Part shown: piece after piece, positions 1 to 64,000 of the stretch
How the letters are laid out: each line of letters opens with the position of its first letter
Position numbering within the stretch: position 1 is the first letter of the stretch
NCBI GenBank assembly: GCA_965242785.1
Contig: CBDETA010000001.1
Coordinates: 79,444 to 143,443, forward strand
Direction: 5' to 3'
Source of the DNA: an uncultured Maricaulis sp.
GTDB lineage: Bacteria > Pseudomonadota > Alphaproteobacteria > Caulobacterales > Maricaulaceae
Length of the DNA: 64,000 bases
Notes under the pieces: model-generated
What the model was told of the DNA's origin: nothing
Database searches by the model: none
Seen by the model: only the letters and a program-made list of their open reading frames with translations
Program-made: the position numbers and the translations under genes

Positions 1-274
1 GGCCGCCGTGATGGCGCTGTTTTCCCATCCGGTCGGCGTGTTGACGGGGTGGGTGCATTTCCTGGTGTTTGATCTTTTTGTCGGAGCCTGGATTGCGCGG
101 GATGCGGCCCGTTGCGGCCTGTCCCGATGGGCCGTGCTGCCGGCCCTGATCTTCACGCTGATGTTCGGCCCTCTGGGCCTGACCATCTACCTGCTCACAC
201 GCCGGATGGCCGGTCGGGGTGGCTGGTCGCTGGAGGAAGGCTCCCGCACCCCCGTTTTGGGTCCGCAGCGGTGA
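1..274 (+). CDS. ABA4-like/DUF4281 membrane protein (5'-truncated by window edge)
   Basis: GWVHFLVFDLFVGAWIARDA motif plus PxLxxTxMFGPxG, typical of the ABA4/DUF4281 family. Confidence 0.7.
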   Translation, partial: AAVMALFSHPVGVLTGWVHFLVFDLFVGAWIARDAARCGLSRWAVLPALIFTLMFGPLGLTIYLLTRRMAGRGGWSLEEGSRTPVLGPQR

Positions 275-295
275 CGCGGGGCAGGGCACAAGGCC

Positions 296-1507
296 CTACC
301 CCTTCACGCACACCACCTGCTTGAGGGTGTGAACCACCTCGACCAGGTCGGACTGGGCCGCCATGACAGCATCGATGTCCTTGTAGGCCTTCGGCGTCTC
401 ATCGATGACACCGGCATCCTTGCGGCATTCCACACCCTGCGTCGCGTCACGGTGGTCGGCCAGGGTGAAACGGCGCTTGGCCTCGGACCGCGACATCGTC
501 CGCCCGGCCCCATGGGAGCACGAGCAGAAGCTGTCGGCTGATCCCTTGCCGCGCACGATGAAGGACTTGGCGCCCATCGAGCCGGGAATGATCCCCAGCT
601 CGCCCTCGCGGGCCGATACCGCACCCTTCCGGGTGACCCAGACCTTGGCACCGAAGTGATGTTCCTGCTCCACGTAATTGTGGTGGCAGTTCACCGCCGC
701 CTTCTCGGTCTTGAACCGGCCCAGCGTGGTCCGCAGCGCGCCCAGGACGCGCTCCATCATCACCTCCCGGTTCTCCCGGGCATAGTCCTGCGCCCAGGAC
801 ACGGCCTCGACATAATCGTCGAACAGGGGCTCGCCCTCCAGGAAGAAGGCCAGGTCCCTGTCCGGTACATGATAGTCCAGCACCCGGCGGGCCAGCGCAT
901 TGCGCGCCAGCTCGATGAAATAGGTGCCGATCATGTTGCCGGTGCCGCGCGAGCCGGAATGCAGCATCACCCACACCCGGTCCGCCTCATCCAGACACAG
1001 CTCGATGAAGTGGTTGCCGCCACCCAGCGTGCCCAGCTGACCGTCCACCTTGTGTGTGCCGATCTTCTTGTGCTTGGCCTTGATGACATCCAGCCGGTCC
1101 ATCAGGCCGGACGCCCGCAGGCGGGTATCCACCAGCGCCGGCTTGATGCGGTGGTCTCCCACCTTGCCATTGCCGACCGGGATGGCCTTCTCGATCGCGT
1201 CTCGCGTCGCCTTCAGGCTGTCCGGCAGGTGCCGGGCCTCCAGGCTGGTGCGGATCGCCATCATGCCACAACCCAGATCGACGCCGACGGCGGCGGGAAT
1301 GATCGCGCCCTTGGTCGGGATCACCGAGCCGACCGTGGCCCCGCGTCCGAAATGGACGTCGGGCATGGCCGCGATGTGGCTGTGGATGAAGGGCAGGCCG
1401 GCGACATTGCGCAATTGCTGCACAGCGGCGTCCTCGACCGGCACGCCCTTGATCCACGCCTTGATCAGGCCGGATTGCGTCTCGATGGCTTCAAACTGGG
1501 TACGCAT
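296..1507 (-). CDS. rtcB: RtcB family RNA-splicing/repair ligase (403 aa)
   Basis: MPDVHxGxG, VGVDLGCGM, GTLGGGNHFIE, HSGSRG, CHHNYV and SHGAGR motifs; start taken at the ATG (MRTQFE) after AGGAAGAG. Confidence 0.95.
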   Translation of the reverse strand: MRTQFEAIETQSGLIKAWIKGVPVEDAAVQQLRNVAGLPFIHSHIAAMPDVHFGRGATVGSVIPTKGAIIPAAVGVDLGCGMMAIRTSLEARHLPDSLKATRDAIEKAIPVGNGKVGDHRIKPALVDTRLRASGLMDRLDVIKAKHKKIGTHKVDGQLGTLGGGNHFIELCLDEADRVWVMLHSGSRGTGNMIGTYFIELARNALARRVLDYHVPDRDLAFFLEGEPLFDDYVEAVSWAQDYARENREVMMERVLGALRTTLGRFKTEKAAVNCHHNYVEQEHHFGAKVWVTRKGAVSAREGELGIIPGSMGAKSFIVRGKGSADSFCSCSHGAGRTMSRSEAKRRFTLADHRDATQGVECRKDAGVIDETPKAYKDIDAVMAAQSDLVEVVHTLKQVVCVKG

Positions 1508-1662
1508 GGTCTCTTCCTGCGCTTGCGGGCGCAGGCCTTTCTTCTTTCCGGGTTCTGAGTTCGAACGGGTTGCCAATTGGGAGGGTGCGTGTTGGGCGCA
1601 CGCACCCTCCCGGGGCATATCGATCCGGCGGCCATTTGGGGGAAGGGCGGCTGGCCGGAACG

Positions 1663-1694
1663 AAAAAACCCTCCTCGAGCGATGCTCGGGAGGG
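1663..1694 (-). terminator. Intrinsic terminator in the rtcB leader
   Basis: Minus strand reads CCCUCC-CGAGC-AUC-GCUCG-A-GGAGGG followed by UUUUUU. Confidence 0.8.
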
Positions 1695-1721
1695 CTGGTC
1701 ACCGGGACTGTGTCGGGCAGT

Positions 1722-1814
1722 CTACCGGGTGATCGCGAAACCCTCCGCGCGCGCAAAGCCAGCCGGCCAGAAGGCCGTGCCGTCGAGGCGATATGTACGC
1801 TGTACTGGGTTCAT
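1722..1814 (-). CDS. Putative rtcB leader peptide, 30 aa (MNPVQRTYRLDGTAFWPAGFARAEGFAITR)
   Basis: ATG..TAG ORF read by hand; codons 24-30 overlap the 5' arm of an antiterminator hairpin. Confidence 0.6.
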   Translation of the reverse strand: MNPVQRTYRLDGTAFWPAGFARAEGFAITR

Positions 1815-1877
1815 CCTGTACGCCTGTCGTCTCTGTTTGCGCGCCCGGTTAGGGGCGTGTGGTTGATCGGGAGGCGG

Positions 1878-1907
1878 CTTATGGAATGGCTGGTTACCGC
1901 TTTCAAG
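1878..1907 (-). promoter_or_regulatory. Candidate promoter for the rtcB leader (RpoH/RpoD-like)
   Basis: Minus strand CTTGAAA-N17-CATAAG, about 65 nt upstream of the leader ATG. Confidence 0.45.
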
Positions 1908-2045
1908 CGAAATCGGGCCGGCCTTGCCCGGTCGCGCTTAGGGTGTGGCATTTCGGGCACGCCCCTGTCATCCAGCGTGCTTGACGCCCCTGCGCATCCC
2001 CTCTACCTCGCTCGCTTTCCAAGCCAATAAAGGGAATGTCACTCC

Positions 2046-3644
2046 ATGTCCGTCGCCGATCTTGCCCAAAACGCGAAAGCCTGGCCGTTTGAACAAGCGC
2101 GCCTGCTGAAAAAGCGTCTGGACAAGATGGGCCGAAAATCCGGGCCGGTCGTGTTCGAGACCGGCTATGGCCCGTCGGGCCTTCCGCACATGGGGACATT
2201 CGGTGAGGTCGTGCGCACCACGATGGTGCTGCGCGCCTTTGATGCGCTGACCGGCGGGGCCTATGAGCCCAAGCTGATCTGTGTCTCAGACGACATGGAC
2301 GGCATGCGCAAGGTGCCCGACAACCTGCCGCAGCAGGACATGCTGGCCCAGCACCTGCAAAAGCCGCTGACCGAGGTGCCCGATCCCTTCGGCACGGCCG
2401 ACAGCTATGGCGCCCACATGAATGGCCGCCTGCGGGGTTTCCTGGACAGTTTCGGCTTCACCTACGAGTTCAAGTCCGCAACCGAGCTCTACCGGTCCGG
2501 CGCCTATGACGCGATGCTGTTGAAGGCGGCGGAAAAGTATGACGCCATCATGGATGTCATGCTGCCGACGCTGGGGGCAGAGCGCCAGGCGACCTATTCG
2601 CCCTTCCTGCCGATCTCGCCGAAGACCGGCCGCGTGCTCTACGTGCCGATGAAGGCGGTCGACGCGAAGGCCGGCACGATCACCTTTGATGACGAGGACG
2701 GAACCGAGACGACGCTGCCGGTCACCGGTGGCCGGGTGAAGCTTCAGTGGAAGCCGGATTTCGGCATGCGCTGGGCTGCGCTGGGCGTCGATTTCGAGAT
2801 GTTCGGCAAGGACCACCAGACCAATGCGCCGATCTATTCGAAAATCTGTCGCATCCTGGGCGCCGAACCGCCGACGCAGTTTGTCTACGAGCTCTTCCTG
2901 GACAAGGAAGGCGAGAAGATTTCCAAGTCCAAGGGCAATGGCCTGTCGGTCGAGGAATGGCTGACCTACGCGCCGCCGCAATCGCTCGCCTACTATAATT
3001 TCGTCAAGCCGAAGACGGCCAAGCGGCTGTATTTCGACGTCATCCCGAAGGCGGTGGACGAGTACATGCAGCACCTGGCCGCTTATCACGGCCAGGAGCC
3101 GGCACAGCAGCTGGAGAATCCGGCCTGGCACATCCATGACGGCCGTCCGCCGCAGGATGCCTCGCCGATCTCCTTTGCCCTGTTGCTCAACCTCGCCTCG
3201 GCGGCTTCGGCCCACAATACCGATGTGATGTGGGGTTTCATCGGCCGTTATGTCGATGGCGCGACGCCTGAAACGCATCCGCTGCTGGACCAGCTGGCCG
3301 GTTTCGCCGTCCAGTACTTCCAGGATTTCGTCAAGCCGACCAAGTCCTTCCGCGCGCCCAGCGAGATGGAGGCTGCGGCCATGCAGGACCTGCTGGCGCG
3401 TCTCAAGGCGATGGATCCGGCCGAGCGCGATGCCGGCAAGATCCAGGACGAGGTCTTCGCCGCCGGCAAGACCCAGCCGTTTGAGAATCTGCGCAACTGG
3501 TTCCAGGCGCTCTATGAAGTCCTGCTGGGCCAGTCCCAGGGGCCGCGCTTCGGCAGTTTCGTGGCGATCTACGGCGTGACGGAGACGATCGCCCTGATCG
3601 AGAAGGGGCTGGCGGGGGAGTTGCTGAAACCTGACGCGCAATGA
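2046..3644 (+). CDS. lysS: Class I lysine--tRNA ligase
   Basis: [15 protein letters not shown] (HIGH-like), KISKSKGN (KMSKS-like) and QGPRFGSF motifs. Confidence 0.95.
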
Positions 3645-3964
3645 AGATCGGGCGGACCAGAATGATGGCTTTGTCTGCTGCGCTAATCATCTTGATTACG
3701 CTGGTAGCAAGCGCCGCATGGCTCGACGTCAAGCGGCGTGGTGACCGTGAGTGTGGGGGAGTGGTTGCAGCAACGATTGATCGCGTGACGGCCCAAACAA
3801 CGCGGACTGTATCTGAATACTCCGTATGGGCTCGAGACCGAGAGGGTCACCGATTTTCGGTGAATCTGCCAACGGCTGGAGCCGAAGTGGGCGCGACTCT
3901 TCTGGTGCAGCGGTTTTGCAATGGGAACGGGGACTATTTGGGATATGCGAGAGTCGTAGGCTGA
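3641..3964 (+). CDS. Hypothetical protein with an N-terminal TM/signal segment, lower GC
   Basis: ATGA-coupled to lysS; hydrophobic N-terminus. Confidence 0.55.
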
Positions 3965-4001
3965 TTGTCGCGCTTCTGCAGACTCATCGAACCAGTCGAA
4001 A

Positions 4002-4448
4002 TCAGCTCTTTGTGCTCCTGGTCATCAGCCAGGCACAAACTCCCCACAATCCCGCATAGACCAGCGTCACGCCCAGCAGGTCGAACGGCCAGGCGGCCCC
4101 GTCTGCGCCCCAGCCCATGGCGAAGATGGTGATGCCGGCTGCCAGCTGCAGCACCGCCATGACGGCAAAGCCGCGCACCAGACCCTCGGCCCGAAAGCGT
4201 TCGATGACCGCGATCATCAGGCCGATCGGCAGCACACCCAGCAGCAGGAGATTGGCGCTGTCGTCCGGTGTGCTGACCAGGCCAACGGCCCCGTTCGCCC
4301 ACACCATCACCAGTGCGCCCAGGGCAGCCAAACCGCCCGCCAGGCGGTGCGCCGCACTGTGACCGCTGCGGAATATCACCCAGCCGGCCATCAGCGTTGC
4401 TGTCAGCAGCCCGCCCGCGACGACGAAATCAAACAGTGTCCAGTTCAT
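4002..4448 (-). CDS. Hypothetical 4-TM membrane protein
   Basis: 148 aa hydrophobic ORF with GC-typical codon usage and a GGGAGAG SD. Confidence 0.7.
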   Translation of the reverse strand: MNWTLFDFVVAGGLLTATLMAGWVIFRSGHSAAHRLAGGLAALGALVMVWANGAVGLVSTPDDSANLLLLGVLPIGLMIAVIERFRAEGLVRGFAVMAVLQLAAGITIFAMGWGADGAAWPFDLLGVTLVYAGLWGVCAWLMTRSTKS

Positions 4449-4521
4449 GCGACTCTCCCATCGCCTCGGTCAACAGTTAAGCCGGGGCGGGACGCGCTGT
4501 CACCCCGTCCCGCCCTGTGTT

Positions 4522-4586
4522 TGTCGAATATATTTGACATGAAGTCCGCCGAGCATTACATCCGATCGTGTCAAGAAAATTGGACA
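4522..4586 (+). promoter_or_regulatory. Sigma70-type promoter with two 18-bp palindromic operators
   Basis: TGTCGAATATATTTGACA (4522-4539, contains -35 TTGACA) and TGTCAAGAAAATTGGACA (4569-4586); -10-like TACATC lies 17 nt after the -35. Confidence 0.65.
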
Positions 4587-4606
4587 CCAAGACTGGAGTG
4601 TTTGAC

Positions 4607-5038
4607 ATGAGTTTTCACGAGAAGAGCAATCTGGCCATGCTGGCGATCATGCTGGTCGTCTACGGCTGGTACTTCGTCAGCTCCATCGGCTCGATCTTCG
4701 GAGGGCTGCCGCCGGAAGCGGCGCTGGCGGTCACCAATGTGAAAATGATCGCCACGGTGCTGATCGTCATCGCGGCCTCGATCGCCGCCCATATCGCCAT
4801 TGCCATCGCCGCGCCCTCCCAGGCCGACGACACTGCGGACGAGCGTGACAAGCTGATCGAGATGCGCGGCGACCAGCGCGGCGGTTTTGCCCTGGCCCTG
4901 TTTGCCTTGCTGGCGATGGGCGCAGCCATGACGGCCCAGCCCTACTACCTGGTCGCCAATCTGATCCTGGCCGGCCTGGTGGTGTCCGAAGTGGTCAAGG
5001 GCATTTCCAAGCTGATCGACTATCGCGGGGTGGTGTGA
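4607..5038 (+). CDS. Membrane protein with DERD motif (DUF2178-like)
   Basis: 4 TM segments; ADERDKLIEMR motif. Confidence 0.65.
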   Translation: MSFHEKSNLAMLAIMLVVYGWYFVSSIGSIFGGLPPEAALAVTNVKMIATVLIVIAASIAAHIAIAIAAPSQADDTADERDKLIEMRGDQRGGFALALFALLAMGAAMTAQPYYLVANLILAGLVVSEVVKGISKLIDYRGVV

Positions 5039-5472
5039 TCATGGGCTTCATGGAAAAACTCAACCTGGCCGTCCTGGGCGGCGGCCTGGTGTCGCTGGGC
5101 TATTATTTCTCCCGGGTCGTGCCGCAGATCGGCTCCGTGCCGGTGGACGAGATCGCCTGGAAGTGGCCGATGGCGATCTCCATGCTGATCTTCATCATCC
5201 TGCTCGTGGTTTCCGCCGTGCGGCTGGCCATCAAGGACCCGGCCATCCGCAAGGAAGACGGCATCATCGAGGACGAGCGCGATCGCATGATCGAATGGCG
5301 GGCGGACAGCTGGGGCGGCAACACGCTGCACATGGTCGCGCTGCTGGCCCTGGGCCTCCTGTTCTTTGGCGTGCACAGCTTCTGGATTGCGCAGGTCATC
5401 TTCCTGGGTGGCATGCTGGCCAGCATGGTGACGGTGGTCGCCAAGCTGCTCGCCTATCGCGGGAGTCTGTGA
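5035..5472 (+). CDS. Membrane protein with DERD motif (paralog of the previous gene)
   Basis: EDERDRMIEWR motif; C-terminal xYRG shared with the upstream gene; GTGA overlap. Confidence 0.65.
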   Translation: MIMGFMEKLNLAVLGGGLVSLGYYFSRVVPQIGSVPVDEIAWKWPMAISMLIFIILLVVSAVRLAIKDPAIRKEDGIIEDERDRMIEWRADSWGGNTLHMVALLALGLLFFGVHSFWIAQVIFLGGMLASMVTVVAKLLAYRGSL

Positions 5473-5474
5473 CC

Positions 5475-5693
5475 ATGGCCAAGTCCACGCCCATCACCAA
5501 CAATATCCGCACGCTGCGTTTTCACGCCGGCGAGATGACCCAGGCCGATCTCGCCGAGAAGGTCGGGGTGACGCGCCAGACCGTGATCGCCATCGAGCAG
5601 GGCAAATACTCGCCCTCCCTGGAGGTCGCCTTCAAGATGGCGCGCGTGTTCGGGGTCGCCCTGGAAGAGGTGTTCCAGTATCCGGACGCCTGA
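5475..5693 (+). CDS. XRE/Cro-like HTH transcriptional regulator
   Basis: MTQADLAEKVGVTRQTVIAIEQGKYSPSLEVAFK. Confidence 0.9.
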   Translation: MAKSTPITNNIRTLRFHAGEMTQADLAEKVGVTRQTVIAIEQGKYSPSLEVAFKMARVFGVALEEVFQYPDA

Positions 5694-5695
5694 GC

Positions 5696-5719
5696 GCGGG
5701 TCAGCGTCGGCTGACCCGC
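5696..5719. terminator. Hairpin between convergent XRE and P450 genes
   Basis: Perfect 10-bp stem GCGGGTCAGC-GTCG-GCTGACCCGC; no U-tract. Confidence 0.5.
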
Positions 5720-7074
5720 ATCTCCATCGCATTGTCCGGCTGCAGCGTGATGCGCATGACCGGCCGCGGCTCGGTCGCGCCGGCATAGTCCAGCCGGACC
5801 TTGCGCAGCAGCGTGCCCAGCACGATCAGCATTTCCATCATCGCAAAGCGTGCGCCGATACAGACGCGCGGTCCGATACCGAAGGGCAGGTAGGCGTCCT
5901 TCGGGATCGACTGCGCCGCCTCACCGAGGAAGCGATCGGGCCGGAAATCGTCAGGATGCTCCCAGATGTCGCGCTGGCGGTGCAGCAGCCAGGTGGAGAC
6001 CACGACATCCGTGCCGCCGGGCACCGGCAGGCCGGTGACCAGATCCCAGTCCTTCGAGGTGCGGGCCAGGATCGGTGCGGACGGGTAAAGCCGCAGGCTC
6101 TCCTTGATCACCGCCTCGGTCCAGGGCAGCAGGCCGGACCACTCGGCCGGGTCGGTCGTGTCCAGGGGCGCCGCGTCCAGCTCGGCTTCCAGCCGGTTGC
6201 GCACATCCGGGGCGCGCGACAGGAGATAGAGCGTCCAGGCCAGGGTGCGCGCGGTGGTTTCGTGACCGGCGGCCAGGAAGGTCAGCAGATTGTCGATGAC
6301 CGCCGTGTCATCCAGGCCGGCCCCCAGCAGAAGATCCAGAAAGTCCGCGGGGCGCCCGGCCGCATCCGGTGTCGGCGCGGCCCGGCGGGCAGCGGCCACG
6401 GCGCCCACCTGGTGCCTCAGGTCGGCGATCACCCGGCGTGACTTGCCGTGTCCGATCCGGGGCACCCAGCCGGGCAGGTGGATGATGTCGAACAGGTGCG
6501 GGATGCCGCTGATTTCCAGCAGGTCGTGAATGCCCCGGGTGAAGGCCGACTTGTCCAGCGCCTCGTCGCCGGAAAACAGCGTCTCGATCAGCACGTCCAG
6601 GGTCAGGTCGACCATCGCCTGTGACACGCCGATGATGGAACCGTCCTGGTCGGCAAACCCGTCCGCAGCCTCGTCGCAGACCTGGCGGATCTGCGGCGCG
6701 AAAGCGTTGACCTTTCGCGGCGTGAACACCGGGGACACCGCCTTGCGGGCGCGCTTCCAGGTCTCGCCCTCCGCCGTCAGAAGGCCGTCGCGCAGGAAGG
6801 GACGCAGAACCGCCTGGCGCAGCGGGTTCATGGTGAAATTGTCGGCCCGGGTGACGAAGCAGTGATGGATGGCCGCGGGGTCGTTCAGGATCAGGTTGGA
6901 GCGGCCCAGAAAGCGGAAGGGTGCCAGCCGGATGGAGAAATGATGCTCGCCCCAGACCTCCAGCGGGTTGCGCTGCATGGCCTGGAAATAGACCCAGTAA
7001 TCTGACAGGCGCAGTTTTCCGGGCGCGGAATACTCGGCATAGGGCGGTTTGGGGGGCTGGAAGGCTGCGGTCAT
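5701..7074 (-). CDS. Cytochrome P450
   Basis: AGHETT I-helix, ESLR (ExxR) and PFGIGPRVCIG heme-binding motif. Confidence 0.95.
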   Translation of the reverse strand: MTAAFQPPKPPYAEYSAPGKLRLSDYWVYFQAMQRNPLEVWGEHHFSIRLAPFRFLGRSNLILNDPAAIHHCFVTRADNFTMNPLRQAVLRPFLRDGLLTAEGETWKRARKAVSPVFTPRKVNAFAPQIRQVCDEAADGFADQDGSIIGVSQAMVDLTLDVLIETLFSGDEALDKSAFTRGIHDLLEISGIPHLFDIIHLPGWVPRIGHGKSRRVIADLRHQVGAVAAARRAAPTPDAAGRPADFLDLLLGAGLDDTAVIDNLLTFLAAGHETTARTLAWTLYLLSRAPDVRNRLEAELDAAPLDTTDPAEWSGLLPWTEAVIKESLRLYPSAPILARTSKDWDLVTGLPVPGGTDVVVSTWLLHRQRDIWEHPDDFRPDRFLGEAAQSIPKDAYLPFGIGPRVCIGARFAMMEMLIVLGTLLRKVRLDYAGATEPRPVMRITLQPDNAMEMRVSRR

Positions 7075-7183
7075 GAGGTCTCCTGACTGTCCGACACTAG
7101 GCGGCATCGTCGCTTGATCACAGGCGCGAAAACGTCGCGGCTTGCACTTTTCTGTGTCCTGCCGCCGATCTAAACTCGCAAGC

Positions 7184-7945
7184 ATGCGATCTCTGGCCGG
7201 TCTTCTGCTTTGCCTGATCCTTGCCACAACCGCCCATGCCGACATGGGCGCAGCGCGTGAGGCCTATGAGGCCGGGCGCTGGCAGGAAGCGGCGGCTCAT
7301 GCCCAGACCGCGGGCGGGGCGGAAGGCTATGCCTTTGCCGCCGGTGCCCTGATTGCCCAGCTGATGGTGGAGCCGGACATGGCCGGGCGCGAAGCCCTGG
7401 CGCAACGGGCCGAGGATCTGGCGGCCCATGCCTACCGGCTGGATGAAGAGTCGGTCGCGGCCCGGATCAATCTCGCGGCCTCGCTGGGCTATCGTGGCCG
7501 GTTCATGCAGGGCTGGCGCGCCTTTGTGGCGCGGGTGCCGCAACGCGGCCGGAACCTGCTGGAGGACGCCGTCAGCGCCCAGCCGGACAATGCCTGGGCG
7601 CTGGGGCTGCTGGGTGCCTGGCATCTGGAAGTCGCGCGTCGGGGCGGGCGTCGCGGCATGGGCATGCTGGATGCCTCGGTCGAGGCGGGGATGGGCTATT
7701 ACAGTCAGGCGATTGCCTACGCGCCGCAGGACCCGGCGCCGCGCTTCTTTTACGCCCTGGGTCTCGCCGCGCTGGACGAGCCGGCCTATTTCGACGAGGT
7801 CACAAGCCAGATCCAGATTGTGCTCGCGCTACCGCCGCGCAATGCCCTGGACGCAGGCGTCATCGCCGAGGCCCGCGCCTTTGCGGCCCAGCTGGGCGAT
7901 CGCCGTCTCGCGACGCAATGGGCCCAGGCCCGCATGGCGATGTAG
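7184..7945 (+). CDS. Secreted helical-repeat (TPR-like) hypothetical protein
   Basis: Signal peptide ending AHA; helical Ala-rich repeats. Confidence 0.65.
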   Translation: MRSLAGLLLCLILATTAHADMGAAREAYEAGRWQEAAAHAQTAGGAEGYAFAAGALIAQLMVEPDMAGREALAQRAEDLAAHAYRLDEESVAARINLAASLGYRGRFMQGWRAFVARVPQRGRNLLEDAVSAQPDNAWALGLLGAWHLEVARRGGRRGMGMLDASVEAGMGYYSQAIAYAPQDPAPRFFYALGLAALDEPAYFDEVTSQIQIVLALPPRNALDAGVIAEARAFAAQLGDRRLATQWAQARMAM

Positions 7946-7956
7946 GGTGAAGGCTA

Positions 7957-8586
7957 CTACTGGCTGACCCAGACGATCCGCGCCATCCAGTCCAGTGCGC
8001 TGAGTGCGACCTGCTGGTCCGGAAGCTCCGGGTTGAGCGGTTTCAGCCGCACCGCCTGGATGCCCTTTTCCACCAGTTCAAAGGCCTTGGCCTCGCCGCC
8101 GCGTAGCTTGACCACCACCCGGTCGCCCACGCGCAGGCTCTCGCCCGGCGCCACGATCAGCCGGTCGCCGGGCCGGTAGACCGGCAGCATCGAGCCATCC
8201 GATACCGTCAGCGCAAACCCGTCCTCGGTGCCGGCGGACGGCGCGGGAATGCGGGTCCAGCTGTCACCGCTCGGTCGGCCGCCGGCATCAAAGGCCGTGC
8301 CCGTGTCCTCGTTCAGCATGCGCGAGGGCAGGCTGTCGCCCGTGCCGGCTGGCCGCCCGGCAACCAGGGCGGCAAACCCGGCAAAATCCATGTGCGCCGC
8401 ACTCAGCGCCTTGGCCAGGCTTTCGGTGGAAGGCCAGCGCGGCTTGCTGCCATCGCGCGAGACCCGCTTGGACGGGTTGAACGTCGTCGCATCCAGCCCC
8501 GCCCGCCGGGCCAGCCCGGACGGGCTGGTCTGCGCATGCGCGGCCAGACGGTCGATCCCCCGCCAGATTTCCTCATGGGTGAACAT
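7957..8586 (-). CDS. HTH + S24 peptidase-like transcriptional regulator
   Basis: MFTHEEIWRGIDRLA...LDATTFNPSKR...RWPSTES N-terminus; DGSMLPVYRPGD S24 motif. Confidence 0.85.
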   Translation of the reverse strand: MFTHEEIWRGIDRLAAHAQTSPSGLARRAGLDATTFNPSKRVSRDGSKPRWPSTESLAKALSAAHMDFAGFAALVAGRPAGTGDSLPSRMLNEDTGTAFDAGGRPSGDSWTRIPAPSAGTEDGFALTVSDGSMLPVYRPGDRLIVAPGESLRVGDRVVVKLRGGEAKAFELVEKGIQAVRLKPLNPELPDQQVALSALDWMARIVWVSQ

Positions 8587-8721
8587 GACGGCCACAATAC
8601 TCCGCGTCGGGCAGTTAGGAAAACTGTCCGCACTGCGGGTGAGGCGATCGTCCATCAGGCGCCGGAAAATCTCCCGGTCCCGGCACTTGCCCCGATGCGC
8701 GAGCGGGGCTAACCCGTCGCC

Positions 8722-9078
8722 ATGAGCACGACCAGAGCCTACCGACTCGCCAATCCTGAACGCTGGGCCACGGCCATGGCGGAAGGACGCTTTACCGGGG
8801 ATCCGCACGATGTGGCGGACGGCTTCATCCATCTCTCCGCCGCCGACCAGGTCGAGGGCACGCTGGTCAGGCACTACAACGAGCACGCCCGCCTGCTTCT
8901 GGTCGAGATCGACCTTGCGGCGCTGGGCGATACGGTGAAGTGGGAAAAGAGCCGCGGCGGCGCGCTCTTTCCGCATGTCTACGGCGAGATCCCGGCCAGC
9001 GCGGTGCGCGGCCTGCGCCACATCCGTCGCAATGAGGATGGTGACTGGGTCCTGCCGTCCGATCTGGAACGGGATTGA
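8722..9078 (+). CDS. DUF952 family protein
   Basis: DGFIHLS and LFPHVYG motifs; upstream of pyrD as is usual in alphaproteobacteria. Confidence 0.9.
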   Translation: MSTTRAYRLANPERWATAMAEGRFTGDPHDVADGFIHLSAADQVEGTLVRHYNEHARLLLVEIDLAALGDTVKWEKSRGGALFPHVYGEIPASAVRGLRHIRRNEDGDWVLPSDLERD

Positions 9079-9079
9079 G

Positions 9080-10111
9080 ATGCTGCACGATTTCGCGACC
9101 GGCCTTCTGCGCAAGATGGATCCCGAGACGGCGCACCGCTGGACGGTGCGGGGTCTGAAATGGGGTTTCGGACCGCGCGATGCGGCGGGCGATGATCCGG
9201 TCCTGGCCACCCGCCTTGCCGGCATCGACCTGCCCAACCCGGTCGGCCTGGCCGCCGGTTTCGACAAGAATGCCGAGGTGCCCGACGCGCTGCTGCGCAT
9301 GGGGTTCGGCTTTGTTGAATGCGGTGCGGTGACGCCGCGCGCCCAGGATGGCAAGCCGCGTCCGCGCATCTTCCGCCTCGAGGAAGACCGCGCCGTGATC
9401 AACCGCATGGGTTTTCCCAATCAAGGGCTCGACCTGTTCCGCCAGCGCCTGGCAGCGCGCGTCGGCAAGCCCGGCATTGTCGGGGTCAATCTGGGCGCCA
9501 ATCTGGACAGCGAGGACCGGGTCGCCGACTACGTCGCCTGTCTGGACGGGCTGAAGGGGTTGGCGCAATTCTTCACCGTCAATGTCTCCTCACCCAACAC
9601 GCCCGGCCTGCGCACGCTGCAATCCTCCGGTGCCCTGGATGACTTGCTGGCGGCTGTGGCGGCGGTGCGCGATGCGGCGCCGGTCTTCCTCAAGATCGCG
9701 CCGGATATCGAGGATGCCGAGGTTGAGGTGATGGCGGCGGCCGTCGGGCGTCACCAGCTGGATGGTGTCATCGTCTCCAACACCACGATCACCCGTCCGG
9801 AAAGCCTGCAGAGCCCGCTGATGGGCGAGGGCGGCGGTCTGTCCGGCCCGCCGGTCTTCCAGCGCTCGACCGAGCTGGTGCGCCTGTTCCGCAAGGCGCT
9901 GGGGCCGGATGTGGCGATCATCGGTGTCGGTGGTGTCGACAGTGCGCAGACGGCCTATGCCAAGATCCGCGCCGGCGCCAATGCAATCCAGCTCTATACC
10001 GCGCTGGTCTATCACGGTCCCGGCCTGGTCGCCGAGATCAAGCGCGGCCTCGCCGAACGGCTTCAGGCCGACGGTTTCGCCTCGGTCTCCGAGGCGGTCG
10101 GGGTCGACTGA
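9080..10111 (+). CDS. pyrD: Quinone-dependent dihydroorotate dehydrogenase
   Basis: NPVGLAAGFDKN, INRMGF and NVSSPNTPGLR motifs. Confidence 0.95.
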   Translation: MLHDFATGLLRKMDPETAHRWTVRGLKWGFGPRDAAGDDPVLATRLAGIDLPNPVGLAAGFDKNAEVPDALLRMGFGFVECGAVTPRAQDGKPRPRIFRLEEDRAVINRMGFPNQGLDLFRQRLAARVGKPGIVGVNLGANLDSEDRVADYVACLDGLKGLAQFFTVNVSSPNTPGLRTLQSSGALDDLLAAVAAVRDAAPVFLKIAPDIEDAEVEVMAAAVGRHQLDGVIVSNTTITRPESLQSPLMGEGGGLSGPPVFQRSTELVRLFRKALGPDVAIIGVGGVDSAQTAYAKIRAGANAIQLYTALVYHGPGLVAEIKRGLAERLQADGFASVSEAVGVD

Positions 10112-11430
10112 AGCCGTCTTTCCAGCGCCGGATAGGCCACGCCCAGTGCTGCGCCGCGGGCGATATAGAAGATCAGGAAAGCCGCCCAGACGCCGTGATT
10201 GGCAAACATGGGCGAGAGCAGCGCATCGGCGGCCAGATAGATGGCCACGGCGGCGATCCCGGCATTGCGCAGGATTTTGCCGCTGGTGGTGCCGATGAAC
10301 ACCCCGTCCATCAGCCAGGCACCCGCCCCCAGGAAGGGCACGACGGCGCACCAGGGCAGATAGGTGACCGCGGCTTCCAGGGCTGCCTCGTCATCGATCA
10401 CCGCAGCCAGCACATCGGCCCCGAACAGGAAGGTCAGTACGGCAAAGACTGCACCGGCCGCGAACATGGGCTCGCCCGACAGCCGCACCGCCCGGCGCAA
10501 CCCGTCCAGCGAGCGGCGGCCGAAAGCCCGGCCTGCTTCGGTCTCGGCCACAAAGGCAAAGGCGTCCAGCACGAAGGCCCACAGCGAGATCACCTGCAAC
10601 AGGACATGATTGCCGGCCAGCGGCGCCGTGCCCTGACGGGCGCCGGCATTGGCAAACCAGGTAAAGCCGATCACCAGCGTCCAGGTGCGGATCATCAGGT
10701 TGAGATTGACCTGGAACATCTCTGCCAGGGCGCGTGGCTCCAGCAGTCGCGCCCGGTCCAGCACGCCACCGGCCAGCCCGCCCTGGCCCTTCAGCGCGAC
10801 GCTGGCCAGCACAAGGCCCAGCAGCAGGCCGATCCATTCCGCAATCGCGGTGGCGGCGCCCACGCCGCCCGGGCCGTAGCCCAGTCCCAGCACGAACCAC
10901 AGGTCCAGCGCGATATTGACCAGGCTGAAGGTGACATAGATCGCCAGTGTTGCGGCATTGCGGCCCAGCCCGATCAACCAGCCCGACAGGGCGAAGGCGG
11001 CCAGGGCGGCCGGCGTGCCCCAGGCGCGGGCGAGGAGGTAGTCCCGGCCCTTGCTCTCGACATCGGCCTCGCCCTGCATCACGGCAAAGCCGGCCAGGGC
11101 GATCAGGTCGCGCAACAGGAAGACGGCCATGCCCAGCACGGCACCGATGGCCAGGGCGCGCAGGGCGATGCGCTGGGTTTCGGCGATGTTTCCTGCGCCA
11201 TCGGCCTGGGCTGTCAGCCCCGTCGTACCCATGCGGAGGAAATAGAAGCTCCAGTAGAAGACCGAGAAAATCGCCCCGCCCAGGGCCACCCCGCCCAGAT
11301 CGGCCGTGTCACCGGACAGGCCCAGGACAAAGGTATCGGTCACGCCGGCCAGCGGCACGGCCGCATTGGCAAAGACCAGCGGCCAGGCACGTTTGAGGAC
11401 ATCGGTACGGGTCAGGGGCGCGGTCGACAT
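10063..11430 (-). CDS. MATE family efflux transporter (DinF-like)
   Basis: 12-TM pattern; FLRMGTTGLTAQA and NIALDLWFV motifs. Confidence 0.9.
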   Translation of the reverse strand: MSTAPLTRTDVLKRAWPLVFANAAVPLAGVTDTFVLGLSGDTADLGGVALGGAIFSVFYWSFYFLRMGTTGLTAQADGAGNIAETQRIALRALAIGAVLGMAVFLLRDLIALAGFAVMQGEADVESKGRDYLLARAWGTPAALAAFALSGWLIGLGRNAATLAIYVTFSLVNIALDLWFVLGLGYGPGGVGAATAIAEWIGLLLGLVLASVALKGQGGLAGGVLDRARLLEPRALAEMFQVNLNLMIRTWTLVIGFTWFANAGARQGTAPLAGNHVLLQVISLWAFVLDAFAFVAETEAGRAFGRRSLDGLRRAVRLSGEPMFAAGAVFAVLTFLFGADVLAAVIDDEAALEAAVTYLPWCAVVPFLGAGAWLMDGVFIGTTSGKILRNAGIAAVAIYLAADALLSPMFANHGVWAAFLIFYIARGAALGVAYPALERRLQSTPTASETEAKPSA

Positions 11431-11471
11431 GACCGGCAGCTAGCCTGACCCGCACGATGGGGGCAAGCCGC

Positions 11472-11786
11472 CTAGTGTTCGCGTTCGGCCAGTTGCGGGC
11501 GTTCGCGGGCCAGTTCGGCCAGCCGCAGCTCGACCTGTTCCAGCGCCGCTTCGCGGGTGCGTTCCACGCAGACGGGCAGGGTCATCGGGCGCAAGAGGTC
11601 GCCGCGCAGACGGTCACGGCAGACCTCCACGGCGGCTTCGGTGATGCGATCGTGCAGTGTTTCCAGACGGTCCGCATCCAGCAGGTCGGCCTCGGTGACC
11701 GGAATGGCAACCGAATGCGGCGGCGCCGCCAGCGCGGCCGGTGCGGTCAGGACAAGGCTGGCGATCAGAACAAGGGGACGAAGCAT
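11472..11786 (-). CDS. UrcA family secreted protein
   Basis: Signal peptide; DL...L..RI..AA.EVC and a second Cys (CVE), the UrcA pattern. Confidence 0.75.
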   Translation of the reverse strand: MLRPLVLIASLVLTAPAALAAPPHSVAIPVTEADLLDADRLETLHDRITEAAVEVCRDRLRGDLLRPMTLPVCVERTREAALEQVELRLAELARERPQLAEREH

Positions 11787-11928
11787 GGGACATTCTCCAG
11801 AACGTTCTTCGCGTCATTCGATTATGAATGCGAAGTAGAGGCTATCTGGAGAAGTGCAGGCGTGGATTCAACGGTCGCGCCCAGAATGCTTGCGTCTTGG
11901 GGTTATGCAAAAATGTATGGACCTGGGA

Positions 11929-12291
11929 TCAGAGCTCGCAAACACCATCGCGACAGGTGCGGCGCGGCCGATAGGGCGCCAGCCAGCGATAGATGCGGTC
12001 CAGCGGTTTGCGGATGAAGGCCGGCCGGGTCAGCCAGGCCAGCCGGCGCCAGCCCGGCAGGCGTTCCCAGATCGCCAGGAAGGCCAGCCATCCGTCCTCC
12101 ACCGTGCCGTCCGGCAACCGCACATGCAGCGAGCGCAGGGCGGCGTCACGGTCGATATCCTCGGGAATCTCGCCATTGCAGTCCTGCAGGCGGATGATGT
12201 GGTCGCCATGGTGGGCATAGCGCTTCATCTCGGCGCAGCAGATCGGGCACAGCGCGTCGTAATAGGCGATCAGGGGACCGGTGGTGTTCAT
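11929..12291 (-). CDS. DCC family thiol-disulfide oxidoreductase (DUF393)
   Basis: YDALCPIC (DxxCxxC) motif. Confidence 0.85.
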   Translation of the reverse strand: MNTTGPLIAYYDALCPICCAEMKRYAHHGDHIIRLQDCNGEIPEDIDRDAALRSLHVRLPDGTVEDGWLAFLAIWERLPGWRRLAWLTRPAFIRKPLDRIYRWLAPYRPRRTCRDGVCEL

Positions 12292-12395
12292 GACCCCCAA
12301 TCTAGGCCGGCGAGGCCGCAAGGACAGTCGCCAAATGGTCGCAGGGCCGGGCCGTCAGCCCCGGTGGATCCGGCCCGGCCCGCGACCGCCAGGGC

Positions 12396-12743
12396 TCAAT
12401 TCTGCCGGGCCGGCTCCCGCATGGCGTATTCCGAACCCGAACGCGTTGCGGCGATGCGCTGGTCGAGCTCCAGGTTCACATCGGCCAGCGTCTGCTCGAT
12501 ACAGCGGCGCTCGGTCCGCACGCGGTCCATGCCGCGCAGTTCACGCGCTTCACAGACCGTTTCAGCCGCGGAACGCAGCTCGGCACGGATTTCAGCGAGG
12601 GCGGTGGGATTGTGCAGGTCGGACCGGTCGAAGGTGATGGTCTCGAACGCGTCCGGACCGAGCGCCGAGGCCGGTGGTGCGAGAAGCAGGGAGGGGGAGA
12701 GGGTGATCAGGACCGCGACAGCGGTCAGGGTGCGCTTGTTCAT
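12396..12743 (-). CDS. UrcA family secreted protein (second paralog)
   Basis: Signal peptide; SDL...AAETVC...CIEQ pattern. Confidence 0.75.
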   Translation of the reverse strand: MNKRTLTAVAVLITLSPSLLLAPPASALGPDAFETITFDRSDLHNPTALAEIRAELRSAAETVCEARELRGMDRVRTERRCIEQTLADVNLELDQRIAATRSGSEYAMREPARQN

Positions 12744-12896
12744 GGGAAGGGGCTCCTGTTGGCCTGCGGCCGACAGCACCATGCTGTCTGCCACCGCAAC
12801 AGCCACCCTGGAGCTTCCCGGCTAACCGCCGCGTGGCGGCGGGCCTAAGCATTCGTCAAGCGTCCGTCACGAAGTGTCGGAACCGTAATGGCGATG

Positions 12897-13319
12897 TCAG
12901 CTTTCCGCGCTCGCGCCCTCCGGCGTGATCAGGAAGTGCCCGTGCAGCGTCGCCACCGGCGCTTCGGTCCGGCCCTGCCAGGCTTCCACGCGCACATTCG
13001 CCACTCGCCGGCCAGAGCGCGCGACGATCGCCCGCGCATAGACATCCTGGGCCCGGGCCGGGCGCAGATAGTCGATGGCCACATCGATCGGTTTGGGCAG
13101 GCGCGCCATGGGCTGGCTGATCAGGAGGGAGCCGGACGCCACGATTTCCAGAAACGCCCCGACAGCCCCGCCATGCAGCGCCGGGATCAGCGGATTGCCG
13201 ACCAGATCCTCCCTGAACGGCAGGATGCCGGTCAGCTCGGTGCCCTTCATCTCCAGTTGCACACCGAACCGGGCGACATAGGGCGTGGCGAGCAGGGTCT
13301 CCAGCAGGGCGCGGCTCAT
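12897..13319 (-). CDS. PaaI family thioesterase
   Basis: GNPLIPALHGG and DYLRPA hotdog-fold motifs. Confidence 0.9.
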   Translation of the reverse strand: MSRALLETLLATPYVARFGVQLEMKGTELTGILPFREDLVGNPLIPALHGGAVGAFLEIVASGSLLISQPMARLPKPIDVAIDYLRPARAQDVYARAIVARSGRRVANVRVEAWQGRTEAPVATLHGHFLITPEGASAES

Positions 13320-13804
13320 GAGGCACGTCCCTCCTTCATCGCCTTCACGGCCCGCTCCTGGGCCGCCTTGGAGGCCCGCGTGATCATGAAAGCCGCTTGG
13401 GCAATCGCCACCGGGTCCTCCACATCGCCGTCATGCGCCGTGGCCCGCACGAAGGCGACCAGGCCGTGTGATTTCAGGCAGCGCGCCTGCGCCGTCACAT
13501 CCAGGCCGGCTCGCGCCGGGCGCATGTAGTCGATCCGCAGGTCCAGCGTGGCCGGTGTGTCCCGGGCGCCCAAGCCGCCAAAGGCCGCGATGCCGCAGCA
13601 ATGGTCCAGCAGCGCCGTGATCACGCCGCCATGCAGGGTTCCCGTTTCCGGATCTCCGATCAGGTCTTCGGAATACGGTGCCGCCATGACAGCCCGGCCT
13701 GGCGCAAGTTCGAGAATCCGGAAGCCCAGGGCCACCGCGTGCGGCGATCCGTCCACAATCAGCGGGGCAAGCGTATCGAGACGGTGCTGGATATCGTCGT
13801 CCAT
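13316..13804 (-). CDS. PaaI family thioesterase
   Basis: TLHGGVITALLD and TLDLRIDYMRPA motifs. Confidence 0.9.
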   Translation of the reverse strand: MDDDIQHRLDTLAPLIVDGSPHAVALGFRILELAPGRAVMAAPYSEDLIGDPETGTLHGGVITALLDHCCGIAAFGGLGARDTPATLDLRIDYMRPARAGLDVTAQARCLKSHGLVAFVRATAHDGDVEDPVAIAQAAFMITRASKAAQERAVKAMKEGRAS

Positions 13805-13868
13805 GGCGGGTCCTGCATCTGGTCTGACCTTCGTTGATAGGTCAGCCCATCCGGCCCGGCCAGCGCTT

Positions 13869-14702
13869 TCAGCTGCGGCGCATGCGCTTCTCGACCACCT
13901 GTTCCAGACCGGTCACCACGGGTTCGCGCAGGGGATTTCCGTCTTCCGCCATGCGCGAGAGCTGGGCGATCGCCGAGCGGTGCATGGTCGCCACTTCCGC
14001 CTCCGAGGCGGTGTAGTCCTTCACATGCGAGATGAAGCGCTGCAGCGATCGGGCCACACGGACCGCCAGGGCATCGCCGGTCAGTTGCATCTCTTGCACC
14101 AGCGACACCGCGGCCGCACGCGCGGCACCCATCGCCGTGGTCACCCCTGCCTCGACATCGGCCGTGCGCTTGTAGGACGGGCCCATGGCGTTGCGCTTGC
14201 GGCGGCGCCGGTCCGGACCGGTAAAGCGCGGCGATTCCACAAAATCGCGCGGTCTCTCCACCACGGCGGTGAGGCGCTGCTGCAGGGTGATCGGCGCAAT
14301 CGGCGTGATGATGAATTCGGTCACGCCGGCATCGCGCGCCAGCTCAATCTCGCGTCGCGAGCGCGGCTGGGAGATCATGATGATGGGGGTCTGCTGGAAG
14401 GGAGCGCCTTGGGTTTCGCGAATGCGGCGGACCAGGCGAAGCCGGTCTTCCACGGGCGTGTCATGCTGGTTCCAGTCCGATACCAGCACGCTGGGCAATC
14501 GAGCGGTCAGGCTCTCGAAGGCAAGCTCGGCGTCATGGGCGACATGCACTTCCTGGGTCCCGGCATCGCGCAGCAGGGAGACCAGGATGGAACGCATGAA
14601 CGGGTTCGACTGCAGCAACAGCGGACCGCTGCGTGCGCAATCAATGCCTTCCGGCACGGACATCTGGGCGATGTCAGTCTTTTGAAGTGCGTTCCCTGTC
14701 AT
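13869..14702 (-). CDS. CheY-like receiver protein with an arginine-rich c-di-GMP motif (Cle-like)
   Basis: Receiver fold followed by PRDFVESPRFTGPDRRR, matching [YF]xGPxRR. Confidence 0.7.
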   Translation of the reverse strand: MTGNALQKTDIAQMSVPEGIDCARSGPLLLQSNPFMRSILVSLLRDAGTQEVHVAHDAELAFESLTARLPSVLVSDWNQHDTPVEDRLRLVRRIRETQGAPFQQTPIIMISQPRSRREIELARDAGVTEFIITPIAPITLQQRLTAVVERPRDFVESPRFTGPDRRRRKRNAMGPSYKRTADVEAGVTTAMGAARAAAVSLVQEMQLTGDALAVRVARSLQRFISHVKDYTASEAEVATMHRSAIAQLSRMAEDGNPLREPVVTGLEQVVEKRMRRS

Positions 14703-14777
14703 GATGGCGGTTCTAGGCCATCATTCTTGACATCCAGCAAAGCGACCTGGTTAACGCGCGGTGAAGATGCGGTTTTG

Positions 14778-15101
14778 TCAGTTGCGGCCGACAGCGCGCA
14801 ACAGCCTGAACACGATCCAGATCGGGATCACCAGCACGGCGCCCAGCAGGAAATATTCGATCGCCCAGCCGGCACTGTCGAACAGGAAATCGATGAACCG
14901 GCCCCAGCTGCGCGCCAGTGTGCCGAAGAAATCGGCCCACAGATCGCGCGGATTGACGTTCAATGCCGCCAGCAGGAAGCCTGCCAGCACGCACAGGAAG
15001 ACCAGACGCAGGACGTCGGTTGTGCTGATCCGCGTCAGGCGCTGCACGAAGCTGCGCTTTTCGCCAGACCGGGCAGCTTGGGATGTCGAATGCTCTGTCA
15101 T
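14778..15101 (-). CDS. Small membrane protein (DUF6460-like)
   Basis: Two hydrophobic segments; YFLLGAVLVIPIW motif. Confidence 0.6.
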   Translation of the reverse strand: MTEHSTSQAARSGEKRSFVQRLTRISTTDVLRLVFLCVLAGFLLAALNVNPRDLWADFFGTLARSWGRFIDFLFDSAGWAIEYFLLGAVLVIPIWIVFRLLRAVGRN

Positions 15102-15166
15102 GACGCCACTGTATCACCAATTGGGGCGCAATCGGGGCCGAAGCAGCCCCGATGCGCGGAAAGGGC

Positions 15167-15997
15167 TCAGCCTTTGCGGGCGATATTGACCCGGTGCGGG
15201 TAGGGAATGGAAATGCCGTTCTTGTCGAAGGCTTCCTTCACATTCTTCATCCCGTCGAACTTGATGCCCCAATAGTCGCCGGTATTGCCCCAGGCTCGCG
15301 CCACCAGATCGACCGAGCTCTCGCCATGGCCGGACACAGCCACGAAGATCTCCGGATCCGTGTGCACGCGGGCATCGCTGGCCAGCGTGTCGCGGATCAC
15401 CTGCATGGCCTTGTCGATATCGTCGCCATAATCGATCGAGAAGGCGAAATCGACGCGGCGGGTCGGGTTGGCGGAATAGTTGGTGATCACATCACCCCAG
15501 GACTGGCCGTTGGGAATGATGATCTTCTTGTTGTCGCCGGTCGCCAGCACCGTGGTGAACAGGTTCACATCCTTCACCGTGCCGGCGACGCCCGCCACCT
15601 CGACAAAGTCACCGATGGCGTAAGGGCGGAAGGCGATGATCATCACCCCGGCAGCGATGTTGGACAGCGTGCCCTGCAGGGCAAAGCCGATGGCCAGGGT
15701 CATGGCGCCCAGGGCGGCAACCATGCTGGTCGTCTCGACACCGAACTTGCCCAGGACGGCGATGATGACCACGGCGATGACGCCGTAATAGACAATCGAG
15801 GAGAAGAAGCCGGCCAGGGTGTCGTCGATCCGCGGTGAACGGGACGCAGCCTTGCGGACCCCGCTTCGGATCATTCCGGCCACGATCATGCCGACGATCA
15901 GGATCAGCGCTGCCAGCACAATATTGGTCCCGGCTGACACGGCCCGCTCGGCCAGCATGGCCATGGTCTCGGGATTGAGAAAGTCTTCGAAATTCAT
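15167..15997 (-). CDS. mscS: Small-conductance mechanosensitive channel
   Basis: IGFALQGTLSNIAAG, RPYAIGDFV, IIIPN and TRRVD motifs. Confidence 0.92.
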   Translation of the reverse strand: MNFEDFLNPETMAMLAERAVSAGTNIVLAALILIVGMIVAGMIRSGVRKAASRSPRIDDTLAGFFSSIVYYGVIAVVIIAVLGKFGVETTSMVAALGAMTLAIGFALQGTLSNIAAGVMIIAFRPYAIGDFVEVAGVAGTVKDVNLFTTVLATGDNKKIIIPNGQSWGDVITNYSANPTRRVDFAFSIDYGDDIDKAMQVIRDTLASDARVHTDPEIFVAVSGHGESSVDLVARAWGNTGDYWGIKFDGMKNVKEAFDKNGISIPYPHRVNIARKG

Positions 15998-16065
15998 GGC
16001 GTCCAGCCCCCGTGCAGCGCAAGTCTCTTCTCGCTACTAGCACCCTTCGCCGGGCAGGGAAACGC

Positions 16066-16797
16066 CTAGCCTGCCGGTTCTGCCGAGCGATCGAGCGACC
16101 CGCGAACGATCATGATTTTCTGCCAGATTTTCGCGGCCATCCCGGACGTCAGGCTTTCGATGTCATTGACCGCCGCGATCACGACCGGGTCGCGCGAGCT
16201 TTGTGCATAGAGCGCAGCGATCTTGCCGGCCAGGCTCAGGGCCTCGGCGCAATAGTCCAGATAGCGCGACAGCTCGAACTCGGACATCTCCCGGCCGGGC
16301 GAGGAGGAGGTGCGCGGGCCCAGGCGCAGGAGGGCGTTCGGGTCCTTGGTCAGCTGGTGCATGTCGATGACGTGGGCAATCGAGCGCAGCTCGTGCAGAT
16401 CGTCCAGTGCGAGCGATCGCTTCAGGCGTTCCTCCACGCGGGTCAGGGTGAAGATCGCAACTGCGGTCAGGATGACGATGTTCAGCCCGGCCTCGACCCC
16501 TTCGAACACCGTGAACACATCGGCCTGCGCATCGCCGACATCGACCCAGCCCATCATAGCCTTGACGATGAAGACCAGGCCGGCAATGGCCAGCAGGACT
16601 GCCAGCAGTGTGCCGCTGCGCAACAGGAGATAGGGCCGGGCGAGGCGCTGACTGCGCCGCCGGTCGCGCTTGGCCAGGTCGATCAGTTCGGCGATGACTT
16701 TGTTGATGCTGGCCGTGGGAAACCGTTCACCCGCCCTCAGGGACAGACGTTCCAGTGTCTCAACAATGCGTTCGGAATCCAGCGAACTGAATGCCAC
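16066..16797 (-). CDS. Conserved hypothetical membrane protein
   Basis: GTG start after a GGGGGG SD; two TM segments; LHELRSIAHVIDMHQLTKDP. Confidence 0.7.
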   Translation of the reverse strand: MAFSSLDSERIVETLERLSLRAGERFPTASINKVIAELIDLAKRDRRRSQRLARPYLLLRSGTLLAVLLAIAGLVFIVKAMMGWVDVGDAQADVFTVFEGVEAGLNIVILTAVAIFTLTRVEERLKRSLALDDLHELRSIAHVIDMHQLTKDPNALLRLGPRTSSSPGREMSEFELSRYLDYCAEALSLAGKIAALYAQSSRDPVVIAAVNDIESLTSGMAAKIWQKIMIVRGSLDRSAEPAG

Positions 16798-16862
16798 CCG
16801 ATACCCCCCTTGGTGGTGGACCGGATGGCACACTGCCCCGCGAAGGGTCGCGTGTCACCCCG

Positions 16863-17813
16863 TCAGGTTGACGCGACCACAGCGGCCGAACTGGCCGAGG
16901 TCACGGCGACGATCATGGCGGCCTGGGCCGCCAGGATGGCCGCCAGGTCACGGGCGGCCGAGATGGCCTGGCCGCCGCCCAGTTCCGACTGGGCCAGGCG
17001 CAGCGCCAGCTTTGCCGCGACGCTGGAGTCCGGGCGCGGCTTGAGTGCGCGCACAGCCTCGAAGCCGGCAACCAGCGCATCAGCCGCCGCATGACCCTGA
17101 CCGGAAGCGGCCAGGACGGCCAGACCGGTCTTGCCGATGCCGCTGCGCAGGGCCGAACGGCCACGCATCGCGGTGTTCAGCACGGTCCAGGATGCAGCGA
17201 TCTGGGCCGGATCATAATCGAAGAACGCGATCTCGCAGGCTGCAGCTTCGGCATGGGCCTTGGGCACACCGGCCGTACGCAGGGCGTCGCGCGCCTTGTC
17301 CAGCTGCTCCACGGCCTCGTCCGGCGTGTCGCCCATGGCAGCGAAGATGGCCGCCACCACTTCCTCCCGGGCCGCATCGCGGCGCCACCAGGGCGCGGCA
17401 ATGGCTTCCAGGATGTCGTAGAAACCGTCGGCCTGGTGGGCCTGTCCCCCGGCTGTCACCAACCCCAGGGCGGCGCAGGAACCGCCATGATTGAGACGGC
17501 GGCCACCGCGTGCCTTGCGGCGTTCGTCCAGGGCTTCGCGGGCCGCAAAGAAATGCTGGGCCGTGCGATTTCCGGAGGCGAGGGCAGCGGCAAAGACCAG
17601 CCGCATCGACTTGGCCGGTGCGCGCCAGGCGCCCAGCCCGTCATTCAGCTGATCGCGGATCGTTAGCGTGCGCTGGACCAGGACCTCCGGCTCCAGCTCG
17701 CTCGACAGGCCCGCCAGGGCCGAAAACCGTGCATACAGCCGTTCACCGCGACCGGCCTGGTCGCGAAAAGCGCTATCCAGCGCCGTGAACCGTTCGATCC
17801 CGGATCCGGCCAT
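16863..17813 (-). CDS. Hypothetical helical protein, DUF4003-like
   Basis: C-terminal AAQAAMIVAVTSASSAAVVAST tail resembles DUF4003. Confidence 0.45.
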   Translation of the reverse strand: MAGSGIERFTALDSAFRDQAGRGERLYARFSALAGLSSELEPEVLVQRTLTIRDQLNDGLGAWRAPAKSMRLVFAAALASGNRTAQHFFAAREALDERRKARGGRRLNHGGSCAALGLVTAGGQAHQADGFYDILEAIAAPWWRRDAAREEVVAAIFAAMGDTPDEAVEQLDKARDALRTAGVPKAHAEAAACEIAFFDYDPAQIAASWTVLNTAMRGRSALRSGIGKTGLAVLAASGQGHAAADALVAGFEAVRALKPRPDSSVAAKLALRLAQSELGGGQAISAARDLAAILAAQAAMIVAVTSASSAAVVAST

Positions 17814-17964
17814 GATGATGAATTCCCTCGCTACTCGGTACTATGCGGGCAAGCATGGCGAAATCGCGGCAATCGGGGCAGAGGGACGCGCCTGGCGGCT
17901 GTCCCCCGTTATTCTGAGGCCGCGCTATCGCCGCCGGACCGGTTGCGCGCTAGCTTCGCTCTTG

Positions 17965-20460
17965 ATGCCTGACACGACGGTTTCCCCTCCTGCGCCCGGC
18001 GCGGTGCTGCCAGACCGGTTTGCGGCCTGGTTTGCGGCGCGCGGCTGGCAGGCGCGGCCGCATCAGCTGGACATGATAACGGCCGACCGGGCCGGCGAGG
18101 ATGCCTTGCTGATCGCGCCCACGGGCGGCGGCAAGACGCTGGGCGGTTTCCTGCCCAGCCTGATCGATCTGGCCGCGCAGACGGAAGGTCAACCGCGCAC
18201 ACGGCCGTACCGCCTCCACACACTCTACATCTCGCCGCTCAAGGCCCTGTCGGTCGATGTCGCCCGCAATCTGATGACACCGGTCAGCGAGATGGGGCTG
18301 GACCTGCGCATCGAAACCCGCACCGGTGATACGTCCGCCTCCAAGCGCCAGCGCCAGCGTGCGCATCCGCCGGACATCCTGCTGACCACGCCGGAACAGC
18401 TCGCCCTGTTCAGCGCAACGGCGAATGCCGAGGCCTTCTTTCGCGATCTCCAGCGCATCGTCATCGACGAAATCCATGCCATCGCCCCGCAAAAGCGCGG
18501 GGACCTGCTCAGCCTCGGCCTGGCCGCGATCGCGCGCTGGGCTCCGCACGCCCGCCGCGCCGGCCTGTCGGCCACGGTGGCAGACGAGGGCGGGCTGGCC
18601 CGCTGGCTGGCGCGCCAGTCCGATCCGGACACTCCCGCCTTTGCCCGCATCGTGAGAGGGCAGAAAGGGGCGGTGCCGCAGGTCGACATCCTCGACCCGG
18701 CCGAACGCATTCCCTGGGCCGGGCATTCCGGCCGCCATGCCATGGCCGATGTCTATGCCCGCATCCGCGAGGCGAAGATGGCGCTGGTCTTCGTCAATAC
18801 GCGCTCGCAGGCGGAAATGACCTTCCAGGAGCTCTGGAACATCAATGACGCCAACCTGCCCATCGCCCTGCATCACGGCTCGCTGGCCCCGGAACAGCGG
18901 CGCAAGGTGGAAGCGGCCATGGCGGCGGGCAAGCTCAAGGCGGTGGTCTGCACGTCCACGCTCGATCTCGGGATTGACTGGGGCGATGTCGATCTGGTGG
19001 TGCAGATGGGCGCACCCAAAGGATCCTCGCGCCTGATCCAGCGTCTGGGTCGGTCCAATCACCGCCTCGATGCGCCCTCACGCGCCCTGCTGGCGCCGAC
19101 GAACCGCTTCGAACACCTGGAATGCGAGGCCGCCCGCGATGCTGTGGCCGCCAACGCCCTGGATGGCGAACCCTTGAAGGCCGGCGCGCTGGACGTGCTG
19201 GCCCAGCACATCATGGGACGCGGCTGTGGCCAGCCCTTCGATGCGGACGATCTCTATGCCGAGATCCGCAGCGCTGCGCCCTATGCCTCGCTCGATCGTG
19301 CGAGATTTGACAAGGTGCTCGATTTCACCGCTACCGGCGGCTACGCGCTGCAGACCTATGACCGTTTCCGCCGTCTGGTGAAGGGGCGCGACGGGCTCTG
19401 GCGCGCCCGCACGCCGCAGATCGCCCAGCGCCACCGGCTCAATGTCGGCACCATCGTGGAAAGCCCGATGCTGGACGTCATCGTCTCCTCGCGCGGACGC
19501 GGCGGCCACCGTCTCGGCCAGGTCGAGGAATGGTTCGTCGACCAGCTGGTGCCGGGTGATACCTTTCTCTTCTCCGGCCAGGTCCTGCGCTTTGAAGGCA
19601 TCGAGGATATGGCGGTTCGGGTCACCCGTTCGGCCGATACCGATCCGCGCATCCCGTCCTACAATGGCGGCAAGTTTCCGCTCTCAACCTTTCTCGCCGA
19701 ACGCGTCCGCGACATGGTCCAGGACCCGGCCCGCTGGGGGCATCTGCCGGGCCAGGTACGCGATTGGCTGTCGCTGCAGCGCCTGCGCTCGCAATTGCCG
19801 CGCGCCGACGGCCTCCTGGTCGAGACCTTCCCGCGCGCGGCCCGCTTCTATCTGGTCTGCTACCCGTTCGAGGGACGTCTGGCGCACCAGACCCTGGGCA
19901 TGCTGCTGACCCGCCGGCTGGAACGCATGCGCCTGCGCCCGATGGGCTTTGTCGCCAATGAATACGCGCTTTCGGTCTGGGGGCTGCGCGATCTGTCCGG
20001 TGTCGATCTCGATGCGCTCTTCGCCGAGGACATGATGGGCGATGATCTCGACGCCTGGCTGGCGGAAAGCCAGCTGATGATGCGCACCTTCCGTAACTGT
20101 GCCCTGATCGCCGGCCTGATCGAGCGCCGCTTTCCCGGCCAGGAAAAGTCCGGACGCCAGGTCACCATGTCCACCGATCTCATCTACAACGTCCTGCGCG
20201 AGCACGAACCGGATCACATCCTGCTCAAGGCCGCCTGGGCGGATGCAGGCACCGGCCTGCTGGACATCCATCGTCTCGGCGCGGCGCTGGCCCGGATCCG
20301 GGGCCATATCACCCATGTCGCTCTCGACCGGATCTCGCCGCTGGCGGTGCCGGTGATGCTGGAGATCGGCAAGGAACCGGTTTACGGCGAGGGCCATGAA
20401 AGCATCCTCGCAGACATTTCGTCCGAGGACCTGATCGCGGAGGCCATGCGGCTTGACTGA
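17965..20460 (+). CDS. Ligase-associated DNA damage response DEXH helicase (Lhr-core)
   Basis: APTGGGKT, DEIH, TTPE, HHGSL, LDLGIDWGDV and QRLGRSNH motifs. Confidence 0.92.
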   Translation: MPDTTVSPPAPGAVLPDRFAAWFAARGWQARPHQLDMITADRAGEDALLIAPTGGGKTLGGFLPSLIDLAAQTEGQPRTRPYRLHTLYISPLKALSVDVARNLMTPVSEMGLDLRIETRTGDTSASKRQRQRAHPPDILLTTPEQLALFSATANAEAFFRDLQRIVIDEIHAIAPQKRGDLLSLGLAAIARWAPHARRAGLSATVADEGGLARWLARQSDPDTPAFARIVRGQKGAVPQVDILDPAERIPWAGHSGRHAMADVYARIREAKMALVFVNTRSQAEMTFQELWNINDANLPIALHHGSLAPEQRRKVEAAMAAGKLKAVVCTSTLDLGIDWGDVDLVVQMGAPKGSSRLIQRLGRSNHRLDAPSRALLAPTNRFEHLECEAARDAVAANALDGEPLKAGALDVLAQHIMGRGCGQPFDADDLYAEIRSAAPYASLDRARFDKVLDFTATGGYALQTYDRFRRLVKGRDGLWRARTPQIAQRHRLNVGTIVESPMLDVIVSSRGRGGHRLGQVEEWFVDQLVPGDTFLFSGQVLRFEGIEDMAVRVTRSADTDPRIPSYNGGKFPLSTFLAERVRDMVQDPARWGHLPGQVRDWLSLQRLRSQLPRADGLLVETFPRAARFYLVCYPFEGRLAHQTLGMLLTRRLERMRLRPMGFVANEYALSVWGLRDLSGVDLDALFAEDMMGDDLDAWLAESQLMMRTFRNCALIAGLIERRFPGQEKSGRQVTMSTDLIYNVLREHEPDHILLKAAWADAGTGLLDIHRLGAALARIRGHITHVALDRISPLAVPVMLEIGKEPVYGEGHESILADISSEDLIAEAMRLD

Positions 20461-21166
20461 CATCGCCCCGGACAAGACCCACGGCTTTGCCTTCCGGCTC
20501 GCAGGGATCACCGCCTTTGCCGATCGCAGCGGCGCCCTGGTGCTGCCGTCCGCCTCGACCCTCATTGTCTCCGACCTGCACTTTGAAAAGGGCTCGGCCT
20601 TTGCGGTTAAGGGTCAGATGCTGCCGCCCTATGACACCCGCACCACGCTGCGCCAGCTGGCGGCAGTGATCGCCCACCACCTGCCCGACACGGTCATCGC
20701 CCTGGGTGACAGCTTCCACGATCTGGGCGCGGACGGGCGCATGCATGATGCCGACGCCGAGACGCTCCAGCGGCTGGTCTCATCGGTCAGCCGGTGGATC
20801 TGGATCGAGGGCAATCACGATCCGGCCCCGCCGCCGCGCTTCGGCGGTGAAATCCGCGAGACGGTCGAACAAGCCGGCCTGACCTTCCGCCACGAACCCA
20901 CCGAGGGTCCGGCCCCCGGCGAAGTCGCCGGCCATCTCCACCCCTGTGCCAAGGTCCGCCGCTCCGGCCGATCGGTCCGGGCCCGCTGTTTCGCCACCGA
21001 TGGCGAACGCCTCGTGATGCCGGCCTTCGGCGCTTTCACCGGCGGGCTGAATGTGCGGGATGAGGCCTTTTCGCGCTGTTTCGGCACCACGCCGGACGCG
21101 CTGGTGATGGGCCGTAGCCGGGTCTATCCGGTCGCGGGCAAGACCTGTGTGGCAGACCGGATCTAG
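20453..21166 (+). CDS. pdeM: Ligase-associated metallophosphoesterase/endonuclease (MPE)
   Basis: SDLHFEKG, LGDSFHD, GNHD, GHLHP and PAFGAFTGG motifs; overlaps the helicase stop. Confidence 0.9.
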   Translation: MTDIAPDKTHGFAFRLAGITAFADRSGALVLPSASTLIVSDLHFEKGSAFAVKGQMLPPYDTRTTLRQLAAVIAHHLPDTVIALGDSFHDLGADGRMHDADAETLQRLVSSVSRWIWIEGNHDPAPPPRFGGEIRETVEQAGLTFRHEPTEGPAPGEVAGHLHPCAKVRRSGRSVRARCFATDGERLVMPAFGAFTGGLNVRDEAFSRCFGTTPDALVMGRSRVYPVAGKTCVADRI

Positions 21167-21912
21167 CGCCGGCTGAAGGCCACATTCGCCAGATAGCCCG
21201 CACCCATCGCCAGGATCACGCAGATCAGGCCATAGCTCCAGGGCCGCTCGTGGGCGAGGTCGTAGACAAAGCGCTCCAGCCCGGCCTTCTCCACGCGCAG
21301 GCTGGCCGAGCGGCTGGCGATGACGCGGCCGCTGCGGAACAGATAGACATCGGCGACATAATTGCCGACCGGCGTCAGCGGCGGCAGGCTGATCGTCGCG
21401 CGGAACAGGCCGCCATCCAGCACTTCCACGCCGCGCTGAGCCTCGGCAAACAGGGCATTGCGCTGGCCGGCGCGCTCGATCGCGGCGAGATAGGCTTGCG
21501 GGTCGTCCGCCGTGCTGGGCGGGTTCTCGCCGAGCAGGGCCGGCAGTCCGATACCGCTCAACCGGAGTTCATCCTCTGTCGCGATATCTTCCAATGGCAG
21601 GGAGGTGGCGATGGCGTAGTAGGCGGGCACGCCAGAGAATTCGACCGGATCGGAATTCACCCAGATGCCGAAATTCCGGGATTTGCGCATGACACGAAGG
21701 TCGCGCGCCGGGCCGCGCAGGACGACGACGATCTCGTCACGAATGGTCAGCCCGCGCGTGGCGCCGTACAGGACCAGCTCCATGCCCGAGAAGTCCTCGC
21801 GGATCTCGACGGTTTCATGCGTCAGTGCCGCCACGATGCTGGGCGGTTCGTTCGCGATGAACACCGGTTGCTGACCTTGCAGCGTCATCATCATGAGCAG
21901 GACAGCCAGCAT
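21163..21912 (-). CDS. TIGR02186 family membrane protein
   Basis: FSGMELVLYGA, GIWVN and KAGLERFVY motifs; downstream of tauE. Confidence 0.85.
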   Translation of the reverse strand: MLAVLLMMMTLQGQQPVFIANEPPSIVAALTHETVEIREDFSGMELVLYGATRGLTIRDEIVVVLRGPARDLRVMRKSRNFGIWVNSDPVEFSGVPAYYAIATSLPLEDIATEDELRLSGIGLPALLGENPPSTADDPQAYLAAIERAGQRNALFAEAQRGVEVLDGGLFRATISLPPLTPVGNYVADVYLFRSGRVIASRSASLRVEKAGLERFVYDLAHERPWSYGLICVILAMGAGYLANVAFSRR

Positions 21913-22851
21913 TCAGTGACCCTCCTCACCGACGGGAAGCACGACAAAGAGATCGGCCGGTGTCACCACCAGATCCCAACCCAGCTTGAGGCAAACCGCC
22001 AGCACCATGAAGGCCAGCAGGGCGCGTAGTTCCTCGGCCTTGATCCGGCGTCCTGCGCGGGCCCCGAACTGGGCGCCGATGACACCACCGAATGTCAGCA
22101 GCATCGCCAGCACGATATCGACCGTCTGGTTCTGGCCAGCTTGCAGCAATGTGGTCAGCGCCGTGACGAACAGGATCTGGAACAGGGAGGTGCCGACGAC
22201 GACATTGGTCGGCATGCGAAGAATGTAGATCATGGCCGGCACCATGACGAAACCGCCGCCCACGCCCATGATGGCGGCCAGCGTGCCGACAAAAAATCCG
22301 ATCGCGATGGGCGGAATGATCGAGATGTAGAGGCCCGAGGCCGCGAACCGCATTTTCAACGGCAGGCGGTCGATCCAGGTCCGCTTGCGCCGGCCGCCGC
22401 TGTTTGAGCGGTTGGCTGCGTCCGGATTGCGCGCACGCAGGATTGCGCGAACGCTTTCAAAGAACATCAGCCCGCCGACAATCCCCAGAAACCCCACATA
22501 GCTGAGCGAGATGATAAGATCGATCTGGCCGAGGGAACGCAGGAAAGCAAACAACTGCACCCCGAACACCGATCCGGATGCGCCGCCGACCAGCAGCAGG
22601 CAGCCCATCTTGATGTCGAGGGATTTGCGTCGCCAATGCGCCAGCGCCCCCGACGCCGAGGACGCCACGATCTGGTTGGCTTCGGTTGAGACGGCAACAG
22701 CCGGCGGAATGCCGATGAACATCAGGAGCGGGGTCATCAGGAAACCGCCGCCAACGCCGAACATGCCCGACAGGAAACCGACGCCAGCGCCCAATCCGAG
22801 CAACAAGAAGATGTTGACTGAGATTTCCGCGATCGGGAGGTAGATCTGCAC
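21913..22851 (-). CDS. TauE/SafE family sulfite exporter
   Basis: GMFGVGGGFLMTP and GVGGGFVMVP repeats. Confidence 0.9.
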   Translation of the reverse strand: MQIYLPIAEISVNIFLLLGLGAGVGFLSGMFGVGGGFLMTPLLMFIGIPPAVAVSTEANQIVASSASGALAHWRRKSLDIKMGCLLLVGGASGSVFGVQLFAFLRSLGQIDLIISLSYVGFLGIVGGLMFFESVRAILRARNPDAANRSNSGGRRKRTWIDRLPLKMRFAASGLYISIIPPIAIGFFVGTLAAIMGVGGGFVMVPAMIYILRMPTNVVVGTSLFQILFVTALTTLLQAGQNQTVDIVLAMLLTFGGVIGAQFGARAGRRIKAEELRALLAFMVLAVCLKLGWDLVVTPADLFVVLPVGEEGH

Positions 22852-22858
22852 CGCCGGA

Positions 22859-25800
22859 CTAGCCCGCCGCGGCGCGTTCCAGCCGTTCGATCAGAACGGT
22901 GTCGACGCGTCCGGTGCGGGGCAGTCCCATATCGGCCTCGAATTGCATGATCGCCTGGCGGGTGCGCTCACCCATTTCCCCGTCGATCGGCCCCGGGCTG
23001 TAACCCAGCACCGAGAGGAAGCCCTGGGCCCGGCGGACTTCCACCGTATTGGTCGTGGCGACGCGCTCCCAGGGGCGTTCGGAATAGATGCCATTCGCCT
23101 CGCCATCCAGCGGGCGCGGCGTGAAGCCGGCAATGACGGCCTGGGCGGCAGCCAGTGCATCCGGCTCCAGCTGGGCTTCCAGCGTCATGGCACGCTCGCG
23201 CGCCGTCGGGTCATCGCTGCCATTGGCGGCGATCATGAACCAGGCATAGGCATCCGGCAGGCTCAGCGGCACACCGTCGCCGGTCTCGTACAAGAGGGCG
23301 AGATTGAACTGGCTGTCCCGCAATCCGAGCAAGGCGGCCTCCTGGAACCAGCGCGCGGCCGTTTCCAGGTTCTCGGCCGCGCCGGTGCCATAATAGTACA
23401 TCACACCCAGATTGTGCATGGCCCGGCGGTGGCCGGCATTGGCGGCGCGCTCGGTCCAGCGGCGGGCGGCTTCCAGGTCCTGCGGTACGCCTTCACCGGT
23501 CTCCAGCAGCTTGGCATAGCGGTACTGCGCCGCTGGCACGCCCTGTTCGGCAGCCCGACGCAGCAGGATGGCGGCATTCTCGGCATTGCCCGCTTCCAGC
23601 GTCTGCATGCCCAGCAGATATCGCGCGACCGGATGACCGTCCGACGCCGCGCGCTCCAGCGTCGCCGGACCATTGCGGCCGGACGTCGTCGGGACCGGCT
23701 GCGGTTCCGGCTCGACCGATGCCGTCGGCATGACCGTGGCAGACAGGTCGGCGACCTGGTTGGCCGGCGGTGTGGTGGGCGCGGTCTCGACCGGGCGCTG
23801 GGCGGCGGGGGTGGCCTCTGCCATCTGCGTCGGCGTTTCGACGACGCCCGCTCCGGGGTTTTCGGCCGGCGTCTCCTGTGCCGGAGCGGCTGCAGGCTGG
23901 TCGGACAGCCCGGCCTCGACCTGGGCGATGAAGGAGCGTTCCGTCTCCGCTGCCACGGTTTGGCGCTCGGCCTCGCCGCGCGAGGCTTCCCAGAACAACA
24001 GCGCGCCCGCACCGGTCAGCATCACCAACGCGACGACGGGCAGGGTGTAGAGCAGGGTGCGGCCAAAGCGCGACGGCTTGGCGGATTGCGGCGCGGAGGA
24101 TGCCGCGTGGGCGTGGGACGGCTGGCCCGGATTGCGTGTGCGTTCACGCGCTGCGGCCAGGAAATCGGCATCGGCTGTCGCACCCAGTCGTCCGGACGGA
24201 CGAGCGGGTTGGGCCGGCTGGGCCGGACGCGGGGCAGCGGCTTCCGCCTGCCGGGGTTGGGGCGCGGGTTGCAGCACCATGCGCGCGGCATCAGCCACCG
24301 CTTCCGCACACGGCGCGGCTGGCTTTTCGCGCAACACCGGTTTGGCAGGCGCAGCGGCCGCCGGCGCTTCCGCTTCCGCCAGGAAGGGATCAAATTCGTC
24401 GTCGTCCACGCCCTTGGGCGTTTCCGCTTGCGGCGGCGGCGACAACGGCGTGTCGAAATCGAAATCGTCTTCCGCCGAGGTCTTGGCCTTGGACGCCGCT
24501 TCCGGCTTCGTGTCGGCTCTCGGCTTGTCTTCGTCCGGCGCGTCGCGCTTCTCGATTGCCTCCAGTCGGTCGGCCAGGGCCGACATGGCCCGCTGCACCG
24601 GGGACAGGGCTTCTTCGGTCTGGGTTTTCACCGAGGCCATGCGTTCCTGCACGCTGCCCAGGGCCTGTTCGATCCGCTGGGCGGTCCGCTCTTCGGACTG
24701 GCGCAGCCGGTCTTCCAGGTCTTCTTCGCGCGCCGTGCGCCCGGCATCGATCTTGTCGAGCACCTGTGCCATGCGGTCGGTCGCATTCTCGATGACCGCG
24801 TTCGAGCGCGCTTCGGACTTCTCGATCCGGTCCGCCAGCGAACGGCCCAGACGTGTAACATCCTCACCCATGCGGCGGATGGCGTCGCGGCTTTCCTGGC
24901 GCACCTCGTCCAGGCGGCGCTCCAGCTTCTGCTCGTTCTGGTTCTCGCGTAGGGCTTCGGCCGAACGACGCTCGCTCTCGGTCAGGCGGCGGTCGATGGC
25001 GCCGGCCAGCTTGGTGATCTCCTGGCCCAGGCGGGACATGGAATCGCCCTGGCGGCGCTCGGCGTCGTCGATCCGGCCCAGCGCCCGGGTCAGGGCGTCT
25101 TCCAGCCGGTCAAGGCGCGGCTCTGACGCTGCACCGGACACAGCCTTGGCCATCTGTGCGCGGGTATCCGCGATGACGCGCGCCACATCTTCCGACAGGC
25201 GCTCGAAGCGACGCTCCAGATCGACCGTGTCACTGGAATTGCGTGTCTCCATGTGACGCAGGCGTTCGTCCAGGCGCAGCACGGCGCTCTCCAGCGAGCG
25301 GGCGGCTTCATTGGTGACGCGTTCGGCGCCTTCAACCCGCGCCTTCAGCGCTTCGGTGGTCGATTGCAGCTGGCCGATATTGTCGATCGTGCGGTCCTGC
25401 CGCTTGCGATCGAGCTCGGCATAGTCGTCGGCGCGGGATTCCAGTCGCGCCAGCCGCGCTTCCAGCGATTCCGCGATCGAGCGGCTGTCCTCGTCCACGG
25501 AATGCAGGCGGGCCGCCGTATCGTTCTCGTGCTCGTACAGCCGCCGGGCCAGCTTCATGATCGTGGTCTCCACGGCTGCCGTGTCGGTAGCACCGGCCGG
25601 GCCTGTGGATTCCAGCGTGCGGATACGGTCCGTCAGGTCATCCTGCGACTTGCGCACCTTGCCCAGCGAGTCCTGCGTGGCGGCCAGTTCGGCACTGGTG
25701 CGTTCGCTGGTTCGGGTGATCTTGTCGGCGAGCTGGGAGATCGCCTTGTCCAGGCCGGTCAGTGTGCGGGCGGAGCGTTGTTCGGAGCTTTCCACCCGTT

Positions 25801-26047
25801 CGGTCAGCCGGTTGACCATGGCGCGCAGGAGGCGGTCATCCTCCTCGTTCAGCGAGCTGGCTCCGCCAAAGCCCGGAAAGGCTTCCAGCGCATCATCCCA
25901 CTCGGCCTTGGCCGGGTCGCTGTCTTCCAGGATGACGCGATTGATCCATTCGCCCAGCGTGACGCCTTCCCGGCGCGCAGCTGTTTTGGCCCGCGCCCGG
26001 GCGCGGGGATCGATCCCTTTCACGCTCCATGGACCACTGGACGACAT
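22859..26047 (-). CDS. podJ: Polar organelle development protein PodJ
   Basis: PWSVKGID...GxTLGEWxNR N-terminus, long coiled coil, Pro/Ala linker, TM, SEL1 repeats, C-terminal PG-binding domain; tauE synteny. Confidence 0.88.
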   Translation of the reverse strand: MSSSGPWSVKGIDPRARARAKTAARREGVTLGEWINRVILEDSDPAKAEWDDALEAFPGFGGASSLNEEDDRLLRAMVNRLTERVESSEQRSARTLTGLDKAISQLADKITRTSERTSAELAATQDSLGKVRKSQDDLTDRIRTLESTGPAGATDTAAVETTIMKLARRLYEHENDTAARLHSVDEDSRSIAESLEARLARLESRADDYAELDRKRQDRTIDNIGQLQSTTEALKARVEGAERVTNEAARSLESAVLRLDERLRHMETRNSSDTVDLERRFERLSEDVARVIADTRAQMAKAVSGAASEPRLDRLEDALTRALGRIDDAERRQGDSMSRLGQEITKLAGAIDRRLTESERRSAEALRENQNEQKLERRLDEVRQESRDAIRRMGEDVTRLGRSLADRIEKSEARSNAVIENATDRMAQVLDKIDAGRTAREEDLEDRLRQSEERTAQRIEQALGSVQERMASVKTQTEEALSPVQRAMSALADRLEAIEKRDAPDEDKPRADTKPEAASKAKTSAEDDFDFDTPLSPPPQAETPKGVDDDEFDPFLAEAEAPAAAAPAKPVLREKPAAPCAEAVADAARMVLQPAPQPRQAEAAAPRPAQPAQPARPSGRLGATADADFLAAARERTRNPGQPSHAHAASSAPQSAKPSRFGRTLLYTLPVVALVMLTGAGALLFWEASRGEAERQTVAAETERSFIAQVEAGLSDQPAAAPAQETPAENPGAGVVETPTQMAEATPAAQRPVETAPTTPPANQVADLSATVMPTASVEPEPQPVPTTSGRNGPATLERAASDGHPVARYLLGMQTLEAGNAENAAILLRRAAEQGVPAAQYRYAKLLETGEGVPQDLEAARRWTERAANAGHRRAMHNLGVMYYYGTGAAENLETAARWFQEAALLGLRDSQFNLALLYETGDGVPLSLPDAYAWFMIAANGSDDPTARERAMTLEAQLEPDALAAAQAVIAGFTPRPLDGEANGIYSERPWERVATTNTVEVRRAQGFLSVLGYSPGPIDGEMGERTRQAIMQFEADMGLPRTGRVDTVLIERLERAAAG

Positions 26048-26091
26048 TCCGAATCGCTCGCTCACTGCAACCGCTGAACGCTATTCTGCGG

Positions 26092-26229
26092 TTAATATTG
26101 TGTAAACCAACCGGGCGGACCCAATATGTGGTGTTTCCACACCGAATCTCAGGGATCGAGTCGCGCACGAATTTCCTGAGTCCTCACAAGGCTCTGACTC
26201 GGTTAATGCCGGCTTAAATCTGTGGACAA
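26092..26229 (-). promoter_or_regulatory. podJ regulatory region: CtrA box, DnaA box, clustered GANTC sites
   Basis: TTAA-N7-TTAA at 26203-26217; TTAA-N7-TAAA at 26092-26106; TTGTCCACA (reverse) at 26221-26229; several GANTC sites. Confidence 0.7.
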
Positions 26230-26235
26230 GTCGGG

Positions 26236-27861
26236 TTATCGGGCTGTGATCGGGCCGAAGAATCCGGGGGCAAGTGTCTGCAGCTGTTCACGCATTGCGG
26301 ATGCTTCCCGTGACGGGGGTAATTCGGACGAGCCCGGCAATCCCAGGGCGATTTCAAACAGCAGCCAGGCCGATTCCACGTCATCCTGCGAAGCCGCATA
26401 GCGACCGGCATGCCAGTAAACCAGTGGCGCAAACGGGTCGGCTTCGGCGCTGGCGGCAAACAGCGCCATCGGATCCAGCTCGGCCATGGCGTCGGGGGTG
26501 TTTGCGCGTTCGGTGGCCAGGGCTTGGGCGGCCAGAAGATTGGCGGCCCCGCCGGCATAGCCCGTGCGGTGCAGATGCTGGCGAAGCGTGGCCAGCGCGG
26601 CCAAGCGGTCGCGCGGCAGCTGGGCCAGTGCTTCCATCAGCGCTTCGAAATCGGCATTGCCCAGGCCCGCGGCGGCAATCTGGGCCATCCGGGTGCAGGC
26701 CGGGTCGGTGCTGGTTGCGCGGCACGGGCCGGAATGGTGGGCAATCTGATAGAGCGACAGATAGGCGCCGGCATAGTCCGCACGCCGCTGGGCCGCCTCG
26801 GAGGCCGCGGCGAGGGTTGAGCTGGTCGGTGCCTCGGCTGTCGGCGCCTGCAGGGCGGACAGGCCGGCGGCGATCAGGCGGGCGGTCGGACTGCCGGTAT
26901 CAGCATAGCCCTCGGCGGCAACAGCCGGCACGTTCTCGGGCCAGGGAAAGGCGGCTTCGCCCGCGCTCGTGCTCAGCCGGGTCCAGGTCTCGCGCCGGCC
27001 ATCCGGGCTCGACGGGCTGAATACCAGAAAGCTGAAGCGGGACGGGATGCCCGCCTCGACCGGCATCGCATCCAGCGCATCGGGATGGATGGGCAGGGCA
27101 TGGCGTATCCAGGACTTGAACAGTGCCGCTTCGGCGGGCGTGCCCGTGTCGTCGGCATCAAACCCGAAAATCTCGCTGCCCAGCGGATCGCGTCGCACGG
27201 CGACATGGCCGTTATCGCTTTCGCTGACTGCCATCGTGACCGGGGACAGGCGGACGCCCATGGCGGCCTCGATCCAGAAGCGCTCGAACAGGCTGCCGCC
27301 GGGACCGGTGACCTCGTCCAACTCCCCGCCGCGGGTGAAATAGGCAAAAGTGTTCACCTGCCGGTGCACATGCGCCACGATCGGCCGGTTCTGCATCACC
27401 GGCCCCCCCGGCGACTGGATGCGGCTGAGGATCCGGCCGAGCGCAAAGTCGTAGACGGCGTTCTGTTCGCTGCCCGGTTCGGTGACATAGCCGTCGCCGA
27501 TCAGGATTTCACGCTGGGTCGCGTCCAGGGGCGTGCCGTCCAGCGTTGCGGTTTCGACGCGCCAGCGCATCCGGCGCACCGGCGCCAGACCGGCAGCGGT
27601 GGCGGTGTCCTCCTCCTGTGGTGTTTCGACCGCCGAACTGCCGGATCGCAAGGCCAGATAGGCCTCCCGCCCCAGCCAGGGGCCGGCCGGAGCGCGGGGC
27701 GCGGGCGATGCCTCGGCCTCGCCGTTTTGAGGTGTTTCGCTGGCCGGGGCCAGGATGGAAAAGCCCGGGTCCGGCGTGTCCTGTGCCGGCGCAGACGGGC
27801 TCAGGGTGAGGGCCGTCAGCATTGCAGCGGCAACAGACAGGAACGAAGTGTGTGTCGTCAT
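26236..27861 (-). CDS. Large secreted hypothetical protein
   Basis: Signal peptide (…APA-QD); GC3-rich codon usage; no recognised family. Confidence 0.65.
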   Translation of the reverse strand: MTTHTSFLSVAAAMLTALTLSPSAPAQDTPDPGFSILAPASETPQNGEAEASPAPRAPAGPWLGREAYLALRSGSSAVETPQEEDTATAAGLAPVRRMRWRVETATLDGTPLDATQREILIGDGYVTEPGSEQNAVYDFALGRILSRIQSPGGPVMQNRPIVAHVHRQVNTFAYFTRGGELDEVTGPGGSLFERFWIEAAMGVRLSPVTMAVSESDNGHVAVRRDPLGSEIFGFDADDTGTPAEAALFKSWIRHALPIHPDALDAMPVEAGIPSRFSFLVFSPSSPDGRRETWTRLSTSAGEAAFPWPENVPAVAAEGYADTGSPTARLIAAGLSALQAPTAEAPTSSTLAAASEAAQRRADYAGAYLSLYQIAHHSGPCRATSTDPACTRMAQIAAAGLGNADFEALMEALAQLPRDRLAALATLRQHLHRTGYAGGAANLLAAQALATERANTPDAMAELDPMALFAASAEADPFAPLVYWHAGRYAASQDDVESAWLLFEIALGLPGSSELPPSREASAMREQLQTLAPGFFGPITAR

Positions 27862-27940
27862 GGGCACCAGCTTGCCGTGAGCTGGTTCCGGATGGAAGGG
27901 GAAAGCACGGTCGCCCGTGAAATCGCCGCCTGTTATATCT

Positions 27941-27962
27941 TTGACGTTGACGTTCGCGTAAG
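27941..27962. promoter_or_regulatory. LiuR-type MerR operator
   Basis: TTGACGTTGACGTTCGCGTAAG contains overlapping ACGT-N2-ACGT half sites, directly upstream of the MerR gene. Confidence 0.6.
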
Positions 27963-27965
27963 TTT

Positions 27966-28469
27966 GTGAACACCATTCACCCCATGGTCAAACCGGTCGC
28001 ACCCGATACCGAATTCACGATCCGCGAGCTCGCGCATGAGTTCGATGTGACCCCGCGCACCCTGCGCTTCTACGAGCAAAAAGGCATGATCACGCCGCTG
28101 CGCCGTGGCGCGGCGCGGATCTATTCCGCCGCCGACCGGGCCCGGATCGAACTGATCCTGCGCGGCAAGCGCGTCGGCTTTGCGCTCGACGAGATCAAGG
28201 AAATCCTCGATCTGGAAGCGATCGATCGCGGCGGCCGCGAACGGCTGGAACCGGCCATCCAGCGCTTCACCAACCGCATCGCCGTGCTGGAACAGCAGCG
28301 CGAGGATGTCGAGCGTGCCATTGCCGAGCTCCAGGCCGGCCTCGACTGGATGCGCGAGCGGCTGGAAAATCGTACCCCGCCCGAAGATGTCCGCCGGCGG
28401 GCCCGTGCCTTCGAGGCGCTGGCCCAGGCCCGGCTTGATCCCTGGACCGGTGCCTCGAGCGCCGGCTGA
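27966..28469 (+). CDS. MerR family regulator (LiuR-like)
   Basis: FTIRELAHEFDVTPRTLRFYE...GKRVGFALDEIKE; heads an acyl-CoA operon. Confidence 0.9.
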   Translation: MNTIHPMVKPVAPDTEFTIRELAHEFDVTPRTLRFYEQKGMITPLRRGAARIYSAADRARIELILRGKRVGFALDEIKEILDLEAIDRGGRERLEPAIQRFTNRIAVLEQQREDVERAIAELQAGLDWMRERLENRTPPEDVRRRARAFEALAQARLDPWTGASSAG

Positions 28470-28516
28470 ACCCGACCCGATACCCAACCGACACCGCCTA
28501 CTCCGGAGACCCGCCC

Positions 28517-30307
28517 ATGACTGCCGCCTATCGCGCCCCGGTCCGTGACCAGCGTTTCATCCTGCACGATGTCCTCAACGTCACCCAGTACGGCCACCTG
28601 CCGGGCTTTGCCGACGCCGACAAGGACACCATCGACGCCATCCTGGAAGAGGGGGCCAAGTTCACCGAGGGCGTGCTGGCCCCGTTGTCCAAGGTTGGCG
28701 ATGTGGAAGGCTGCACACGGGACGAGGACGGCAATGTGAAGACCCCGACGGGGTTCAAGGAAGCCTTTCACCAGATGTCCGAGGCCGGCTGGACGGCGCT
28801 CTCCTCCGATCCCGCCTATGGCGGTCAGGGCCTGCCGCATGTCCTCAACCTCGCCTTCAATGAGATGGTTTCTTCGGCCAACATGGCCTTCGGCATGTAT
28901 CCGGGCCTGACCCTGGGCGCGGCCGCAGCGCTGCACACGGGCGGTTCGGACGCGCAGAAAGAACTCTATCTGCCCAAGATGATCTCCTGCCAGTGGGGCG
29001 GGACGATGAACCTGACCGAGCCGCATTGCGGCACCGATCTGGGCATGTTGCGCACCAAGGCCGTGCCGCAGGCGGACGGCTCCTACAAGATCACCGGCCA
29101 GAAGATCTGGATCTCGTCGGGCGAACACGACATGGCCGAAAACATCGTCCACCTCGTCCTGGCCCGTATCGAGGGTGCGCCGGAAGGCGTGAAGGGCATC
29201 TCGCTCTTCGTGGTGCCGAAATTCATCCCCGATGCCGACGGCAATCCGGGGACGCGCAACTCGCTGAAGTGCGGCGGCCTGGAACACAAGATGGGCATTC
29301 ACGGCAATGCCACCTGCGTCATGGACTATGACGAGGCGACCGGCTGGCTTGTGGGCGAGGAGAACAAGGGCCTGAAAATCATGTTCATCATGATGAATGA
29401 GGCCCGCCTGGGCGTCGGCCTGCAGGGCTATGCCCTGGCCGAGGCTGCCTACCAGCAATCCCTCGCTTTCGCGAAGGACCGCCTGCAGGGCCGTTCGCTC
29501 ACCGGTCCTAAGAACCAGGACGGCCCGGCCGATCCGATCATCGTGCACCCGGATGTCCGGCGCATGCTGATGGACCAGAAATCCTTCGTCGAAGCCGCCC
29601 GCTGTTTCGCGCTCTGGACCGCCCTGCACGGCGATCTGGAAGAGAAGTCCGACGATCCGGCCCAGCGCGAGAAGGGCGGCGACTACATGGCGCTCCTGAC
29701 CCCGGTCGTGAAGGGCTACCTCACGGGCAAGGGCTATGAGATGGTCTCCAACGGCCTGCAGATCCATGGCGGTTCCGGCTTCACCGAGGAGTGGGGCGCG
29801 TCCCAGCTCCTGCGCGATGCCCGCATCACCCTGATCTATGAAGGCACCAACGGTATCCAGGCGCTGGACCTGGTGGGCCGCAAGCTGGCGATGAACGGCA
29901 TGCGCCCGATCACCACCTTCATGGCCGAGCTGGACGCCTTCATCGCCGAGGGCGGCAATGACGAGACCCAGCCTTTCGTCAACGCCGTCGCCGAGACCAA
30001 GGGCAAGCTGAAACAGGCCACCGACTGGTTGATGAACAACGCGCTGAACAATTTCGACCATGCCGGCGCGGGCAGTCATGACTATCTCTACCTCTTCGGC
30101 CTCACCTCGCTGACCTACATGTGGGCCAAGATGGCCAAGGTCGCCTCGGCCAAGATCGCCGCCGGCGAGACCGATCCGATCTATGCCGCCAAGCTGAAGA
30201 CCGGCCGCTACTTCCTCGACCGCTGGGTCCCGGAAGCCGCCATGCACCTGGCCAAGGTGGAAGCCGGCGCCGACTCGATGATGGCGCTGGAAGAAGAGGC
30301 TTTCTAA
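28517..30307 (+). CDS. Acyl-CoA dehydrogenase (long, FadE5/AidB-like with C-terminal domain)
   Basis: GTMNLTEPHCGTDLG, EHKMGIHGNATC and IYEGTNGIQALDL motifs. Confidence 0.93.
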   Translation: MTAAYRAPVRDQRFILHDVLNVTQYGHLPGFADADKDTIDAILEEGAKFTEGVLAPLSKVGDVEGCTRDEDGNVKTPTGFKEAFHQMSEAGWTALSSDPAYGGQGLPHVLNLAFNEMVSSANMAFGMYPGLTLGAAAALHTGGSDAQKELYLPKMISCQWGGTMNLTEPHCGTDLGMLRTKAVPQADGSYKITGQKIWISSGEHDMAENIVHLVLARIEGAPEGVKGISLFVVPKFIPDADGNPGTRNSLKCGGLEHKMGIHGNATCVMDYDEATGWLVGEENKGLKIMFIMMNEARLGVGLQGYALAEAAYQQSLAFAKDRLQGRSLTGPKNQDGPADPIIVHPDVRRMLMDQKSFVEAARCFALWTALHGDLEEKSDDPAQREKGGDYMALLTPVVKGYLTGKGYEMVSNGLQIHGGSGFTEEWGASQLLRDARITLIYEGTNGIQALDLVGRKLAMNGMRPITTFMAELDAFIAEGGNDETQPFVNAVAETKGKLKQATDWLMNNALNNFDHAGAGSHDYLYLFGLTSLTYMWAKMAKVASAKIAAGETDPIYAAKLKTGRYFLDRWVPEAAMHLAKVEAGADSMMALEEEAF

Positions 30308-30357
30308 AGGGGCAAGTGTGGGGTGCGCGATTTAGAACCGAAAGCGACCCCACGCAC

Positions 30358-30518
30358 CATCCTCGCCCTTGATGGGCGAGGGGGACCGCGAAGCGGTGGA
30401 GTGGGTGGGGGCGAGGTGTTTCCCGGGAGGGGCACCGGGATTCGCAGCGCTTCGCGCTTTCACCCCTTCCGACCCGAAGCTCCGCTTCGGCCCACCTTCC
30501 CCGTCAAGGGGAAGGATG
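30358..30518. repeat. Palindromic REP/MITE-like element, family A copy 1
   Basis: Hairpin terminal inverted repeats CATCCT(CG/TC)CCCTTGA(T/C)GGG; 39-nt core (30433-30471) is the exact reverse complement of 49019-49057. Confidence 0.8.
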
Positions 30519-30601
30519 ACGATCTGGTCCTGCCGCGGACGTTCAAAAGTTCGGCGCGGCAGGACAGGCCAACGACCTGAACCACCCTGGGGAGGAATTG
30601 C

Positions 30602-31768
30602 ATGTTTCAGGACCCGCTCAACGTACCGCGACCGGCCTTTCTCGAGCGCGATGATGTGCGCATGTTCGAAGACACGGTGCGCGCCTTCATGGCCAAGGAA
30701 TGCGTGCCCAATGCCGAACGCTGGGAAGAGGCCGGCATGGTCGATCGCGACCTCTGGTACAAGGCCGGCGAGGCGGGTCTCCTGGTGCCGTCCTGTCCGG
30801 AAGAGTACGGCGGGGCGGGCGGTGACTGGGGCCATGAATACGTCTTCCACACCGCCGGTGCCGAGATCGGCGCAGCGGGCTGGGGCGTCGGCCTGCACAA
30901 CTCCATCATCGCCCCCTATGTGATCGCCTACGGCTCCGAAGAGCAGAAGAAGGCGATCCTGCCGAAAATGCTCTCGGGCGAATATGTCGGCGCCATCGCC
31001 ATGAGCGAGCCGGGCACGGGCTCCGACCTGCAGAGCGTCAAGACCACGGCCATCAAGGATGGCAATGGCTATCGCATCAACGGCCAGAAGACCTTCATCA
31101 CCAATGGCGGCACGGCGAATTTCATCATCGTCGTCGCCAAGACCGACCCCAGCAAGGGGTTTGACGGCGTCTCCCTCTTCCTGGTCGAGACCGACAAGGT
31201 GGAGGGCTTCAAGCGCGGCCGCCTCCTCGACAAGGTCGGCATGAAGGCCCAGGACACCGCCGAGCTCTTCTTCGAGGATGTCTGGGTGCCCGCCGACGCG
31301 CTGCTGGGCATGGAAGAGGGCCAGGGCTTCATCCAGCTGATGCAGCAATTGCCGCAGGAACGCCTGCAGATCGCCGTCCAGGGCGTCGGCGCCATGAAGC
31401 GCGCCCTGTTCGAGACCATCAACTACGTCAAGGAGCGCGAGGCCTTCGGCCGGCCGATCCTGAAATTCCAGAACACCCAGTTCAAGCTCGCCGAGTGCAA
31501 GACCAAGGCGACGATGGCCGAGGTCTTCGTCCACCATTGCTCGGAACGCCTGATGAAGGGCGAACTGGATGCCGCCACCGCCTCGATGGCCAAATACTGG
31601 GTCTCCGAAGCCCAGGGCGAGGTCATTGACGAGTGCGTGCAGCTGCACGGCGGATATGGTTTCATGCGCGAATACCCGATCGCCAAAATGTGGACCGACA
31701 GCCGCGTCCAGCGCATCTACGGAGGCACGAACGAGATCATGAAACTCCTGATCGCGAGGACGCTTTAG
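30602..31768 (+). CDS. Acyl-CoA dehydrogenase (LCAD-like)
   Basis: AIAMSEPGTGSDL, GQKTFITNG, QLHGGYG and RIYGGTNEIMK motifs. Confidence 0.95.
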   Translation: MFQDPLNVPRPAFLERDDVRMFEDTVRAFMAKECVPNAERWEEAGMVDRDLWYKAGEAGLLVPSCPEEYGGAGGDWGHEYVFHTAGAEIGAAGWGVGLHNSIIAPYVIAYGSEEQKKAILPKMLSGEYVGAIAMSEPGTGSDLQSVKTTAIKDGNGYRINGQKTFITNGGTANFIIVVAKTDPSKGFDGVSLFLVETDKVEGFKRGRLLDKVGMKAQDTAELFFEDVWVPADALLGMEEGQGFIQLMQQLPQERLQIAVQGVGAMKRALFETINYVKEREAFGRPILKFQNTQFKLAECKTKATMAEVFVHHCSERLMKGELDAATASMAKYWVSEAQGEVIDECVQLHGGYGFMREYPIAKMWTDSRVQRIYGGTNEIMKLLIARTL

Positions 31769-31770
31769 GG

Positions 31771-32139
31771 ATGAGTGACGCGGGCGAAGATGCAGGGCGG
31801 TCGAAGATGACAGGCCCATTGATCGGCTTCTGCACGGTCGGAGCGATCATCTTTGCCCAAACGTTGGGAGAGCTCGCTGGCGCTGCATTTCTTCCCGAGC
31901 AGTTGGCTGAGTACGGACCGCTGCTCGTCGCCAGCCTGTTGGTATGTACCGCCGGTTACGCACTCGGCTGGAGCCCTTGGACGCTCATCACGGCCGTCGC
32001 AATCGCGATGACCAACTGGCGGCTGCATGCCCGTGACGGTGACGTGTCTGAATGGGCCTTGCAGAGTGTCATTATGTTAGGCGCTTTTGGATTGGGCTTG
32101 GTCCTGGCCAAGGCGCTGCCCGCATGGAGGTCAATTTGA
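31771..32139 (+). CDS. Hypothetical membrane protein (operon cassette)
   Basis: Multi-TM ORF with lower GC3; TGATG-coupled to the next gene. Confidence 0.6.
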   Translation: MSDAGEDAGRSKMTGPLIGFCTVGAIIFAQTLGELAGAAFLPEQLAEYGPLLVASLLVCTAGYALGWSPWTLITAVAIAMTNWRLHARDGDVSEWALQSVIMLGAFGLGLVLAKALPAWRSI

Positions 32140-32498
32140 TGCTTACGCTTTTCGCCTCAACCCTCCTCCTCACCACCCAATGCATCGGCTATGGCGCCGA
32201 CGGCACGCTGGAAGAGCAGTTCGACCAGTGCCTTGCCGGCGAATGGGGCGAGGAAGACTGCACCTCCGGCCGCGCGATCCGGTCCGCCGGCTTCACCGAT
32301 GCCGAGGGCGAGGCCTGCACCATCGACTATCTCATCCGCGACCCGCACACCGGCGGTTTCCGCCTGACCACGGTGTGCGGCGAGACGCGCGAAACCGCCG
32401 TCTGGATCGTCGAGGACGGGCAGCTGAAGATCGGTGACAGTGTCGCCGGCTATCCCACGGCCGCCTGGCGCTGCCATGCGGAGGGCGCGCATGAGTGA
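32139..32498 (+). CDS. Secreted Cys-rich hypothetical protein
   Basis: Signal-like N-terminus; several Cys; coupled at both ends. Confidence 0.6.
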   Translation: MLTLFASTLLLTTQCIGYGADGTLEEQFDQCLAGEWGEEDCTSGRAIRSAGFTDAEGEACTIDYLIRDPHTGGFRLTTVCGETRETAVWIVEDGQLKIGDSVAGYPTAAWRCHAEGAHE

Positions 32499-32925
32499 GG
32501 CGTCCGCCTCCGTCCTCACCGGCACGCGTGCCGGCCTTGTCGCCGCTCTCGCCGGCGGGGCCGGGCTCTATTTTGCCGGCCGCTTGTCGGCAACGGTCTG
32601 GGTTGGCGTGTCGGCGGCGCTCACCAGCCAGCCGCTCTGGCTGCCCGCGGTCTTTCCCGCCGCCCTGACCACCGTGTTTGCCGTGCTGATCGGCCTCTTG
32701 CTGGGCCATCGCCCCTACATCCTCGCCGCACTCGCCGGCGCCTGGGTGTTCAGCCTGGGGCTCAACCTCCTGCCGATCGCGCTGTCAGCCCTCACCGGCC
32801 TGGGCCCGTCCGAAGCCATGCTTGGCGCCCGCCTGACCGCCAGCGCCACCACCGCCATCGGCCTCATCGCCCCTTCGCTGGGCCTGCTGGCCACCCTGTT
32901 TTTCGTCCGCGGAGACCGCGCCTGA
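32491..32925 (+). CDS. Hypothetical 4-TM membrane protein
   Basis: Hydrophobic ORF; ATGAGTGA overlap with the upstream gene. Confidence 0.6.
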   Translation: MSEASASVLTGTRAGLVAALAGGAGLYFAGRLSATVWVGVSAALTSQPLWLPAVFPAALTTVFAVLIGLLLGHRPYILAALAGAWVFSLGLNLLPIALSALTGLGPSEAMLGARLTASATTAIGLIAPSLGLLATLFFVRGDRA

Positions 32926-33533
32926 TGTACACCCCGCCCGCCTACCGCATGGAAGACCAGTCGGAGATGCGCTCGCTGATGCGCACCTATGACTTTGCCT
33001 TGCTTCTGGTGCCGGGCATGCCGGACCTGGCGGCGACGCACATCCCGCTGAAACTGGCGGATGAGCGCCTGGTGCTGATCGGCCATGTCGCCCAGGCCAA
33101 TCCGATGGCCGAGGCGATCCGCGCCGGCAAGGAGGCCATCGCCATCTTCTCCGGCCCGCACGCCTATGTCTCGCCGACCTGGTATTCCGATCCCACCATC
33201 CATGTGCCGACCTGGAATTATGTCGCCGTGCACGCCTTCGGCCCGCTGGTGCCGCTGGAAGGCGAGGAGGCCGAGCGCGCCCTGTCCTCGCAGATCGCCG
33301 ATTTCGAGGCCGAATGGCGCATCACCGACATCGAGCTGAAGCGCCGGGTCAAGCTGGAAGCCGCCATCCAGTGTTTCGAGATGGAAATCCAGCGCCTGGA
33401 GGGCAAGGCCAAGCTGTCGCAGAACCATTCCGTCGAGGAACGCCTGCGCATCGCCCACGCCCTCAACGAACGCGGCGAACACGCCGTCGCCTTCCACATG
33501 GTCGAAGACCAGGAGGACGAGACGGATGAGTGA
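32925..33533 (+). CDS. FMN-binding negative transcriptional regulator (PaiB family)
   Basis: MYTPPAY, ATHIP, GPHAYVSPTWY, VPTWNY and KAKLSQN motifs. Confidence 0.9.
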   Translation: MYTPPAYRMEDQSEMRSLMRTYDFALLLVPGMPDLAATHIPLKLADERLVLIGHVAQANPMAEAIRAGKEAIAIFSGPHAYVSPTWYSDPTIHVPTWNYVAVHAFGPLVPLEGEEAERALSSQIADFEAEWRITDIELKRRVKLEAAIQCFEMEIQRLEGKAKLSQNHSVEERLRIAHALNERGEHAVAFHMVEDQEDETDE

Positions 33534-34100
33534 GCTTGTCTATCCGGAAGCCTCGGATTTCTGCCCCCGCTTGCGGGGGAAGTGGTTGAGCGTCAGCGAA
33601 ACCGAAGGGGGAAGTCGCAAGGCGCGCCAACGCTCGATCAGGCTGCGCCAGTCGATGACCGATGCCGAACGCATCCTCTGGTCGCGGCTGCGCAAACGCC
33701 AGATGCTGGACCAGCATTTCCGCCGCCAGCATCCGATCGGACCGTTCATCGCTGACTTTGCCTGCGTGAAGCTCAAACTGGTTGTCGAGGTGGATGGCGA
33801 TACGCACGGCACCGACGCCCAGCTGGCGTATGATGCCCGGCGGACCCGCTTCATGGAAACGCGCGGCTGGACGGTGGTCCGCTGCTACAATGTCGACGTC
33901 TATCGCAATCTCGATGGCGTTCTCACCCAGATCGGGGATGCGGTGCACGATCTGTGTCAGCGCTCAATGACTGACACGCCGCTGCGCGGCGCCCCCTTCG
34001 ACCCTTCTTTGCCCGGGCAAAGAAGGGCCACTTCCCCCGCAAGCGGGGGCAGAAAGTCGATAAAGGAAACCAAACCCGCCAAAGGGGAAAGGAAGCCACA

Positions 34101-34104
<4 letters not shown>
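33526..34104 (+). CDS. DUF559 (Vsr-like PD-(D/E)xK) endonuclease domain protein
   Basis: [37 protein letters not shown] and [17 protein letters not shown] motifs. Confidence 0.88.
33558..34055. mobile_element. Putative DUF559-carrying palindromic element bounded by perfect 28-bp terminal inverted repeats
   Basis: TTTCTGCCCCCGCTTGCGGGGGAAGTGG (33558-33585) and its exact reverse complement (34028-34055); no target-site duplication seen. Confidence 0.6.
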
Positions 34105-35306
<1,202 letters not shown>

Positions 35307-35311
35307 GTCCG

Positions 35312-35569
35312 ATGAGCGACGATCTCCAGAAAAAGAAAGACGACACCGCCAACATCCTCGTCCTGGGCATGCCGCTGGGGCTCCCGCTGGGCGTGGCGGT
35401 CGGAATCTCTCTGGGCCTCGCGTTGGACAGCATCGCCGTGGGCCTCGCGATGGGGATCGGTATTGGAATGTCCTTTTCGGTCGCCATCGGCGCTGCCCGG
35501 CTGGCCGAGATCAAGAAGAAACAGGACGCCGCCGCAGACGGCGATGCGTCCGACGAGGAGAAATCCTGA
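35312..35569 (+). CDS. Small glycine-zipper membrane protein (cassette A)
   Basis: GxxxG-rich TM segments; C-terminus DAAADGDASDEEKS shared with cassette B. Confidence 0.65.
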   Translation: MSDDLQKKKDDTANILVLGMPLGLPLGVAVGISLGLALDSIAVGLAMGIGIGMSFSVAIGAARLAEIKKKQDAAADGDASDEEKS

Positions 35570-35706
35570 TGTCCCTGAAAAACTTCACACTCGAAATCGA
35601 CACTGACGGCATTGCCCTGGTCACCTTTGACAGCCCGGGCAAGTCGATGAATGTCATCTCCGCTGGTGGCAGCATGAGCCACGCTACGCTCATCGAGCGG
35701 GTGTAG
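35569..35706 (+). pseudogene. Chimeric 45-aa mini-ORF: FadJ N-terminus fused to a diverged thiolase C-terminus
   Basis: [32 protein letters not shown] + GGSMSHATLIERV*, versus thiolase tail [13 protein letters not shown]. Confidence 0.8.
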
Positions 35707-35708
35707 GC

Positions 35709-35951
35709 ATGTCGTTCGACGTCGACGTTCAGGGCAATATGACCAAGAACTTCGCGATGATCGTCGCGACCCTCTTGGGAGCGCTGATCGGCGGGATCGC
35801 CGGGTCATTTTTCGGTTCTGCCAGGACCGGTGCCGCGGTCGGCGTCGGTATCGCGATTACGATCTCCCTGATCGTCCTGCTTCCACTGAAATTCGAATCC
35901 ACCACGGACGCCGCCGCAGACGGCGATGCGTCTGACGAGGAGAAATCCTGA
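35709..35951 (+). CDS. Small glycine-zipper membrane protein (cassette B)
   Basis: Two GxxxG TM segments; same C-terminal 14 aa as cassette A. Confidence 0.6.
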   Translation: MSFDVDVQGNMTKNFAMIVATLLGALIGGIAGSFFGSARTGAAVGVGIAITISLIVLLPLKFESTTDAAADGDASDEEKS

Positions 35952-38167
35952 TGTCCTTGAAAAACTTCACACTCGAAATCGACAATGACGGCATTGCCCT
36001 GGTCACCTTCGACAGCCCGGGCAAGTCGATGAATGTCATCTCCGCCGAGGTCATGGACGACTTCGACGCGCTGACGAAGACCATCATTGAAGATGACGCC
36101 ATCAAGGGTGTCGTCATCACCTCCGGCAAGGACGCCTTCTGCGCCGGAGCTGACCTGTCCGAACTGGGCGGGTCCTCGGCCGAGCTGGCCAAGCTGCCGG
36201 AAGACGAGATGAAGGCGAAGCTGTTCGAGCAATGCTTCCGTCTCAACAAAACCTTCCGCGCCCTGGAAACCTGCGGCAAGCCGATTGCCGCCGCGGTCAA
36301 CGGTCTCGCCCTGGGCGGCGGGTTCGAGATTGCGCTGGCCTGTCACTACCGCGTCATGCCGTCGGACAATCCCAAGGCCAAGCTGGGCCTGCCGGAAGCC
36401 ATGGTCGGCGTGCTGCCCGGCGGTGGCGGCACCCAGCGCCTGCCGCGCCTCGTGGGTGTCATGAATGCTGCGCCGGTCCTGCTCCAGGGCCAGCAGCTGG
36501 ACGCCGCCACGGCCCTGGCCCAGGGCATTGTCGATGCCACGGCGCCGCTGGCCGAACTGGTCGATCATGCCAAGGAACTGGTGCGCAATGATCCCAAGGG
36601 GGCGAAACAGCCCTGGGATGGCGACAAGTTCAAATTCCCGGGCGGTGGTCCCTACCACCCCGCCGGCGCCCAGATGTTCGGGGCCGCATCGCCGATGCTG
36701 CGCAAGAACACCTATGGCAATTATCCGGCCCAGCGCTACATCCTGTCCTGCGTCTATGAAGGCAGCCAGGTTTCCATGGACCAGGCGATCCGCATCGAGA
36801 GCCGGTATTTCACCAAGCTTCTTCTGCGTCCGGAAAGCCGCAACATGATCCGCTCGATCTTCCTGTCCAAGCAGGACCTGGACAAGGGCGGCCGCCGGCC
36901 GGCCAGTCAGTCCAAGGCGGACGTGAAGAAGATCGCCATCATCGGCGCCGGCTTCATGGGGGCGGGCATTGCCACGGTTTCCGCCCAGGCGGGCATCGAG
37001 ATCGTGCTGATCGACGCCACCCAGGAAGGCGCCGAGAAGGGCAAGACGCATTGCACCGATCACTTCGCCAAGGGCGTCGCCCGCGGCAAGCTGAGCCAGG
37101 AGAAGGCCGACGCGCTGGCCGGACTGATCACGCCGACCACCGACTACACCCTGATCAAGGATGTCGACCTGGTCGTCGAGGCCGTGTTCGAGAATTCCGA
37201 ACTCAAGGCCAAGATCACCAAGATGGCGGAAGAGCAGATCGGCGAGACCGCCGTCTTCGGCTCCAACACCTCCTCCATCCCGATCACCGACCTGGCCAAG
37301 GCTTCGGCCCGTCCGGAGAATTTCATCGGCATCCACTTCTTCTCGCCGGTCGAGAAGATGAACCTGGTCGAAATCATCATGGGCGGCAAGACGGGCGATT
37401 ACGCCCTCTCGCGCGCCATCGATTTCGTCACCAAGATCAAGAAGACGCCGATCGTCGTGGCCGACACGCGCGGCTTCTACGCCAATCGCTGCGTCATGCG
37501 CTATGTCGGTGAAGGCCTGAAAATGCTGGGCGAGGGCGTCAAGCCGGCCCTGATCGAGAATGGTGCCAAGATGGCCGGCATGCCGGTCGGCCCGCTCTCC
37601 CTGCAGGACGAGGTGGCGCTGGATCTGGGTGTGAAGCTGATCAAGCAGACCCAGTCCGATCTCGGCGACAATTACAAACCCTCCGGCACCGAGCCGATCC
37701 TGTTCAAGATGGTCGAGGAGTATGACCGTTGCGGCCGCAAGAACGGCAAGGGCTTCTATGACTACCCGTCCGAGAAGGGCCAGCCGAAACGCCTCTGGCC
37801 GGAGCTGGAACAGTTCGCGCCGGGCGGCAAATACCTGGCCGACCAGCCGGACGTCACCGAGGTGAAGGACCGCATCCTCTACGCCCAGGCGCTGGAAGCG
37901 GCGCGCTGCATGGAGGAGAAGATCGTCTCCGATCCGCGTGAGGCCGATGTCGGCTCGATCCTGGGCTGGGGTTTTGCGCCCTATACCGGCGGCACGCTCT
38001 CCTTCATCGACACGATCGGTGCCAAGCCCTTCGTGAAACGGGCCCAGGAGCTGGAGGCCCAGTATGGTGACCAGTTCACCGTGCCGGCACTGCTGATTGA
38101 AATGGCCGAGAAGGGTGAAACCTTCTATGGACGCTTCGGCGCCAAACAGCTGGAAGCCGCCGAATAG
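35951..38167 (+). CDS. fadJ: Fatty-acid oxidation complex alpha subunit (enoyl-CoA hydratase/3-hydroxyacyl-CoA dehydrogenase, FadB/FadJ-like)
   Basis: [34 protein letters not shown] and HFFSPVEKM motifs. Confidence 0.93.
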
Positions 38168-38192
38168 GCGCGCCCGCCAGGCTGAAGACAAG

Positions 38193-38225
38193 ACCGGCGC
38201 AGGGCCCCTGCGCCGGTTTTTCTTT
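38193..38225 (+). terminator. Intrinsic terminator of the beta-oxidation operon
   Basis: ACCGGCGCAGG-GC-CCTGCGCCGGT followed by TTTTTCTTT. Confidence 0.85.
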
Positions 38226-38249
38226 GCCCGAATCCCCGAATTTCCGGCC

Positions 38250-38299
38250 TGTGGAAAGTTTTCCCCACGCTGTCCACAGTTTCGCGAAACTTGTCCACC
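38250..38299. promoter_or_regulatory. Cluster of four DnaA-box-like 9-mers
   Basis: TGTGGAAAG, TTTTCCCCA, CTGTCCACA and TTGTCCACC (7-8/9 matches to TTWTNCACA); GANTC at 38230. Confidence 0.5.
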
Positions 38300-38339
38300 G
38301 GGAGCGGCGACTTCTCCACCAAACGGCAATTTCCGTGCG

Positions 38340-38368
38340 TTGCGGGGGCGGATGTCCGGTGTTCTAAT
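38340..38368 (+). promoter_or_regulatory. Sigma70-type promoter for the putative large ncRNA
   Basis: TTGCGG-N17-TCTAAT; predicted TSS about A38375. Confidence 0.55.
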
Positions 38369-38374
38369 TTCCTC

Positions 38375-39073
38375 ATCGACAGCGACCGAAGCGGGCCTAG
38401 AAACCCGGGGGTCGCCGGAAAGGACGGCTCCGGAAGAGCCCGGCCCGCAAGGGCAGGACCTCTCAGGAGCAGCCAAGGGAAAGGCCCTCGGGCCGGACTT
38501 GCGGCAGGTCCCCAGGCCAACAGCTCCCTCACCGGAGTATGAGACCTGGAGGGCTGGTCAGACCGGTGGCACCGCACCGACCGCAAGGGCGGGAACCAGG
38601 ACGCAGCGATATCGGCGCCATCTCGGTGGTGCCGGCCACGGTTCCTCAAGAACCGGGGTAGGCGGACGGGGACAGCCTTCGGGCCCACCCGGAAGCCGGA
38701 GCAGACAGGCGGGGTCTTCGGATCACGCATGGATGCAGGCGCAGCGGGGCGGTCTTCGGACCAGAAACGCGACGCCGCGCGGACGGGAAAGGCCTTCGGG
38801 CCGGGAACGGACGCGTCGCCGGAAGGCCGGGTCCTCGGACCTGCCGGACGGTACCGCTGACGGGCCGGGTCTTCACGACCCGGACCCCGAAGCAAAAGCC
38901 GACGGGACCGGCTCTCGGGTCAGTCCCTGACGCATAGCCAAGGGACCGGTCTTCGGATCGAAACCTGCGGCAAGCGGATGGTGCGGACGCTCTCACGGGC
39001 ACCCGGATCCTGAAGCAACACGGCCGCCCGCCTCCTCACCCGTCAGGGTCAGGGACGGGCGGTTGGTGCTTTT
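38375..39073 (+). ncRNA. Putative large (~700 nt) structured non-coding RNA
   Basis: At least 9 YUCG-capped and 2 GCAA-capped hairpins; G-U pairs only on the + strand; purine-rich linkers; flanking promoter and terminal hairpin with U-tract. Confidence 0.65.
39013..39073 (+). terminator. Terminal hairpin plus U-tract closing the putative ncRNA
   Basis: AAGCA/TGCTT and GGCCGCCCG/CGGGCGGTT stems, apical ACCC-GTCA-GGGT, then TTTT. Confidence 0.6.
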
Positions 39074-39164
39074 GGGCGCCGCTTTCACGGATTTGTCAGC
39101 CGATCTGATGTGACTTTGCGTCCGGATTACGCTGGGTTTACGCCAACCCTGCCTCGGACCACCC

Positions 39165-39287
39165 ATGCCCCGACCCGATCTTGACCCTGCCCGGCCTGCG
39201 GCCTGGCGCCTGGCGCGCCTGACCCGACAGGGCCTGCCCTGGACCGTTCTGCTGCTGCTGATATTCGCCTTTCAGGCGATTTTTTGA
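39165..39287 (+). CDS. Putative 40-aa small membrane protein (below ORF-track cutoff)
   Basis: MPRPDLDPARPAAWRLARLTRQGLPWTVLLLLIFAFQAIF*; C-terminal hydrophobic helix; no clear SD. Confidence 0.4.
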   Translation: MPRPDLDPARPAAWRLARLTRQGLPWTVLLLLIFAFQAIF

Positions 39288-39452
39288 GCCATGCATGATG
39301 AATTGCCCGTCACAAGCGTATTGAATCTTCACTGGAATTTCGGCTCGGCCCCAATGCTGAACAAGAGCTTAATCAAATATGAGCTGCGTTAACCAAATCC
39401 CGCGGCAAGATGCGCTTCGCAAACGTCACAAGTGCTGAGTGATTGAAACCAA

Positions 39453-39656
39453 ATGCACAATCCGATCGACAATCGTTGGCCCGGCTATGTCCGCTCCGTC
39501 GCCTTCCTGTGCTGGAGCGTCGCCGTGGTCATGACCCTGGCCCTCGGCTGGTCCGCCTGGCGTGCCTATGACACAGCCGGCGATGCCGCCGCCTATGCCG
39601 CCCACCGTGATGCCGGCGTCGCCGCCAAGGCCGGCATTATCTCTGCTCGCCGCTAA
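39453..39656 (+). CDS. Small single-TM protein (67 aa)
   Basis: GC3-rich codons; one TM helix; AT-rich upstream region with TTAA half-sites. Confidence 0.55.
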   Translation: MHNPIDNRWPGYVRSVAFLCWSVAVVMTLALGWSAWRAYDTAGDAAAYAAHRDAGVAAKAGIISARR

Positions 39657-39741
39657 GCACTTTTCATCATTACAAAATCGCCACTGGCACCGCTGCGCCG
39701 GAGGCGTTTAATCTGCCGGTCTCGCGAAGAGGGAGGCGGCG

Positions 39742-40572
39742 ATGTCCGACGCGCGGCTGGACGATGACGACTACATCATAGGCACCGATGACATCGAGGT
39801 CCGGCGCCTCGGCCAGCAGCACGCCATCTGGCGCGAAGCCGCCCTGGCCGGCTGGAAACGTGCCGGCATCCGCCCCGGCATGACCGTCATGGATGTCGGC
39901 TCCGGCCCCGGCTATGCCAGTTTTGACCTCGCGCAGATGGTCGGACCGCAGGGCCGCGTCATCGCCGTCGACCAGTCCCCGCGCTTCCTCGACGCCCTGC
40001 GTCAGGGCGCAGCCCAGCGCGGGCTGGAGAATATCACCTGTATCGACAGTGACCTGGCCGAGATGGACTGGTCGCAACACGCCTGCGACGTGATCTGGTC
40101 GCGCTGGTGTTTGTGCTTTGTCCCCAACGTGCCGCAGGTGATGTCCGGCATAGATGAGGCGCTCAAGCCCGGTGGCCGTTTCATCGCCCAGGAATATGTC
40201 GACTATCGCAGTTTCCGCATCGAGCCCGCCGAGCCGGTCTTCGAGCGTTTCATCAAGGCCGTCCGCGACAGCTGGGTACATTTCGGCGGCGATCCGGACA
40301 TCGCCCGCAAACTGCCGCAGATGATGGCCGGGCTCGGCTGGGCACCCGGTGAGATGACGCCCATCATCCACGCCACGCGGCCGGGTGAGTGGATGTGGAC
40401 CTGGCCTACGGCCTGGCTCGACCAGTCCCCGTCGCGCCTGGTCGAGCTGGGTTTTCTCAAGCCCGGCGACGCCGAAGCCTTCCGCGCCTTCCTGGCCCGC
40501 CGCACTGCCGATCCGGCCACCCTGCTGATCACGCCCATGGTGCTCGAGGTGATCGGCCGGAAACCCGCCTGA
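39742..40572 (+). CDS. Class I SAM-dependent methyltransferase
   Basis: VMDVGSGPG motif I and VIAVDQS; GGAGG SD. Confidence 0.9.
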   Translation: MSDARLDDDDYIIGTDDIEVRRLGQQHAIWREAALAGWKRAGIRPGMTVMDVGSGPGYASFDLAQMVGPQGRVIAVDQSPRFLDALRQGAAQRGLENITCIDSDLAEMDWSQHACDVIWSRWCLCFVPNVPQVMSGIDEALKPGGRFIAQEYVDYRSFRIEPAEPVFERFIKAVRDSWVHFGGDPDIARKLPQMMAGLGWAPGEMTPIIHATRPGEWMWTWPTAWLDQSPSRLVELGFLKPGDAEAFRAFLARRTADPATLLITPMVLEVIGRKPA

Positions 40573-40642
40573 TGCAAAACTGAATTTCCGGTTTGCCCGC
40601 TGCGCTTTGTCGTTACTCTTGCTGACAAAGCGAGAGGACGCG

Positions 40643-41758
40643 ATGAGCTATATCCTGATCGGCACGGCGGTATCCCTGTATACTGGCAAGGCGCGCGGTT
40701 ATCTGCGCTGGAAGAATGTGCCGTTCCGCGAGCGTCTGTCGACGCGGGAGGTTTACAAGCAGGATATCCTGCCGCGGGTTGGCTGGCCGGTGATTCCGGT
40801 GCTGATCCACGCGGACGGTTCGGACACCGGCATCACGCTTCAGGACACCACCGACATCATCGACTATGTCGAACAGCACGAGCCCGGCCCGTCGGTCTAT
40901 CCGGACGGGCCGCGCCAGCGCTTGGCGGCCCTGATCCTGGAGCTCTTCGGCGATGAATGGCTGGTGATCCCGGCCATGCACTATCGCTGGGCCTATAATC
41001 GCGACTTTGCCCAGCATGAATTCGGTGCGACGTCCTTTCCGGACCTGCCGCCAGAGGAGCGGTTTACGGCGGTGCAGAAATCCGTCGATTTCTTTTCCGG
41101 CAGCGTGACCGGTCTGGGTGTCAATCCGCAGAGCGTGCCGGCCATTGAACACGCCTATGAGGCGTTCCTGGCGGCCTTCGAGGCGCACCTGGCGGATCAG
41201 GCCTTCCTGTTCGGCTCACGTCCCTCGATCGGCGATTATGGGTTTTTGGGCCCGCTCTATGCGCATCTGCTGCGGGACCCGAAATCGGGCGAGCTGATGC
41301 GGCGGCTGGCCCCGCGCGTGGCCGCCTGGGCCGAACGCTGCCATGCGCCCCAGCACCCGCTGACCGGTGATTTCCTGCCCGATGATGCCGTGCCTGCCAG
41401 TCTGATGCCCCTGCTGGCGATGTTTGCGGATCAGCAATGGCCGGTCCTGCGCGCCACCGCCGAAGCGCTTGAAACCTGGGCGGAGGGACAGGATCCGGGG
41501 GCCGAAGTGCCGCGCATCCTGGGCTTCCACAAAGCCCGGATCGGCCATGGCGAAAGGGCGGTGGAAACCGATCGCGCGATCATCCCCTATCCGCTGTGGA
41601 TGCTGCAGCGGGTGACCGATCACCTCGATCTTCTGCCTGACCGGGACCGTGCGGCGGCAGAGGATCTGTTGCGCGAAATCGGTGCGCCCGATCTGGCAGA
41701 CTGGCGCCTGCCGGTCCGCCTCCAGCGCCGTCATTTCAAACTGCACCTGGCCGATTGA
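40643..41758 (+). CDS. Glutathione S-transferase family protein (long form)
   Basis: SLYTGKARGYL, IPVL...LQDTTDII and FLFGSRPSIGDYGFLG motifs. Confidence 0.85.
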   Translation: MSYILIGTAVSLYTGKARGYLRWKNVPFRERLSTREVYKQDILPRVGWPVIPVLIHADGSDTGITLQDTTDIIDYVEQHEPGPSVYPDGPRQRLAALILELFGDEWLVIPAMHYRWAYNRDFAQHEFGATSFPDLPPEERFTAVQKSVDFFSGSVTGLGVNPQSVPAIEHAYEAFLAAFEAHLADQAFLFGSRPSIGDYGFLGPLYAHLLRDPKSGELMRRLAPRVAAWAERCHAPQHPLTGDFLPDDAVPASLMPLLAMFADQQWPVLRATAEALETWAEGQDPGAEVPRILGFHKARIGHGERAVETDRAIIPYPLWMLQRVTDHLDLLPDRDRAAAEDLLREIGAPDLADWRLPVRLQRRHFKLHLAD

Positions 41759-41844
41759 TCGCGCCGCACTCACGCCGCGATCACGAAAATGTCTGACGTC
41801 CCGGCCCGGTCCCACGGCTAGCCTGTGGCCAGCTGAGGGAGGGA

Positions 41845-42876
41845 GTGATGCGAATTCTTGTTGCTGTGGTGGCGTTGGTGCTGGGCCTGTCGGGCCTAGC
41901 GAAAGCCCAGATCGACGAACCGGTGATGGAGGCCCTGCGGGCCGGTGATGCTGCGGCCCTGGCCGATGCCTTTGCCGCCGGCGCTGATCCCGAGGCGCGC
42001 TTTGCCGACGGTCTTGAGGCAACGACCCTGATGTATGCCGCCTCCAATCCCGATCCCGCCCTGGTCCGGGCGGTCCTGGCAGCCGGCGCGGCTGTGGACA
42101 CGCCGGACGCGATGGGCGATCCGGCGATCAACTGGGCCGCCTATTACGGCCATGCGGCGGTGGTCGCCGTGCTGGTGGATGCCGGCGCATCCACCCAGCT
42201 GACCGGACACGGCAATGCACTGGAGATCGCCATGCGACGCGGCCACGCCCCGACGCTGGCTGTGCTGGTCGACGCTGCCGGTGCTGCCCCGGTCCGTGCG
42301 GCCCGTGAAAGCGCCCTGGAAGCGGCCATCCTGGCCGGCGATGAAGCGGCTTTTGCAACGCTGCTGGATCTGGTGGATGTGGCCTCGGCCCGCGACTGGG
42401 CCGGCCGACCCCTGCTTCAATCTGCTGCGCGGGCTGGAGAGGCCGACATGATCACCGCGCTGATTGCTGCCGGAGCCGCCGTGGATGCCACCGACGCCAT
42501 CGGCTTCACCGCGCTCTTCGAGGCGGCCCGCGACGGTCAGTTGGAGGCGGTCGACGCCTTGCTGTCTGCCGGCGCTGACGTCGATCACCGCAGTCATGCC
42601 CGTGGTTTATCGCTGACGCCGCTGCATCTGGCTGCGATCGGCGGCGACGCGGCCATCGTCACCCGTCTGGCAGAGGCCGGAGCGGATCTCGATGTTCAGG
42701 GTGCAACCGGCGCCACGCCGCTCTACTGGGCCGCGTTCGAGAACCGGCGCGACGCGGTGGTGGCGTTGCTGGATGCCGGTGCAGACCCGACGGTCCAGCC
42801 CGAGGGCACGCCGGACTTCGCAGCCGTGGCCGACATGATGGACTGGCCCGACATCGCAGAGCGCCTGCGCAACTAG
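41845..42876 (+). CDS. Secreted ankyrin-repeat protein
   Basis: Signal peptide; repeated TPLHLAA/TALFEAA...GADVD units. Confidence 0.9.
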   Translation: MMRILVAVVALVLGLSGLAKAQIDEPVMEALRAGDAAALADAFAAGADPEARFADGLEATTLMYAASNPDPALVRAVLAAGAAVDTPDAMGDPAINWAAYYGHAAVVAVLVDAGASTQLTGHGNALEIAMRRGHAPTLAVLVDAAGAAPVRAARESALEAAILAGDEAAFATLLDLVDVASARDWAGRPLLQSAARAGEADMITALIAAGAAVDATDAIGFTALFEAARDGQLEAVDALLSAGADVDHRSHARGLSLTPLHLAAIGGDAAIVTRLAEAGADLDVQGATGATPLYWAAFENRRDAVVALLDAGADPTVQPEGTPDFAAVADMMDWPDIAERLRN

Positions 42877-42877
42877 A

Positions 42878-43639
42878 TCACGCGGCAAACCGCCAGATAT
42901 CCATCGCCAGTGCGCTGCGGCTCCAGGAATGGTGCAGCAGTTCCGGCGCCTTGCCGCCGGCCACCAGGGCAAAGAAAAGCGGCCGGAGATGCTCCGGCGT
43001 CGGGTGGTTGATTGCGGCCATCGGCGCCTGCGTCCAGTCCTGGAGGCCGGACAGGTCTCCGCTTTCCAGGGCTGGCATCAGGGCCGACCGGAACGCCTCT
43101 GCCGCTGGATGCGCTGGCGCGTCTTCCGCGTTGCCCAGGGATAGCCGCAGGGAGTGGGTGAGGGCGCCTGATCCGATCAGTTGCACGCCTTGCGTCGCCA
43201 GCGGTGCCAGCGCCCGGCCCAGCGCGATGGTGGCGGCGTCACTGTCCGGCAGGCTGACCTGGACCACCGGAATGTCGGCCTGCGGCCGCATCAGCTTGAG
43301 CGGGATCCAGGCGCCATGATCCAGACCGCGCTGCGGATCGGAGATCGATGGGATGCCAGCCGCGTCCAGCATCCGGATCACGCGCGCGCCCAGCTCGGGA
43401 TTACCGGGCACGGGATACTGCGCCGCCTCCAGCTCGGGGCCGAAGCCGCGAAAATCATGGATGGTCGCTGGCCAGGGCTGGGATTGCACCCGCACAGGTT
43501 CGCCCTCCCAGTGCGCGGAGACGACCAGGAAGGCCTGGATGCCGTCCGGCAGGGGCAAGGTCTTCAGGGCCTGATGCGCTGCCGATGGCGTGGTCAGCAC
43601 ATCCGGTGCGCCATGGGAAATGAACAGGGGAGCGAGCAT
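42878..43639 (-). CDS. DODA-type extradiol ring-cleavage dioxygenase (LigB family)
   Basis: LFISHGAP, VSAHW, TIHDFRGF, RGLDHGAWIPL, GSGALTH and NHPTPEH motifs. Confidence 0.9.
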   Translation of the reverse strand: MLAPLFISHGAPDVLTTPSAAHQALKTLPLPDGIQAFLVVSAHWEGEPVRVQSQPWPATIHDFRGFGPELEAAQYPVPGNPELGARVIRMLDAAGIPSISDPQRGLDHGAWIPLKLMRPQADIPVVQVSLPDSDAATIALGRALAPLATQGVQLIGSGALTHSLRLSLGNAEDAPAHPAAEAFRSALMPALESGDLSGLQDWTQAPMAAINHPTPEHLRPLFFALVAGGKAPELLHHSWSRSALAMDIWRFAA

Positions 43640-43738
43640 GTCTTGGCCTTTGCAACGGCTTGGGCTCGCAAAATGGTTGTTTCTCAGGCAAAGCATAAGT
43701 CCGGGATATTGCGCAGCTCTTTTGCTTGTGAGGAATAA

Positions 43739-44629
43739 ATGGATCGGATCGATGCCCTGCGCCTGTTCGGCGCTGTTGCCGAGCTGGGCAGTTTCACCAA
43801 GGCCGCCGAGCGCGAGGGCATGACCCCGGGCGCAGCGTCCAAGCAGATCACCGCCCTGGAACAGCATCTTCAGGCCCGCCTGTTCGAGCGCACCACGCGG
43901 TCCGTCCGCCTCACGGATGCCGGCAATGCACTGCTGGAGCGGGTGATGCCCTGGCTGGAAGAGTATGACGCGCTGGCGGAGGGTGTCACCGACGCCCGTT
44001 CCGCGCCGGCCGGTGTGCTGCGGGTGACAGCCCCGGTCGATTTTGGTGCGCGGCAGTTGATCCCCGTGATTGCGGACTTCATGAAGATCTGGCCCAAGGT
44101 CGATGTCCGTCTTTCCCTGGCCGACCGCATGGTCGATCTGGTCAATGAGGGGATCGATGTCGGCGTGCGGATCGGCAATCTCACCGACAGTGCCCTGATC
44201 GCCCGGCGCCTGGCCCCGGCTTGCCTGGTCACGGTCGCCTCGCCCCACTATGTCGCCCGCAAGGGTGCGCCGGAACATCCGTCCGACCTGTCCGGCCATG
44301 AATTCATCGTCGACCGCAACAAGCCGGCACCGCACGTGCTCAAGTTCGAGCGTGGCGACGAGACCGTCGAGGCCCGGGTCTCCGGACGCCTGGTGCTCAA
44401 CGGGGCCGTGGCGGCGGTATCCGCGGCCGGTGCCGGCCTGGGCATTGCCTGCGCCCCGCACTGGGCGGCCAAGGATGCACTGGCGGACGGATCGGTGGTC
44501 GAGGTCATGCCCGACTGGGAGCCGGAACACCGCTTCCTCTGGGCGGTCTTCCCGTCCAACCGCTACATGACCCACCGCGTGCGCATGTTTGTCGATCATC
44601 TAGCCGAGAATTTCGGCGACCGGATCTGA
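43739..44629 (+). CDS. LysR family regulator (CrgA-like)
   Basis: GSFTKAA...LFERTTRSVRLTDAG; divergent from the dioxygenase. Confidence 0.93.
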   Translation: MDRIDALRLFGAVAELGSFTKAAEREGMTPGAASKQITALEQHLQARLFERTTRSVRLTDAGNALLERVMPWLEEYDALAEGVTDARSAPAGVLRVTAPVDFGARQLIPVIADFMKIWPKVDVRLSLADRMVDLVNEGIDVGVRIGNLTDSALIARRLAPACLVTVASPHYVARKGAPEHPSDLSGHEFIVDRNKPAPHVLKFERGDETVEARVSGRLVLNGAVAAVSAAGAGLGIACAPHWAAKDALADGSVVEVMPDWEPEHRFLWAVFPSNRYMTHRVRMFVDHLAENFGDRI

Positions 44630-44725
44630 TCGGCAAGCGATTCGCGCCAAACAATGGGGCGCTCATGCGGCGTTCATGTGTTAATGTATAGGCACGACGG
44701 GCCGGGACGCACTCAGGGGCAATCA

Positions 44726-45571
44726 ATGACGCGCATTCTTCTTCTCGCACTGGTCGGGCTGAGCCTGACCGCCTGCGCCACAACCTCGTCGGGCGGCGGC
44801 GAAGGCATGGCCATGGCCGCCTTCGACCATGTCCGCGCCGGGGAAGCCCGGATGGTGACGGGTTATGGCTACGAGCTCACCGGCCAGTCCGGCTGGACCG
44901 GGCGCATGGCCTATGTCGAGGAAGACCACCAGGCCCGGGTGACGATCCGCATCGTTTCCGCCGAAGGTGTCTCCGATTATGCCGATCTGGAGATTTCCCT
45001 GCCCTATCTGGAAGACGGTTTGCGCCGTTTCCATGGCCAGACCGATGGCGGCACGCCTGTTGTCGTCGAGCTGCAGGCAGGGCCCTGCATGAACGCGCCG
45101 GGCGATGGCTACACCTATTTCGCTGAGATCGCCTATGGCGCCGACCATCTTGCCGGATGCGGCAGCGAGGTCGCCCAGGATGACCGCTGGTCCAACTATC
45201 TGATGGACTACCTGCCGGCCATCGACACCTGCCTCGCCGAATTCCGGGATCCGGCCGTCCATGTCTCCGTGGCCTACACCCTGCCGGGCGGCAATACCGC
45301 GATCCGCGTCGTCGATGGCGACATGCAGACCTGGGAGTGCGCCACCCGGGATGGCGATGCGGCGATCAATTCCCTGCGTCCGCTGGATGCCGTGGATGCC
45401 GTCTATGGCGAGGGCGACCCCATTTTCATTCGCGGCCGGATGCCGGAATTCGGAGCCGGATGCTATGTCTATGAATCGGTCCGTCATGCCGATGGCCGGC
45501 TGATCGGGGCTTTCGGACACGACGCCTGCAACACCACTACGGTCTCAGCGCGAGACACCAGTGTTGGCTAG
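44726..45571 (+). CDS. Lipoprotein of unknown function
   Basis: Lipobox LTAC; GC3-rich codons. Confidence 0.7.
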   Translation: MTRILLLALVGLSLTACATTSSGGGEGMAMAAFDHVRAGEARMVTGYGYELTGQSGWTGRMAYVEEDHQARVTIRIVSAEGVSDYADLEISLPYLEDGLRRFHGQTDGGTPVVVELQAGPCMNAPGDGYTYFAEIAYGADHLAGCGSEVAQDDRWSNYLMDYLPAIDTCLAEFRDPAVHVSVAYTLPGGNTAIRVVDGDMQTWECATRDGDAAINSLRPLDAVDAVYGEGDPIFIRGRMPEFGAGCYVYESVRHADGRLIGAFGHDACNTTTVSARDTSVG

Positions 45572-45574
45572 CCA

Positions 45575-45590
45575 TTAACGCCGCCTTTAC
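45575..45590 (+). promoter_or_regulatory. CtrA-box-like site
   Basis: TTAA-CGCCGCC-TTTAC, one mismatch to TTAA-N7-TTAAC. Confidence 0.55.
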
Positions 45591-45613
45591 ACGAACCGGA
45601 TGAGGCGTAACCC

Positions 45614-46552
45614 ATGCACTTGTCCCGTCTTGCCCTGCCGCTGGTTCTCGCCAGCCTGACCACCGCGCCGGCCGCCGCCGAACTGCGCGATGTCGCTGCC
45701 CAGCTCCGCGGCAGCGAAGGGCAGGTCTGGCTGGTCTTTGACGAACAACCCCGGGCGGTCACCGCCACCAGCTCGGTCGCCGGCCTCGAGCTGACGGTCG
45801 AGGGCGTCACCGCGCGCACCCGCCAGATCCAGCCGCATGACACCCGCCTGGTGCGCACAGTCACGCTTGCCGACGCCGGCCCGGACGCGGTGCGCATCAC
45901 CCTGTCTGCCCAACAAGCCTGGGCCGGTGCCACCGCCCAGGTGTTCGAGAACAGCGTCTATATCAGCCTCTCAGTGCCTGCCGGCAGCCCGGCCCCGGCA
46001 ACACGCGCCGATGCGGCGCCGCGCCAGCCGCCCGTCGCGCCATCCGACCCGGAGGCTACGGACGGCAGCGTGCGCCGCACCCAACCTGGCGGTGACTTCG
46101 CCCCGCGCACCCGTCGCGCCGAAACGGCCGAGCCGGACGCTGCCAGCAGCCCAGTACCTGCATCGCAGCCGGTCGCACCGGCCAGCACGACGCCAGCGCC
46201 CCAGTCACCATCACCCGCAGCCCCGGCCCCGGCGTCCAGCCGCCCGACCGGAGCCTGCGCCGCCGAGGCGGCCGCGGTCGAGGAGAGCCCGTGGGATGAT
46301 GAACGCCTGTTCGCCCATGCCGCCTGCCTCTCCGGGAATAACGCCCTGCCGCGCGCCGCGGCGATCTACGAACAGATGCTGGCCTTCGATCCGGAGAATT
46401 TCCGTGCCCTTCTGGCTCTGGCCGAATTACGGGCCGCGCAGGGCCAGCGGGACACCGCCCGGGAGCTCTATTCCCGCGCCGCTTCCCACGCCATCAGCGA
46501 TGCCGAAGCGGCACGCGCCCGCGCGCGCTTGCGCGAACTGCGCGATCAGTAA
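45614..46552 (+). CDS. Secreted protein: beta-rich (AMIN-like) N-domain, Pro/Ala linker, C-terminal TPR
   Basis: Signal peptide; TPR motif AAAIYEQMLAFDPENFRALLALAEL. Confidence 0.65.
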   Translation: MHLSRLALPLVLASLTTAPAAAELRDVAAQLRGSEGQVWLVFDEQPRAVTATSSVAGLELTVEGVTARTRQIQPHDTRLVRTVTLADAGPDAVRITLSAQQAWAGATAQVFENSVYISLSVPAGSPAPATRADAAPRQPPVAPSDPEATDGSVRRTQPGGDFAPRTRRAETAEPDAASSPVPASQPVAPASTTPAPQSPSPAAPAPASSRPTGACAAEAAAVEESPWDDERLFAHAACLSGNNALPRAAAIYEQMLAFDPENFRALLALAELRAAQGQRDTARELYSRAASHAISDAEAARARARLRELRDQ

Positions 46553-46582
46553 GACCTATCTCCCGACAGCCAGAAGAGTGAC

Positions 46583-47395
46583 ATGATGGAACTTCCCGAA
46601 CCGTCCGGCCGCGTCCTGGTGATTGCCGGTTCCGACAGCGGCGGCGGTGCCGGCATTCAGGCCGACATCAAGGCGATCAGCGCCATGGGCGGCTATGCGG
46701 CCACCGCGATCACCGCCATCACGGTGCAGAACACATTGGGCGTTACGGCGATCCATCCGGTTCCCCTGGACATCATCGAAGGCCAGATCCGCGCCGTGCT
46801 GGACGATATCGGCGCTGACATCCTCAAGACCGGCATGCTCGCGACCCCCGAAGTCGTCGACTGCGTCGCCCGCGTGCTGGAACAGGCTGAAACCCCTTTG
46901 CCACTGGTCCTCGACCCGGTCATGGTCGCCACCTCCGGCGATGCGCTGGTTGATGAAGGCACAGAGGCGGCCATCCGCGACCGCCTGCTGCCGCAAGCCT
47001 TTCTCGTCACACCCAACATCCCCGAGGCCCAGCGGCTCACCGGCCTGACGGTCGAGGATCTGGGCGGTCAGATCGAGGCCGCGGAGAAGCTGATCGCCAT
47101 GGGTGCCGGCGCCGCGCTGGTGAAGGGCGGCCATCTCAAGGGCTCCGTCGTCACCGATGTGCTGGTTTCAAATCGCGGCTTGGAACTCATGGAGCGCCCC
47201 CGGCTGAAGACCCGTCACACCCATGGCACCGGCTGCACGCTCGCATCGGCCATCGCAGCCAGGCTGGCCCAGGGCGAAGCCCTGCCGGATGCCGTGCGGA
47301 CCGCCGGCGACTATCTGCATGAGGCGATCGCCCGAGCCCCCGGTTTCGGCGCCGGTCACGGCCCGGTTGACCACATGTGGGTGCTCAAGCCCTGA
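46583..47395 (+). CDS. thiD: Hydroxymethylpyrimidine/phosphomethylpyrimidine kinase
   Basis: IAGSDSGGGAGIQADIK, DPVMVATSG, KGGH and HTHGTGCTLASAI motifs. Confidence 0.95.
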   Translation: MMELPEPSGRVLVIAGSDSGGGAGIQADIKAISAMGGYAATAITAITVQNTLGVTAIHPVPLDIIEGQIRAVLDDIGADILKTGMLATPEVVDCVARVLEQAETPLPLVLDPVMVATSGDALVDEGTEAAIRDRLLPQAFLVTPNIPEAQRLTGLTVEDLGGQIEAAEKLIAMGAGAALVKGGHLKGSVVTDVLVSNRGLELMERPRLKTRHTHGTGCTLASAIAARLAQGEALPDAVRTAGDYLHEAIARAPGFGAGHGPVDHMWVLKP

Positions 47396-47485
47396 CGTCC
47401 CGCAAGGGATGAAGCCGTCGTTACGCCAGGCGTCGGCGCCGACCCATTGAAGGCTTCGGTGGTGCAGCCACCGGCGTTGGGCACC

Positions 47486-47893
47486 TCAGCGCAATTCGCG
47501 TCGGGACGTCAAAACATACATCAACGCCAGGACCAGGAAGTACCGGATGAAGCCGAGAGGGCTCAGATATTCAGGCTCAGGGCCGCTCTGAAACGGGAAA
47601 AATATCCAGTCCACGCGCGCACAAGCACCTCCCACCAGAAACGCCCAGAAAGCGAGCTTGCGGCGGAGCAGCATGAGAACCACCGCTGCGGCGGAAAACA
47701 GGAAGCCGGCCCCGTAAATGAAATCCGCCCAGATCGGTGCGGTCGGTAGCACACCCTGCAAGTGATCCGGCAACGTGTCCTGCGACAGCTGGTTAAACCG
47801 GTATCTCAAAGTGTAAAGGGTGCCAGCAGCGTGCCGATATACGCTGTACAGCAGGACAAGAAACGTCAGCCAATACAAGGTCCGATTCAACAT
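47486..47893 (-). CDS. Hypothetical membrane protein, low GC
   Basis: Four hydrophobic segments; compositionally atypical island. Confidence 0.55.
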   Translation of the reverse strand: MLNRTLYWLTFLVLLYSVYRHAAGTLYTLRYRFNQLSQDTLPDHLQGVLPTAPIWADFIYGAGFLFSAAAVVLMLLRRKLAFWAFLVGGACARVDWIFFPFQSGPEPEYLSPLGFIRYFLVLALMYVLTSRRELR

Positions 47894-48043
47894 GACTCAA
47901 CAAGGGCATGCGCTTGCGATTGTGGTCAAGGGGTGCGCGTCTTGTTGTTCTGTGCGTTTAAAGGAAACTGGATCGCACAAGGGGTGCGTGTCGGGATGAG
48001 CATCGTGTCCGGGGTCGAGACCCCGACCTGAGGCATCCTTTTT

Positions 48044-48075
48044 GGCGTCAGGGCGTCAGGGCGTCAGGGCGTCCG
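48044..48075. repeat. 8-bp tandem repeat (GGCGTCAG x3 plus one variant)
   Basis: Seen directly at the EamA stop codon. Confidence 0.85.
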
Positions 48076-48969
48076 GGCATCGCGCTTGCGCGCCAGCCAC
48101 ACGCCCAGCAGGATCACCACCAGCGCTCCAACCGGTGCCCAGCCGATCGTCTCGCCGATGAACACGCCGGTGATCATGGCCGCGATCGGGGTCAGATAGT
48201 TGGCTATGGCCAGGAAGTTCGGCCCTGCCGATCGCGAGACCTGCATCAGCACGACCGAAGCCAGCGCCGTCGGGCCTGCCGCCAGCCAGATCACCGACAT
48301 CCAGGCGCTCGCCGACACGCTGCTGGAATGCTGAACCAGGTCGATCACGCCGAAGGGCAAGGCGAAGAGCGCGCCGCAGATCAACATGCCCGCGCCGGAC
48401 ACCGAGGGCGGTGTGTCCGGGATCAGCCGGGCCAGGATCGCATTGATGCCATAGCAGACTGCCGCTGCGACAATGGCCAGCTGCGCCAGCGTGTCCGCCC
48501 CGCCCAGCTCGCTCAGCGCTGCTGGTCCCAGCAGCAGGACGACGCCCGCAAAGCCGATGATCACCCCGGACATCCGCCGCAACGTCAGCTGCTCGCCCGG
48601 CACGAAGACATGTGCCATCGCCACAGTCGCGAGAGGCATGGTGGCCACCAGAATGCCGGCCAGCGCACTGTCGATATGCTGCTGGCCCCAGCTGACCATG
48701 TAGAAGGGCAGGGTATTCCCGAAAAAGCCGAGCCCGGCGAGATAGATCCAGCGCTTGTCCCGAAGCCCCGGCAGCTTGCGGCCGCGCGCATAGGCCCAGA
48801 TCGTCAGCAAGATGGCCGCACCGCCAATGCGCACGAAGATGAGTGCCGCCGGCGGCAGGGTCACAACCGTATGCTTGATGAAGGCAAAGGCCGACCCCCA
48901 CAGCACGGTCAGCAGGATCAGCGCGGCCCAGTCGCGCGCCGTAGGCGCATGGGTTGAAGCCTGGCTCAT
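48064..48969 (-). CDS. DMT/EamA family transporter
   Basis: LWGSAFAFIK; 10-TM EamA pattern. Confidence 0.9.
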   Translation of the reverse strand: MSQASTHAPTARDWAALILLTVLWGSAFAFIKHTVVTLPPAALIFVRIGGAAILLTIWAYARGRKLPGLRDKRWIYLAGLGFFGNTLPFYMVSWGQQHIDSALAGILVATMPLATVAMAHVFVPGEQLTLRRMSGVIIGFAGVVLLLGPAALSELGGADTLAQLAIVAAAVCYGINAILARLIPDTPPSVSGAGMLICGALFALPFGVIDLVQHSSSVSASAWMSVIWLAAGPTALASVVLMQVSRSAGPNFLAIANYLTPIAAMITGVFIGETIGWAPVGALVVILLGVWLARKRDARTP

Positions 48970-48971
48970 GC

Positions 48972-49140
48972 CATCCTCCCCCTTGATGGGGGAGGTGGAT
49001 CGCCGCGCAGCGGCGAGACGGAAGGGGTGAAAGCGCGAAGCGCTGCGAATCCCGGTGGAGGCAAGTCTGGAAGAACCTCGCTGTCACCCCTTCCACCACG
49101 GCTGCGCCGCGGTCCCCCTTCCCCATCAAGGGGAAGGATA
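48972..49140. repeat. Palindromic REP/MITE-like element, family A copy 2 (inverted)
   Basis: Same hairpin TIRs and 39-nt core as 30358-30518. Confidence 0.8.
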
Positions 49141-49156
49141 AAAATGTCGGCCGCCA

Positions 49157-50290
49157 TCACAACACCGCCCTCAGCCCGTCCACCAGGGCCGCTATATCGG
49201 CTTCGTCATTGTAGAGGTGCGGCGTTACCCGCAGCCGGTCACCACGCTGGGAGACATTGATGTTGCGTGCCGCAAGCCGGGCGACCAGATCTTTCGGCGT
49301 GCCGTCGGGCAGGGTGAGGGCGAGATAGTGCGGTGCGCGGTCCGGTGTATCGTCTGTCAGGCCCAGCGGGGCCGTGGCGGCTGCAATCTCGGCCGTTCGC
49401 GCCGCCAGGGTTTCGCAGATCGCGGCGACGCCCCAGTCCAGGATCTGTCCCAGCGCGGCCTGCGCTGCCGGCACCAGCTGGAAGCCCGAGCGCTCGCCCA
49501 TGTCAAAGCGTTTCGCGCCCGGGGCATAGGCGTCGGCATAATCGACCAGGCGGGCAAAATCCTCGGCCCGGTCGCGCACGATCCAGTTCTCTTCCAGCGC
49601 CTCACCGTTCTGGTGATGGGGGGCGACATAGAGATATCCCAGTGAATAGGGTGCCAGCAGCCATTTATACCCGGCCGTCACGGCAAAATCGGGCTGGATC
49701 GCCTTCATGTCGAAGGGCAGGGCGCCCAGCGACTGGGTCAGGTCCAGCACCAGGGCCGCGCCCTGGCGCCGGGCTGCCTCGCTGATCGCCGGCAGGTCCA
49801 GCTGCCCGCCATCGGCCCAATGCACCTGCGGGCACGCGACGATCGAGGTCGCCGGACCGATCGCGCCCAGCATTGCCTCGCTCCAGGACTGGTTGGCCGA
49901 CCGGCTCACCGTGCGGACGCGGCAGCCATAGTGTTCGGCCAGATTGCGCCAGACATAGACATTGGACGGGAACTGTTCGTCCAAGACCAGGATCTCGCTG
50001 CGCTTTTGCGGGGCAAGGTTCCGCGCTGCAGTTGCCAGCCCGTAGGACGCCGCCGGCACCAGCGCGATGTCCCTGTCTGCTGCACCATAGAGCTGTGCGG
50101 CCTGGGCCCGCACGGCGTCTGGCCGGTCGAAGAAGTCGTCCTGGATGTCATACGTCCAGGGCTGCCCCTTGCGGCGATAGCTGTCCTCGCCCGCGGCAAT
50201 GGCGGTTTTGGGCATCGGACCCATATAGGCGGCGTTGAGATAGACCCGCTCGCGCGGCAGGTCGAACAGGTGGCGTTGCGACGGGATCAT
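49157..50290 (-). CDS. Class V PLP aminotransferase (cysteine desulfurase/kynureninase-like)
   Basis: YLNAAYMGP, LDLTQSLG and AGYKWLL (PLP Lys) motifs. Confidence 0.88.
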   Translation of the reverse strand: MIPSQRHLFDLPRERVYLNAAYMGPMPKTAIAAGEDSYRRKGQPWTYDIQDDFFDRPDAVRAQAAQLYGAADRDIALVPAASYGLATAARNLAPQKRSEILVLDEQFPSNVYVWRNLAEHYGCRVRTVSRSANQSWSEAMLGAIGPATSIVACPQVHWADGGQLDLPAISEAARRQGAALVLDLTQSLGALPFDMKAIQPDFAVTAGYKWLLAPYSLGYLYVAPHHQNGEALEENWIVRDRAEDFARLVDYADAYAPGAKRFDMGERSGFQLVPAAQAALGQILDWGVAAICETLAARTAEIAAATAPLGLTDDTPDRAPHYLALTLPDGTPKDLVARLAARNINVSQRGDRLRVTPHLYNDEADIAALVDGLRAVL

Positions 50291-50377
50291 GACCCAGCCT
50301 CTTGCCCCGGCGCACGGAGGGCGTCAACGTGCAAAGCCTTGCACCCGACCGCCCCGCTGCCCGTTCTGGAGACCCTT

Positions 50378-51571
50378 GTGGCCGAGACGACAACCGCCCC
50401 CGAAACCACGAACAATCCCAAGCCCGTCCTGCGTCCCGCCGATCCGCGCTTTTCCTGCGGACCGGTGAAGAAATATCCCGGCTGGACCTGGGAGGCCCTG
50501 GCCGACGCGCCGCTCTCGCGTACCCACCGTGCCGGCACCGCCGTGGCCCGGATCAAGGAATCCATTGAACGCACCCACGCCATGCTGGAACTGCCCGCGG
50601 ATTATCATGTCGCCTTGCTACCGGGCTCCGATACCGGGGCGATGGAAGCGGCGATGTGGAGCCTTCTGGGCCAACGTGGCACCGACGTCTTCTCCTGGGA
50701 CGTGTTCGGCAATCGCTGGACCCATGATGCCCGCGACGAGCTGAAGCTGAAGGATCTGCGCATCTTCCAGACCCCGGCCGGCCAGTTGCCGGATCTGGCC
50801 CGGTATGATGGCAAGCGCGACGCGGTCTTCACCCTCAACGGTACGGCCGCCGGGGTCTGCATTCCCGATTTCGACTGGATCGATGCCGACCGCGAAGGCC
50901 TGACCATCTGCGATGCTACCTCGGCCGCTTTCGCCGTGGAGATCGACTGGTCCAAGATCGATGTCCTCACCTTCTCCTGGCAGAAATGCATGGGCGGGGA
51001 AGCCCAGCACGGCATGCTGGTGATGGGGCCGCGCGCGATCAAACGCCTGAATACCTGGCGGCCGAACTGGCCGATCCCGGCCCTGCTGCAGCTGCACAGC
51101 CAGGACGGCAAGGCCAATATGGCAGTCTATGAGGGCTCCACTCTCAACACCCCCTCCCTGATGGCGGTCGAGGATTATGTCGCAGCCCTGAAATGGGCCT
51201 CGCGCATCGGCGGCCTGCCAGAGCTCATCCGCCGCCGTGAAGCGAATTTCGCTGCGCTGGATGCCTGGGTGCAGTCCTGCGACTGGCTGGACTATCTGTG
51301 TGACGATCCGTCTGCCCGCTCCCAGCTCTCGGTCACCCTGAAATACACCCACCCGCGCGCCGCCGCGCTCGATGCCGAGGCGCAATGGGCCCTGACCAAG
51401 CGCATCTCCAACCTTCTGGAGCGCGAGAATGCGGCGCTGGACGTCAACATGCACCGCGCTTCGGTGCCCGGCATCCGCATCTGGTGCGGGCCGACGGTGG
51501 AGCGTGATGATTTGGCCGCACTCGGTCCTTGGCTCGACTGGGCCTTCCGGGAAGCTCTGGACGCAGTCTGA
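50378..51571 (+). CDS. serC: Phosphoserine aminotransferase (alphaproteobacterial type)
   Basis: PRFSCGPVKK, GSDTGAME, CDATSAAF, FSWQK.MGGE..HG and GIRIWCG motifs. Confidence 0.85.
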   Translation: MAETTTAPETTNNPKPVLRPADPRFSCGPVKKYPGWTWEALADAPLSRTHRAGTAVARIKESIERTHAMLELPADYHVALLPGSDTGAMEAAMWSLLGQRGTDVFSWDVFGNRWTHDARDELKLKDLRIFQTPAGQLPDLARYDGKRDAVFTLNGTAAGVCIPDFDWIDADREGLTICDATSAAFAVEIDWSKIDVLTFSWQKCMGGEAQHGMLVMGPRAIKRLNTWRPNWPIPALLQLHSQDGKANMAVYEGSTLNTPSLMAVEDYVAALKWASRIGGLPELIRRREANFAALDAWVQSCDWLDYLCDDPSARSQLSVTLKYTHPRAAALDAEAQWALTKRISNLLERENAALDVNMHRASVPGIRIWCGPTVERDDLAALGPWLDWAFREALDAV

Positions 51572-51631
51572 GACACGGGCTATCGCTGTTGCGACTCACG
51601 ACTGACCCGCTCGGCGGGAGAGGGGAAAAGC

Positions 51632-52216
51632 ATGTCACGTATGATGAAATCGGCCATTCTCGCGCTGTCCGGCGCTGCTCTGCTCGGTTCAGCCGCCCTG
51701 GCCGATGATGAGCGCGGCTATGAGTTCCGCCTGGGCGTCACCGCCCACGACCTCTCCGACCATGTCGAGGACGGCCCCAACATCACCGTAGACCTGCTGT
51801 TCGCCTCGCCGGACTTTCTCGATGTGATCTGGTCGCCGCGGCCCTATCTCTACGGTTCCTTCAACACCAATGGGCTTACCAATTTCGGCGGTTCCGGCCT
51901 GGCCTGGAACTGGGAGTTTGCCGAGAACTTCAATTTCGAGTTCCGCACCGGCCTGACCTACAATGACGGTGTGGTCGACATCGACCCCAATTCCCCGCCC
52001 GGTGACCCGACCCGTATCCGCCTGGCCACCACGCGTTCGCTGATGGGCAATGAGATCCTGTTCCACAACGCCATCGGCGTGGATTACGACCTCAATGACC
52101 ATTGGTCGATCGGCGCCTATTACGAGCATATCTCGCACGGCCAGATCCTTGCCTCCGGCCGCAATCAGGCGCTGGACAATGCCGGCATCCGCCTCGGCTA
52201 TCGCTGGGGACGGTAG
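51632..52216 (+). CDS. Outer-membrane acyloxyacyl hydrolase / lipid A deacylase (PagL-like)
   Basis: Signal peptide; YEHISHG...NQALDNAGIRLGYRW beta-barrel C-terminus. Confidence 0.8.
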   Translation: MSRMMKSAILALSGAALLGSAALADDERGYEFRLGVTAHDLSDHVEDGPNITVDLLFASPDFLDVIWSPRPYLYGSFNTNGLTNFGGSGLAWNWEFAENFNFEFRTGLTYNDGVVDIDPNSPPGDPTRIRLATTRSLMGNEILFHNAIGVDYDLNDHWSIGAYYEHISHGQILASGRNQALDNAGIRLGYRWGR

Positions 52217-52273
52217 GGCCTTGGCGTCGCAAGACGCTGGTCAGCAATCTGCGAAAACGAACGCTCCGACGAA

Positions 52274-52367
52274 GATTGTCATCCCGGCTGGATGCCCCGC
52301 GAAAGCGGGGCATAACGCCGGGACCCATCGTCGAGCGCCTCCCAGGTGCAGATCGGGGATGACAATC
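52274..52367. repeat. GTCATCCC-type REP element, family B copy 1
   Basis: TIR GATTGTCATCCC...GGGATGACAATC; internal GCCCCGC-GAAA-GCGGGGC hairpin. Confidence 0.8.
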
Positions 52368-52396
52368 GACGTAGGCTGGGATGGGTCAAACGCGCG

Positions 52397-52966
52397 TCAG
52401 CCGCCCCGCGCAGCCTCGGCCTCTTCGGCGCGTGGATCGGTCTCGACCGGAACATAGATCCCGGTGAACACACCCTGCCAGTTTCCTTCGGCGTTCTGCT
52501 GCTCGAAGAACTGCCGCACGCGGCCATCGTCCAGCGGTGTCCAGGTGCCGCGGAAACCGGCGCGGCTCTGGGTCGTAATCGTGTAGGCCTCGCCGGTCAG
52601 CACCATTGAGCCTGCAGCATCCAGCCCGCCGGTATAGTCGATATACCAGCCATTGCTCATCCACACTTGGCGCCAGGCTCCGATCAGCGGGTCATGGATA
52701 TTGATGCTGTCACCGACATTGCCGCCGGCACCCGTCCAGTGTTCCGTGATCAGGCAGCCGCCATTGATGCGTGCAATGACATTGTGGCCCAGATACCCGC
52801 CCGGGGCTTCTTCAGTGTCCGGTGCATAGACATTCCACTCGCCGACCCAGAAATCGAACTCATCCCAGGGATCGCCCTGGCAGGCCGGAACCGGTGCTTG
52901 CGCCGACACCATCGCCGTTGCGGACACGAATAGTGCGGCTCCGGCGGCAAGTTGAGCAAGCTTCAT
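52397..52966 (-). CDS. Secreted hypothetical protein (DUF1579-like beta barrel)
   Basis: Signal peptide; FDFWVGEWNV and WRQVWM motifs. Confidence 0.7.
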   Translation of the reverse strand: MKLAQLAAGAALFVSATAMVSAQAPVPACQGDPWDEFDFWVGEWNVYAPDTEEAPGGYLGHNVIARINGGCLITEHWTGAGGNVGDSINIHDPLIGAWRQVWMSNGWYIDYTGGLDAAGSMVLTGEAYTITTQSRAGFRGTWTPLDDGRVRQFFEQQNAEGNWQGVFTGIYVPVETDPRAEEAEAARGG

Positions 52967-53162
52967 CAAATCCCTCCCTGGACAAGCAATCCCGATGCTC
53001 ACGCTCGCACGCGGTCCCGAGGGCGGCAAGCGCGACACCACCCCGTTCATCTCACTTTCCCGGCTGCTCGTCGCACTGGGCCGGGACGAATGACACAGGT
53101 TTCATCATCCGATCATGCAGGCCCAGGCATCATGGGGGCAACAATCTGTTTATGGAGACGGC

Positions 53163-53924
53163 ATGAAGCACAAACAGGCCCGGCTCGCCGATCATGACGG
53201 CATCCATGTCCGGCTGACCTGCTACGGCGCGGCCAGCGGTATGGACACCCACAGTCATGACTACAACCAGCTCTCCTTCCTGCTGGCCGGGGCGATCCGT
53301 GAACGCCATGGCCACCGCGAGATCGAGACCGCGCTTCCCAGTGTCGGCTTCAAGCCGGCGGGGCTGGATCATGCCAATGATTACGGTCGCGATGGCGCGG
53401 TGATCCTGTCGCTCAACATCACGCCCGAAGCGATGCCGCAATCGGGTCTGGGCGAGGACTGGCGCTGGAGCGCCCGCCGCCCCGACCGCGCCATCCGGGC
53501 GCTGCTGGGAACTCTGGACGGCGAAGGCGTCGGCGTTCCGGACACGGTGACCGATCTTCTGGCGGCGGCCAGCCGCGAGCATCCGCAAGCGGCCTCGCGG
53601 CCGGAACCGGACTGGCTCAGAGCGCTGCGCGACCGTCTTGATGACCCGCGCGATGAGGCCGAGTTTTCCGCCATGGCGCGCGAGGTGGGCGTGCATCGTG
53701 TCGTCGCCTCGCGGCGGTTTGCCGAGCACTACGCCCTGCCGCCCAGCCTCTACCGCCTGCGCCGGCGCCTTTCTCATGCGCTGGGCCTGATCGGGCGCGG
53801 TCATGCCCTGGCGGCCGCGGCCGCAGAGGCCGGTTTCGCCGACCAGGCCCATCTCAGCCGAACCATGCGCCGCGAACTGGGCAGTCCGCCCTCGGTGATC
53901 CGCGACATGCTGCGCGCCGGCTGA
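53163..53924 (+). CDS. AraC family regulator
   Basis: Cupin N-domain; AGFADQAHLSR C-terminal HTH. Confidence 0.9.
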   Translation: MKHKQARLADHDGIHVRLTCYGAASGMDTHSHDYNQLSFLLAGAIRERHGHREIETALPSVGFKPAGLDHANDYGRDGAVILSLNITPEAMPQSGLGEDWRWSARRPDRAIRALLGTLDGEGVGVPDTVTDLLAAASREHPQAASRPEPDWLRALRDRLDDPRDEAEFSAMAREVGVHRVVASRRFAEHYALPPSLYRLRRRLSHALGLIGRGHALAAAAAEAGFADQAHLSRTMRRELGSPPSVIRDMLRAG

Positions 53925-54007
53925 AGCGGTTACCTGCGTTCAAGACCCGGCCATCCGGCTCGACTAGAGCTGAGGGTCAGACCCGCCCCAATCCGGAGAC
54001 CCTGTTC

Positions 54008-55528
54008 ATGTCCCTTCGTTCCTGTCTCGCGGCCGCTGTCCTCCTGGGCACGGCCCCTGCCGCCATCGCCGAAACACCGGAGGGTGCCGCGGCCCGGCTG
54101 GACGCTTTCCTTGACCGTTTCGACGGCATCGACCCCGGCTATGCGGTCGTCGTGGTCACGGCCGACGAGATCCTGCTCGACCGCGCCGATGGCGTGCGCC
54201 AGCTATCGACCGGCGCGCCCATGACCGCTGCGACACCCATCTATGTCGCGTCCCAGACCAAGGCCTATATGGGCCTCGTCGCCGCCTGGCTGGACGAGAA
54301 CGGCATCGTCGCCCTGGACAGCACGATCGCTGATCACTGGCCGGATATCGCACTGCCGGAAGGAGTCGACCCGGCAGACTGGACCCTGCGCCACCTGATC
54401 ACCCACCAGGTGCCCATCTCGGTCGACCACATCACCTTTCTGGAGGCTTACGCCTTGCGCATCGAGCCGCAGGACTATCCCGCCATGATCGCGCGGCACG
54501 GCACGGCGCGCGAGCCGGGCTATGACTATGACAATCTGGGCTACAACATCTATGCCGCCATCGTGGAAAGCGCGACGGGCCGGACCTGGCAGGACTGGCT
54601 CGACCAGGTGATCTTCGACCCGCTGGGCATGGAGACCTCCTCGGCCCGCACCTCCGACTTTGCCCTGGACACCCTGTCCTGGAACCATGTCTGGGGCGGC
54701 GAGGATGCCGGCTGGACCGAGCTGCGCCCCAAGACGGACGGCATGATGCAATCGGCTGGTGGCCTCGTGGTCTCGCCGGGTGACATGGCCGCCTGGCTGC
54801 AGCTGCAGCTGCGCGGCGCGGGGCCCGCGGGCAGTGGCATCACCGCCTCGATGATGGAGACGGCCCACACATCCTTCGCCGACACGCATATGGAGGATGG
54901 CCGCAATGCCATCGAACTGCCCTGTTCCGGCTATGCGCTGGGGTGGAATATCTGCGACTATAACGGCCACACCCTCTATTTTCATGGCGGCGGCTATGTC
55001 GGCACCCGTACCATGATGGCCTTCTCGCCGGATCTCGGCGTCGGCATCGCAGCTTTCTCCAACGCCGACAGTATGACCGGCTGGCTGACCAGCCGCACGG
55101 CGATGATGTATTTCCAGTACCTCACCGAAGACGAGACCGCTGAGCGGATGGCCGATTTGCGGGTCGACATCTTTCCCGACCGCGTCGAGCGCCAGCTGCA
55201 GGCCCGCAACCAGCGCATCGACGGCGCGCGGGCCGAGCCGCAATGGGCCGGCTGGAACTGGCGGCCGGATGCCCGCGAACTGGCGGCCTATGCGGGGCGC
55301 TATACCAATGGCGACGGCTACACCACGATCGACATCGCCCTGCGCGACGGGGTGCTGCACGGTGCGCTGGGCGATTTCCACACCCGGCTGGAGCCCGCCA
55401 CGCCGGACCTGTTCGGCGCCCACAGCTTTCCGATGACGCCGCCCGATCCCTGGCAGTTCGAACGCAATGCAGCCGGGGTCATTACCGCGCTGGTCGTGGA
55501 TGGCGAGCGCCTTGTCCGCACCGACTAG
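54008..55528 (+). CDS. Secreted serine hydrolase (beta-lactamase/PBP fold) with C-terminal domain
   Basis: SQTK (SxxK), YDN (YxN) and HGG motifs; signal peptide. Confidence 0.88.
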   Translation: MSLRSCLAAAVLLGTAPAAIAETPEGAAARLDAFLDRFDGIDPGYAVVVVTADEILLDRADGVRQLSTGAPMTAATPIYVASQTKAYMGLVAAWLDENGIVALDSTIADHWPDIALPEGVDPADWTLRHLITHQVPISVDHITFLEAYALRIEPQDYPAMIARHGTAREPGYDYDNLGYNIYAAIVESATGRTWQDWLDQVIFDPLGMETSSARTSDFALDTLSWNHVWGGEDAGWTELRPKTDGMMQSAGGLVVSPGDMAAWLQLQLRGAGPAGSGITASMMETAHTSFADTHMEDGRNAIELPCSGYALGWNICDYNGHTLYFHGGGYVGTRTMMAFSPDLGVGIAAFSNADSMTGWLTSRTAMMYFQYLTEDETAERMADLRVDIFPDRVERQLQARNQRIDGARAEPQWAGWNWRPDARELAAYAGRYTNGDGYTTIDIALRDGVLHGALGDFHTRLEPATPDLFGAHSFPMTPPDPWQFERNAAGVITALVVDGERLVRTD

Positions 55529-55696
55529 CGGCTATGCGTGATCCCTCCCTTGTGAGTGTCATCAATCTGTTTTAAGCCTGCGGCCCGTTCGAACCGGCCG
55601 TATCAATCACGCGATGACTGACAGCGGCCGCGGTGCTTTTCCGGCATCGCGGCTTCCTGCTGGCGCGGCCGGAAACTTGGTTCGGGAGAGGCTTTG

Positions 55697-56986
<1,290 letters not shown>

Positions 56987-57006
56987 TTTCAGTCAAATCC
57001 CAACGC

Positions 57007-57042
57007 GATTGTCATCCCGGGCATCCATCCGGGATGACGATC
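57007..57042. repeat. Family B REP, internally deleted mini-copy
   Basis: Equals the ends of the 57262-57397 copy joined at a CCGG microhomology. Confidence 0.75.
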
Positions 57043-57067
57043 AGAGCGCAGGCCTCTCCCCCGTCCA

Positions 57068-57171
57068 CCATGTCTCCCGGCCCCCGAGCCGGGACCTCCC
57101 GCGCAACCGCTTCGCGCGCCTTGTCCAATGACAGACCCCGGATAGCGCTGGCGCGCTTCCGGGGGAAATGG
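57068..57171. repeat. REP-like palindromic element, family C
   Basis: Imperfect TIR CCATGTCTCCCGG / CCGGGGGAAATGG with internal hairpins. Confidence 0.55.
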
Positions 57172-57261
57172 CGTGGTGTTGTGATAAAGCGGCGGCACTC
57201 GGCTCAACGCGCCGCATACCGGTTCGTATCCCTGTTCTTCTGTAACGGCTTGAACCCACCC

Positions 57262-57397
57262 GATTGTCATCCCGGCCGAATGCCCCGCGAAAGCGGGGCG
57301 CAGCGCCGGGACCTATCGCCATGAGCCTCGCTGGTGCAGACATGGGTCCCGGACTTGCGCCCGGCTCAAGGCCGGGCATCCATCCGGGATGACAATC
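57262..57397. repeat. GTCATCCC-type REP element, family B full copy
   Basis: Same TIRs and GAAA hairpin as 52274-52367. Confidence 0.8.
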
Positions 57398-57417
57398 TCG
57401 GTGTGTTGCAGTCGTGC

Positions 57418-58524
57418 CTAAGCCAGGGCCCGCTTCATCCCGGCCGCCGCGATGCGCGGCGGGAACAACGCTGCCTTCAGTGCCAGGGCCGGGCTTTCCA
57501 CCAGTACCCGCATCAGCCAGGCTGCGGGCATGACGGCTACCAGCATCGCCAGGGCCAGCAAGGTGGTATTCAGGCCGGGCAGGGACACCATCAGCATCTG
57601 GCCCAGCGGCCAATGCAGGATGTAGATGCCGTAGGACACGTCCTCGACATTGCGCACGGCCTCGCCGACGCGGCCGGGAATGTGGAGATGGCCCAGCCAG
57701 ATGAAGAGGGCGGCCAGGAAGACATCCTTCATCACCCCGCCGATCGCCAGGTGCGAGGAGGCCAGGGCGGCGGCCAGGGTCAGCGCGATGAAGGCCGGGG
57801 AGAGGCGGATGTGCTCGCGCCCGGCATGAAAGGCCGCACCGATCATGAAGGCCGGGGCAAAGCGCGACAGCGTGTAGATCGTGGCATCACCCGGACCGGA
57901 ATAGCCGAACTGGATCACCGCCACACCGCCGGCACAGGCGGCCAGGGCCCAGAACAGGACCAGCGCCTTTTGCCGGTAGAGTCCCATCGCCAGCAGCAAA
58001 CCGACGCCCACATAGGCCAGCAGTTCGAAACGGATCGTCCACAGCGGCGCATTGGCGCGATGGGCGGTCGGCAGGCCTTCGAAGGCACCGGGCAGGGCGG
58101 CCATCGGGTCTGCCTGGGTCAGCAGCTTCACCGGGAAGAGCCAGGTCTGCAGGTTCGTCCAGTACTCCCCCGCCGGCAGGCTGGTGAAGAACATGGTCGC
58201 CACCATGACGAAGATCACCGAAGCGATCAGGCCCGGATAGATGCGGAAGAAACGAGAGGCGGCATAGCCGGTCAGGCTGGTCGCCTTCATCGCCGAGGCG
58301 GTGATCATGTAGCCGGACAGGATGAAGAAACCGTCCAGGGCGCAATTGACCAGGAAGTCCGCCGTGACCTGCCACGTGCCCACATAGGGCAATCCCTGCG
58401 GGATGAGGAGGGCATGGGCGTACAGGACCATCAACGCAAAGATGATGCGCATCGCGGTGAAATTGTTTGCCTTGTCTTCCAGCCGTCCCAGGCCGTCACG
58501 GAACAGGAAATGGGTCTGGCGCAT
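57418..58524 (-). CDS. Acyltransferase-3 (SGNH-less O-acyltransferase)
   Basis: NNFTAMR, FFILSGY, RFFRIYP, LWTI and SYGIYILHWP motifs. Confidence 0.9.
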   Translation of the reverse strand: MRQTHFLFRDGLGRLEDKANNFTAMRIIFALMVLYAHALLIPQGLPYVGTWQVTADFLVNCALDGFFILSGYMITASAMKATSLTGYAASRFFRIYPGLIASVIFVMVATMFFTSLPAGEYWTNLQTWLFPVKLLTQADPMAALPGAFEGLPTAHRANAPLWTIRFELLAYVGVGLLLAMGLYRQKALVLFWALAACAGGVAVIQFGYSGPGDATIYTLSRFAPAFMIGAAFHAGREHIRLSPAFIALTLAAALASSHLAIGGVMKDVFLAALFIWLGHLHIPGRVGEAVRNVEDVSYGIYILHWPLGQMLMVSLPGLNTTLLALAMLVAVMPAAWLMRVLVESPALALKAALFPPRIAAAGMKRALA

Positions 58525-58753
58525 CGGGTAAACTCCCTCTTTCACCCTCGGTAAGCGCAAGATCCGTGCGTTTTCGCGGAATTAACAAAACTCTAATGAA
58601 AACGGTAAGATCGCGATTGTTGTGTTGAGGCTTGCCCAAGGGTTTCCGGAATTGGGGCAGGGCAGGCGTTCCGGATCGGGACGCGTGTCGCGCGCTTGCC
58701 AGACAGGGATCGCCGCCTAGACTGCGCAGCGGAACTCACCCGGGGAAGTCTTC

Positions 58754-59980
58754 ATGCGTCCTGTCTTGTCTGTCACGTCCGGCCTCGTCCTGGCCGCCAT
58801 CCTGTCATCCTGTTCGCCGTCGGCCGAGGAGGCGGCGCCGGATGCCCGTGACATCCATTTCGCCACGCTGACGCTGGACACGCATGTCGATATCGGACCC
58901 GGCTATGGCACGCCGCAACTCGATCCGGGCGAGCACACCCACGCCCAGGTCGATCTGCCGAAAATGGTCGAGGGCGGGCTCGATGCGGCCTTCTTCATCG
59001 TCTATGTGCGCCAGGGCGAGCTTACCGAAGCGGGCTATGCCACGGCGCGCGAAGCGGCCGAGGAGAAATACCGCGGCATCTCCCGCATGCTGGAGGCTCA
59101 TCCCGACCGCATCGCCCTGGCCACCACGGCGGATGAGGTCCTCGAGATCGCGGCCTCGGGCCGTCTGGTGGCCTTGATCGGCATGGAGAATGCCTACCCC
59201 CTGGGTGACAGCGTCGAGGATGTGGCGATGTGGGCCGAGCGCGGCGTGCGCTATGCTTCCATCACCCATTTCGGCAACAACCAGTTCGGCGGCTCGTCCA
59301 ACCCGAACACCGAAGCGGGGGAACCGGTCGAGGATCCGGGCCTTTCCGATCTGGGCCGCGAACTTGTTGCTGCGCTCAATGACCATGGCATCGTCATCGA
59401 CGTCTCCCATGTCGGCAAACGCACCATGCTGGAAGCCATCGCGCTGTCCCGGGCGCCGGTGATGGCCTCGCATTCGGGCGCCCGCGGCGTCTACGACAAT
59501 GCGCGCAATCTGGATGATGAACAGCTGCGCGCGATCCGCGACAATGGCGGCGTCGCCCAGATGGTCGCCTTCCGGCGCTATATCGGCGAGGTGCCGCAAG
59601 CCGTCACCGACGGCCAGCGCGAGCTGGCGGCCCAGCTGGGCCTGGACACGCCGGAAGGTCGCGCCAATGCCACCGACGAGACCCGGGCCGCCTGGCAGGC
59701 CGGTCTGGCCGCCCTGCGCGCCGAACATGGCGATGTCGACATCACGGTGCTGGCGAATCACATCGATCACGCAGTCGCGGTGGCCGGGATCGAACATGTC
59801 GGCATTTCCTCCGACTTCGATGGCGGTGGTGGGGTCGGCGGCTGGGAAAATGCCAGCGAAACCCCGGCCGTCACGGCCGAACTGGTCCGGCGCGGCTATT
59901 CGGCCGAGGAGATCGAGATGCTGTGGTCCGGCAATGTCCTGCGCGTGATGCGCGCGGCTGCTGCCGCGGCTTCAGACTAG
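58754..59980 (+). CDS. Membrane dipeptidase (peptidase M19) lipoprotein
   Basis: Lipobox LSSC; LDTHVD, GMENAY, DVSHVG, ASHSG and GISSDFDGG motifs. Confidence 0.9.
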   Translation: MRPVLSVTSGLVLAAILSSCSPSAEEAAPDARDIHFATLTLDTHVDIGPGYGTPQLDPGEHTHAQVDLPKMVEGGLDAAFFIVYVRQGELTEAGYATAREAAEEKYRGISRMLEAHPDRIALATTADEVLEIAASGRLVALIGMENAYPLGDSVEDVAMWAERGVRYASITHFGNNQFGGSSNPNTEAGEPVEDPGLSDLGRELVAALNDHGIVIDVSHVGKRTMLEAIALSRAPVMASHSGARGVYDNARNLDDEQLRAIRDNGGVAQMVAFRRYIGEVPQAVTDGQRELAAQLGLDTPEGRANATDETRAAWQAGLAALRAEHGDVDITVLANHIDHAVAVAGIEHVGISSDFDGGGGVGGWENASETPAVTAELVRRGYSAEEIEMLWSGNVLRVMRAAAAAASD

Positions 59981-60537
59981 TCCGGGTCCGTCCGCAGGGC
60001 TGACAGTGCCGCCGCGGAACTGGTGAGGATGATCTCGGCAAGCTCCGGCGGCTTTGCGGTGATCTCGGAAAATACCCAAGCGCGGATGAGGCCCAACTGG
60101 CCCTCGGACAACTGTACCGAAGCCAGTGCCACGGGCAGGCCAGCCCGGGCGTCGGCGTCCAAGCGGTCACTGATCTGGCCGGCCAGAATTCGGCAGATCG
60201 CGCGGTATTGGGGTCCGCCGAATGTCGAGCGGGCGACCGCGCGATTTTCCCAGAAATGCTCCAGCAGCTGGGTCAGCGAGCCGGCGTTGCCGCGTCCGGT
60301 CACGGCGTCGGCCAGGTGGGCCAGCGGGTGCGCAATGGCATCGAGATGGATGGCATCGCGGCCGGCATAATGCTCGTAGAATGTTGATCGCCCGACCTGT
60401 GCCCGCTCGATGATGTCAGCCACGGATATCTCTTCATAGCGCCGGGACAGAACGAGACCGTTGAAGGCTTCCAGCAAGGCGCGGCGGGTCCGCAGTACCC
60501 GTCGGTCTGTGGTGGGCGTCGCTTCGTTTCCGGACAA
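59977..60537 (-). CDS. TetR/AcrR family regulator
   Basis: DRRVLRTRRAL...ISVADIIERAQVGRSTFYEHY. Confidence 0.9.
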   Translation of the reverse strand: MSGNEATPTTDRRVLRTRRALLEAFNGLVLSRRYEEISVADIIERAQVGRSTFYEHYAGRDAIHLDAIAHPLAHLADAVTGRGNAGSLTQLLEHFWENRAVARSTFGGPQYRAICRILAGQISDRLDADARAGLPVALASVQLSEGQLGLIRAWVFSEITAKPPELAEIILTSSAAALSALRTDPD

Positions 60538-60647
60538 ATCAGTCTCCCCGTCCGGAACTGGAAGGCGCAGACTTGCCCGTGCCCCTCAATCCGGTGTCTC
60601 AATACAATGACGCATCTGGGCGCCAGATCCAAAACCGGGGGTAGCCA

Positions 60648-61283
60648 ATGAGTACCGATAGCCAATCTTCGACTGAGCGGCGTGCGGCCGGCGCCTTGCT
60701 GCTCGGCTCGGCGTTCCTGGCCGTTCTAGCCATGCTTCACCATCCGTCCTCGGCTCATGGTGGCCCCTCGCTGGGAGGCGGGCTCAGCCTGGGCCAGCTG
60801 GTGCATGGCATCATGCTGGTCGTTCTCACGGCACAGGTCTGGGCCATGATTGTGTACAGCCGGACGCGAGGTCTTGGCGGTTGGGTCTTGCCCGCGCTTG
60901 TTGCCTACGGTGTGAATCTCGTGGCTCATCTGATCGCGGCAACGGTCAACGGTTTCGTCGTTCCTGCGCTGGCTGTGCGTCTGGATTCCGCCGCATCCCA
61001 CGACATGTTCCAGCTGCTCTGGCACACCAATCAGAGCTTTGCCCAAATCGGTGTGCACGCCACCGGACTGGCTTTCGTCTTCTGGTCCGTCGATCTGCTT
61101 GCCCGTTCCCCGCGCGCGCCCCTTCTCGGCCTCGCGGGGCTGGCAGCCGGCCTTGTTCCGTCGATTGCGCTCCTGTCCGGCCATCTGGGCATGAATGTGT
61201 CCGGTGCCCTGATGGTTTACAGCGTCCACATGGTGTGGCTCGCAGCCATCGGTGTGCGGCTTGTTCAACCACGCCAGGGTTAA
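60648..61283 (+). CDS. Hypothetical multi-TM membrane protein
   Basis: About 6 TM segments; divergent from TetR. Confidence 0.7.
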   Translation: MSTDSQSSTERRAAGALLLGSAFLAVLAMLHHPSSAHGGPSLGGGLSLGQLVHGIMLVVLTAQVWAMIVYSRTRGLGGWVLPALVAYGVNLVAHLIAATVNGFVVPALAVRLDSAASHDMFQLLWHTNQSFAQIGVHATGLAFVFWSVDLLARSPRAPLLGLAGLAAGLVPSIALLSGHLGMNVSGALMVYSVHMVWLAAIGVRLVQPRQG

Positions 61284-61402
61284 CCGGTCCTTGCTATCGG
61301 CGGTCTATAACTAATTGTATTTGTGACAAAAATCAGATCGGCTCTTGATCTGGACTTAAATTGCTGCGGGCAGGGTCTCCTCGACGAACGAGGAGACAAG
61401 CC

Positions 61403-61930
61403 ATGTTTCGCAGGCCCAAGAAACTGATCAGAAGCCTCACCCTGGCCGGAATGCTGGGCACGGCGCTGATCGGCGCCGCCTCGGCCCAATCGGCCGATTG
61501 CAGCCGTTACGAAACAGAGCGGGCCCGCTATGTCGGCTATGCCGTTGCCGGCATCATGCCGCATGTCGACGCGATGGCGAGCCAGCGTGGGGTCGCGCGC
61601 GAGGTGGCGACCTTCTACTGGGCCGGATCGCTGATAAGGGCCGGTGACACGGCCAGCGCCAACACCTTGGCCGATCTCACCCTGGCTTCCTCGACCTGGC
61701 CGGGCCAGGCTGCACGGGCCCGCGAGGCGCTGGAGCACATGTTTGCCGAGGACCGCAATCTGCGGGCCGGCTTCCTGGTCGGGCTGATGCTGTCGGGACC
61801 CGGTGAGGGGCAGGACCCCTATCGCGCCCGCGCCTATCTGGCCGATGTCGCCCGGGCCGGGCGCCCCACTGCCCAGGCCTTTCTCGACCTGTTCGACGCC
61901 TGTCATGGCCGCCGCCTGGCCATGCAGTAG
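61403..61930 (+). CDS. Secreted hypothetical protein with a Sel1-like C-terminal repeat
   Basis: GAGGAG SD; signal peptide (ASA-QS); GLMLSGPGEGQDPYRARAYL. Confidence 0.6.
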   Translation: MFRRPKKLIRSLTLAGMLGTALIGAASAQSADCSRYETERARYVGYAVAGIMPHVDAMASQRGVAREVATFYWAGSLIRAGDTASANTLADLTLASSTWPGQAARAREALEHMFAEDRNLRAGFLVGLMLSGPGEGQDPYRARAYLADVARAGRPTAQAFLDLFDACHGRRLAMQ

Positions 61931-61954
61931 GAGCGCTCAGTCGGGCAGGGCCAG

Positions 61955-63709
61955 TCAGGCAGGCAGGGCCGGTGTGCGGCTGACCGTCAGCTCGCGGATC
62001 GCGTCCGCCAGCTCGCGCACCTCGCCCAGCCAGCGGGCATAGGCGCGGGCCTTGCGCGAAATCTTCAACAGGCCCAGTCCGACCAGAACCCAGCCGCCCG
62101 CCATCACCCGCGCAATCTTGCGCACGGCCGCGATGAGTTCGCCGATCAGCGCACTCGCCCGCTGCAGCGCCTGGCTCGCCAGACGGATGAATTGCGCATC
62201 GTCCGCCAGTCCGGGTCCCGGGGCAGCCAGGGTACAGAAATCGAACCCGAAGCCGCGCACCAGATGCAGTGCGCCCGCAGGCGCGCGCAGCTGTGGTGAC
62301 AGGAAAAGCTCAATCCCCGTGGTCACCACCAGGCAGGCATCGCGCACCGCATTGATGGCCTCGCCGGTGAAGGCGAACACCACCCGCACGATACGCCTTG
62401 CCAGCTCGACAATCGTGCCGACGATGCGTCTGACCAGCCGGGCCAGCCAGCCGATCGCCCGGCGGATGCCGTCGAACAGGCGCGAACGGCGCTTGTCTGT
62501 TTCCGCTTCCAGCGCCGCTTCCAGGGCCTCGCCCTCATCGGCCTGCGCGCGTTCCAGCGCCGCGTCCACCAGGGCCTCATTCACCGCCGCATCATCCCGG
62601 GCCCGCGCGATGATGGCCTGGACCGCGGCCAGCAATTGCGGGAAATGCGTCACCGGTTGCGCCGACATCGCCATCAGTGCAAATCGGTCATCCCCCAGCA
62701 TGGCCATGGACCCGCGCTCGGTCTCGTCCGCCGTATCGGCCAGCGTCTCCAGAACCGAGCGGATCGCGGCCGACACCGCGGCGCGCTGATCGGCATCGCT
62801 GCGCCAGTCCCGCCGTGCCTCCATCGGCACGTCCTGGTCCAGCAGCCACATCTCGATGATCAGCACCCGGCCGGCCAGCGCCTCGCCCGCACTGCCGCTG
62901 ACCAGGGCGGCCCCCCGGTCCGGATCCATCCCCGCCAGGGCCTCCAGCAGCGCGTCATGGCGGATCACCAGACGCACCAGCGCGGCATCGTCCTGCGCGG
63001 CCTGGGCCGCCAGTCCCAGATCCGCCAGGGCCCGGCGCAGGCGCTGCAGCGGCCGGACCAGCAGCCGGTCCAGATGCGCCCGCGCCGCGTCGGCATGGCC
63101 GCGCACCGGGCGCACTTCCCAGCGATGGCCGCGGCGCTTGAGCAGGCGAAAGCCCAGCCTCTGCCCGTCCAGCGCATCCAGCGGCGCCGCCCCGATCTCG
63201 TCCGTCACCAGACCCAGCGCATCCAGACGCAGCAGTGCCGCCCGTCTTTCCGCATCGCGCAGCGGCCCCGTCGCCGGTTCCACCTGGCGGCCCAGCGCAC
63301 TGCGCGCACCTTCGAAACTGTAGAGCGCCTGCAATTGCGACCAGGTCTGCGGGCCCAGCCAGGCATCCTCCACGATCCCGGCCTCGCGCTGGAACAGGCG
63401 GATCGCGCCGCGCAGCTCGGCCGTATCCAGCCAGGTCTTCAACGGGGTGCGGTCCAGCGCTTTCGCCTGCGTGCGGTTGAGATAGCCCAGCCGCTCCAGC
63501 CGGTTACGCAGGGCCCGCAACAGCGCCCGCTGGCCGGTCTCGCTCTCCTGGCGCACCGGATCGTCCGGTGCCAGCGGGATCGCCGCTGTCGCCCGCGCGG
63601 CCTCGCGTGAGGTGAGGGCGGTTTCCAGTTCCAGCACGGCCGCGCCCGGCGGCAGCGCCGTGCGCGCGGCGGCCGTTCGGGCATAAAGGGCAGGATAGGC
63701 GTCGGCCAT
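61955..63709 (-). CDS. Hypothetical protein with a PG-binding-like domain and amphipathic helical C-terminus
   Basis: AIRLFQREAGIVEDAWLGPQTWSQL resembles PG_binding_1. Confidence 0.6.
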   Translation of the reverse strand: MADAYPALYARTAAARTALPPGAAVLELETALTSREAARATAAIPLAPDDPVRQESETGQRALLRALRNRLERLGYLNRTQAKALDRTPLKTWLDTAELRGAIRLFQREAGIVEDAWLGPQTWSQLQALYSFEGARSALGRQVEPATGPLRDAERRAALLRLDALGLVTDEIGAAPLDALDGQRLGFRLLKRRGHRWEVRPVRGHADAARAHLDRLLVRPLQRLRRALADLGLAAQAAQDDAALVRLVIRHDALLEALAGMDPDRGAALVSGSAGEALAGRVLIIEMWLLDQDVPMEARRDWRSDADQRAAVSAAIRSVLETLADTADETERGSMAMLGDDRFALMAMSAQPVTHFPQLLAAVQAIIARARDDAAVNEALVDAALERAQADEGEALEAALEAETDKRRSRLFDGIRRAIGWLARLVRRIVGTIVELARRIVRVVFAFTGEAINAVRDACLVVTTGIELFLSPQLRAPAGALHLVRGFGFDFCTLAAPGPGLADDAQFIRLASQALQRASALIGELIAAVRKIARVMAGGWVLVGLGLLKISRKARAYARWLGEVRELADAIRELTVSRTPALPA

Positions 63710-63745
63710 GCGGGCCTCTCAGCGTCCGGCTGTCAGGCCCGGCGT

Positions 63746-64000
63746 CTAGTCGTCCAGACCGACCAGATCCTTGAACAGGTCGATGATCGCCTGACGGCTC
63801 TGGATACCCGCCGTAACCGCCGCCTGGTGCGCCGCGTCCAGCTCGGCGGTCGCAATCGTTTCATCCTCGGCGCGAAACAGGATCGCATCGCCGGAAAAGT
63901 CCAGCACCGTGAGAAAGGCCAGCTTGATGTTGGCATCCGCCTTGGCCGCGTCCAGGATCGCCTTGAACCGGTTGCCATCGGCACCGACGGCGACCGCAGC
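63746..64000 (-). CDS. Hypothetical protein (5'-truncated by window edge)
   Basis: Open frame ...LTVLDFSGDAILF...HQAAVTAGIQSRQAIIDLFKDLVGLDD*; GC3-rich; co-oriented with the PG-binding gene. Confidence 0.65.
   Translation of the reverse strand, partial: AAVAVGADGNRFKAILDAAKADANIKLAFLTVLDFSGDAILFRAEDETIATAELDAAHQAAVTAGIQSRQAIIDLFKDLVGLDD

Follow-up and report, generated by a model that had tools for sequence, protein, structure and literature searches.

RtcB is conserved from bacteria to humans. Its regulation in bacteria is understood mainly through RtcR, and many species that possess RtcB are devoid of RtcR. The question raised by the locus described here is how rtcB is controlled in such a species: neither rtcR nor rtcA was found anywhere in the window, the 64-kb stretch of DNA that we analysed.

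A sequence-only reading of this locus had proposed a leader-peptide transcription attenuator upstream of rtcB. The family-wide layout, the retention of a leader ORF, the covariation of helices, the complement of a terminator arm and RNA from homologues all support this proposal, and we put the probability that a ribosome-dependent attenuator controls rtcB at about 0.72. The leader would probably replace the RtcR activator of the Escherichia coli type, with rtcB turned on when ribosomes falter.

In E. coli and Salmonella, rtcBA depends on RtcR and sigma-54 and is induced upon damage to the translation apparatus; RtcR activates transcription and, through its CARF domain, binds tRNA fragments bearing a terminal cyclic phosphate (PMC5175333, PMC7790460). 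The enzyme regulated is the same in the window, where the sigma-54 promoter and the partner gene rtcA are absent. One candidate sigma-54 promoter before rtcB (TGGCA-N-TTCGA at about 1574–1560) was rejected, as it has no −12 GC and is unconserved in the homologous loci L001–L003. The claim that an attenuator stands in the place of RtcR/sigma-54 control is supported across relatives. At least 70 of 145 related loci have the leader layout before rtcB, and no leader-bearing locus carries rtcR or rtcA, while rtcR is present in 16 other loci (Fisher p = 1.4e-5); the loci are phylogenetically related, and such counts and p-values overstate their independence.

rtcB and the elements of its leader

The sequence identifies the regulated gene as encoding a canonical RtcB RNA ligase of the E. 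coli type. The Pfam match covers residues 31–403, identity with E. coli RtcB is 54% over residues 2–365 and 83% over 369–403, and solved RtcB structures match the protein with E = 1e-24 to 1e-32. The protein falls below the cut-offs of the ArmZ-type cluster PRK09588 (188 against 407 bits) and of the PrfH-linked family (158 against 272). rtcB is not followed by prfH in the window; an ABA4-like gene on the opposite strand comes next.

The leader elements are located about 160 nt upstream of rtcB (Table 1). Those named by the sequence-only reading are present: the promoter-like CTTGAAA (1907–1901), followed after 17 nt by CATAAG; the 30-codon ORF; the terminator; and a 9-bp stem around the leader start, formed by 1844–1836 (GCGCGCAAA) and 1757–1749. 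The GGAGGG-containing element GGAGGGUUU also lies at 1746–1738 as claimed, but it starts from the last base of codon 23 and covers codons 23–26 rather than 24–26.

Table 1. Positions of the features of the rtcB leader region in the window
Feature	Position	Strand	Remarks
−35 hexamer TTGAAA	1901..1906	minus	read directly; leader promoter
−10 hexamer CATAAG	1878..1883	minus	read directly
Predicted transcription start	1868..1871	minus	placed by homology with L081 contig starts
Segment 1: 5' strand of long-range stem and C-rich stretch	1836..1857	minus	minimum-energy fold
Leader ORF MNPVQRTYRLDGTAFWPAGFARAEGFAITR + TAG, 30 codons	1722..1814	minus	ATG 1814 to TAG 1724–1722
Tyr-Arg codons UAU CGC (codons 8–9)	1788..1793	minus	conserved; candidate stalling site
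Hairpin inside ORF	1752..1790	minus	1782–1773 with 1768–1760; outer 1790–1788 with 1754–1752
Segment 2: 3' strand of long-range stem UUUGCGCGC (1757–1749) and GGAGGG box (1746–1741)	1733..1757	minus	
Stop-codon hairpin	1699..1732	minus	UAG (1724–1722): U and A bulged, G paired
Intrinsic terminator	1663..1694	minus	CCCUCC-CGAGC-AUC-GCUCG-A-GGAGGG-U6; −18.8 kcal/mol; U6 at 1668–1663
Segment 3: terminator 5' arm CCCUCCCGAGC	1694–1684	minus	loop 1683–1681 follows
Segment 4: terminator 3' arm GCUCGAGGAGGG	1680–1669	minus	U6 adjoins
Hairpin GUUCCGGC/GCCGGAUC, C-rich loop	1622..1661	minus	directly after U-tract
Perfect 13-bp hairpin GGGAGGGUGCGUG/CACGCACCCUCCC	1579..1611	minus	inverted repeat, rtcB 5' UTR
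Purine-rich GGAAAGAAGAAAGG, then hairpin CCUGCGC/GCGCAGG	1516..1549	minus	read directly; adjoins rtcB start codon
rtcB, 403 codons + stop	296..1507	minus	Pfam RtcB PF01139, 427 bits

A simple terminator scan missed the terminator because its stem has a bulge. CCCTCC-N6-26-GGAGGGTTTT has a single occurrence in the 64-kb window, where shuffles predict none. The region folds more stably than its shuffles, with z = −3.6 for 1655–1860 and z = −6.05 for 1500–1910. In the minimum-energy fold computed without the terminator 3' arm, GGAGGGUU (1746–1739) pairs with AGCCCUCC (1696–1689) around the stop-codon hairpin (−25.5 kcal/mol), which is the alternative pairing of the terminator 5' arm with the upstream box that had been predicted. 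The GGAGGG box can thus pair with 1694–1689; it can also pair with the C-rich 1854–1847, a state additional to those of the sequence-only reading.

Folding of a growing chain gave three mutually exclusive pairings, 1:2, 2:3 and 3:4. The box is paired upstream, with 1854–1847, at P = 0.97; its pairing with segment 3 reaches 0.53–0.95 once segment 3 emerges, and the terminator reaches 0.99 once segment 4 emerges. Equilibrium folding of the window favoured the terminator at almost every modelled ribosome position (0.39–0.99), and read-through would therefore need a kinetic decision.

Searches of Rfam 15 returned no relevant match in 1300–2200 even at E up to 10; with gathering scores, neither the whole window nor the leaders from 10 diverse loci gave a hit. 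The idea of a known RNA family or a tRNA-like element, in the manner of a Y-RNA-like RtcB partner, was abandoned after Rfam and ARAGORN scans gave nothing relevant. Judged by comparison of sequences, the leader is an undescribed, well-covarying RNA element without an Rfam entry and with at least 70 members.

Conservation of the ORF and of the pairing segments

The layout is carried by Maricaulis, Hyphomonadaceae, Caulobacteraceae, Terricaulis-like MAGs, Micropepsaceae and a few other Alphaproteobacteria. Throughout these carriers, terminators with invariant CCCUCC/GGAGGG outer arms and a covarying inner stem stand upstream of rtcB, and where an extra ORF intervenes before rtcB the leader keeps its 5' position. 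Neither the leader peptide nor the extra ORF of the Terricaulis-like loci matched any family in Pfam, NCBIfam or PDB.

Of 46 distinct leaders, 45 contain an ORF of the right size and position, where 8.9 would be expected. These ORFs have 24–38 codons across the family and carry a start codon, a Shine–Dalgarno-like site and a fixed stop position: the stop codon lies 3–25 nt past the box, and the stop-to-terminator distance is constant within each clade. Codons 2–10 are under purifying selection in frame only, with in-frame pN/pS of 0.18, 0.44 and 0.35, the value of 0.44 standing against 1.0–1.1 out of frame. For the whole ORF pN/pS is 0.7–1.0, so most of the peptide is not conserved; its C-terminal residues track the needs of RNA pairing.

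The first dozen codons are enriched for Asn, Tyr and Lys (3.4–4.9 times background), Arg is frequent, and rarer A/U-ending synonymous codons are favoured. Enrichment in rare codons was not retained as proof of regulatory codons, as it is confounded by the A/U-richness common at gene starts. A UAU-CGN pair, in which the third base of the Arg codon varies, is found in Maricaulis, Terricaulis-like, Micropepsaceae and Hyphomonas-type leaders, while one subgroup has K-R-R-Y-E-N-Q instead. The conserved Tyr-Arg codons and other rare A/U-ending codons are possibly a stalling site. A dependence on queuosine tRNAs (Tyr, His, Asn, Asp) was rejected in its simple form, since His and Asp are depleted in the leaders.

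In the Maricaulis group 91.8% of cells are paired (37–45% in slid controls) and 25 pairs are changed on both sides (4–9 in controls), levels reached by none of 500 shuffles. Pairs changed on both sides make up 5 of the 9 in the hairpin inside the ORF (RNAalifold, pair counts) and number three in the stop-codon hairpin, for example CGG/CCG to CAG/CUG. For the segment 1 helix, compensatory changes were seen by eye in L002, L003 and L082, and its equivalent in Hyphomonas-type leaders, between the 5' UTR and the end of the ORF, passes a swap test (p = 5e-5). RNAalifold gave no structure on the cut-down alignment of 5' UTR and ORF end because the pairing register shifts between sequences, and swap tests were used instead.

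The antiterminator pairing of segments 2 and 3 was followed in the same way. In 40 of 52 leaders, the best complement of the terminator 5' arm is located in the last 30 nt before the leader stop, and this complement at the 3' end of the ORF changes together with the arm between clades. Own pairs score higher than swapped pairs (p = 3.4e-4, with wider windows and Caulobacteraceae added; an earlier test with narrow windows was weak, p = 0.04). Locus L044 has CCCCUUCC with GGAAGGGG in the box, yet GGGAGGGG in the 3' arm. In the MKRRYENQ subgroup the RNAalifold consensus itself picks the antiterminator, and in the model the terminator has a probability of 0.97 if no ribosome is present; this drops to about 0.01 for a ribosome whose A site has reached codon 17 at most, and returns to 0.99 once codon 19 is reached. 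Minimum-energy folds up to the terminator 5' arm, a noisy method, contain the antiterminator in only about a third of homologues. Within the Maricaulis clade this helix is only 75% paired, with no informative covariation, and on these alignments it is only possible there. The sequence-only reading had proposed a search of relatives for a conserved upstream ORF with alternative pairing: the ORF was borne out, and the pairing was borne out across the family but not within the Maricaulis clade.

The number of covarying helices could also mark a terminator that works conditionally, its conserved hairpins binding a metabolite, a protein or damaged tRNA/RNA ends, with the ORF secondary or incidental. 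The stop-codon hairpin and the C-rich loop of the hairpin after the U-tract are conserved at the nucleotide level, and a largely unconserved peptide with C-terminal residues that follow RNA pairing would also fit. We nevertheless regard such a sensor as improbable. It leaves aside the retention of the ORF with its start codon, Shine–Dalgarno-like site and fixed stop, and the in-frame selection on codons 2–10; there is no Rfam match, the hairpins are variable and lack a conserved core resembling a ligand pocket, and the four-segment layout requires no ligand.

Transcription of the leader and of rtcB

Of 56 distinct leaders, 24 have the family promoter consensus, TTGAC[GC]-N17-[CT]AnA[AC][GA], ahead of the leader ORF, and none has it in the interval from the terminator to rtcB. 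A separate promoter downstream of the terminator had been named in advance as a finding that would speak against attenuation, and no such motif is seen in these leaders. From its sequence, the leader promoter is of the sigma-70 type; a simple sigma-70 scan missed it because CATAAG is without the final T. The hexamer CATAAG is identical in the homologues L001, L081, L003 and L087. A sigma-32-type promoter (CTTGAAA-N14-TTCCATAA) was rejected: the relatives have no CCCCAT-like −10 and fit TTGACG-N17-TAnAAG instead.

RNA evidence comes from assembled metatranscriptome contigs of two homologues, L081 and L087; four runs examined for the window's own strain proved to be DNA, with flat depth. The L081 contigs begin at the predicted +1, 7 nt and 10 nt past the identical CATAAG (positions 1125 and 1128) and 40–60 nt upstream of the leader ORF. 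The homologous bases of the window are C1871 and G1868, and we infer that its transcript starts at about 1871–1868. The promoter proposed from the sequence is thus conserved in the family and close-homologue transcripts begin where it predicts. The conserved GCCUCCC (1875–1869) had been considered as an RNA pairing box and was discarded: the 5' ends of the L081 contigs place +1 at or after it, and GCCUCCC is therefore mostly promoter DNA. In L087 the contigs start at 1253, 11 nt past the predicted +1, a start that would remove the long-range helix's 5' strand there.

The leader is co-transcribed with rtcB, and leader RNA is in excess, in homologues. In L087 single contigs span the leader, the terminator and rtcB, and no transcript upstream of the leader appears in the metatranscriptome contigs; in some runs the depth is much the same on both sides of the terminator, and in one run the order is reversed. 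In L081 the leader contig is 2–7 times deeper than the rtcB contigs in four runs, and a fifth run contains the leader only. The L081 leader contigs extend 27–90 nt past the U-tract, it being understood that assembled contigs cannot reveal a 3' end at the U-tract.

A strong terminator and an L081 leader RNA that far exceeds rtcB RNA are also what would be expected of a separate small gene, coding for a 30-residue protein and/or an approximately 205-nt trans-acting RNA, with an ordinary terminator and placed next to rtcB through shared function. Trans-acting attenuator sRNAs and leader peptides exist in Alphaproteobacteria, such as rnTrpL/peTrpL of S. meliloti (PMC7298713). Such a gene is decidedly improbable here, given that the L087 contigs join leader and rtcB in one RNA, that no promoter motif follows the terminator while helices just past the U-tract covary, that the invariant terminator arms have a matching box within the ORF, for which a terminator that simply closes a gene would have no use, and that the peptide sequence is poorly conserved. 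The leader may still act in trans in addition to its proposed control in cis.

Three conserved hairpins lie between the terminator and rtcB, which the sequence-only reading had not mentioned. Four pairs are changed on both sides in the first, three in the 13-bp hairpin, and the hairpin next to the start codon is kept with differing sequences in L001, L002, L003 and L082. The presence of a covarying RNA helix just past the U-tract implies that functional transcripts pass the terminator. The purine-rich stretch and the start-adjacent hairpin are possibly a split ribosome-binding site, to judge from the sequence. That the terminator is a constitutive leaky dampener, with rtcB controlled at translation by hairpins 1661–1516 holding or presenting the ribosome-binding site, would suit these covarying hairpins, the one abutting the start codon behind a purine-rich stretch, the third GCGCGGAGGG copy before the rtcB ribosome-binding site of Hyphomonas-type leaders and the common read-through RNA of L087, but it is very improbable, as it leaves the conserved ORF, the fixed stop position and the matching box unexplained; a translational layer is compatible with attenuation and may be added to it.

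Proposed attenuation and its precedents

In the attenuation that we favour, the sigma-70-type promoter would give rise to an RNA from about 1871–1868 containing the 30-codon ORF as well as four segments that pair in alternative ways: segment 1 (1857–1836, C-rich), segment 2 (1757–1733, with GGAGGG), segment 3 (1694–1684, with CCCUCC) and segment 4 (1680–1663, with GGAGGG and U6). If no ribosome is present, 1:2 would form first and 3:4 next, and transcription would stop at about 1663. A ribosome pacing the polymerase would cover or adjoin segment 2 and the stop-codon hairpin, so that 2:3 would be blocked and termination would again follow. If the leading ribosome is delayed within the first 18 or so codons, segment 2 would be bare as segment 3 emerges, the 2:3 antiterminator would form and the polymerase would proceed past the three remaining hairpins and reach rtcB. 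Translation that slows or fails would in this way induce a ligase that repairs broken tRNA and rRNA. We infer the polarity of this control, with stalling leading to read-through, as well as the figure of ‘before about codon 20’ given for it by the sequence-only reading. It counts against this reading that segment 1 is upstream of the ORF and not inside it; the modelled ribosome switch is clean in the MKRRYENQ subgroup, not in the window.

Trp, his, leu, thr and pheA attenuators have a promoter-proximal leader ORF and 1:2, 2:3 and 3:4 pairings. Their stop codon lets the terminating ribosome block 2:3, and absence of translation leads to termination too. The rtcB leader resembles them in the proximity of its ORF to the promoter, in its four segments and, on the proposed reading, in the role of its stop codon and in termination without translation. 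It differs in that the window leader lacks a stretch of codons for a single amino acid, its segment 1 precedes the start codon instead of lying under regulatory codons, the pairing segments are Shine–Dalgarno-like and anti-Shine–Dalgarno-like (GGAGG/CCUCC), and the regulated gene codes for an RNA ligase, not a biosynthetic operon.

Anticodon nucleases cleave particular tRNAs: colicin E5 those for Tyr and Asn, colicin D those for Arg and PrrC those for Lys. It is doubtful that the leader senses damage to tRNAs through specific codons, instead of gauging the speed of translation in general. If it did, cleavage of these particular tRNAs would halt the leader ribosome and turn on the very ligase able to reseal them; the mRNA would then contain a substrate-matched feedback loop that ties the repair enzyme to what it repairs.

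A connection between failing translation and an RtcB gene had been presented as new, which it is not. In P. aeruginosa, the PA5471.1 leader is transcribed from a constitutive promoter and its completed translation leads to a 3:4 terminator in front of armZ (PA5471)–prfH (PA5470); read-through occurs upon ribosome stalling caused by antibiotics or by defects in suhB, cca, fmt or folD (PMC13041342, PMC12057347, PMC3516279). Both systems have a short leader ORF, a terminator and a target gene of the RtcB family. However, the PA5471.1 leader, about 250 bp upstream, is 13 codons long, compared with the 24–38 codons of the leaders described here, and ArmZ, an anti-repressor of MexZ, is a member of the PRK09588 cluster and has the release-factor homologue PrfH as its partner, whereas the window protein is a canonical RtcB with no prfH following its gene. 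On this comparison, the rtcB leader would be a further case beside PA5471.1–armZ and not an unprecedented one.

Stalling on upstream ORFs also relieves premature termination in bmrCD and vmlR of B. subtilis and, through toiL, in topAI–yjhQ of E. coli (PMC4191407, PMC9226507, PMC12121999). These systems share with the rtcB leader a short upstream ORF, proposed here to report general translation stress. They control resistance or toxin–antitoxin genes, and none is known to be tied to RNA repair; toiL acts through Rho, whereas the leader studied here has an intrinsic terminator.

For a large block of Alphaproteobacteria, the proposed answer to how rtcB is controlled is a leader ORF that would sense directly how translation is faring, without a protein sensor. 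Alongside PA5471.1–armZ, it suggests that RtcB-family genes have repeatedly been coupled to ribosome stalling. The element would help annotation, and in marine and freshwater bacteria it could serve as a natural reporter of translation stress.

The rtcB gene of the window and its leader

The Pfam RtcB domain is full-length in the rtcB product (427 bits), which is 54% identical to Escherichia coli RtcB over residues 2-365 and 83% over residues 369-403. Its scores against the ArmZ-type cluster PRK09588 (188 bits) and the PrfH-linked family (158 bits) fall below the curated cut-offs of 407 and 272, respectively; the protein is therefore of the canonical RtcB type. Neither rtcR nor rtcA is present anywhere in the 64 kb window. 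A non-coding spacer of 540 nt separates rtcB from a class I lysyl-tRNA synthetase gene, which is divergent from the leader promoter, so that the two promoters share a 160-nt stretch (1884-2045).

Every element proposed in the sequence-only reading (promoter, 30-codon ORF, GGAGGG box, terminator and 9-bp stem) is present in this spacer (see the table). The terminator pattern occurs once in the 64 kb window, with a chance expectation of 0, and the folding of the leader region beats that of shuffles by far (z = -3.6 and -6.05). The spacer matched no Rfam family, and a search for tRNA-like genes was negative as well.

Features of the rtcB region; window coordinates, except for L087, a homologous locus numbered in its own coordinates
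Feature	Position	Strand	Remarks
ABA4-like membrane protein gene	8-274	plus	other flank of rtcB; truncated by window edge
rtcB	ATG 1507 to stop 296	minus	403 codons
Class I lysyl-tRNA synthetase gene	2046-3644	plus	divergent from leader promoter
Promoter hexamers TTGAAA, CATAAG	1906-1901, 1883-1878	minus	17 nt apart; in 540-nt spacer
Leader ORF	1814-1722	minus	30 codons
GGAGGG box	1746-1741	minus	
Terminator CCCUCC-CGAGC-AUC-GCUCG-A-GGAGGG-U6	1694-1663	minus	-18.8 kcal/mol
9-bp stem	1844-1836 with 1757-1749	minus	window core of the long-range helix
Hairpin inside leader ORF			covarying; Maricaulis-type
Small hairpin presenting the box			covarying; Maricaulis-type
Stop-codon hairpin			covarying; Maricaulis-type; U and A of UAG bulged
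Inner stem of terminator			covarying; Maricaulis-type
Hairpin directly after U-tract	1661-1622	minus	covarying; C-rich loop CUUCCCCC
Perfect 13-bp hairpin GGGAGGG.../...CCCUCCC	1611-1579	minus	covarying
Hairpin abutting rtcB start codon	within 1661-1516	minus	conserved; preceded by purine-rich GGAAAGAAGAAAGG
L087 (Hyphomonas type)	leader ATG 1266; terminator 1395-1427; rtcB ATG 1498		promoter TTGACA-N17-CATAAG

Conservation of the leader unit and its ORF

Our survey set comprised 160 loci encoding close RtcB relatives, taken from genomes and metagenomes. Terminators with CCCUCC...GGAGGG arms followed by U's were found on the rtcB strand, 60-345 nt ahead of the gene, in Maricaulis, Hirschia, Henriciella, Hyphomonas, Ponticaulis and other Hyphomonadaceae, as well as in Terricaulis-like MAGs, Caulobacter, Brevundimonas, Micropepsaceae and a few other Alphaproteobacteria. 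Across loci, the outer six pairs are nearly invariant and the inner stem and loop freely variable. Such outer arms are unusual for a plain gene-end terminator; they would be expected if the arms also paired elsewhere. The upstream neighbour gene differs between Maricaulis genomes; the leader unit remains with rtcB. Terricaulis-like loci carry an extra ORF of ~90 codons between terminator and rtcB (2701-2979 in L022; also in L027, L047, L093 and L096), with the leader still at the 5' end of the operon. This ORF, for which Pfam has no family, may encode an unknown RtcB partner under the same leader control.

By a relaxed pattern, the leader unit occurs in 70 of 145 loci and a divergent rtcR in 16, but the two are never found together (0/145; Fisher p = 1.4e-5, phylogeny not corrected for), and rtcA never adjoins a leader-bearing rtcB in these loci. 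Lysobacter/Arenimonas-like and some other loci with neither leader nor rtcR (L029, L033, L049 and L100) have an ORF with a ...KRQLxARELxxxxL...-like C-terminus ending ~50 nt before rtcB, which suggests a third type of gene context. The spacer between terminator and rtcB is hypervariable in two loci: that of L021 contains tandem heptamers, (CTGACTA)n followed by (CTCACTA)n, and that of L024 a long imperfect inverted repeat with AGAAATCAG-like units.

In all clades there is an ORF of 24-38 codons that has a Shine-Dalgarno-like site and whose end lies 3-25 nt downstream of a GGAGG-type box. Measured up to where the folded stem begins, its stop codon is separated from the terminator by a distance that is constant within each clade: 27-29 nt for most leaders of the Maricaulis, Terricaulis and Micropepsaceae types, 32-35 nt for the MKRRYENQ subgroup of leaders, 39-47 nt for the Hyphomonas type and 23 nt for Caulobacter. 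An ATG/GTG ORF of 22-45 codons ending 20-50 nt before the terminator is present in 45 of the 46 distinct leaders, compared with 8.9 in dinucleotide shuffles; the ORF of the 46th starts with TTG. By these comparisons the leader ORF is real. The whole-ORF pN/pS of 0.7-1.0 suggests that most of the leader peptide is free to change, like other leader peptides. In codons 2-10 the in-frame ratio is 0.18 in the MKRRYENQ subgroup, 0.44 in Maricaulis and 0.35 in Caulobacter, the out-of-frame values being mostly 0.6-1.7. A Tyr-Arg pair (UAU CGN, third base variable) recurs in distant clades, and Asn, Tyr and Lys are enriched at residues 2-12. Codons 2-14 favour rarer A/U-ending synonyms (AAA, 78% vs 17% in rtcB; AAU, 65% vs 28%), a preference confounded by A/U-rich gene starts. 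A less likely reading is that the conserved early codons make the leader a sensor for particular damaged tRNAs.

Transcripts and alternative RNA pairings

Transcript data came from marine metatranscriptomes over two homologues, L081 and L087, as assembled contigs only, which cannot reveal a partial 3' end at the U-tract. L081 is the closest relative and is built like the window. Its contigs begin at 1125 and 1128, which lie 7 and 10 nt past the shared CATAAG and correspond by homology to C1871 and G1868 of the window. Contig depths over its leader and rtcB were 66.6 vs 11.9/18.7 and 71 vs 10/10.7, and in further runs 12.8 vs 2.4/5.4 and 4.2 vs 2.2; one run gave the leader contig alone. Leader RNA is in excess in this Maricaulis-type homologue. 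For L087, no contig covered 1072-1252 in eight runs; contigs begin at 1253-1265, and single contigs, e.g. 1253-2814, span leader and terminator and extend into rtcB. Thus, the promoter upstream of the leader serves both leader and rtcB, and read-through transcripts exist. Of 56 distinct leaders, 24 have a promoter-like motif upstream and none has one between terminator and rtcB. In three runs each, L081 leader contigs stop at 1351/1352 (27 nt beyond the U-tract, where a C-run ends) and L087 contigs share the start base 1253 (11 nt downstream of the predicted +1); processing sites, assembly breaks at polymorphic runs or coverage limits may account for these shared ends.

For six Maricaulis-type sequences, pairing in the terminator-state structure amounts to 91.8%, compared with 37-45% for slid partners, and 25 pairs are changed on both sides, compared with 4-9 in slid controls; 0 of 500 shuffles come up to this. 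The presence of covarying helices directly after the terminator implies that functional transcripts pass it. The downstream hairpins, including that at the rtcB start codon, may add a layer of translational control, and GGAAAGAAGAAAGG may be a split ribosome-binding site. In L005, L007, L010, L012-L014 and other Hyphomonadaceae, a third GCGCGGAGGG copy, a perfect complement of the terminator 5' arm CCCUCCGCGC, lies ~40-60 nt after the terminator, before the rtcB ribosome-binding site, which it could sequester or release in read-through RNA.

The 5' UTR forms a long-range helix with the 3' end of the leader ORF. In Hyphomonas-type leaders this pairing has -16.5 kcal/mol with the own ORF end and -13.5 with those of relatives (p = 5e-5), and compensation is clear (AUUCAGCAAC/GUUGCUGGAU vs AUCCACUCA/UGAGUGGAU). 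Its 5' strand in L014, L017, L020, L023, L090 and L091 is UGGAUCAACCUCCUUUC, located ~20-35 nt before the leader ATG and pairing with the GGAGG box and the post-stop GGUCCAAG. This strand is presumably one inserted A apart from the alphaproteobacterial 16S rRNA 3' end (anti-Shine-Dalgarno region), a likeness that may be coincidence or mimicry.

When the window leader is folded without the terminator 3' arm, GGAGGGUU (1746-1739) pairs with AGCCCUCC (1696-1689) around the stop-codon hairpin. Growing-chain folding was begun at the predicted +1: the newly made box pairs with 1854-1847 (P = 0.97), moves to the terminator 5' arm on its emergence (P = 0.53-0.95) and returns upstream when the 3' arm is complete (terminator P = 0.99). 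Numbering the 5' UTR, box region, 5' arm and 3' arm from 1 to 4, the modelled succession follows the 1:2 / 2:3 / 3:4 scheme of classical attenuators. In 40 of 52 leaders, the sequence that best complements the terminator 5' arm is found in the 30 nt preceding the leader stop codon, and among 36 representatives own box-arm pairs are stronger than swapped ones (-18.6 vs -17.1 kcal/mol, p = 3.4e-4). Clade-specific arm changes are mirrored by the box in L098, L036, L046, L127 and Caulobacteraceae; in L044, arm CCCCUUCC and box GGAAGGGG form a Watson-Crick match, the terminator 3' arm retaining GGGAGGGG with a G-U wobble. For the MKRRYENQ subgroup, the RNAalifold consensus is the antiterminator, and a simple model gives a terminator probability of 0.97 without a ribosome; the value is ~0.01 when the A site of the ribosome is no further than codon 17 and 0.99 once it has reached codon 19. 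For the antiterminator helix within Maricaulis, pairing reaches 75% and no informative covariation is seen. Since the terminator is the favoured state at nearly every ribosome position in the equilibrium model of the window, the read-through decision there would have to be kinetic.

Probable ribosome-dependent control of rtcB

The best-supported reading, with a probability of about 0.7, is that the leader is a ribosome-dependent attenuator controlling rtcB. The sequence-only reading had made this proposal, which our results support. They demonstrate the parts, their conservation and co-transcription; control polarity, stall site and inducer we infer. A ribosome keeping pace with the polymerase would cover the box and stop-codon hairpin during terminator synthesis, leading to termination; without any translation, the 1:2 pairing would hold the box, and termination would again result. 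Delay of the lead ribosome would allow the free box to capture the terminator 5' arm, giving read-through. A weak point is the position of segment 1 upstream of the leader ORF, which does not readily explain how a stalled ribosome would keep segment 2 free.

The closest case is PA5471.1-armZ of Pseudomonas aeruginosa, and by analogy the rtcB leader would work alike. Full translation of the 13-codon PA5471.1 leader lets a 3:4 terminator form, and stalling (antibiotics; suhB, cca, fmt and folD defects) induces prfH and armZ, of the RtcB family (PMC3516279, PMC12057347, PMC13041342). However, the window RtcB belongs to another subfamily, prfH is lacking and leader length and layout differ; the rtcB leader is therefore not a member of the PA5471.1 system. 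No Rfam family covers the element, and our literature search found no paper on it. In E. coli and Salmonella, RtcB is under RtcR/sigma-54 control (PMC5175333, PMC7790460), whose place the leader element would take. It would thereby explain the control of RtcB in a large bacterial group without RtcR, in a form that is directly testable.

Follow-up and report, generated by a model that had tools for sequence, protein, structure and literature searches.

What role does a small nuclease gene play between two exact inverted palindromes in the spacer of two other genes? The window analysed here (the whole stretch of 64,000 nucleotides from an uncultured Maricaulis sp.) contains a single DUF559 gene, located between a PaiB-like gene (FMN_bind_2) and a thiolase gene. 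The paiB-thiolase spacer is occupied by a cassette of about 500 bp, made up of this YcjD/NGO0050-family nuclease gene between two inverted units of the triplex-motif (TM) type. An earlier note on this DNA had described an exact 28-bp inverted pair with internal hairpins and an inner pair around the gene, all of which the sequence bears out, and had proposed a RAYT/REP-like system built on a PD-(D/E)xK nuclease. The elements of the cassette are the following.

33526-34104, plus strand: maximal ORF of the DUF559 gene, 192 aa, with the PF04480 domain at 33619-33942
33553-33585, plus strand: left terminal repeat, with the exact 28-nt arm at 33558-33585
33561-33582: hairpin H1 in the left arm, with pyrimidine arm CTGCCCCCGC, loop TT and purine arm GCGGGGGAAG
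33603-33611, plus strand: inner G-rich block CGAAGGGGG, the third block of the left unit
33992-34000, plus strand: inner C-rich block CCCCCTTCG, which complements the left inner block and is invariant in orthologs
34002-34027, plus strand: hairpin H2' (CCCTTCTTTGCCC/GGGCAAAGAAGGG), a 13-bp stem filling 'loop 2' of the right unit
34028-34060, minus strand: right terminal repeat, with the exact arm at 34028-34055 and hairpin H1' at 34031-34052

The assignment of the ORF to DUF559 holds, with a match to PF04480 over aa 32-139 (E 4.5e-33, 113.8 bits, gathering cut-off 20.6). In the AlphaFold model, aa 31-150 (33616-33975) are confidently folded, with pLDDT >= 82, and aa 1-30 and 151-192 are of low confidence. 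The true start is probably the TTG at 33586, which abuts the end of the left arm, and the part of the frame that crosses the right arm is unlikely to be functional coding sequence. As had been remarked, the maximal ORF reads through both arms in frame. This is incidental: orthologs do not conserve the frame across the right arm. The ATG at 33526 is conserved because it is located in the last codons of paiB, and it is also kept in relatives where another cassette comes next. Of the ATGA couplings described on both sides of the gene, only the one at the thiolase junction exists, the paiB junction being an overlap of 8 nt (ATGAGTGA). Since the thiolase coupling is not conserved in orthologs, ATGA coupling was rejected as a sign of operon integration. 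For annotation, the implication is that the N- and C-terminal 'extensions' of many DUF559 proteins in databases are translated repeat units.

The repeats themselves have a more elaborate build than a pair of palindromes. The exact 28-nt inverted repeat (TTTCTGCCCCCGCTTGCGGGGGAAGTGG, 33558-33585 on the plus and 34028-34055 on the minus strand) reaches 33 nt at 94% identity, and 0 inverted-repeat matches of this kind are expected in shuffles. Inside each arm lies the hairpin CCCCCGC-TT/AA-GCGGGGG. The left unit is composed of a pyrimidine block (33561-33570), a purine block (33573-33582) and a mirror block (33604-33611), and the right unit is its inverse. GAAGGGGG (33604-33611) mirrors the purine arm GGGGGAAG (33575-33582) exactly and is therefore taken as the 'third block' of a triplex-type motif; the label 'triplex' comes from this block pattern, the folding tools used handling Watson-Crick pairs only. 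A scan of the whole window against Rfam at the gathering threshold gave no matches.

In E. coli, BoxC/PIT/TM repeats were recognised as early as the beginning of the 1990s, and for some 30 years they have been an orphan family in origin, mode of spread and function. Holder et al. (2015, PMC4666352) describe them in E. coli and in over 260 further genomes. By their sequence, the window units are a variant of this published BoxC/PIT/intrastrand-triplex motif (PMC4666352) and not a new, private palindrome family. Both combine a pyrimidine arm with its complementary purine arm and a G-rich third block in mirror image, and both are intergenic, multi-copy and often arranged as inverted doublets at rearrangement-prone loci. 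They differ in the arm, which is CTGCCCCCGC in the window and CCCTCNCCC in BoxC, the TMECO consensus being CCCTCNCCC-N3-6-GGGNGAGGG-N3-GGGNGAGGG. They also differ in loop 2, which has 3 nt (TTA/CCG) in BoxC; in the framing units it is 20-26 nt long with a hairpin of its own, and the window units are therefore regarded as a structural variant. The sequence of H2' changes among orthologs and the hairpin is retained. Further copies of the H1 arm, accompanied by a canonical H2 and a G-rich block, are present in contigs of the same sample.

Is such framing particular to this locus? TM units were counted in and near 86 DUF559 loci, and most of the homologs turned out to be flanked by them. Their density falls from 3.48/kb at up to 250 nt from the gene to 0.095/kb beyond that distance, and is 0.29/kb in far non-ORF DNA, an enrichment of about 12-fold over the non-ORF DNA of the same loci. 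Spacers with TM units amount to 53/86 upstream and 47/86 downstream, as against 5/78 far spacers; the strict finder detected none in 23 of the 86 loci. Hairpin density in 80 genome loci is highest at 50-100 nt from the DUF559 core, outside it on either side (0.57 and 0.47 per locus per 50-nt bin), over a background of about 0.05. In 49 of 72 loci (68%), the flank upstream of a gene matches its own downstream flank as an inverted repeat, compared with 5.6% in mismatched-locus controls. TM units also flank the gene in all 10 distant named genomes inspected, namely E. coli (ycjD), N. gonorrhoeae (NGO0050), S. meliloti, Azospirillum, Sphingomonas, Deinococcus, Photobacterium and three cyanobacteria. 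Loop 2 is 3 nt long in 44 of the flanking units and mostly 12-31 nt in the others, the variant with a hairpin in loop 2 being common in Hyphomonadaceae-like loci. On this comparison of sequences, framing by palindromic repeats is the rule for the DUF559 family and not a local accident.

What is not constant is the strictly inverted arrangement presumed at first. The nearest unit faces the gene, with its G-rich block toward it, in 41 of the 53 upstream and 32 of the 47 downstream cases, orientation is not uniform, and direct and one-sided arrangements occur as well. In Sphingomonas and Neisseria, full doublets flank the DUF559 gene in direct orientation. In Sphingomonas parapaucimobilis YK209, three DUF559 paralogs with a mutual identity of 43-46% are each framed by a different TM variant.

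At the locus itself, presence/absence polymorphism is found; this and the flanking repeats of most homologs run counter to what the earlier note had named as refuting its proposal. Among relatives, the paiB-thiolase spacer is empty, contains only a doublet, or is filled by DUF559 genes 49-55% identical to that of the window, beside thiolase genes that are 92-97% identical. In L006, L010, L011 and L013, the module found to the right of the gene in the window cassette is placed to its left instead, with unchanged orientation. Given this switched module order and the direct doublets of Sphingomonas and Neisseria, a strict terminal-inverted-repeat transposon was rejected. The element is at the same time conserved: 54 nt at its left end do not vary between lineages separated by dS of 0.5-1.1, both repeat ends are invariant at this divergence, the left terminal repeat is so in orthologs of 71-99% protein identity, and the dN/dS of 0.12-0.21 of the ORF indicates purifying selection. 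Replicons carry 1-2 DUF559 copies. As the locus has been inherited vertically over a dS of about 0.5-1, the window copy is not recently mobile. No clean excision product was found in the sequencing runs kept as contigs. One contig joining 33584 to 34025 was not counted as excision, being a single, low-depth, metagenomic contig that possibly stems from another locus or from an assembly artefact.

The window also holds two gene-less arrangements of related units.

30357-30518, no strand assigned: gene-less inverted doublet 1 (MITE/REPIN-like), two related triplex-type units with their G-rich third blocks inward
48973-49139, no strand assigned: gene-less inverted doublet 2, like doublet 1, in an intergenic spacer

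The earlier note had spoken of gene-less copies of the palindrome in the window. The exact palindrome has no further copy there, and these copies are therefore redefined as related units, different in sequence from those that frame the DUF559 gene. The doublets are each about 165 nt long and have an exact 39-nt core in common, and all four of their units were recovered by the motif finder, with 0-1 in Markov controls. The single strand of the doublet at 48973-49139 gives a long hairpin on folding, with -57 kcal/mol and z -7.2. The one at 30357-30518 is found in the spacer preceding an acyl-CoA dehydrogenase gene, and is missing from the orthologous spacers of L001 and L002, which are shorter and diverged.

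The interpretation that we favour, at a probability of roughly one half, is that DUF559 may be the cognate nuclease of the TM repeats, in the way that RAYT is to REP/REPIN. As in the REP/REPIN-RAYT system, a low-copy, vertically inherited enzyme gene is flanked by inverted repeat copies, gene-less singlets and inverted doublets are dispersed, variants are paralog-specific and no target-site duplication is seen. Unlike it, the enzyme has the PD-(D/E)xK Vsr fold instead of being an HUH Y1 tyrosine transposase, the TM repeat possesses a third mirror block, and the activity of the enzyme on the repeats is a proposed one. The observed architecture, general association, site polymorphism, conservation pattern and low copy number provide comparative support, and we infer from them that TM DNA is bound or cut by the protein, which would thereby spread or maintain the repeats. 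The RAYT/REP-like proposal is therefore supported in part: low copy number, vertical inheritance, purifying selection and paralog-specific variants agree with it, but the enzyme is not of the HUH type and propagation by DUF559 would follow by analogy.

In mechanistic terms, the DUF559 protein would recognise the TM unit as a duplex, a hairpin/cruciform or a triplex, and would nick or cut at this place. Recombination and repair by the host, acting between TM copies, would then maintain and homogenise units, doublets and the nuclease cassette, and might now and then copy them into other TM-bearing spacers. A PD-(D/E)xK nuclease alone is incapable of strand transfer, so any spread would rely on host repair. 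The inner G-rich block may in addition provide the nuclease gene with its ribosome-binding site. Since the arrangement recurs from E. coli to Deinococcus and cyanobacteria, DUF559 becomes the first candidate partner enzyme of the orphan repeat family, for which the published work found neither an associated enzyme nor a mobility gene nearby (PMC4666352). A non-exhaustive literature search found no paper tying a DUF559 protein to BoxC/TM repeats. A tentative generalisation, to which we would give somewhat less than even odds, is that DUF559/YcjD Vsr-fold nucleases are the missing partner enzymes of BoxC/PIT/TM repeats at large, forming a second, HUH-independent partnership of the REP/RAYT kind in which the nuclease would cut the structured palindrome, leaving it to host repair to spread and homogenise the repeats. 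If true, a partner nuclease would account for BoxC/TM loci being rearrangement hot spots, a nuclease would have been identified behind a class of genome-instability hot spots, and REP/RAYT-style partnerships would have arisen more than once, with unrelated enzymes.

The nature of the protein bears on the alternatives. It is assigned to the DUF559/YcjD family with a predicted Vsr-like PD-(D/E)xK alpha/beta nuclease fold. Its best Foldseek match is PDB 3HRL, the NGO0050 protein of N. gonorrhoeae (E 4.7e-18, TM-score 0.88), and it matches NCBIfam PRK09767 (YcjD) with an E of 5e-27, under the equivalog cut-off. YcjD and NGO0050 are homologous DUF559 proteins whose genes both have TM-type repeats; they differ from the window protein in sequence (about 35-48% identity) and, for ycjD, in having BoxC copies on the 3' side only. 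The second-best structural match is the homing endonuclease I-Bth0305I (3R3P; E 3.6e-4, TM-score 0.69, 15-16% identity). Vsr is farther away (E 1.3e-2): the window protein shares superfamily and core fold with Vsr and Caulobacter VsrA, but the structural match to Vsr is weak, the only Pfam matches are DUF559 and MTES_1575 with none to Vsr (PF03852), no methyltransferase gene adjoins, and flanking repeats are outside the Vsr paradigm. The acidic/His core (D..ExD..H) is conserved among 30 homologs, strictly at D77 and E88 and almost strictly at D90 and H94, and these four residues are putatively catalytic. PADLOC gave just a weak match to a methyl-directed restriction enzyme model (E 5.6e-4), which was not used.

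DUF559 is a very large family in which, to our knowledge, a single member, Caulobacter VsrA, has functional data. VsrA is an SOS-induced Vsr-like nuclease functionally tied to the 5mC methyltransferase ScmA, and it causes DNA damage in vivo if the partner methylase is absent (PMC12907096). This invites the explanation that DUF559 is a chromosomal, Vsr-like nuclease acting in repair or the damage response, with no relation to the repeats, and that the TM units serve its own expression (as ribosome-binding site, occluder, stabiliser or terminator) or autoregulatory binding. Purifying selection and long vertical inheritance fit such a host function, as do the frequent location of DUF559 genes in operon spacers and the third block, which in most homologs is the Shine-Dalgarno site of the nuclease gene, ending 1-6 nt before the start codon. 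We nevertheless consider it unlikely, since it leaves unexplained the dispersed gene-less doublets of the same unit, the inverted units on the 3' side, the paralog-specific TM variants and the swapping of different DUF559 genes in one spacer. No cytosine-5 methyltransferase gene adjoins DUF559 here, the neighbours being paiB and thiolase, although it may have an unlinked partner as in Caulobacter, and PIT elements were reported to lack promoter and terminator activity (PMC4666352).

The proximity to I-Bth0305I, the nearest fold after 3HRL, prompts a homing-type alternative. I-Bth0305I is encoded by a phage group I intron. It has the Vsr fold (EDxHD) and demonstrates that this fold can serve selfish, recombination-dependent mobility; unlike the repeat-framed DUF559, it carries extra DNA-binding domains and has no palindromic repeat partners. 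By analogy, DUF559 might spread only itself, cutting gene-less doublets as the empty allele and being copied in through the units as homology arms, so that the repeats would be mere targets, spread otherwise. Doublets and cassettes have the inward-facing geometry in common, L008 has only a doublet in the paiB-thiolase spacer where close relatives carry cassettes, and the cassette junctions in this spacer fall at hairpins. Homing would nevertheless leave the origin of the repeats unexplained and would have to work with homology arms of merely some 30-60 nt; with a gene that stays low-copy despite many potential target doublets and is vertically stable at this site, it appears distinctly unlikely.

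Very unlikely, in our view, is a third alternative, in which DUF559 is the cargo of a MITE-like element moved in trans by an unrelated transposase (e.g. a RAYT or IS enzyme), or in which repeats prefer mutual adjacency on insertion. Terminal inverted repeats round one small gene and short gene-less derivatives with two ends do recall IS/MITE pairs, and an IS4-family transposase gene adjoins the S. meliloti copy. Yet DUF559 is the sole ORF of the element, which encodes no DDE, HUH, serine or tyrosine transposase; no transposase is consistently near, none was found by the TM authors (PMC4666352), and 1-2 gene copies per replicon with long vertical inheritance are not IS-like. Comparison of the filled and empty hrpB-mrcB sites of E. 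coli revealed no target-site duplication, and none is visible at the window doublets, where the L001/L002 spacers are too diverged to fix the boundaries of the doublet at 30357-30518, as are the flanks of the window cassette's own empty sites to fix those of the element. One constant cargo gene across phyla, with paralog-specific variants, is also hard to explain in this way. Finally, that the hairpins are ordinary terminators or GC-rich palindromes beside a small gene is effectively refuted: hairpins abound in GC-rich genomes and the left arm by itself folds no better than shuffles (z -0.97), but the shuffles, the TM enrichment, the mismatched-locus controls and the invariant repeat ends all contradict chance.

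For DUF559 as the cognate nuclease of TM repeats, E. coli offers a comparison within one species. The gene ycjD is present in 3378 of 5426 E. coli genomes. In a published table of 56 strains, A/B1 strains, which carry ycjD, have TM counts of 19-30, and B2 strains 1-2 (PMC4666352 Table S7). B2 strains have eef in place of ycjD (PMC12817139), a replacement that was verified directly in the B2 strain LF82. Phylogroups D and E are also reported to have eef and not ycjD (PMC12817139) and still hold 11-15 BoxC copies (PMC4666352 Table S7), so that the correlation between counts and ycjD rests on few independent events. The physical link between DUF559 and TM repeats across phyla offers a testable function to each, and E. 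coli K-12, with ycjD and 23 BoxC copies, is a suitable organism for such work.

The DUF559 gene of the window (33526-34104), which lies between inverted repeat arms in the paiB-thiolase spacer, apparently exemplifies a general partnership of DUF559 nucleases with BoxC/triplex-motif repeats; the literature searched describes no such link. Sequence reading and shuffles confirmed the exact palindromic arms, the hairpin in each arm, and the inner pair described in the earlier note. The arms extend to 33 nt with 94% complementarity, and 100 shuffles yielded no such match. The ends comprise the following parts:

33558-33585: left arm, TTTCTGCCCCCGCTTGCGGGGGAAGTGG, with its own hairpin
34028-34055: right arm, exact reverse complement of the left arm, with its own hairpin
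Outermost part of each end: first hairpin (H1), with pyrimidine arm CTGCCCCCGC, a short loop, and purine arm GCGGGGGAAG
After H1, in each end: gap of two or three bases
Second, variable hairpin (H2): intact right-hand copy (34002-34027, 13-bp stem); degenerate left-hand copy, at the place of TTG 33586
Innermost part of each end: G-rich block GAAGGGGG, which mirrors the purine arm GGGGGAAG exactly
33603-33611 and 33992-34000: inner pair, CGAAGGGGG and CCCCCTTCG

Homologous loci display a cleaner version of this plan, with TTTTCCTCCCCC-loop-GGGGGAGG, H2, CGGAGGGGG, 3-6 nt and the start codon on the left, and the inverse on the right. The exact palindrome has no other copy within the 64-kb window. 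What stands of the gene-less copies proposed earlier is a pair of inverted doublets of related units, which have a 39-nt exact core in common and the layout of the DUF559 element ends:

30357-30518: gene-less inverted doublet, about 165 nt
48973-49139: second gene-less inverted doublet, about 165 nt

This repeat family is already known, and a reading as a new palindrome family with a private transposase is set aside. The BoxC/PIT/"intrastrand triplex motif" is defined by three blocks (pyrimidine arm, purine arm, mirror purine block), with the E. coli consensus CCCTCNCCC-N3-6-GGGNGAGGG-N3-GGGNGAGGG; it occurs in more than 260 genomes, and of the 23 copies that MG1655 carries, five belong to inverted doublets (PMC4666352). 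The window units read as a variant of this motif with loop 2 enlarged into a hairpin. A three-block motif finder recovered exactly four units from the window, all from the two doublets (Markov controls, 0-1); a single mismatch in the stems of the DUF559 arms is the sole reason why it missed them.

DUF559 genes and these repeats are robustly associated, both statistically and across the phylogeny, and a functional link is very likely. Across 80 loci from a genome scan for DUF559 homologs, mostly from Alphaproteobacteria, the density of perfect hairpins is highest 50-100 nt out from the domain, at 0.57 per locus per 50-nt bin on one side and 0.47 on the other, over a background of about 0.05 and a value of 0.02 inside the gene. 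The upstream and downstream flanks of the same locus match as inverted repeats (score of at least 14) at 49 of 72 loci, compared with 5.6% of flanks paired across different loci. Three-block units reach 3.48/kb within 250 nt of the DUF559 core, 0.095/kb beyond, and 0.29/kb in far non-ORF DNA; at least one unit is present in 53/86 upstream, 47/86 downstream and 5/78 far spacers, and the nearest one faces the gene in 41/53 and 32/47 cases, respectively. The third block usually ends 1-6 nt 5' of the start codon, a position at which it would serve as the Shine-Dalgarno site.

The same arrangement surrounds DUF559 genes 40-54% identical in S. meliloti, Sphingomonas, Azospirillum, Photobacterium, Pseudanabaena, Picosynechococcus, Synechocystis, E. 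coli (ycjD), Deinococcus proteolyticus (with an inverted repeat of about 52 nt) and N. gonorrhoeae (NGO0050, the gene of the 3HRL protein). Sphingomonas parapaucimobilis YK209 carries three paralogs, 43-46% identical, in the sufB-sufC, pntAA-pntAB and yqeY-dnaG spacers, each framed by a different unit variant. The gene is low-copy, with 38 places in 35 plasmid or chromid records.

The partnership is directly testable in E. coli K-12, where ycjD has sapF and fabI (envM) as its neighbours. Three BoxC-type copies lie in the ycjD-fabI spacer, and the loop of the first contains the ycjD stop codon. Just downstream in MG1655 (locus L101, 2790-2925, minus strand), about 75 nt of the ycjD 3' end and its BoxC hairpin are duplicated in tandem, apparently left over from a second cassette or produced by repair. 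Among 5426 E. coli genomes, a BoxC-copy query matches at a median of 18 places in each genome (20 in MG1655), and ycjD is single-copy and present in 3378; in genomes without it, the eefRABCD efflux operon occupies its site. In ETEC6 (NZ_CP041627.1, 1404328-1406705) an IS1 insertion splits ycjD, and two DUF559 fragments are annotated around the IS1B transposase. The gene has been assigned to phylogroups A, B1 and C, ST69 and ST182, with at least two independent replacements inferred (PMC12817139). According to the 56-strain table of the triplex-motif paper, motif copies number 19-30 in A/B1 strains (MG1655, 23), 13-15 in phylogroup D, 11 in O157:H7, 7 in SMS-3-5, and 1-2 in B2 strains such as CFT073, LF82 and UTI89 (PMC4666352). 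Motif copy number in E. coli tracks ycjD, although only a few events underlie this, phylogeny is a confounder, and copies persist in intermediate groups that lack ycjD. At the hrpB-mrcB spacer, comparison of the MG1655 doublet (L110) with the empty site of LF82 revealed no target-site duplication; in strain 12089 (L112), a deletion between GGGAGAGGG blocks, two in number, has reduced the inverted doublet to one plain hairpin.

The window ORF encodes 192 aa, with DUF559 (PF04480, E 4.5e-33) at aa 32-139, and is flanked by a PaiB-like FMN_bind_2 gene and a thiolase gene. Its overlap with paiB is 8 nt, not the ATGA reported earlier. The ATGA junction with the thiolase gene, previously read as coupling, is not kept in orthologs, because indels disrupt the right-arm reading frame and the ORF is cut short (175 aa in L001). 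The translated arms are most likely not part of the protein, since 3HRL aligns to aa 43-142, AlphaFold is confident for aa 31-150 only (aa 1-30 and 151-192 being poor), the ortholog frame is broken, and short homologs begin 14-20 codons upstream of the conserved MT.AE motif, a position matching TTG 33586 directly 3' of the left arm. Such translated arms most likely explain the odd "SPASGG", "PPPQAGEE" and "SPMNGGE" extensions of many DUF559 proteins in databases. Two residues, D77 and E88, do not vary among homologs, and D90 and H94 are nearly invariant.

Proteins 71-99% identical to the window's DUF559 occupy the same spacer in other contigs. The DUF559 core has dN/dS 0.12-0.21 (dS 0.5-1.1), compared with 0.24-0.32 (0.40-0.69) for paiB and 0.07-0.09 (0.50-0.64) for the thiolase gene; the gene is therefore functional, and its inheritance has been vertical, together with its neighbours. 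Orthologs show no variation in 54 nt of the left end or in either block of the right end, and H2', the right-hand counterpart of H2, changes in sequence with pairing kept. At pS ~0.45, 54 neutral sites should show about 24 differences, so the ends are either under nucleotide-level constraint or kept alike by homogenisation from other copies.

In other relatives (paiB 76-86% and thiolase 92-97% identical to the window's), the spacer is variously filled:

L012: empty, about 92 nt, one small hairpin
L013, sister of L012: about 250 nt of units and a DUF559 gene with 50% identity to that of the window
L008: doublet only, belonging to the family of the gene-less doublets in the window
L007: gene-less remnant retaining a piece of the DUF559 3' end
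L006, L010, L011: about 200 nt of units, then a DUF559 gene 49-55% identical

The right-hand hairpin and all downstream sequence of L010 are exactly those of L001, which has a window-type gene, and this identity places the exchange boundary at the hairpin. The closest working analogy is REP/REPIN-RAYT. As in that system, a low-copy, vertically inherited, selected enzyme gene lies between inverted structured repeats, the same repeat fills intergenic DNA as singlets and inverted doublets, and variants are paralog-specific. The RAYT-like reading of the earlier note is partly supported and calls for reframing, the enzyme being of another class than RAYT and the repeat family one already described. 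In the preferred mechanism, the DUF559 nuclease may recognise the unit and nick or cut there, with host recombination between copies performing the remaining steps. Such a mechanism would account for the swapping of cassettes at hairpin boundaries, the invariant ends, the collapse and deletion products, and the documented instability of such loci.

Three main rivals are to be weighed against this partnership. First, DUF559 could be a Vsr-like nuclease serving the host in repair or damage, with the units acting on its gene as expression signals and no more; a host role has a precedent in Caulobacter VsrA (PMC12907096). Second, it could be a homing-type gene invading pre-existing doublets. Foldseek ranks 3HRL first (TM-score 0.88), then the I-Bth0305I homing endonuclease (E 3.6e-4) and Vsr (E 1.3e-2). 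Third, it could be a passenger in a MITE moved by something else. A fixed terminal-inverted-repeat transposon is rejected, since the window's right-side module lies left of the gene, in the same orientation, in L006, L010, L011 and L013, which makes the architecture modular. Present-day excision of the element found no usable support in reads or contigs; one metagenome contig (run X9, depth 3.85) joins 33584 to 34025, inner edge of left arm to inner edge of right arm, skipping 440 nt, and could stem from a gene-less allele, a different locus or misassembly at the inverted repeat.

Other sites and repeats deserve mention. In Rhizomicrobium, Oceanicaulis and other Alphaproteobacteria (L019, L024, L025, L027, L036), a DUF559 gene adjoins the homologous thiolase gene, upstream or downstream, and DUF559 genes seem to land repeatedly in the spacers around this fatty-acid operon. 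Another conserved insertion site adjoins a flavoprotein oxidoreductase-like gene, which has a DUF559 cassette directly upstream in both a Hyphomonadaceae MAG (L020) and a Vitreimonas MAG (L034). At 57008-57397 of the window, a separate intergenic inverted-repeat family, GATTGTCATCCCGG...CCGGGATGACAATC, unrelated in sequence to triplex-type units, has three copies in about 400 nt. The acyl-CoA dehydrogenase-paiB interval (31800-32925) is a second variable spot of the operon, with small unannotated ORFs varying in size and from one to four genes among the window and L001-L004. Finally, two paralogous hydrophobic small ORFs of 85 and 80 aa (35312-35569 and 35709-35951), with the common tail AAADGDASDEEKS, lie between the thiolase and fadB-like genes; they are present in the 99% relative L003 and absent from L001 and L002, where the two genes are about 25 nt apart.

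Follow-up and report, generated by a model that had tools for sequence, protein, structure and literature searches.

A segment of about 700 nt in the genome of an uncultured Maricaulis species is an abundantly transcribed stand-alone RNA gene (38375..39076, + strand; positions refer to the window, the whole 64,000-nt stretch of DNA that was analyzed). The reading that best fits the data, which we give a probability of roughly 0.6, is that this gene produces a stable, structured RNA that would be controlled by DnaA and act in trans, and that the RNA represents an undescribed family of the Maricaulaceae. Among the loci sampled so far, all members of the family come from Maricaulaceae. Both the RNA family and its regulatory architecture are new, and no description of this RNA was found in the literature, while its general kind, a trans-acting structured noncoding RNA, is familiar.

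The RNA gene and its transcript

The RNA gene has its own promoter and is separated from the gene upstream by a terminator. The upstream neighbor, which lies outside the RNA gene, encodes a fadJ-type fatty-acid oxidation alpha subunit (35951..38167, +) with Pfam matches to 3HCDH_N and ECH_1. This protein matches the NCBIfam FadJ models best, albeit with scores under the model cut-offs, and it is 92% identical to Maricaulis MAG proteins. Its intrinsic terminator (38190..38225, +) is the upstream limit of the RNA locus, as the preliminary description had proposed; an inverted repeat (I3, 38190-38220) with 15-nt arms that are 93% complementary is followed by the T-run TTTTTCTTT. The sigma-70-type promoter named in the same description (38340..38368, +) is present in the sequence, with the -35 element TTGCGG at 38340-45, a 17-nt spacer, and the -10 element TCTAAT at 38363-68, and one transcript contig begins exactly at 38375, 7 nt after the -10. 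A generic promoter scan made no call at 38340-68 because the -35 element matches at only three of six positions. The TTGC and the T..TA..T columns of the -10 element are conserved in 15 of 15 Maricaulis homologues. The 3' limit of the gene is set by the covarying pairing of the trailing UGCUUUUGG.

The neighbors of the locus are metabolic genes (thiolase, FadJ, a generic class I methyltransferase, and a GST-like protein) and give no hint of function. Downstream genes and spacing differ among homologous loci, and a methyltransferase gene is frequent downstream of the RNA. A position at the chromosomal origin was considered and rejected; there is no GC-skew switch within the 64-kb window, and in complete genomes the locus is found at ~42-80% of the chromosome.

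Metatranscriptomes contain the RNA as a discrete transcript. Contigs with 100% identity to the window span 38375-39001, 38388-39015, 38388-39039, and 38390-39042, and the RNA is present in at least 14 RNA runs from five studies, with contigs from eight metatranscriptome runs examined. These assemblies contain no transcript of a flanking gene, and the contigs end before 39043. The RNA-only contigs, extending from 38375 or 38388 to 39001 or 39042, bear out the independent transcript of ~700 nt that had been proposed, with its strand taken from sequence features; the assembled contigs carry no strand information, and one adapter-tagged contig end is compatible with + strand RNA and nothing further. 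The + strand, also favored earlier, is assigned because YUCG loops are found on that strand only, two G.U pairs are invariant, the promoter has this orientation, and A greatly exceeds T in the RNA region (135 A versus 78 T). Folding energy is uninformative about the strand, with z-scores near -3.5 on both (-3.55 versus -3.38). The 3' arm of the terminal helix (39050-39073) lies beyond every contig, and therefore cleavage or processing near 39035-39042 is possible.

Since the RNA-only contigs are identical, a spike-in or contaminant was considered. It was rejected because the locus and its flanks occur together in DNA metagenomes, 96-99% identical and with variation between strains; the locus is therefore chromosomal. 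Excision or an intron, suggested by a "613-nt skip" joint in contig X5, was also rejected. This contig has 294 other letters between the conserved ends and is a shorter orthologue from another Maricaulis species.

The RNA matches no known family. With Rfam 15 at gathering thresholds there were no matches in the whole window or in 12 homologous loci, and when the window, L043, and L003 copies were scanned permissively, only chance-level scores resulted (12-24 bits versus thresholds of 36-100). The families covered include OLE, GOLLD, ROOL, raiA, HEARO, 6S, RNase P, tmRNA, and SRP, as well as CsrB/Rsm, group I and II introns, riboswitches, and alpha-proteobacterial sRNAs. ARAGORN found no tRNA or tmRNA gene in the window. 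The earlier impression that the segment lacks the signatures of known RNAs thus stands.

Fold, expansion, and selection

Compensatory changes among homologues support the fold, in line with the proposal of a structured RNA. The 5' domain (38375..38611, +) opens with AUCGACAGCGACCGAAGC, a motif invariant in 15 homologues whose family-wide form is the start RUCGR, and includes hairpins at 38392-407, 38443-54 (GCAA loop), and 38483-94 (CUCG loop). A candidate closing helix, P1, joins 38375-77 to 38608-10, with further pairs at 38382-83/38603-04 and 38386-87/38599-600. P1 and helices 2 and 4 (long-range) show no variation within Maricaulis, and in other genera P1 takes the forms AUCG/CGAU, GUCGAG/CUCGAU, and AUCGG/CCGAU. 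Local pairing of GCGACC with GGUCGC, listed in the preliminary description, is a conceivable alternative to P1. Among helices 1-9 predicted by RNAalifold in this domain, helices 3, 5, 7, 8, and 9 have compensatory changes. Next on the + strand come two conserved hairpins, the orthologues of family helices 10 and 11: one of 10 bp with a CUCG loop (38612-35) and one with a CUCAA loop (38639-57). In alignment A1, compensatory changes affect six of nine pairs of helix 10 and four of six pairs of helix 11. In the alignment of the 15 Maricaulis homologues, pairing holds in 95.9% of cells, compared with 32-50% when the partners are slid, and 27 of 81 pairs have changed on both sides versus 3-9 in the slid controls; the observed values are reached in none of 500 shuffles. 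Natural variants include the compensatory change C38445U with G38452A, and the combination of G38714A and C38716U keeps pairing.

The conserved 3' domain (38919..39077, +) is matched over its full length by covariance model R1. The window copy is a member of the family (82.8 bits, E = 7e-14 with R1; E = 3e-21 by nhmmer with A3). A cross-genus MAFFT alignment of this domain resolved the terminal hairpin alone, and the covariance model was needed; in the resulting alignment, which is fitted to the model, 88.9% of cells are paired versus 38-50%. The domain ends in a terminal closing helix of ~30 bp (39009..39076, +) with an invariant core, GCCGCCCGCC / GACGGGCGGU, that is unchanged in 36 sequences from three or more genera, and with a base that pairs CCUGAAGCA with UGCUUUUGG. 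Its apex is variable and covarying (pair 90-148 changes from A-U to C-G, in 8 versus 6 sequences), and the two invariant G.U pairs, 98-142 and 99-141, are found in 15 of 15 sequences. The preliminary description had reported a long hairpin plus U-tract at 39013-39073. The hairpin is real and strong, but the tract has only four U's in the window and is absent in Hyphobacterium and Oceanicaulis, and no terminator was called there by a scan. The U-tract pairs with the 5' flank, with covariation, and the terminal element is therefore more likely a long closing helix than a plain terminator. Two isolated copies of the terminal hairpin are found in one locus (L126). They were considered as mobile-element att sites and rejected, since the ORFs that they flank include no integrase and encode a DUF4328 protein and unknowns.

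The RNA region is rich in YUCG-capped hairpins. On the + strand of 38375-39073 there are eight with a closing stem of at least 4 bp (38483-94, 38612-35, 38713-24, 38751-62, 38791-802, 38828-43, 38910-21, and 38947-60), and the same count gives a single GCAA hairpin at 38443-54. Chance would give 0.17 +/- 0.41 YUCG hairpins, with a maximum of 2 in 1000 dinucleotide shuffles, and the minus strand of this region has none. All of the stems listed in the preliminary description are present at their positions. Its picture of a large RNA built from YUCG hairpins is correct as to the hairpins, but the array is a lineage-specific insertion of ~250-320 nt, and the family core is only ~245-380 nt. The expansion (approximately 38660..38950, +) has eight tetraloop or pentaloop hairpins, one per ~39 nt (38675-84, 38713-24, 38751-62, 38791-802, 38828-43, 38862-86, 38910-21, and 38947-60), and this periodicity extends over 38675-38960. 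The linkers are purine-rich and CCGGA-rich (CCGGA 10 versus 2.3 expected; CGGAC 9 versus 2.6).

Several comparisons show that the YUCG array is an expansion segment derived from internal duplication and not part of the family core. The 15 common-type Maricaulis homologues do not have it, and MAFFT places it in a single window-only insertion (38693-39011). With the family profile, nhmmer aligns 38340-38696 to the part with helices 10 and 11 and leaves 38697-38948 unaligned. Internal duplicates D1, D3, D4, D5, and D7 copy ancestral pieces, for example 38477-96 into 38785-804 (95%). The module GGYCYUCGGRYC has six copies, all within the RNA region, and neither strand of the rest of the 64-kb window has another; therefore it is not a dispersed repeat. 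It had been proposed as a repeated protein-binding module, GG(U/C)C-YUCG-G(A/G)(U/C)C, but homologues do not keep it and use GNRA and other loops.

Homologues of 244-851 nt are found in Maricaulis, Hyphobacterium, and Oceanicaulis, with sampling confined to the surroundings of fadJ homologues and to a single hairpin pattern. They share the RUCGR 5' start, the covarying 3' domain, the ~30-bp terminal helix, and phased DnaA boxes. The Maricaulis maris version (strain DSM 4734, at about 8256-8636 of locus L011) is ~375 nt. At least four lineages have expanded independently: the window, L012/L013 (two copies of a 184-nt unit), L132 (about four copies of a ~125-nt unit), and L113. The expanded members in other lineages use different modules. 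The family profile gives one match per locus, apart from genuine paralogous genes, and there is also a mini-paralogue of ~125 nt (L020, 8249-8373). The RNA is under strong purifying selection over the whole 700 nt. Between near-identical strains it has 0.4-0.7% substitutions, versus 4.1-5.8% in the flanks on the same contigs, and the expansion shows purifying selection as well.

DnaA boxes and a proposed mechanism

Three phased DnaA-box-like sites are found upstream of the promoter (38270..38320, +), each matching TTATCCACA at seven of nine positions: CTGTCCACA at 38270-78 (-105), TTGTCCACC at 38291-99 (-84), and TTCTCCACC at 38312-20 (-63). Two more 7/9 sites are at 38250-58 (inverted) and 38259-67, so that the upstream region of the window has five sites with at most two mismatches within 200 nt, versus a background of 0.32. 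Boxes with 0-1 mismatches are found at -63, -84, and -105 in most of 40 homologues from three genera, and the background for such boxes is 0.0275 per 200 nt. Hyphobacterium and L013 have perfect TTATCCACA boxes; those of the window match at only 7/9, and they are at the exact offsets of the family. The 21-bp phasing puts the boxes on one face of the helix. Tandem paralogues each have their own DnaA boxes and promoter. In addition, GANTC is found at 1.04 versus 0.17 per 135 nt in the family promoters, and TTAA-N7-TTAA is present in the promoters of L015 and L132.

Because three boxes lie on one face at -63, -84, and -105, DnaA most likely sets the output of the RNA, which would tie its level to replication-initiation status. 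DnaA probably acts by activation. The earlier guess that the RNA is cell-cycle regulated gains support from these phased candidate boxes and from their conservation across genera.

Transcription would start at A38375, driven by a sigma-70-type promoter whose -35 element is weak, giving an RNA with its 5' end expected at the A of AUCGACAG and its 3' end after GGUGCUUUUGG. The predicted order of the fold is the P1-closed 5' domain, the run of tetraloop hairpins, the conserved 3' domain, and the ~30-bp closing helix with its invariant core; this helix would sequester the 3' end. The functional core is likely to consist of the invariant 5' end and the terminal helix, through which the RNA may bind a protein or RNA partner. 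A speculative extension, which we consider unlikely, places the RNA at the output of a circuit that senses DnaA and exerts feedback on replication initiation or on the cell cycle, or else makes it a self-assembling higher-order particle. In such a circuit the RNA would be made in proportion to DnaA occupancy, and the invariant terminal helix would bind or titrate a replication or cell-cycle factor, perhaps DnaA, HdaA, or a protease adaptor. Self-assembly would give a particle as in ROOL and GOLLD, with expandable hairpin arrays tuning its valency.

Alternative explanations and known systems

The RNA may instead be a base-pairing cell-cycle riboregulator like CcnA or EcpR1, with a conserved single-stranded patch that pairs with mRNA 5' UTRs (such as dnaA, gcrA, or ctrA) and the rest of the molecule serving as a stabilizing scaffold. 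In Hyphobacterium and Oceanicaulis the candidate patch is a C-run beside the terminal helix, and in Maricaulis it is CCGGAAGCAAC. The ~245-nt members are within the sRNA size range, the ~125-nt mini-paralogue exists, and cell-cycle signals mark the promoters, namely DnaA boxes, enriched GANTC, and, in L015 and L132, TTAA-N7-TTAA. A CCCCCC stretch is conserved in Hyphobacterium, and the CCCC loop of CcnA acts on GGGG of the ctrA and gcrA UTRs (PMC8959179). However, no single-stranded motif is common to all genera, Maricaulis including the window lacks the C-run, CCGGAAGCA is paired with the 3' tail, with covariation, and selection spans the whole 700 nt rather than a seed; this explanation is unlikely though not implausible. 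The multivalent scaffold suggested in the preliminary description, taken as a protein sponge of the CsrB/RsmZ or CrcZ type in which each hairpin-plus-linker module binds one protein copy, is rather improbable. It agrees with the variable number of modules, the independent expansion of at least four lineages, the CCGGA and CGGAC enrichment in the window linkers, and the selection on the expansion. A CsrB-like sponge is nevertheless unsupported because the independent expansions use different modules and have no common linker motif. The expanded members have no enriched k-mer in common, with CCGGA unenriched in L132, L113, L043, and L073, and the loops, YUCG or GNRA for the most part, differ by lineage (UUCG, GNRA, GUCAAA) and thus offer no common recognition element. 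GGA is absent from the loops, the Rfam CsrB/Rsm families do not match, and unexpanded members of 245-380 nt would offer few sites.

It is very unlikely that the DNA is the functional element, with the phased box cluster titrating or reactivating DnaA as datA or DARS do and the transcript being a by-product or occupancy modulator. In favor of this, three consensus boxes keep the same phase and orientation across genera and are duplicated along with each paralogue, but they are at classic upstream-activator distances from the promoter. A by-product would not show covariation, invariant G.U pairs, and RNA-specific tetraloops, and divergence six- to thirteen-fold lower than that of the flanks over 700 nt would be unexpected of it. 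More ordinary explanations, namely a coding gene, a dispersed-repeat mosaic, or a cis-acting leader or riboswitch of downstream genes, are extremely improbable. Long ORFs overlap the region (38097-38930 + and 38125-38895 -), but neither has a Pfam match, and both are broken by frameshifting indels, with 1-nt indels between strains at 38509/38512, 38944, 38435, and 38443 and 1-2-nt indels between homologues. The segment is noncoding, as had been proposed. The internal repeats might point to REP, MITE, or BIME elements, but a search of both strands of the 64 kb found no dispersed copies, and six of six module copies are within the region. A methyltransferase gene is often downstream, as for a leader, but downstream content and spacing vary, tandem paralogues exist, the transcript contigs stop by 39042 with nothing downstream assembled, and no riboswitch or leader family matches.

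The RNA has several implications. The family adds a large structured RNA (244-851 nt) to the short list of bacterial "ornate" RNAs, and its host group is culturable and genetically approachable (Maricaulis maris). Because Rfam and the literature yielded no other noncoding RNA gene with a phased DnaA-box-array promoter, the RNA may provide a direct handle on replication-initiator control beyond replication in dimorphic Alphaproteobacteria. The repeated independent tandem expansions under purifying selection are a natural experiment on the growth of structured RNAs. The RNA may also confound or inform metatranscriptome analyses, since it assembles from small marine sets without a flanking gene from the same organism.

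The locus shares features with several known systems. In E. coli, datA and DARS are noncoding DnaA-box clusters away from oriC. The Maricaulis locus is likewise a noncoding chromosomal locus away from oriC with several phased boxes, but its boxes belong to a promoter, as its upstream part, and the product is a structured RNA under selection. With CsrB, RsmY/RsmZ, and CrcZ the family shares a variable number of stem-loop modules, an independent gene, a strong end hairpin, and high abundance; it differs from them in having no repeated GGA (or A-rich) loop motif, no common linker motif, and no Rfam match. It resembles OLE, GOLLD, ROOL, raiA, and HEARO in size (up to 850 nt), dense conserved secondary structure, many GNRA/UNCG tetraloops, high expression, and the lack of an obvious coding or cis-regulatory role. 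However, their covariance models do not match, and the family is found in marine Alphaproteobacteria, in contrast to mostly Firmicutes and phages. The window locus adjoins no tRNA or prophage, and the small core of ~245 nt, the lineage-specific expansions, and the DnaA-box promoter are further differences. EcpR1 is a stress-induced RNA of ~100 nt that acts on the dnaA and gcrA mRNAs and is not known to be driven by DnaA boxes. It is unrelated in sequence, and there is no Rfam match here. The point of resemblance is that EcpR1 is described from Sinorhizobium meliloti, also an alphaproteobacterium, as a trans-acting sRNA linked to replication and cell-cycle control (PMC4414408). CcnA of Caulobacter crescentus is a 182-nt RNA that is encoded at the replication origin and is CtrA-dependent, whereas the window RNA has DnaA boxes. 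The two have no similarity in sequence or structure; the window RNA, four times the size of CcnA, lacks the C-run, and its closing helix is invariant. Nevertheless, both are noncoding RNAs of dimorphic alphaproteobacteria whose promoters appear to be wired to a master cell-cycle regulator. CcnA acts in trans, and the C-run that is important in CcnA (PMC8959179) is conserved in some members of the family.

Structure and transcription of the RNA gene

The plus-strand segment starting at 38375 is very likely a real and novel structured RNA gene. Its transcript is discrete and abundant: 68-93% of the 31-mers of the RNA region are present in 14 or more marine metatranscriptome runs, which come from five studies. 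Eight runs compared with the window, one of just 29 million bases, each yield one contig with 99-100% identity that is confined to the RNA segment. These contigs are unstranded and span 38375-39001, 38388-39015, 38389-39013, 38388-39039, 38390-39042, 38390-39035, 38400-39011, and 38405-39023; all stop short of the 3' arm of the terminal hairpin, so their ends need not mark the mature 3' end. One starts at exactly A38375, 7 nt past the -10 hexamer TCTAAT, and the one ending at 39035 (depth 154) continues into the Illumina read-2 adapter. No same-organism contigs over fadJ or the downstream genes were found in the runs examined. DNA metagenomes contain the same locus with both flanks, showing that the gene is chromosomal; a spike-in origin of the RNA contigs is rejected on the same grounds.

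Base pairing is conserved among homologues, as the preliminary description had proposed to check. In an alignment of 15 Maricaulis sequences, 95.9% of cells are paired, compared to 32-50% with partners slid by 1-3 columns. Both sides have changed in 27 of 81 pairs, versus 3-9 in the slid controls, and none of 500 shuffles reaches the observed values. The cross-genus alignment, itself fitted to the model, is 88.9% paired versus 38-50% in controls. Helices 1, 2, and 4, which are long-range, remain predicted because they do not vary within Maricaulis, and the local GCGACC/GGUCGC helix described earlier is an equally possible alternative fold. Near-identical strains differ by 3-5 substitutions per 699 nt in the RNA (0.4-0.7%) versus 4.1-5.8% in the flanks of the same contigs. 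C38445U and G38452A are compensatory variants, and pairing is kept at both G38714A (G.U to A-U) and C38716U (C-G to U.G). Single-nucleotide indels between strains rule out a protein-coding reading frame, so the segment is non-coding, as first claimed.

The stems listed in the preliminary description are all present. Eight YUCG hairpins (UUCG or CUCG loop, stem of at least 4 bp) are found on the plus strand of 38375-39073, versus 0.17 +/- 0.41 expected from 1000 dinucleotide shuffles, and none on the minus strand. Across 38675-38960 the hairpin period is about 39 nt. The 12-nt module GGYCYUCGGRYC has six copies, all inside the RNA gene region, and none elsewhere on either strand of the 64 kb, which argues against a dispersed DNA repeat. 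The plus strand of the region is A-rich and T-poor (135 A, 78 T). Both strands fold with lower energy than shuffles (z = -3.55 and -3.38), which makes folding energy uninformative about strand. The reported lack of known-RNA signatures is borne out: no Rfam family reaches threshold anywhere in the window, where permissive matches are at chance level, the homologues have no Rfam match, and ARAGORN finds nothing in the window.

Conserved core and expansion segments

By blastn, nhmmer, and a covariance model, every Maricaulis locus retrieved has a homologue downstream of fadJ, and homologues also occur in Hyphobacterium and Oceanicaulis; a terminal-hairpin pattern scan of metagenomes gave 17 more. 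With a 3'-domain covariance model, the window copy scores 82.8 bits (E = 7e-14), and members from other genera are matched with E down to about 1e-3. The model has no match at fadJ in Robiginitomaculum, Hellea, Hyphomonas, and Bradyrhizobium, a search covering fadJ-adjacent copies alone.

Four features are common to all members. The first is a 5' end RUCGR (invariant AUCGACAGCGACCGAAGC in Maricaulis). By its sequence it can pair with an internal CGAY/UCGA and close the 5' domain, and the variants AUCG/CGAU, GUCGAG/CUCGAU, and AUCGG/CCGAU are compatible with this pairing. The others are a 3' domain with two or three hairpins, a junction CCGGAAGCAAC (a C-run in Hyphobacterium), and a long terminal helix (39009-39076 in the window) with two invariant G.U pairs, a covarying apex, and a core, GCCGCCCGCC / GACGGGCGGU, that is invariant in 36 sequences. 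This element was originally described as a long hairpin plus a U-tract. However, the tract pairs with the junction and covaries with it, GGAAGC...GCUUUU becoming GGACGC...GCGUUU (A-U in 8 sequences, C-G in 6). The element thus appears to be a closing helix and not a simple terminator, and the functional RNA extends to about 39076. Several genera lack the U-tract entirely. Many members have a recurrent loop motif, GUCAAA(A), as in GGUGUCAAAACC and CCGGGGUCAAACCCGG (e.g., homologous loci L003:6725-6740 and L013:7350-7720), with several copies in expanded members; it is a possible T-loop-like tertiary motif. In the window, the corresponding loops are CUCAA (38639-57) and UUCAC (38862-86).

Counted from its 5' motif to its end, the RNA is 244-249 nt long in Oceanicaulis and in the smallest Hyphobacterium, 275-327 nt in other Hyphobacterium, and 290-382 nt in most Maricaulis; expanded members have 505, 525, 698 (window), 701, and 851 nt. 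The window copy differs from the common Maricaulis form by one insertion of about 250-320 nt (38693-39011 by MAFFT; nhmmer leaves 38697-38948 unaligned). The YUCG array, previously placed at the heart of the RNA, is therefore an expansion outside the family core. It is built from duplicated local pieces (e.g., 38477-96 to 38785-804 at 95%) and has three copies of an ACCCGGA..GAAGCAA junction. Expansions arose independently from unrelated modules in other lineages: a 184-nt unit present twice in L012/L013, roughly four units of about 125 nt in L132, and additional arrays in L113 and L073.

Additional copies are also found. Oceanicaulis loci L057 (2030-2282 and 2664-2911, in tandem) and L073 (7215-7675 and 9505-9756) have two paralogous RNA genes each, every copy with its own DnaA box and promoter, and one of the L073 copies has an expansion of GGCAGCAAUGCC hairpins. 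Hyphobacterium locus L020 has, 1 kb downstream of its main gene, a mini-paralogue of about 125 nt (8249-8373) whose terminal helix shows compensatory departures from the otherwise invariant core (GCCACCGCUCGCC / GGCGAGUGGUUGG). In locus L126 the terminal hairpin alone occurs twice (69-129 and 1783-1847), bracketing about 1.6 kb with two function-unassigned ORFs; this stretch has no integrase, and the second hairpin is closely followed by a DUF4328 protein. The two hairpins could be remnants of genes or a terminator module put to new use.

Promoter and neighboring genes

DnaA also acts as a transcription factor, and DnaA probably controls the RNA gene, judging from promoter sequences. Relative to the RNA 5' end, predicted DnaA boxes lie at -63/-64, -84/-85, and -105/-106 in most of the 40 members, with 21-bp spacing and the orientation of transcription. 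Perfect TTATCCACA boxes occur in Hyphobacterium and L013, which has three; the background of boxes with at most one mismatch is 0.0275 per 200 nt. The window boxes (38270-78, 38291-99, 38312-20) are 7/9 matches at exactly the same offsets. Their position upstream of a weak -35 (TTGCGG) suggests activation by DnaA. GANTC is enriched in family promoters (1.04 vs 0.17 per 135 nt). Loci L015 and L132 have 4-5 GANTC (CcrM) sites in the 135 nt upstream of the RNA and a CtrA-box-like TTAA-N7-TTAA over the -10, which points to possible additional cell-cycle inputs there; the promoters of the window copy and its clade have neither.

The gene occupies part of a 1.5-kb gap, with fadA-fadJ on one side and a generic class I methyltransferase and a GST-like gene on the other, and none of the adjoining genes has an RNA-related function. 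The window derives from a Maricaulis species, and its FadJ-type protein (35951-38167, 738 aa) is 89-92% identical to Maricaulis proteins. In the Maricaulis loci L013, L005, L008, L011, L012, and L049 an extra 1-2 kb separates fadJ from the RNA gene, which retains its own DnaA boxes and promoter and is thus an autonomous unit. In L013 this stretch (6380-6980) reads like a candidate hydrophobic membrane protein gene. A 915-codon ORF antisense to fadJ (35729-38476, minus strand) extends into the RNA promoter region and is almost certainly a spurious open frame in GC-rich DNA. Downstream, a 40-codon ORF (39165-39287, MPRPDLDPARPAAWRLARLTRQGLPWTVLLLLIFAFQAIF) has a hydrophobic tail, a terminator-like hairpin at its end (39265-39279), no Pfam match, and about 67-71% nucleotide identity in four Maricaulis loci (L006, L010, L041, L080; blastn). 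The non-coding block 39353-39399 (TGAACAAGAGCTTAATCAAATATGAGCTGCGTTAACCAAATCC; pattern GTTAAT..ATATGAG..GCGTTAACC) is 89-94% conserved among other Maricaulis loci and contains TTAACCA, which is similar to a CtrA half-site; the block probably serves to regulate the small downstream ORFs or the methyltransferase. A 343-aa protein (41845-42876) has several ankyrin repeats (Pfam Ank_2, 1e-34), which is unusual in a free-living marine alphaproteobacterium; its top NCBIfam similarities are Legionella Ank effectors, with scores far under cut-offs.

Proposed mechanism and related RNAs

Overall it appears, with a probability of about 0.6, that DnaA would control transcription of a stable, trans-acting structured RNA. 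Its functional core would be the invariant 5' end and terminal helix, probably a partner-binding site, and the hairpin arrays would be expansion segments. The multivalent sponge of the preliminary description is improbable. CCGGA is enriched in the window (10 vs 2.3 expected) and in some other members, but not in L132, L113, L043, or L073, and loop types differ between lineages. There is therefore no CsrB-type signature, for which one motif would recur in every member. A DNA element like datA or DARS would explain the boxes with the transcript as incidental; given the covarying helices, this is quite improbable. Ordinary explanations have a very slight chance. A base-pairing regulator like CcnA or EcpR1 is unlikely, though less so than the sponge. 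CcnA (PMC8959179) has 182 nt, depends on CtrA, and works through a CCCC loop.

Compared to known systems, the DnaA-controlled RNA would work most like cell-cycle-wired non-coding RNAs such as CcnA, and in size and ornateness it is similar to OLE, ROOL, and GOLLD. It is a member of none of these, since all Rfam models fail, and no description of it was found in the literature searched. The RNA family and its DnaA-box architecture are rated as new; structured regulatory RNAs as a general kind are familiar.
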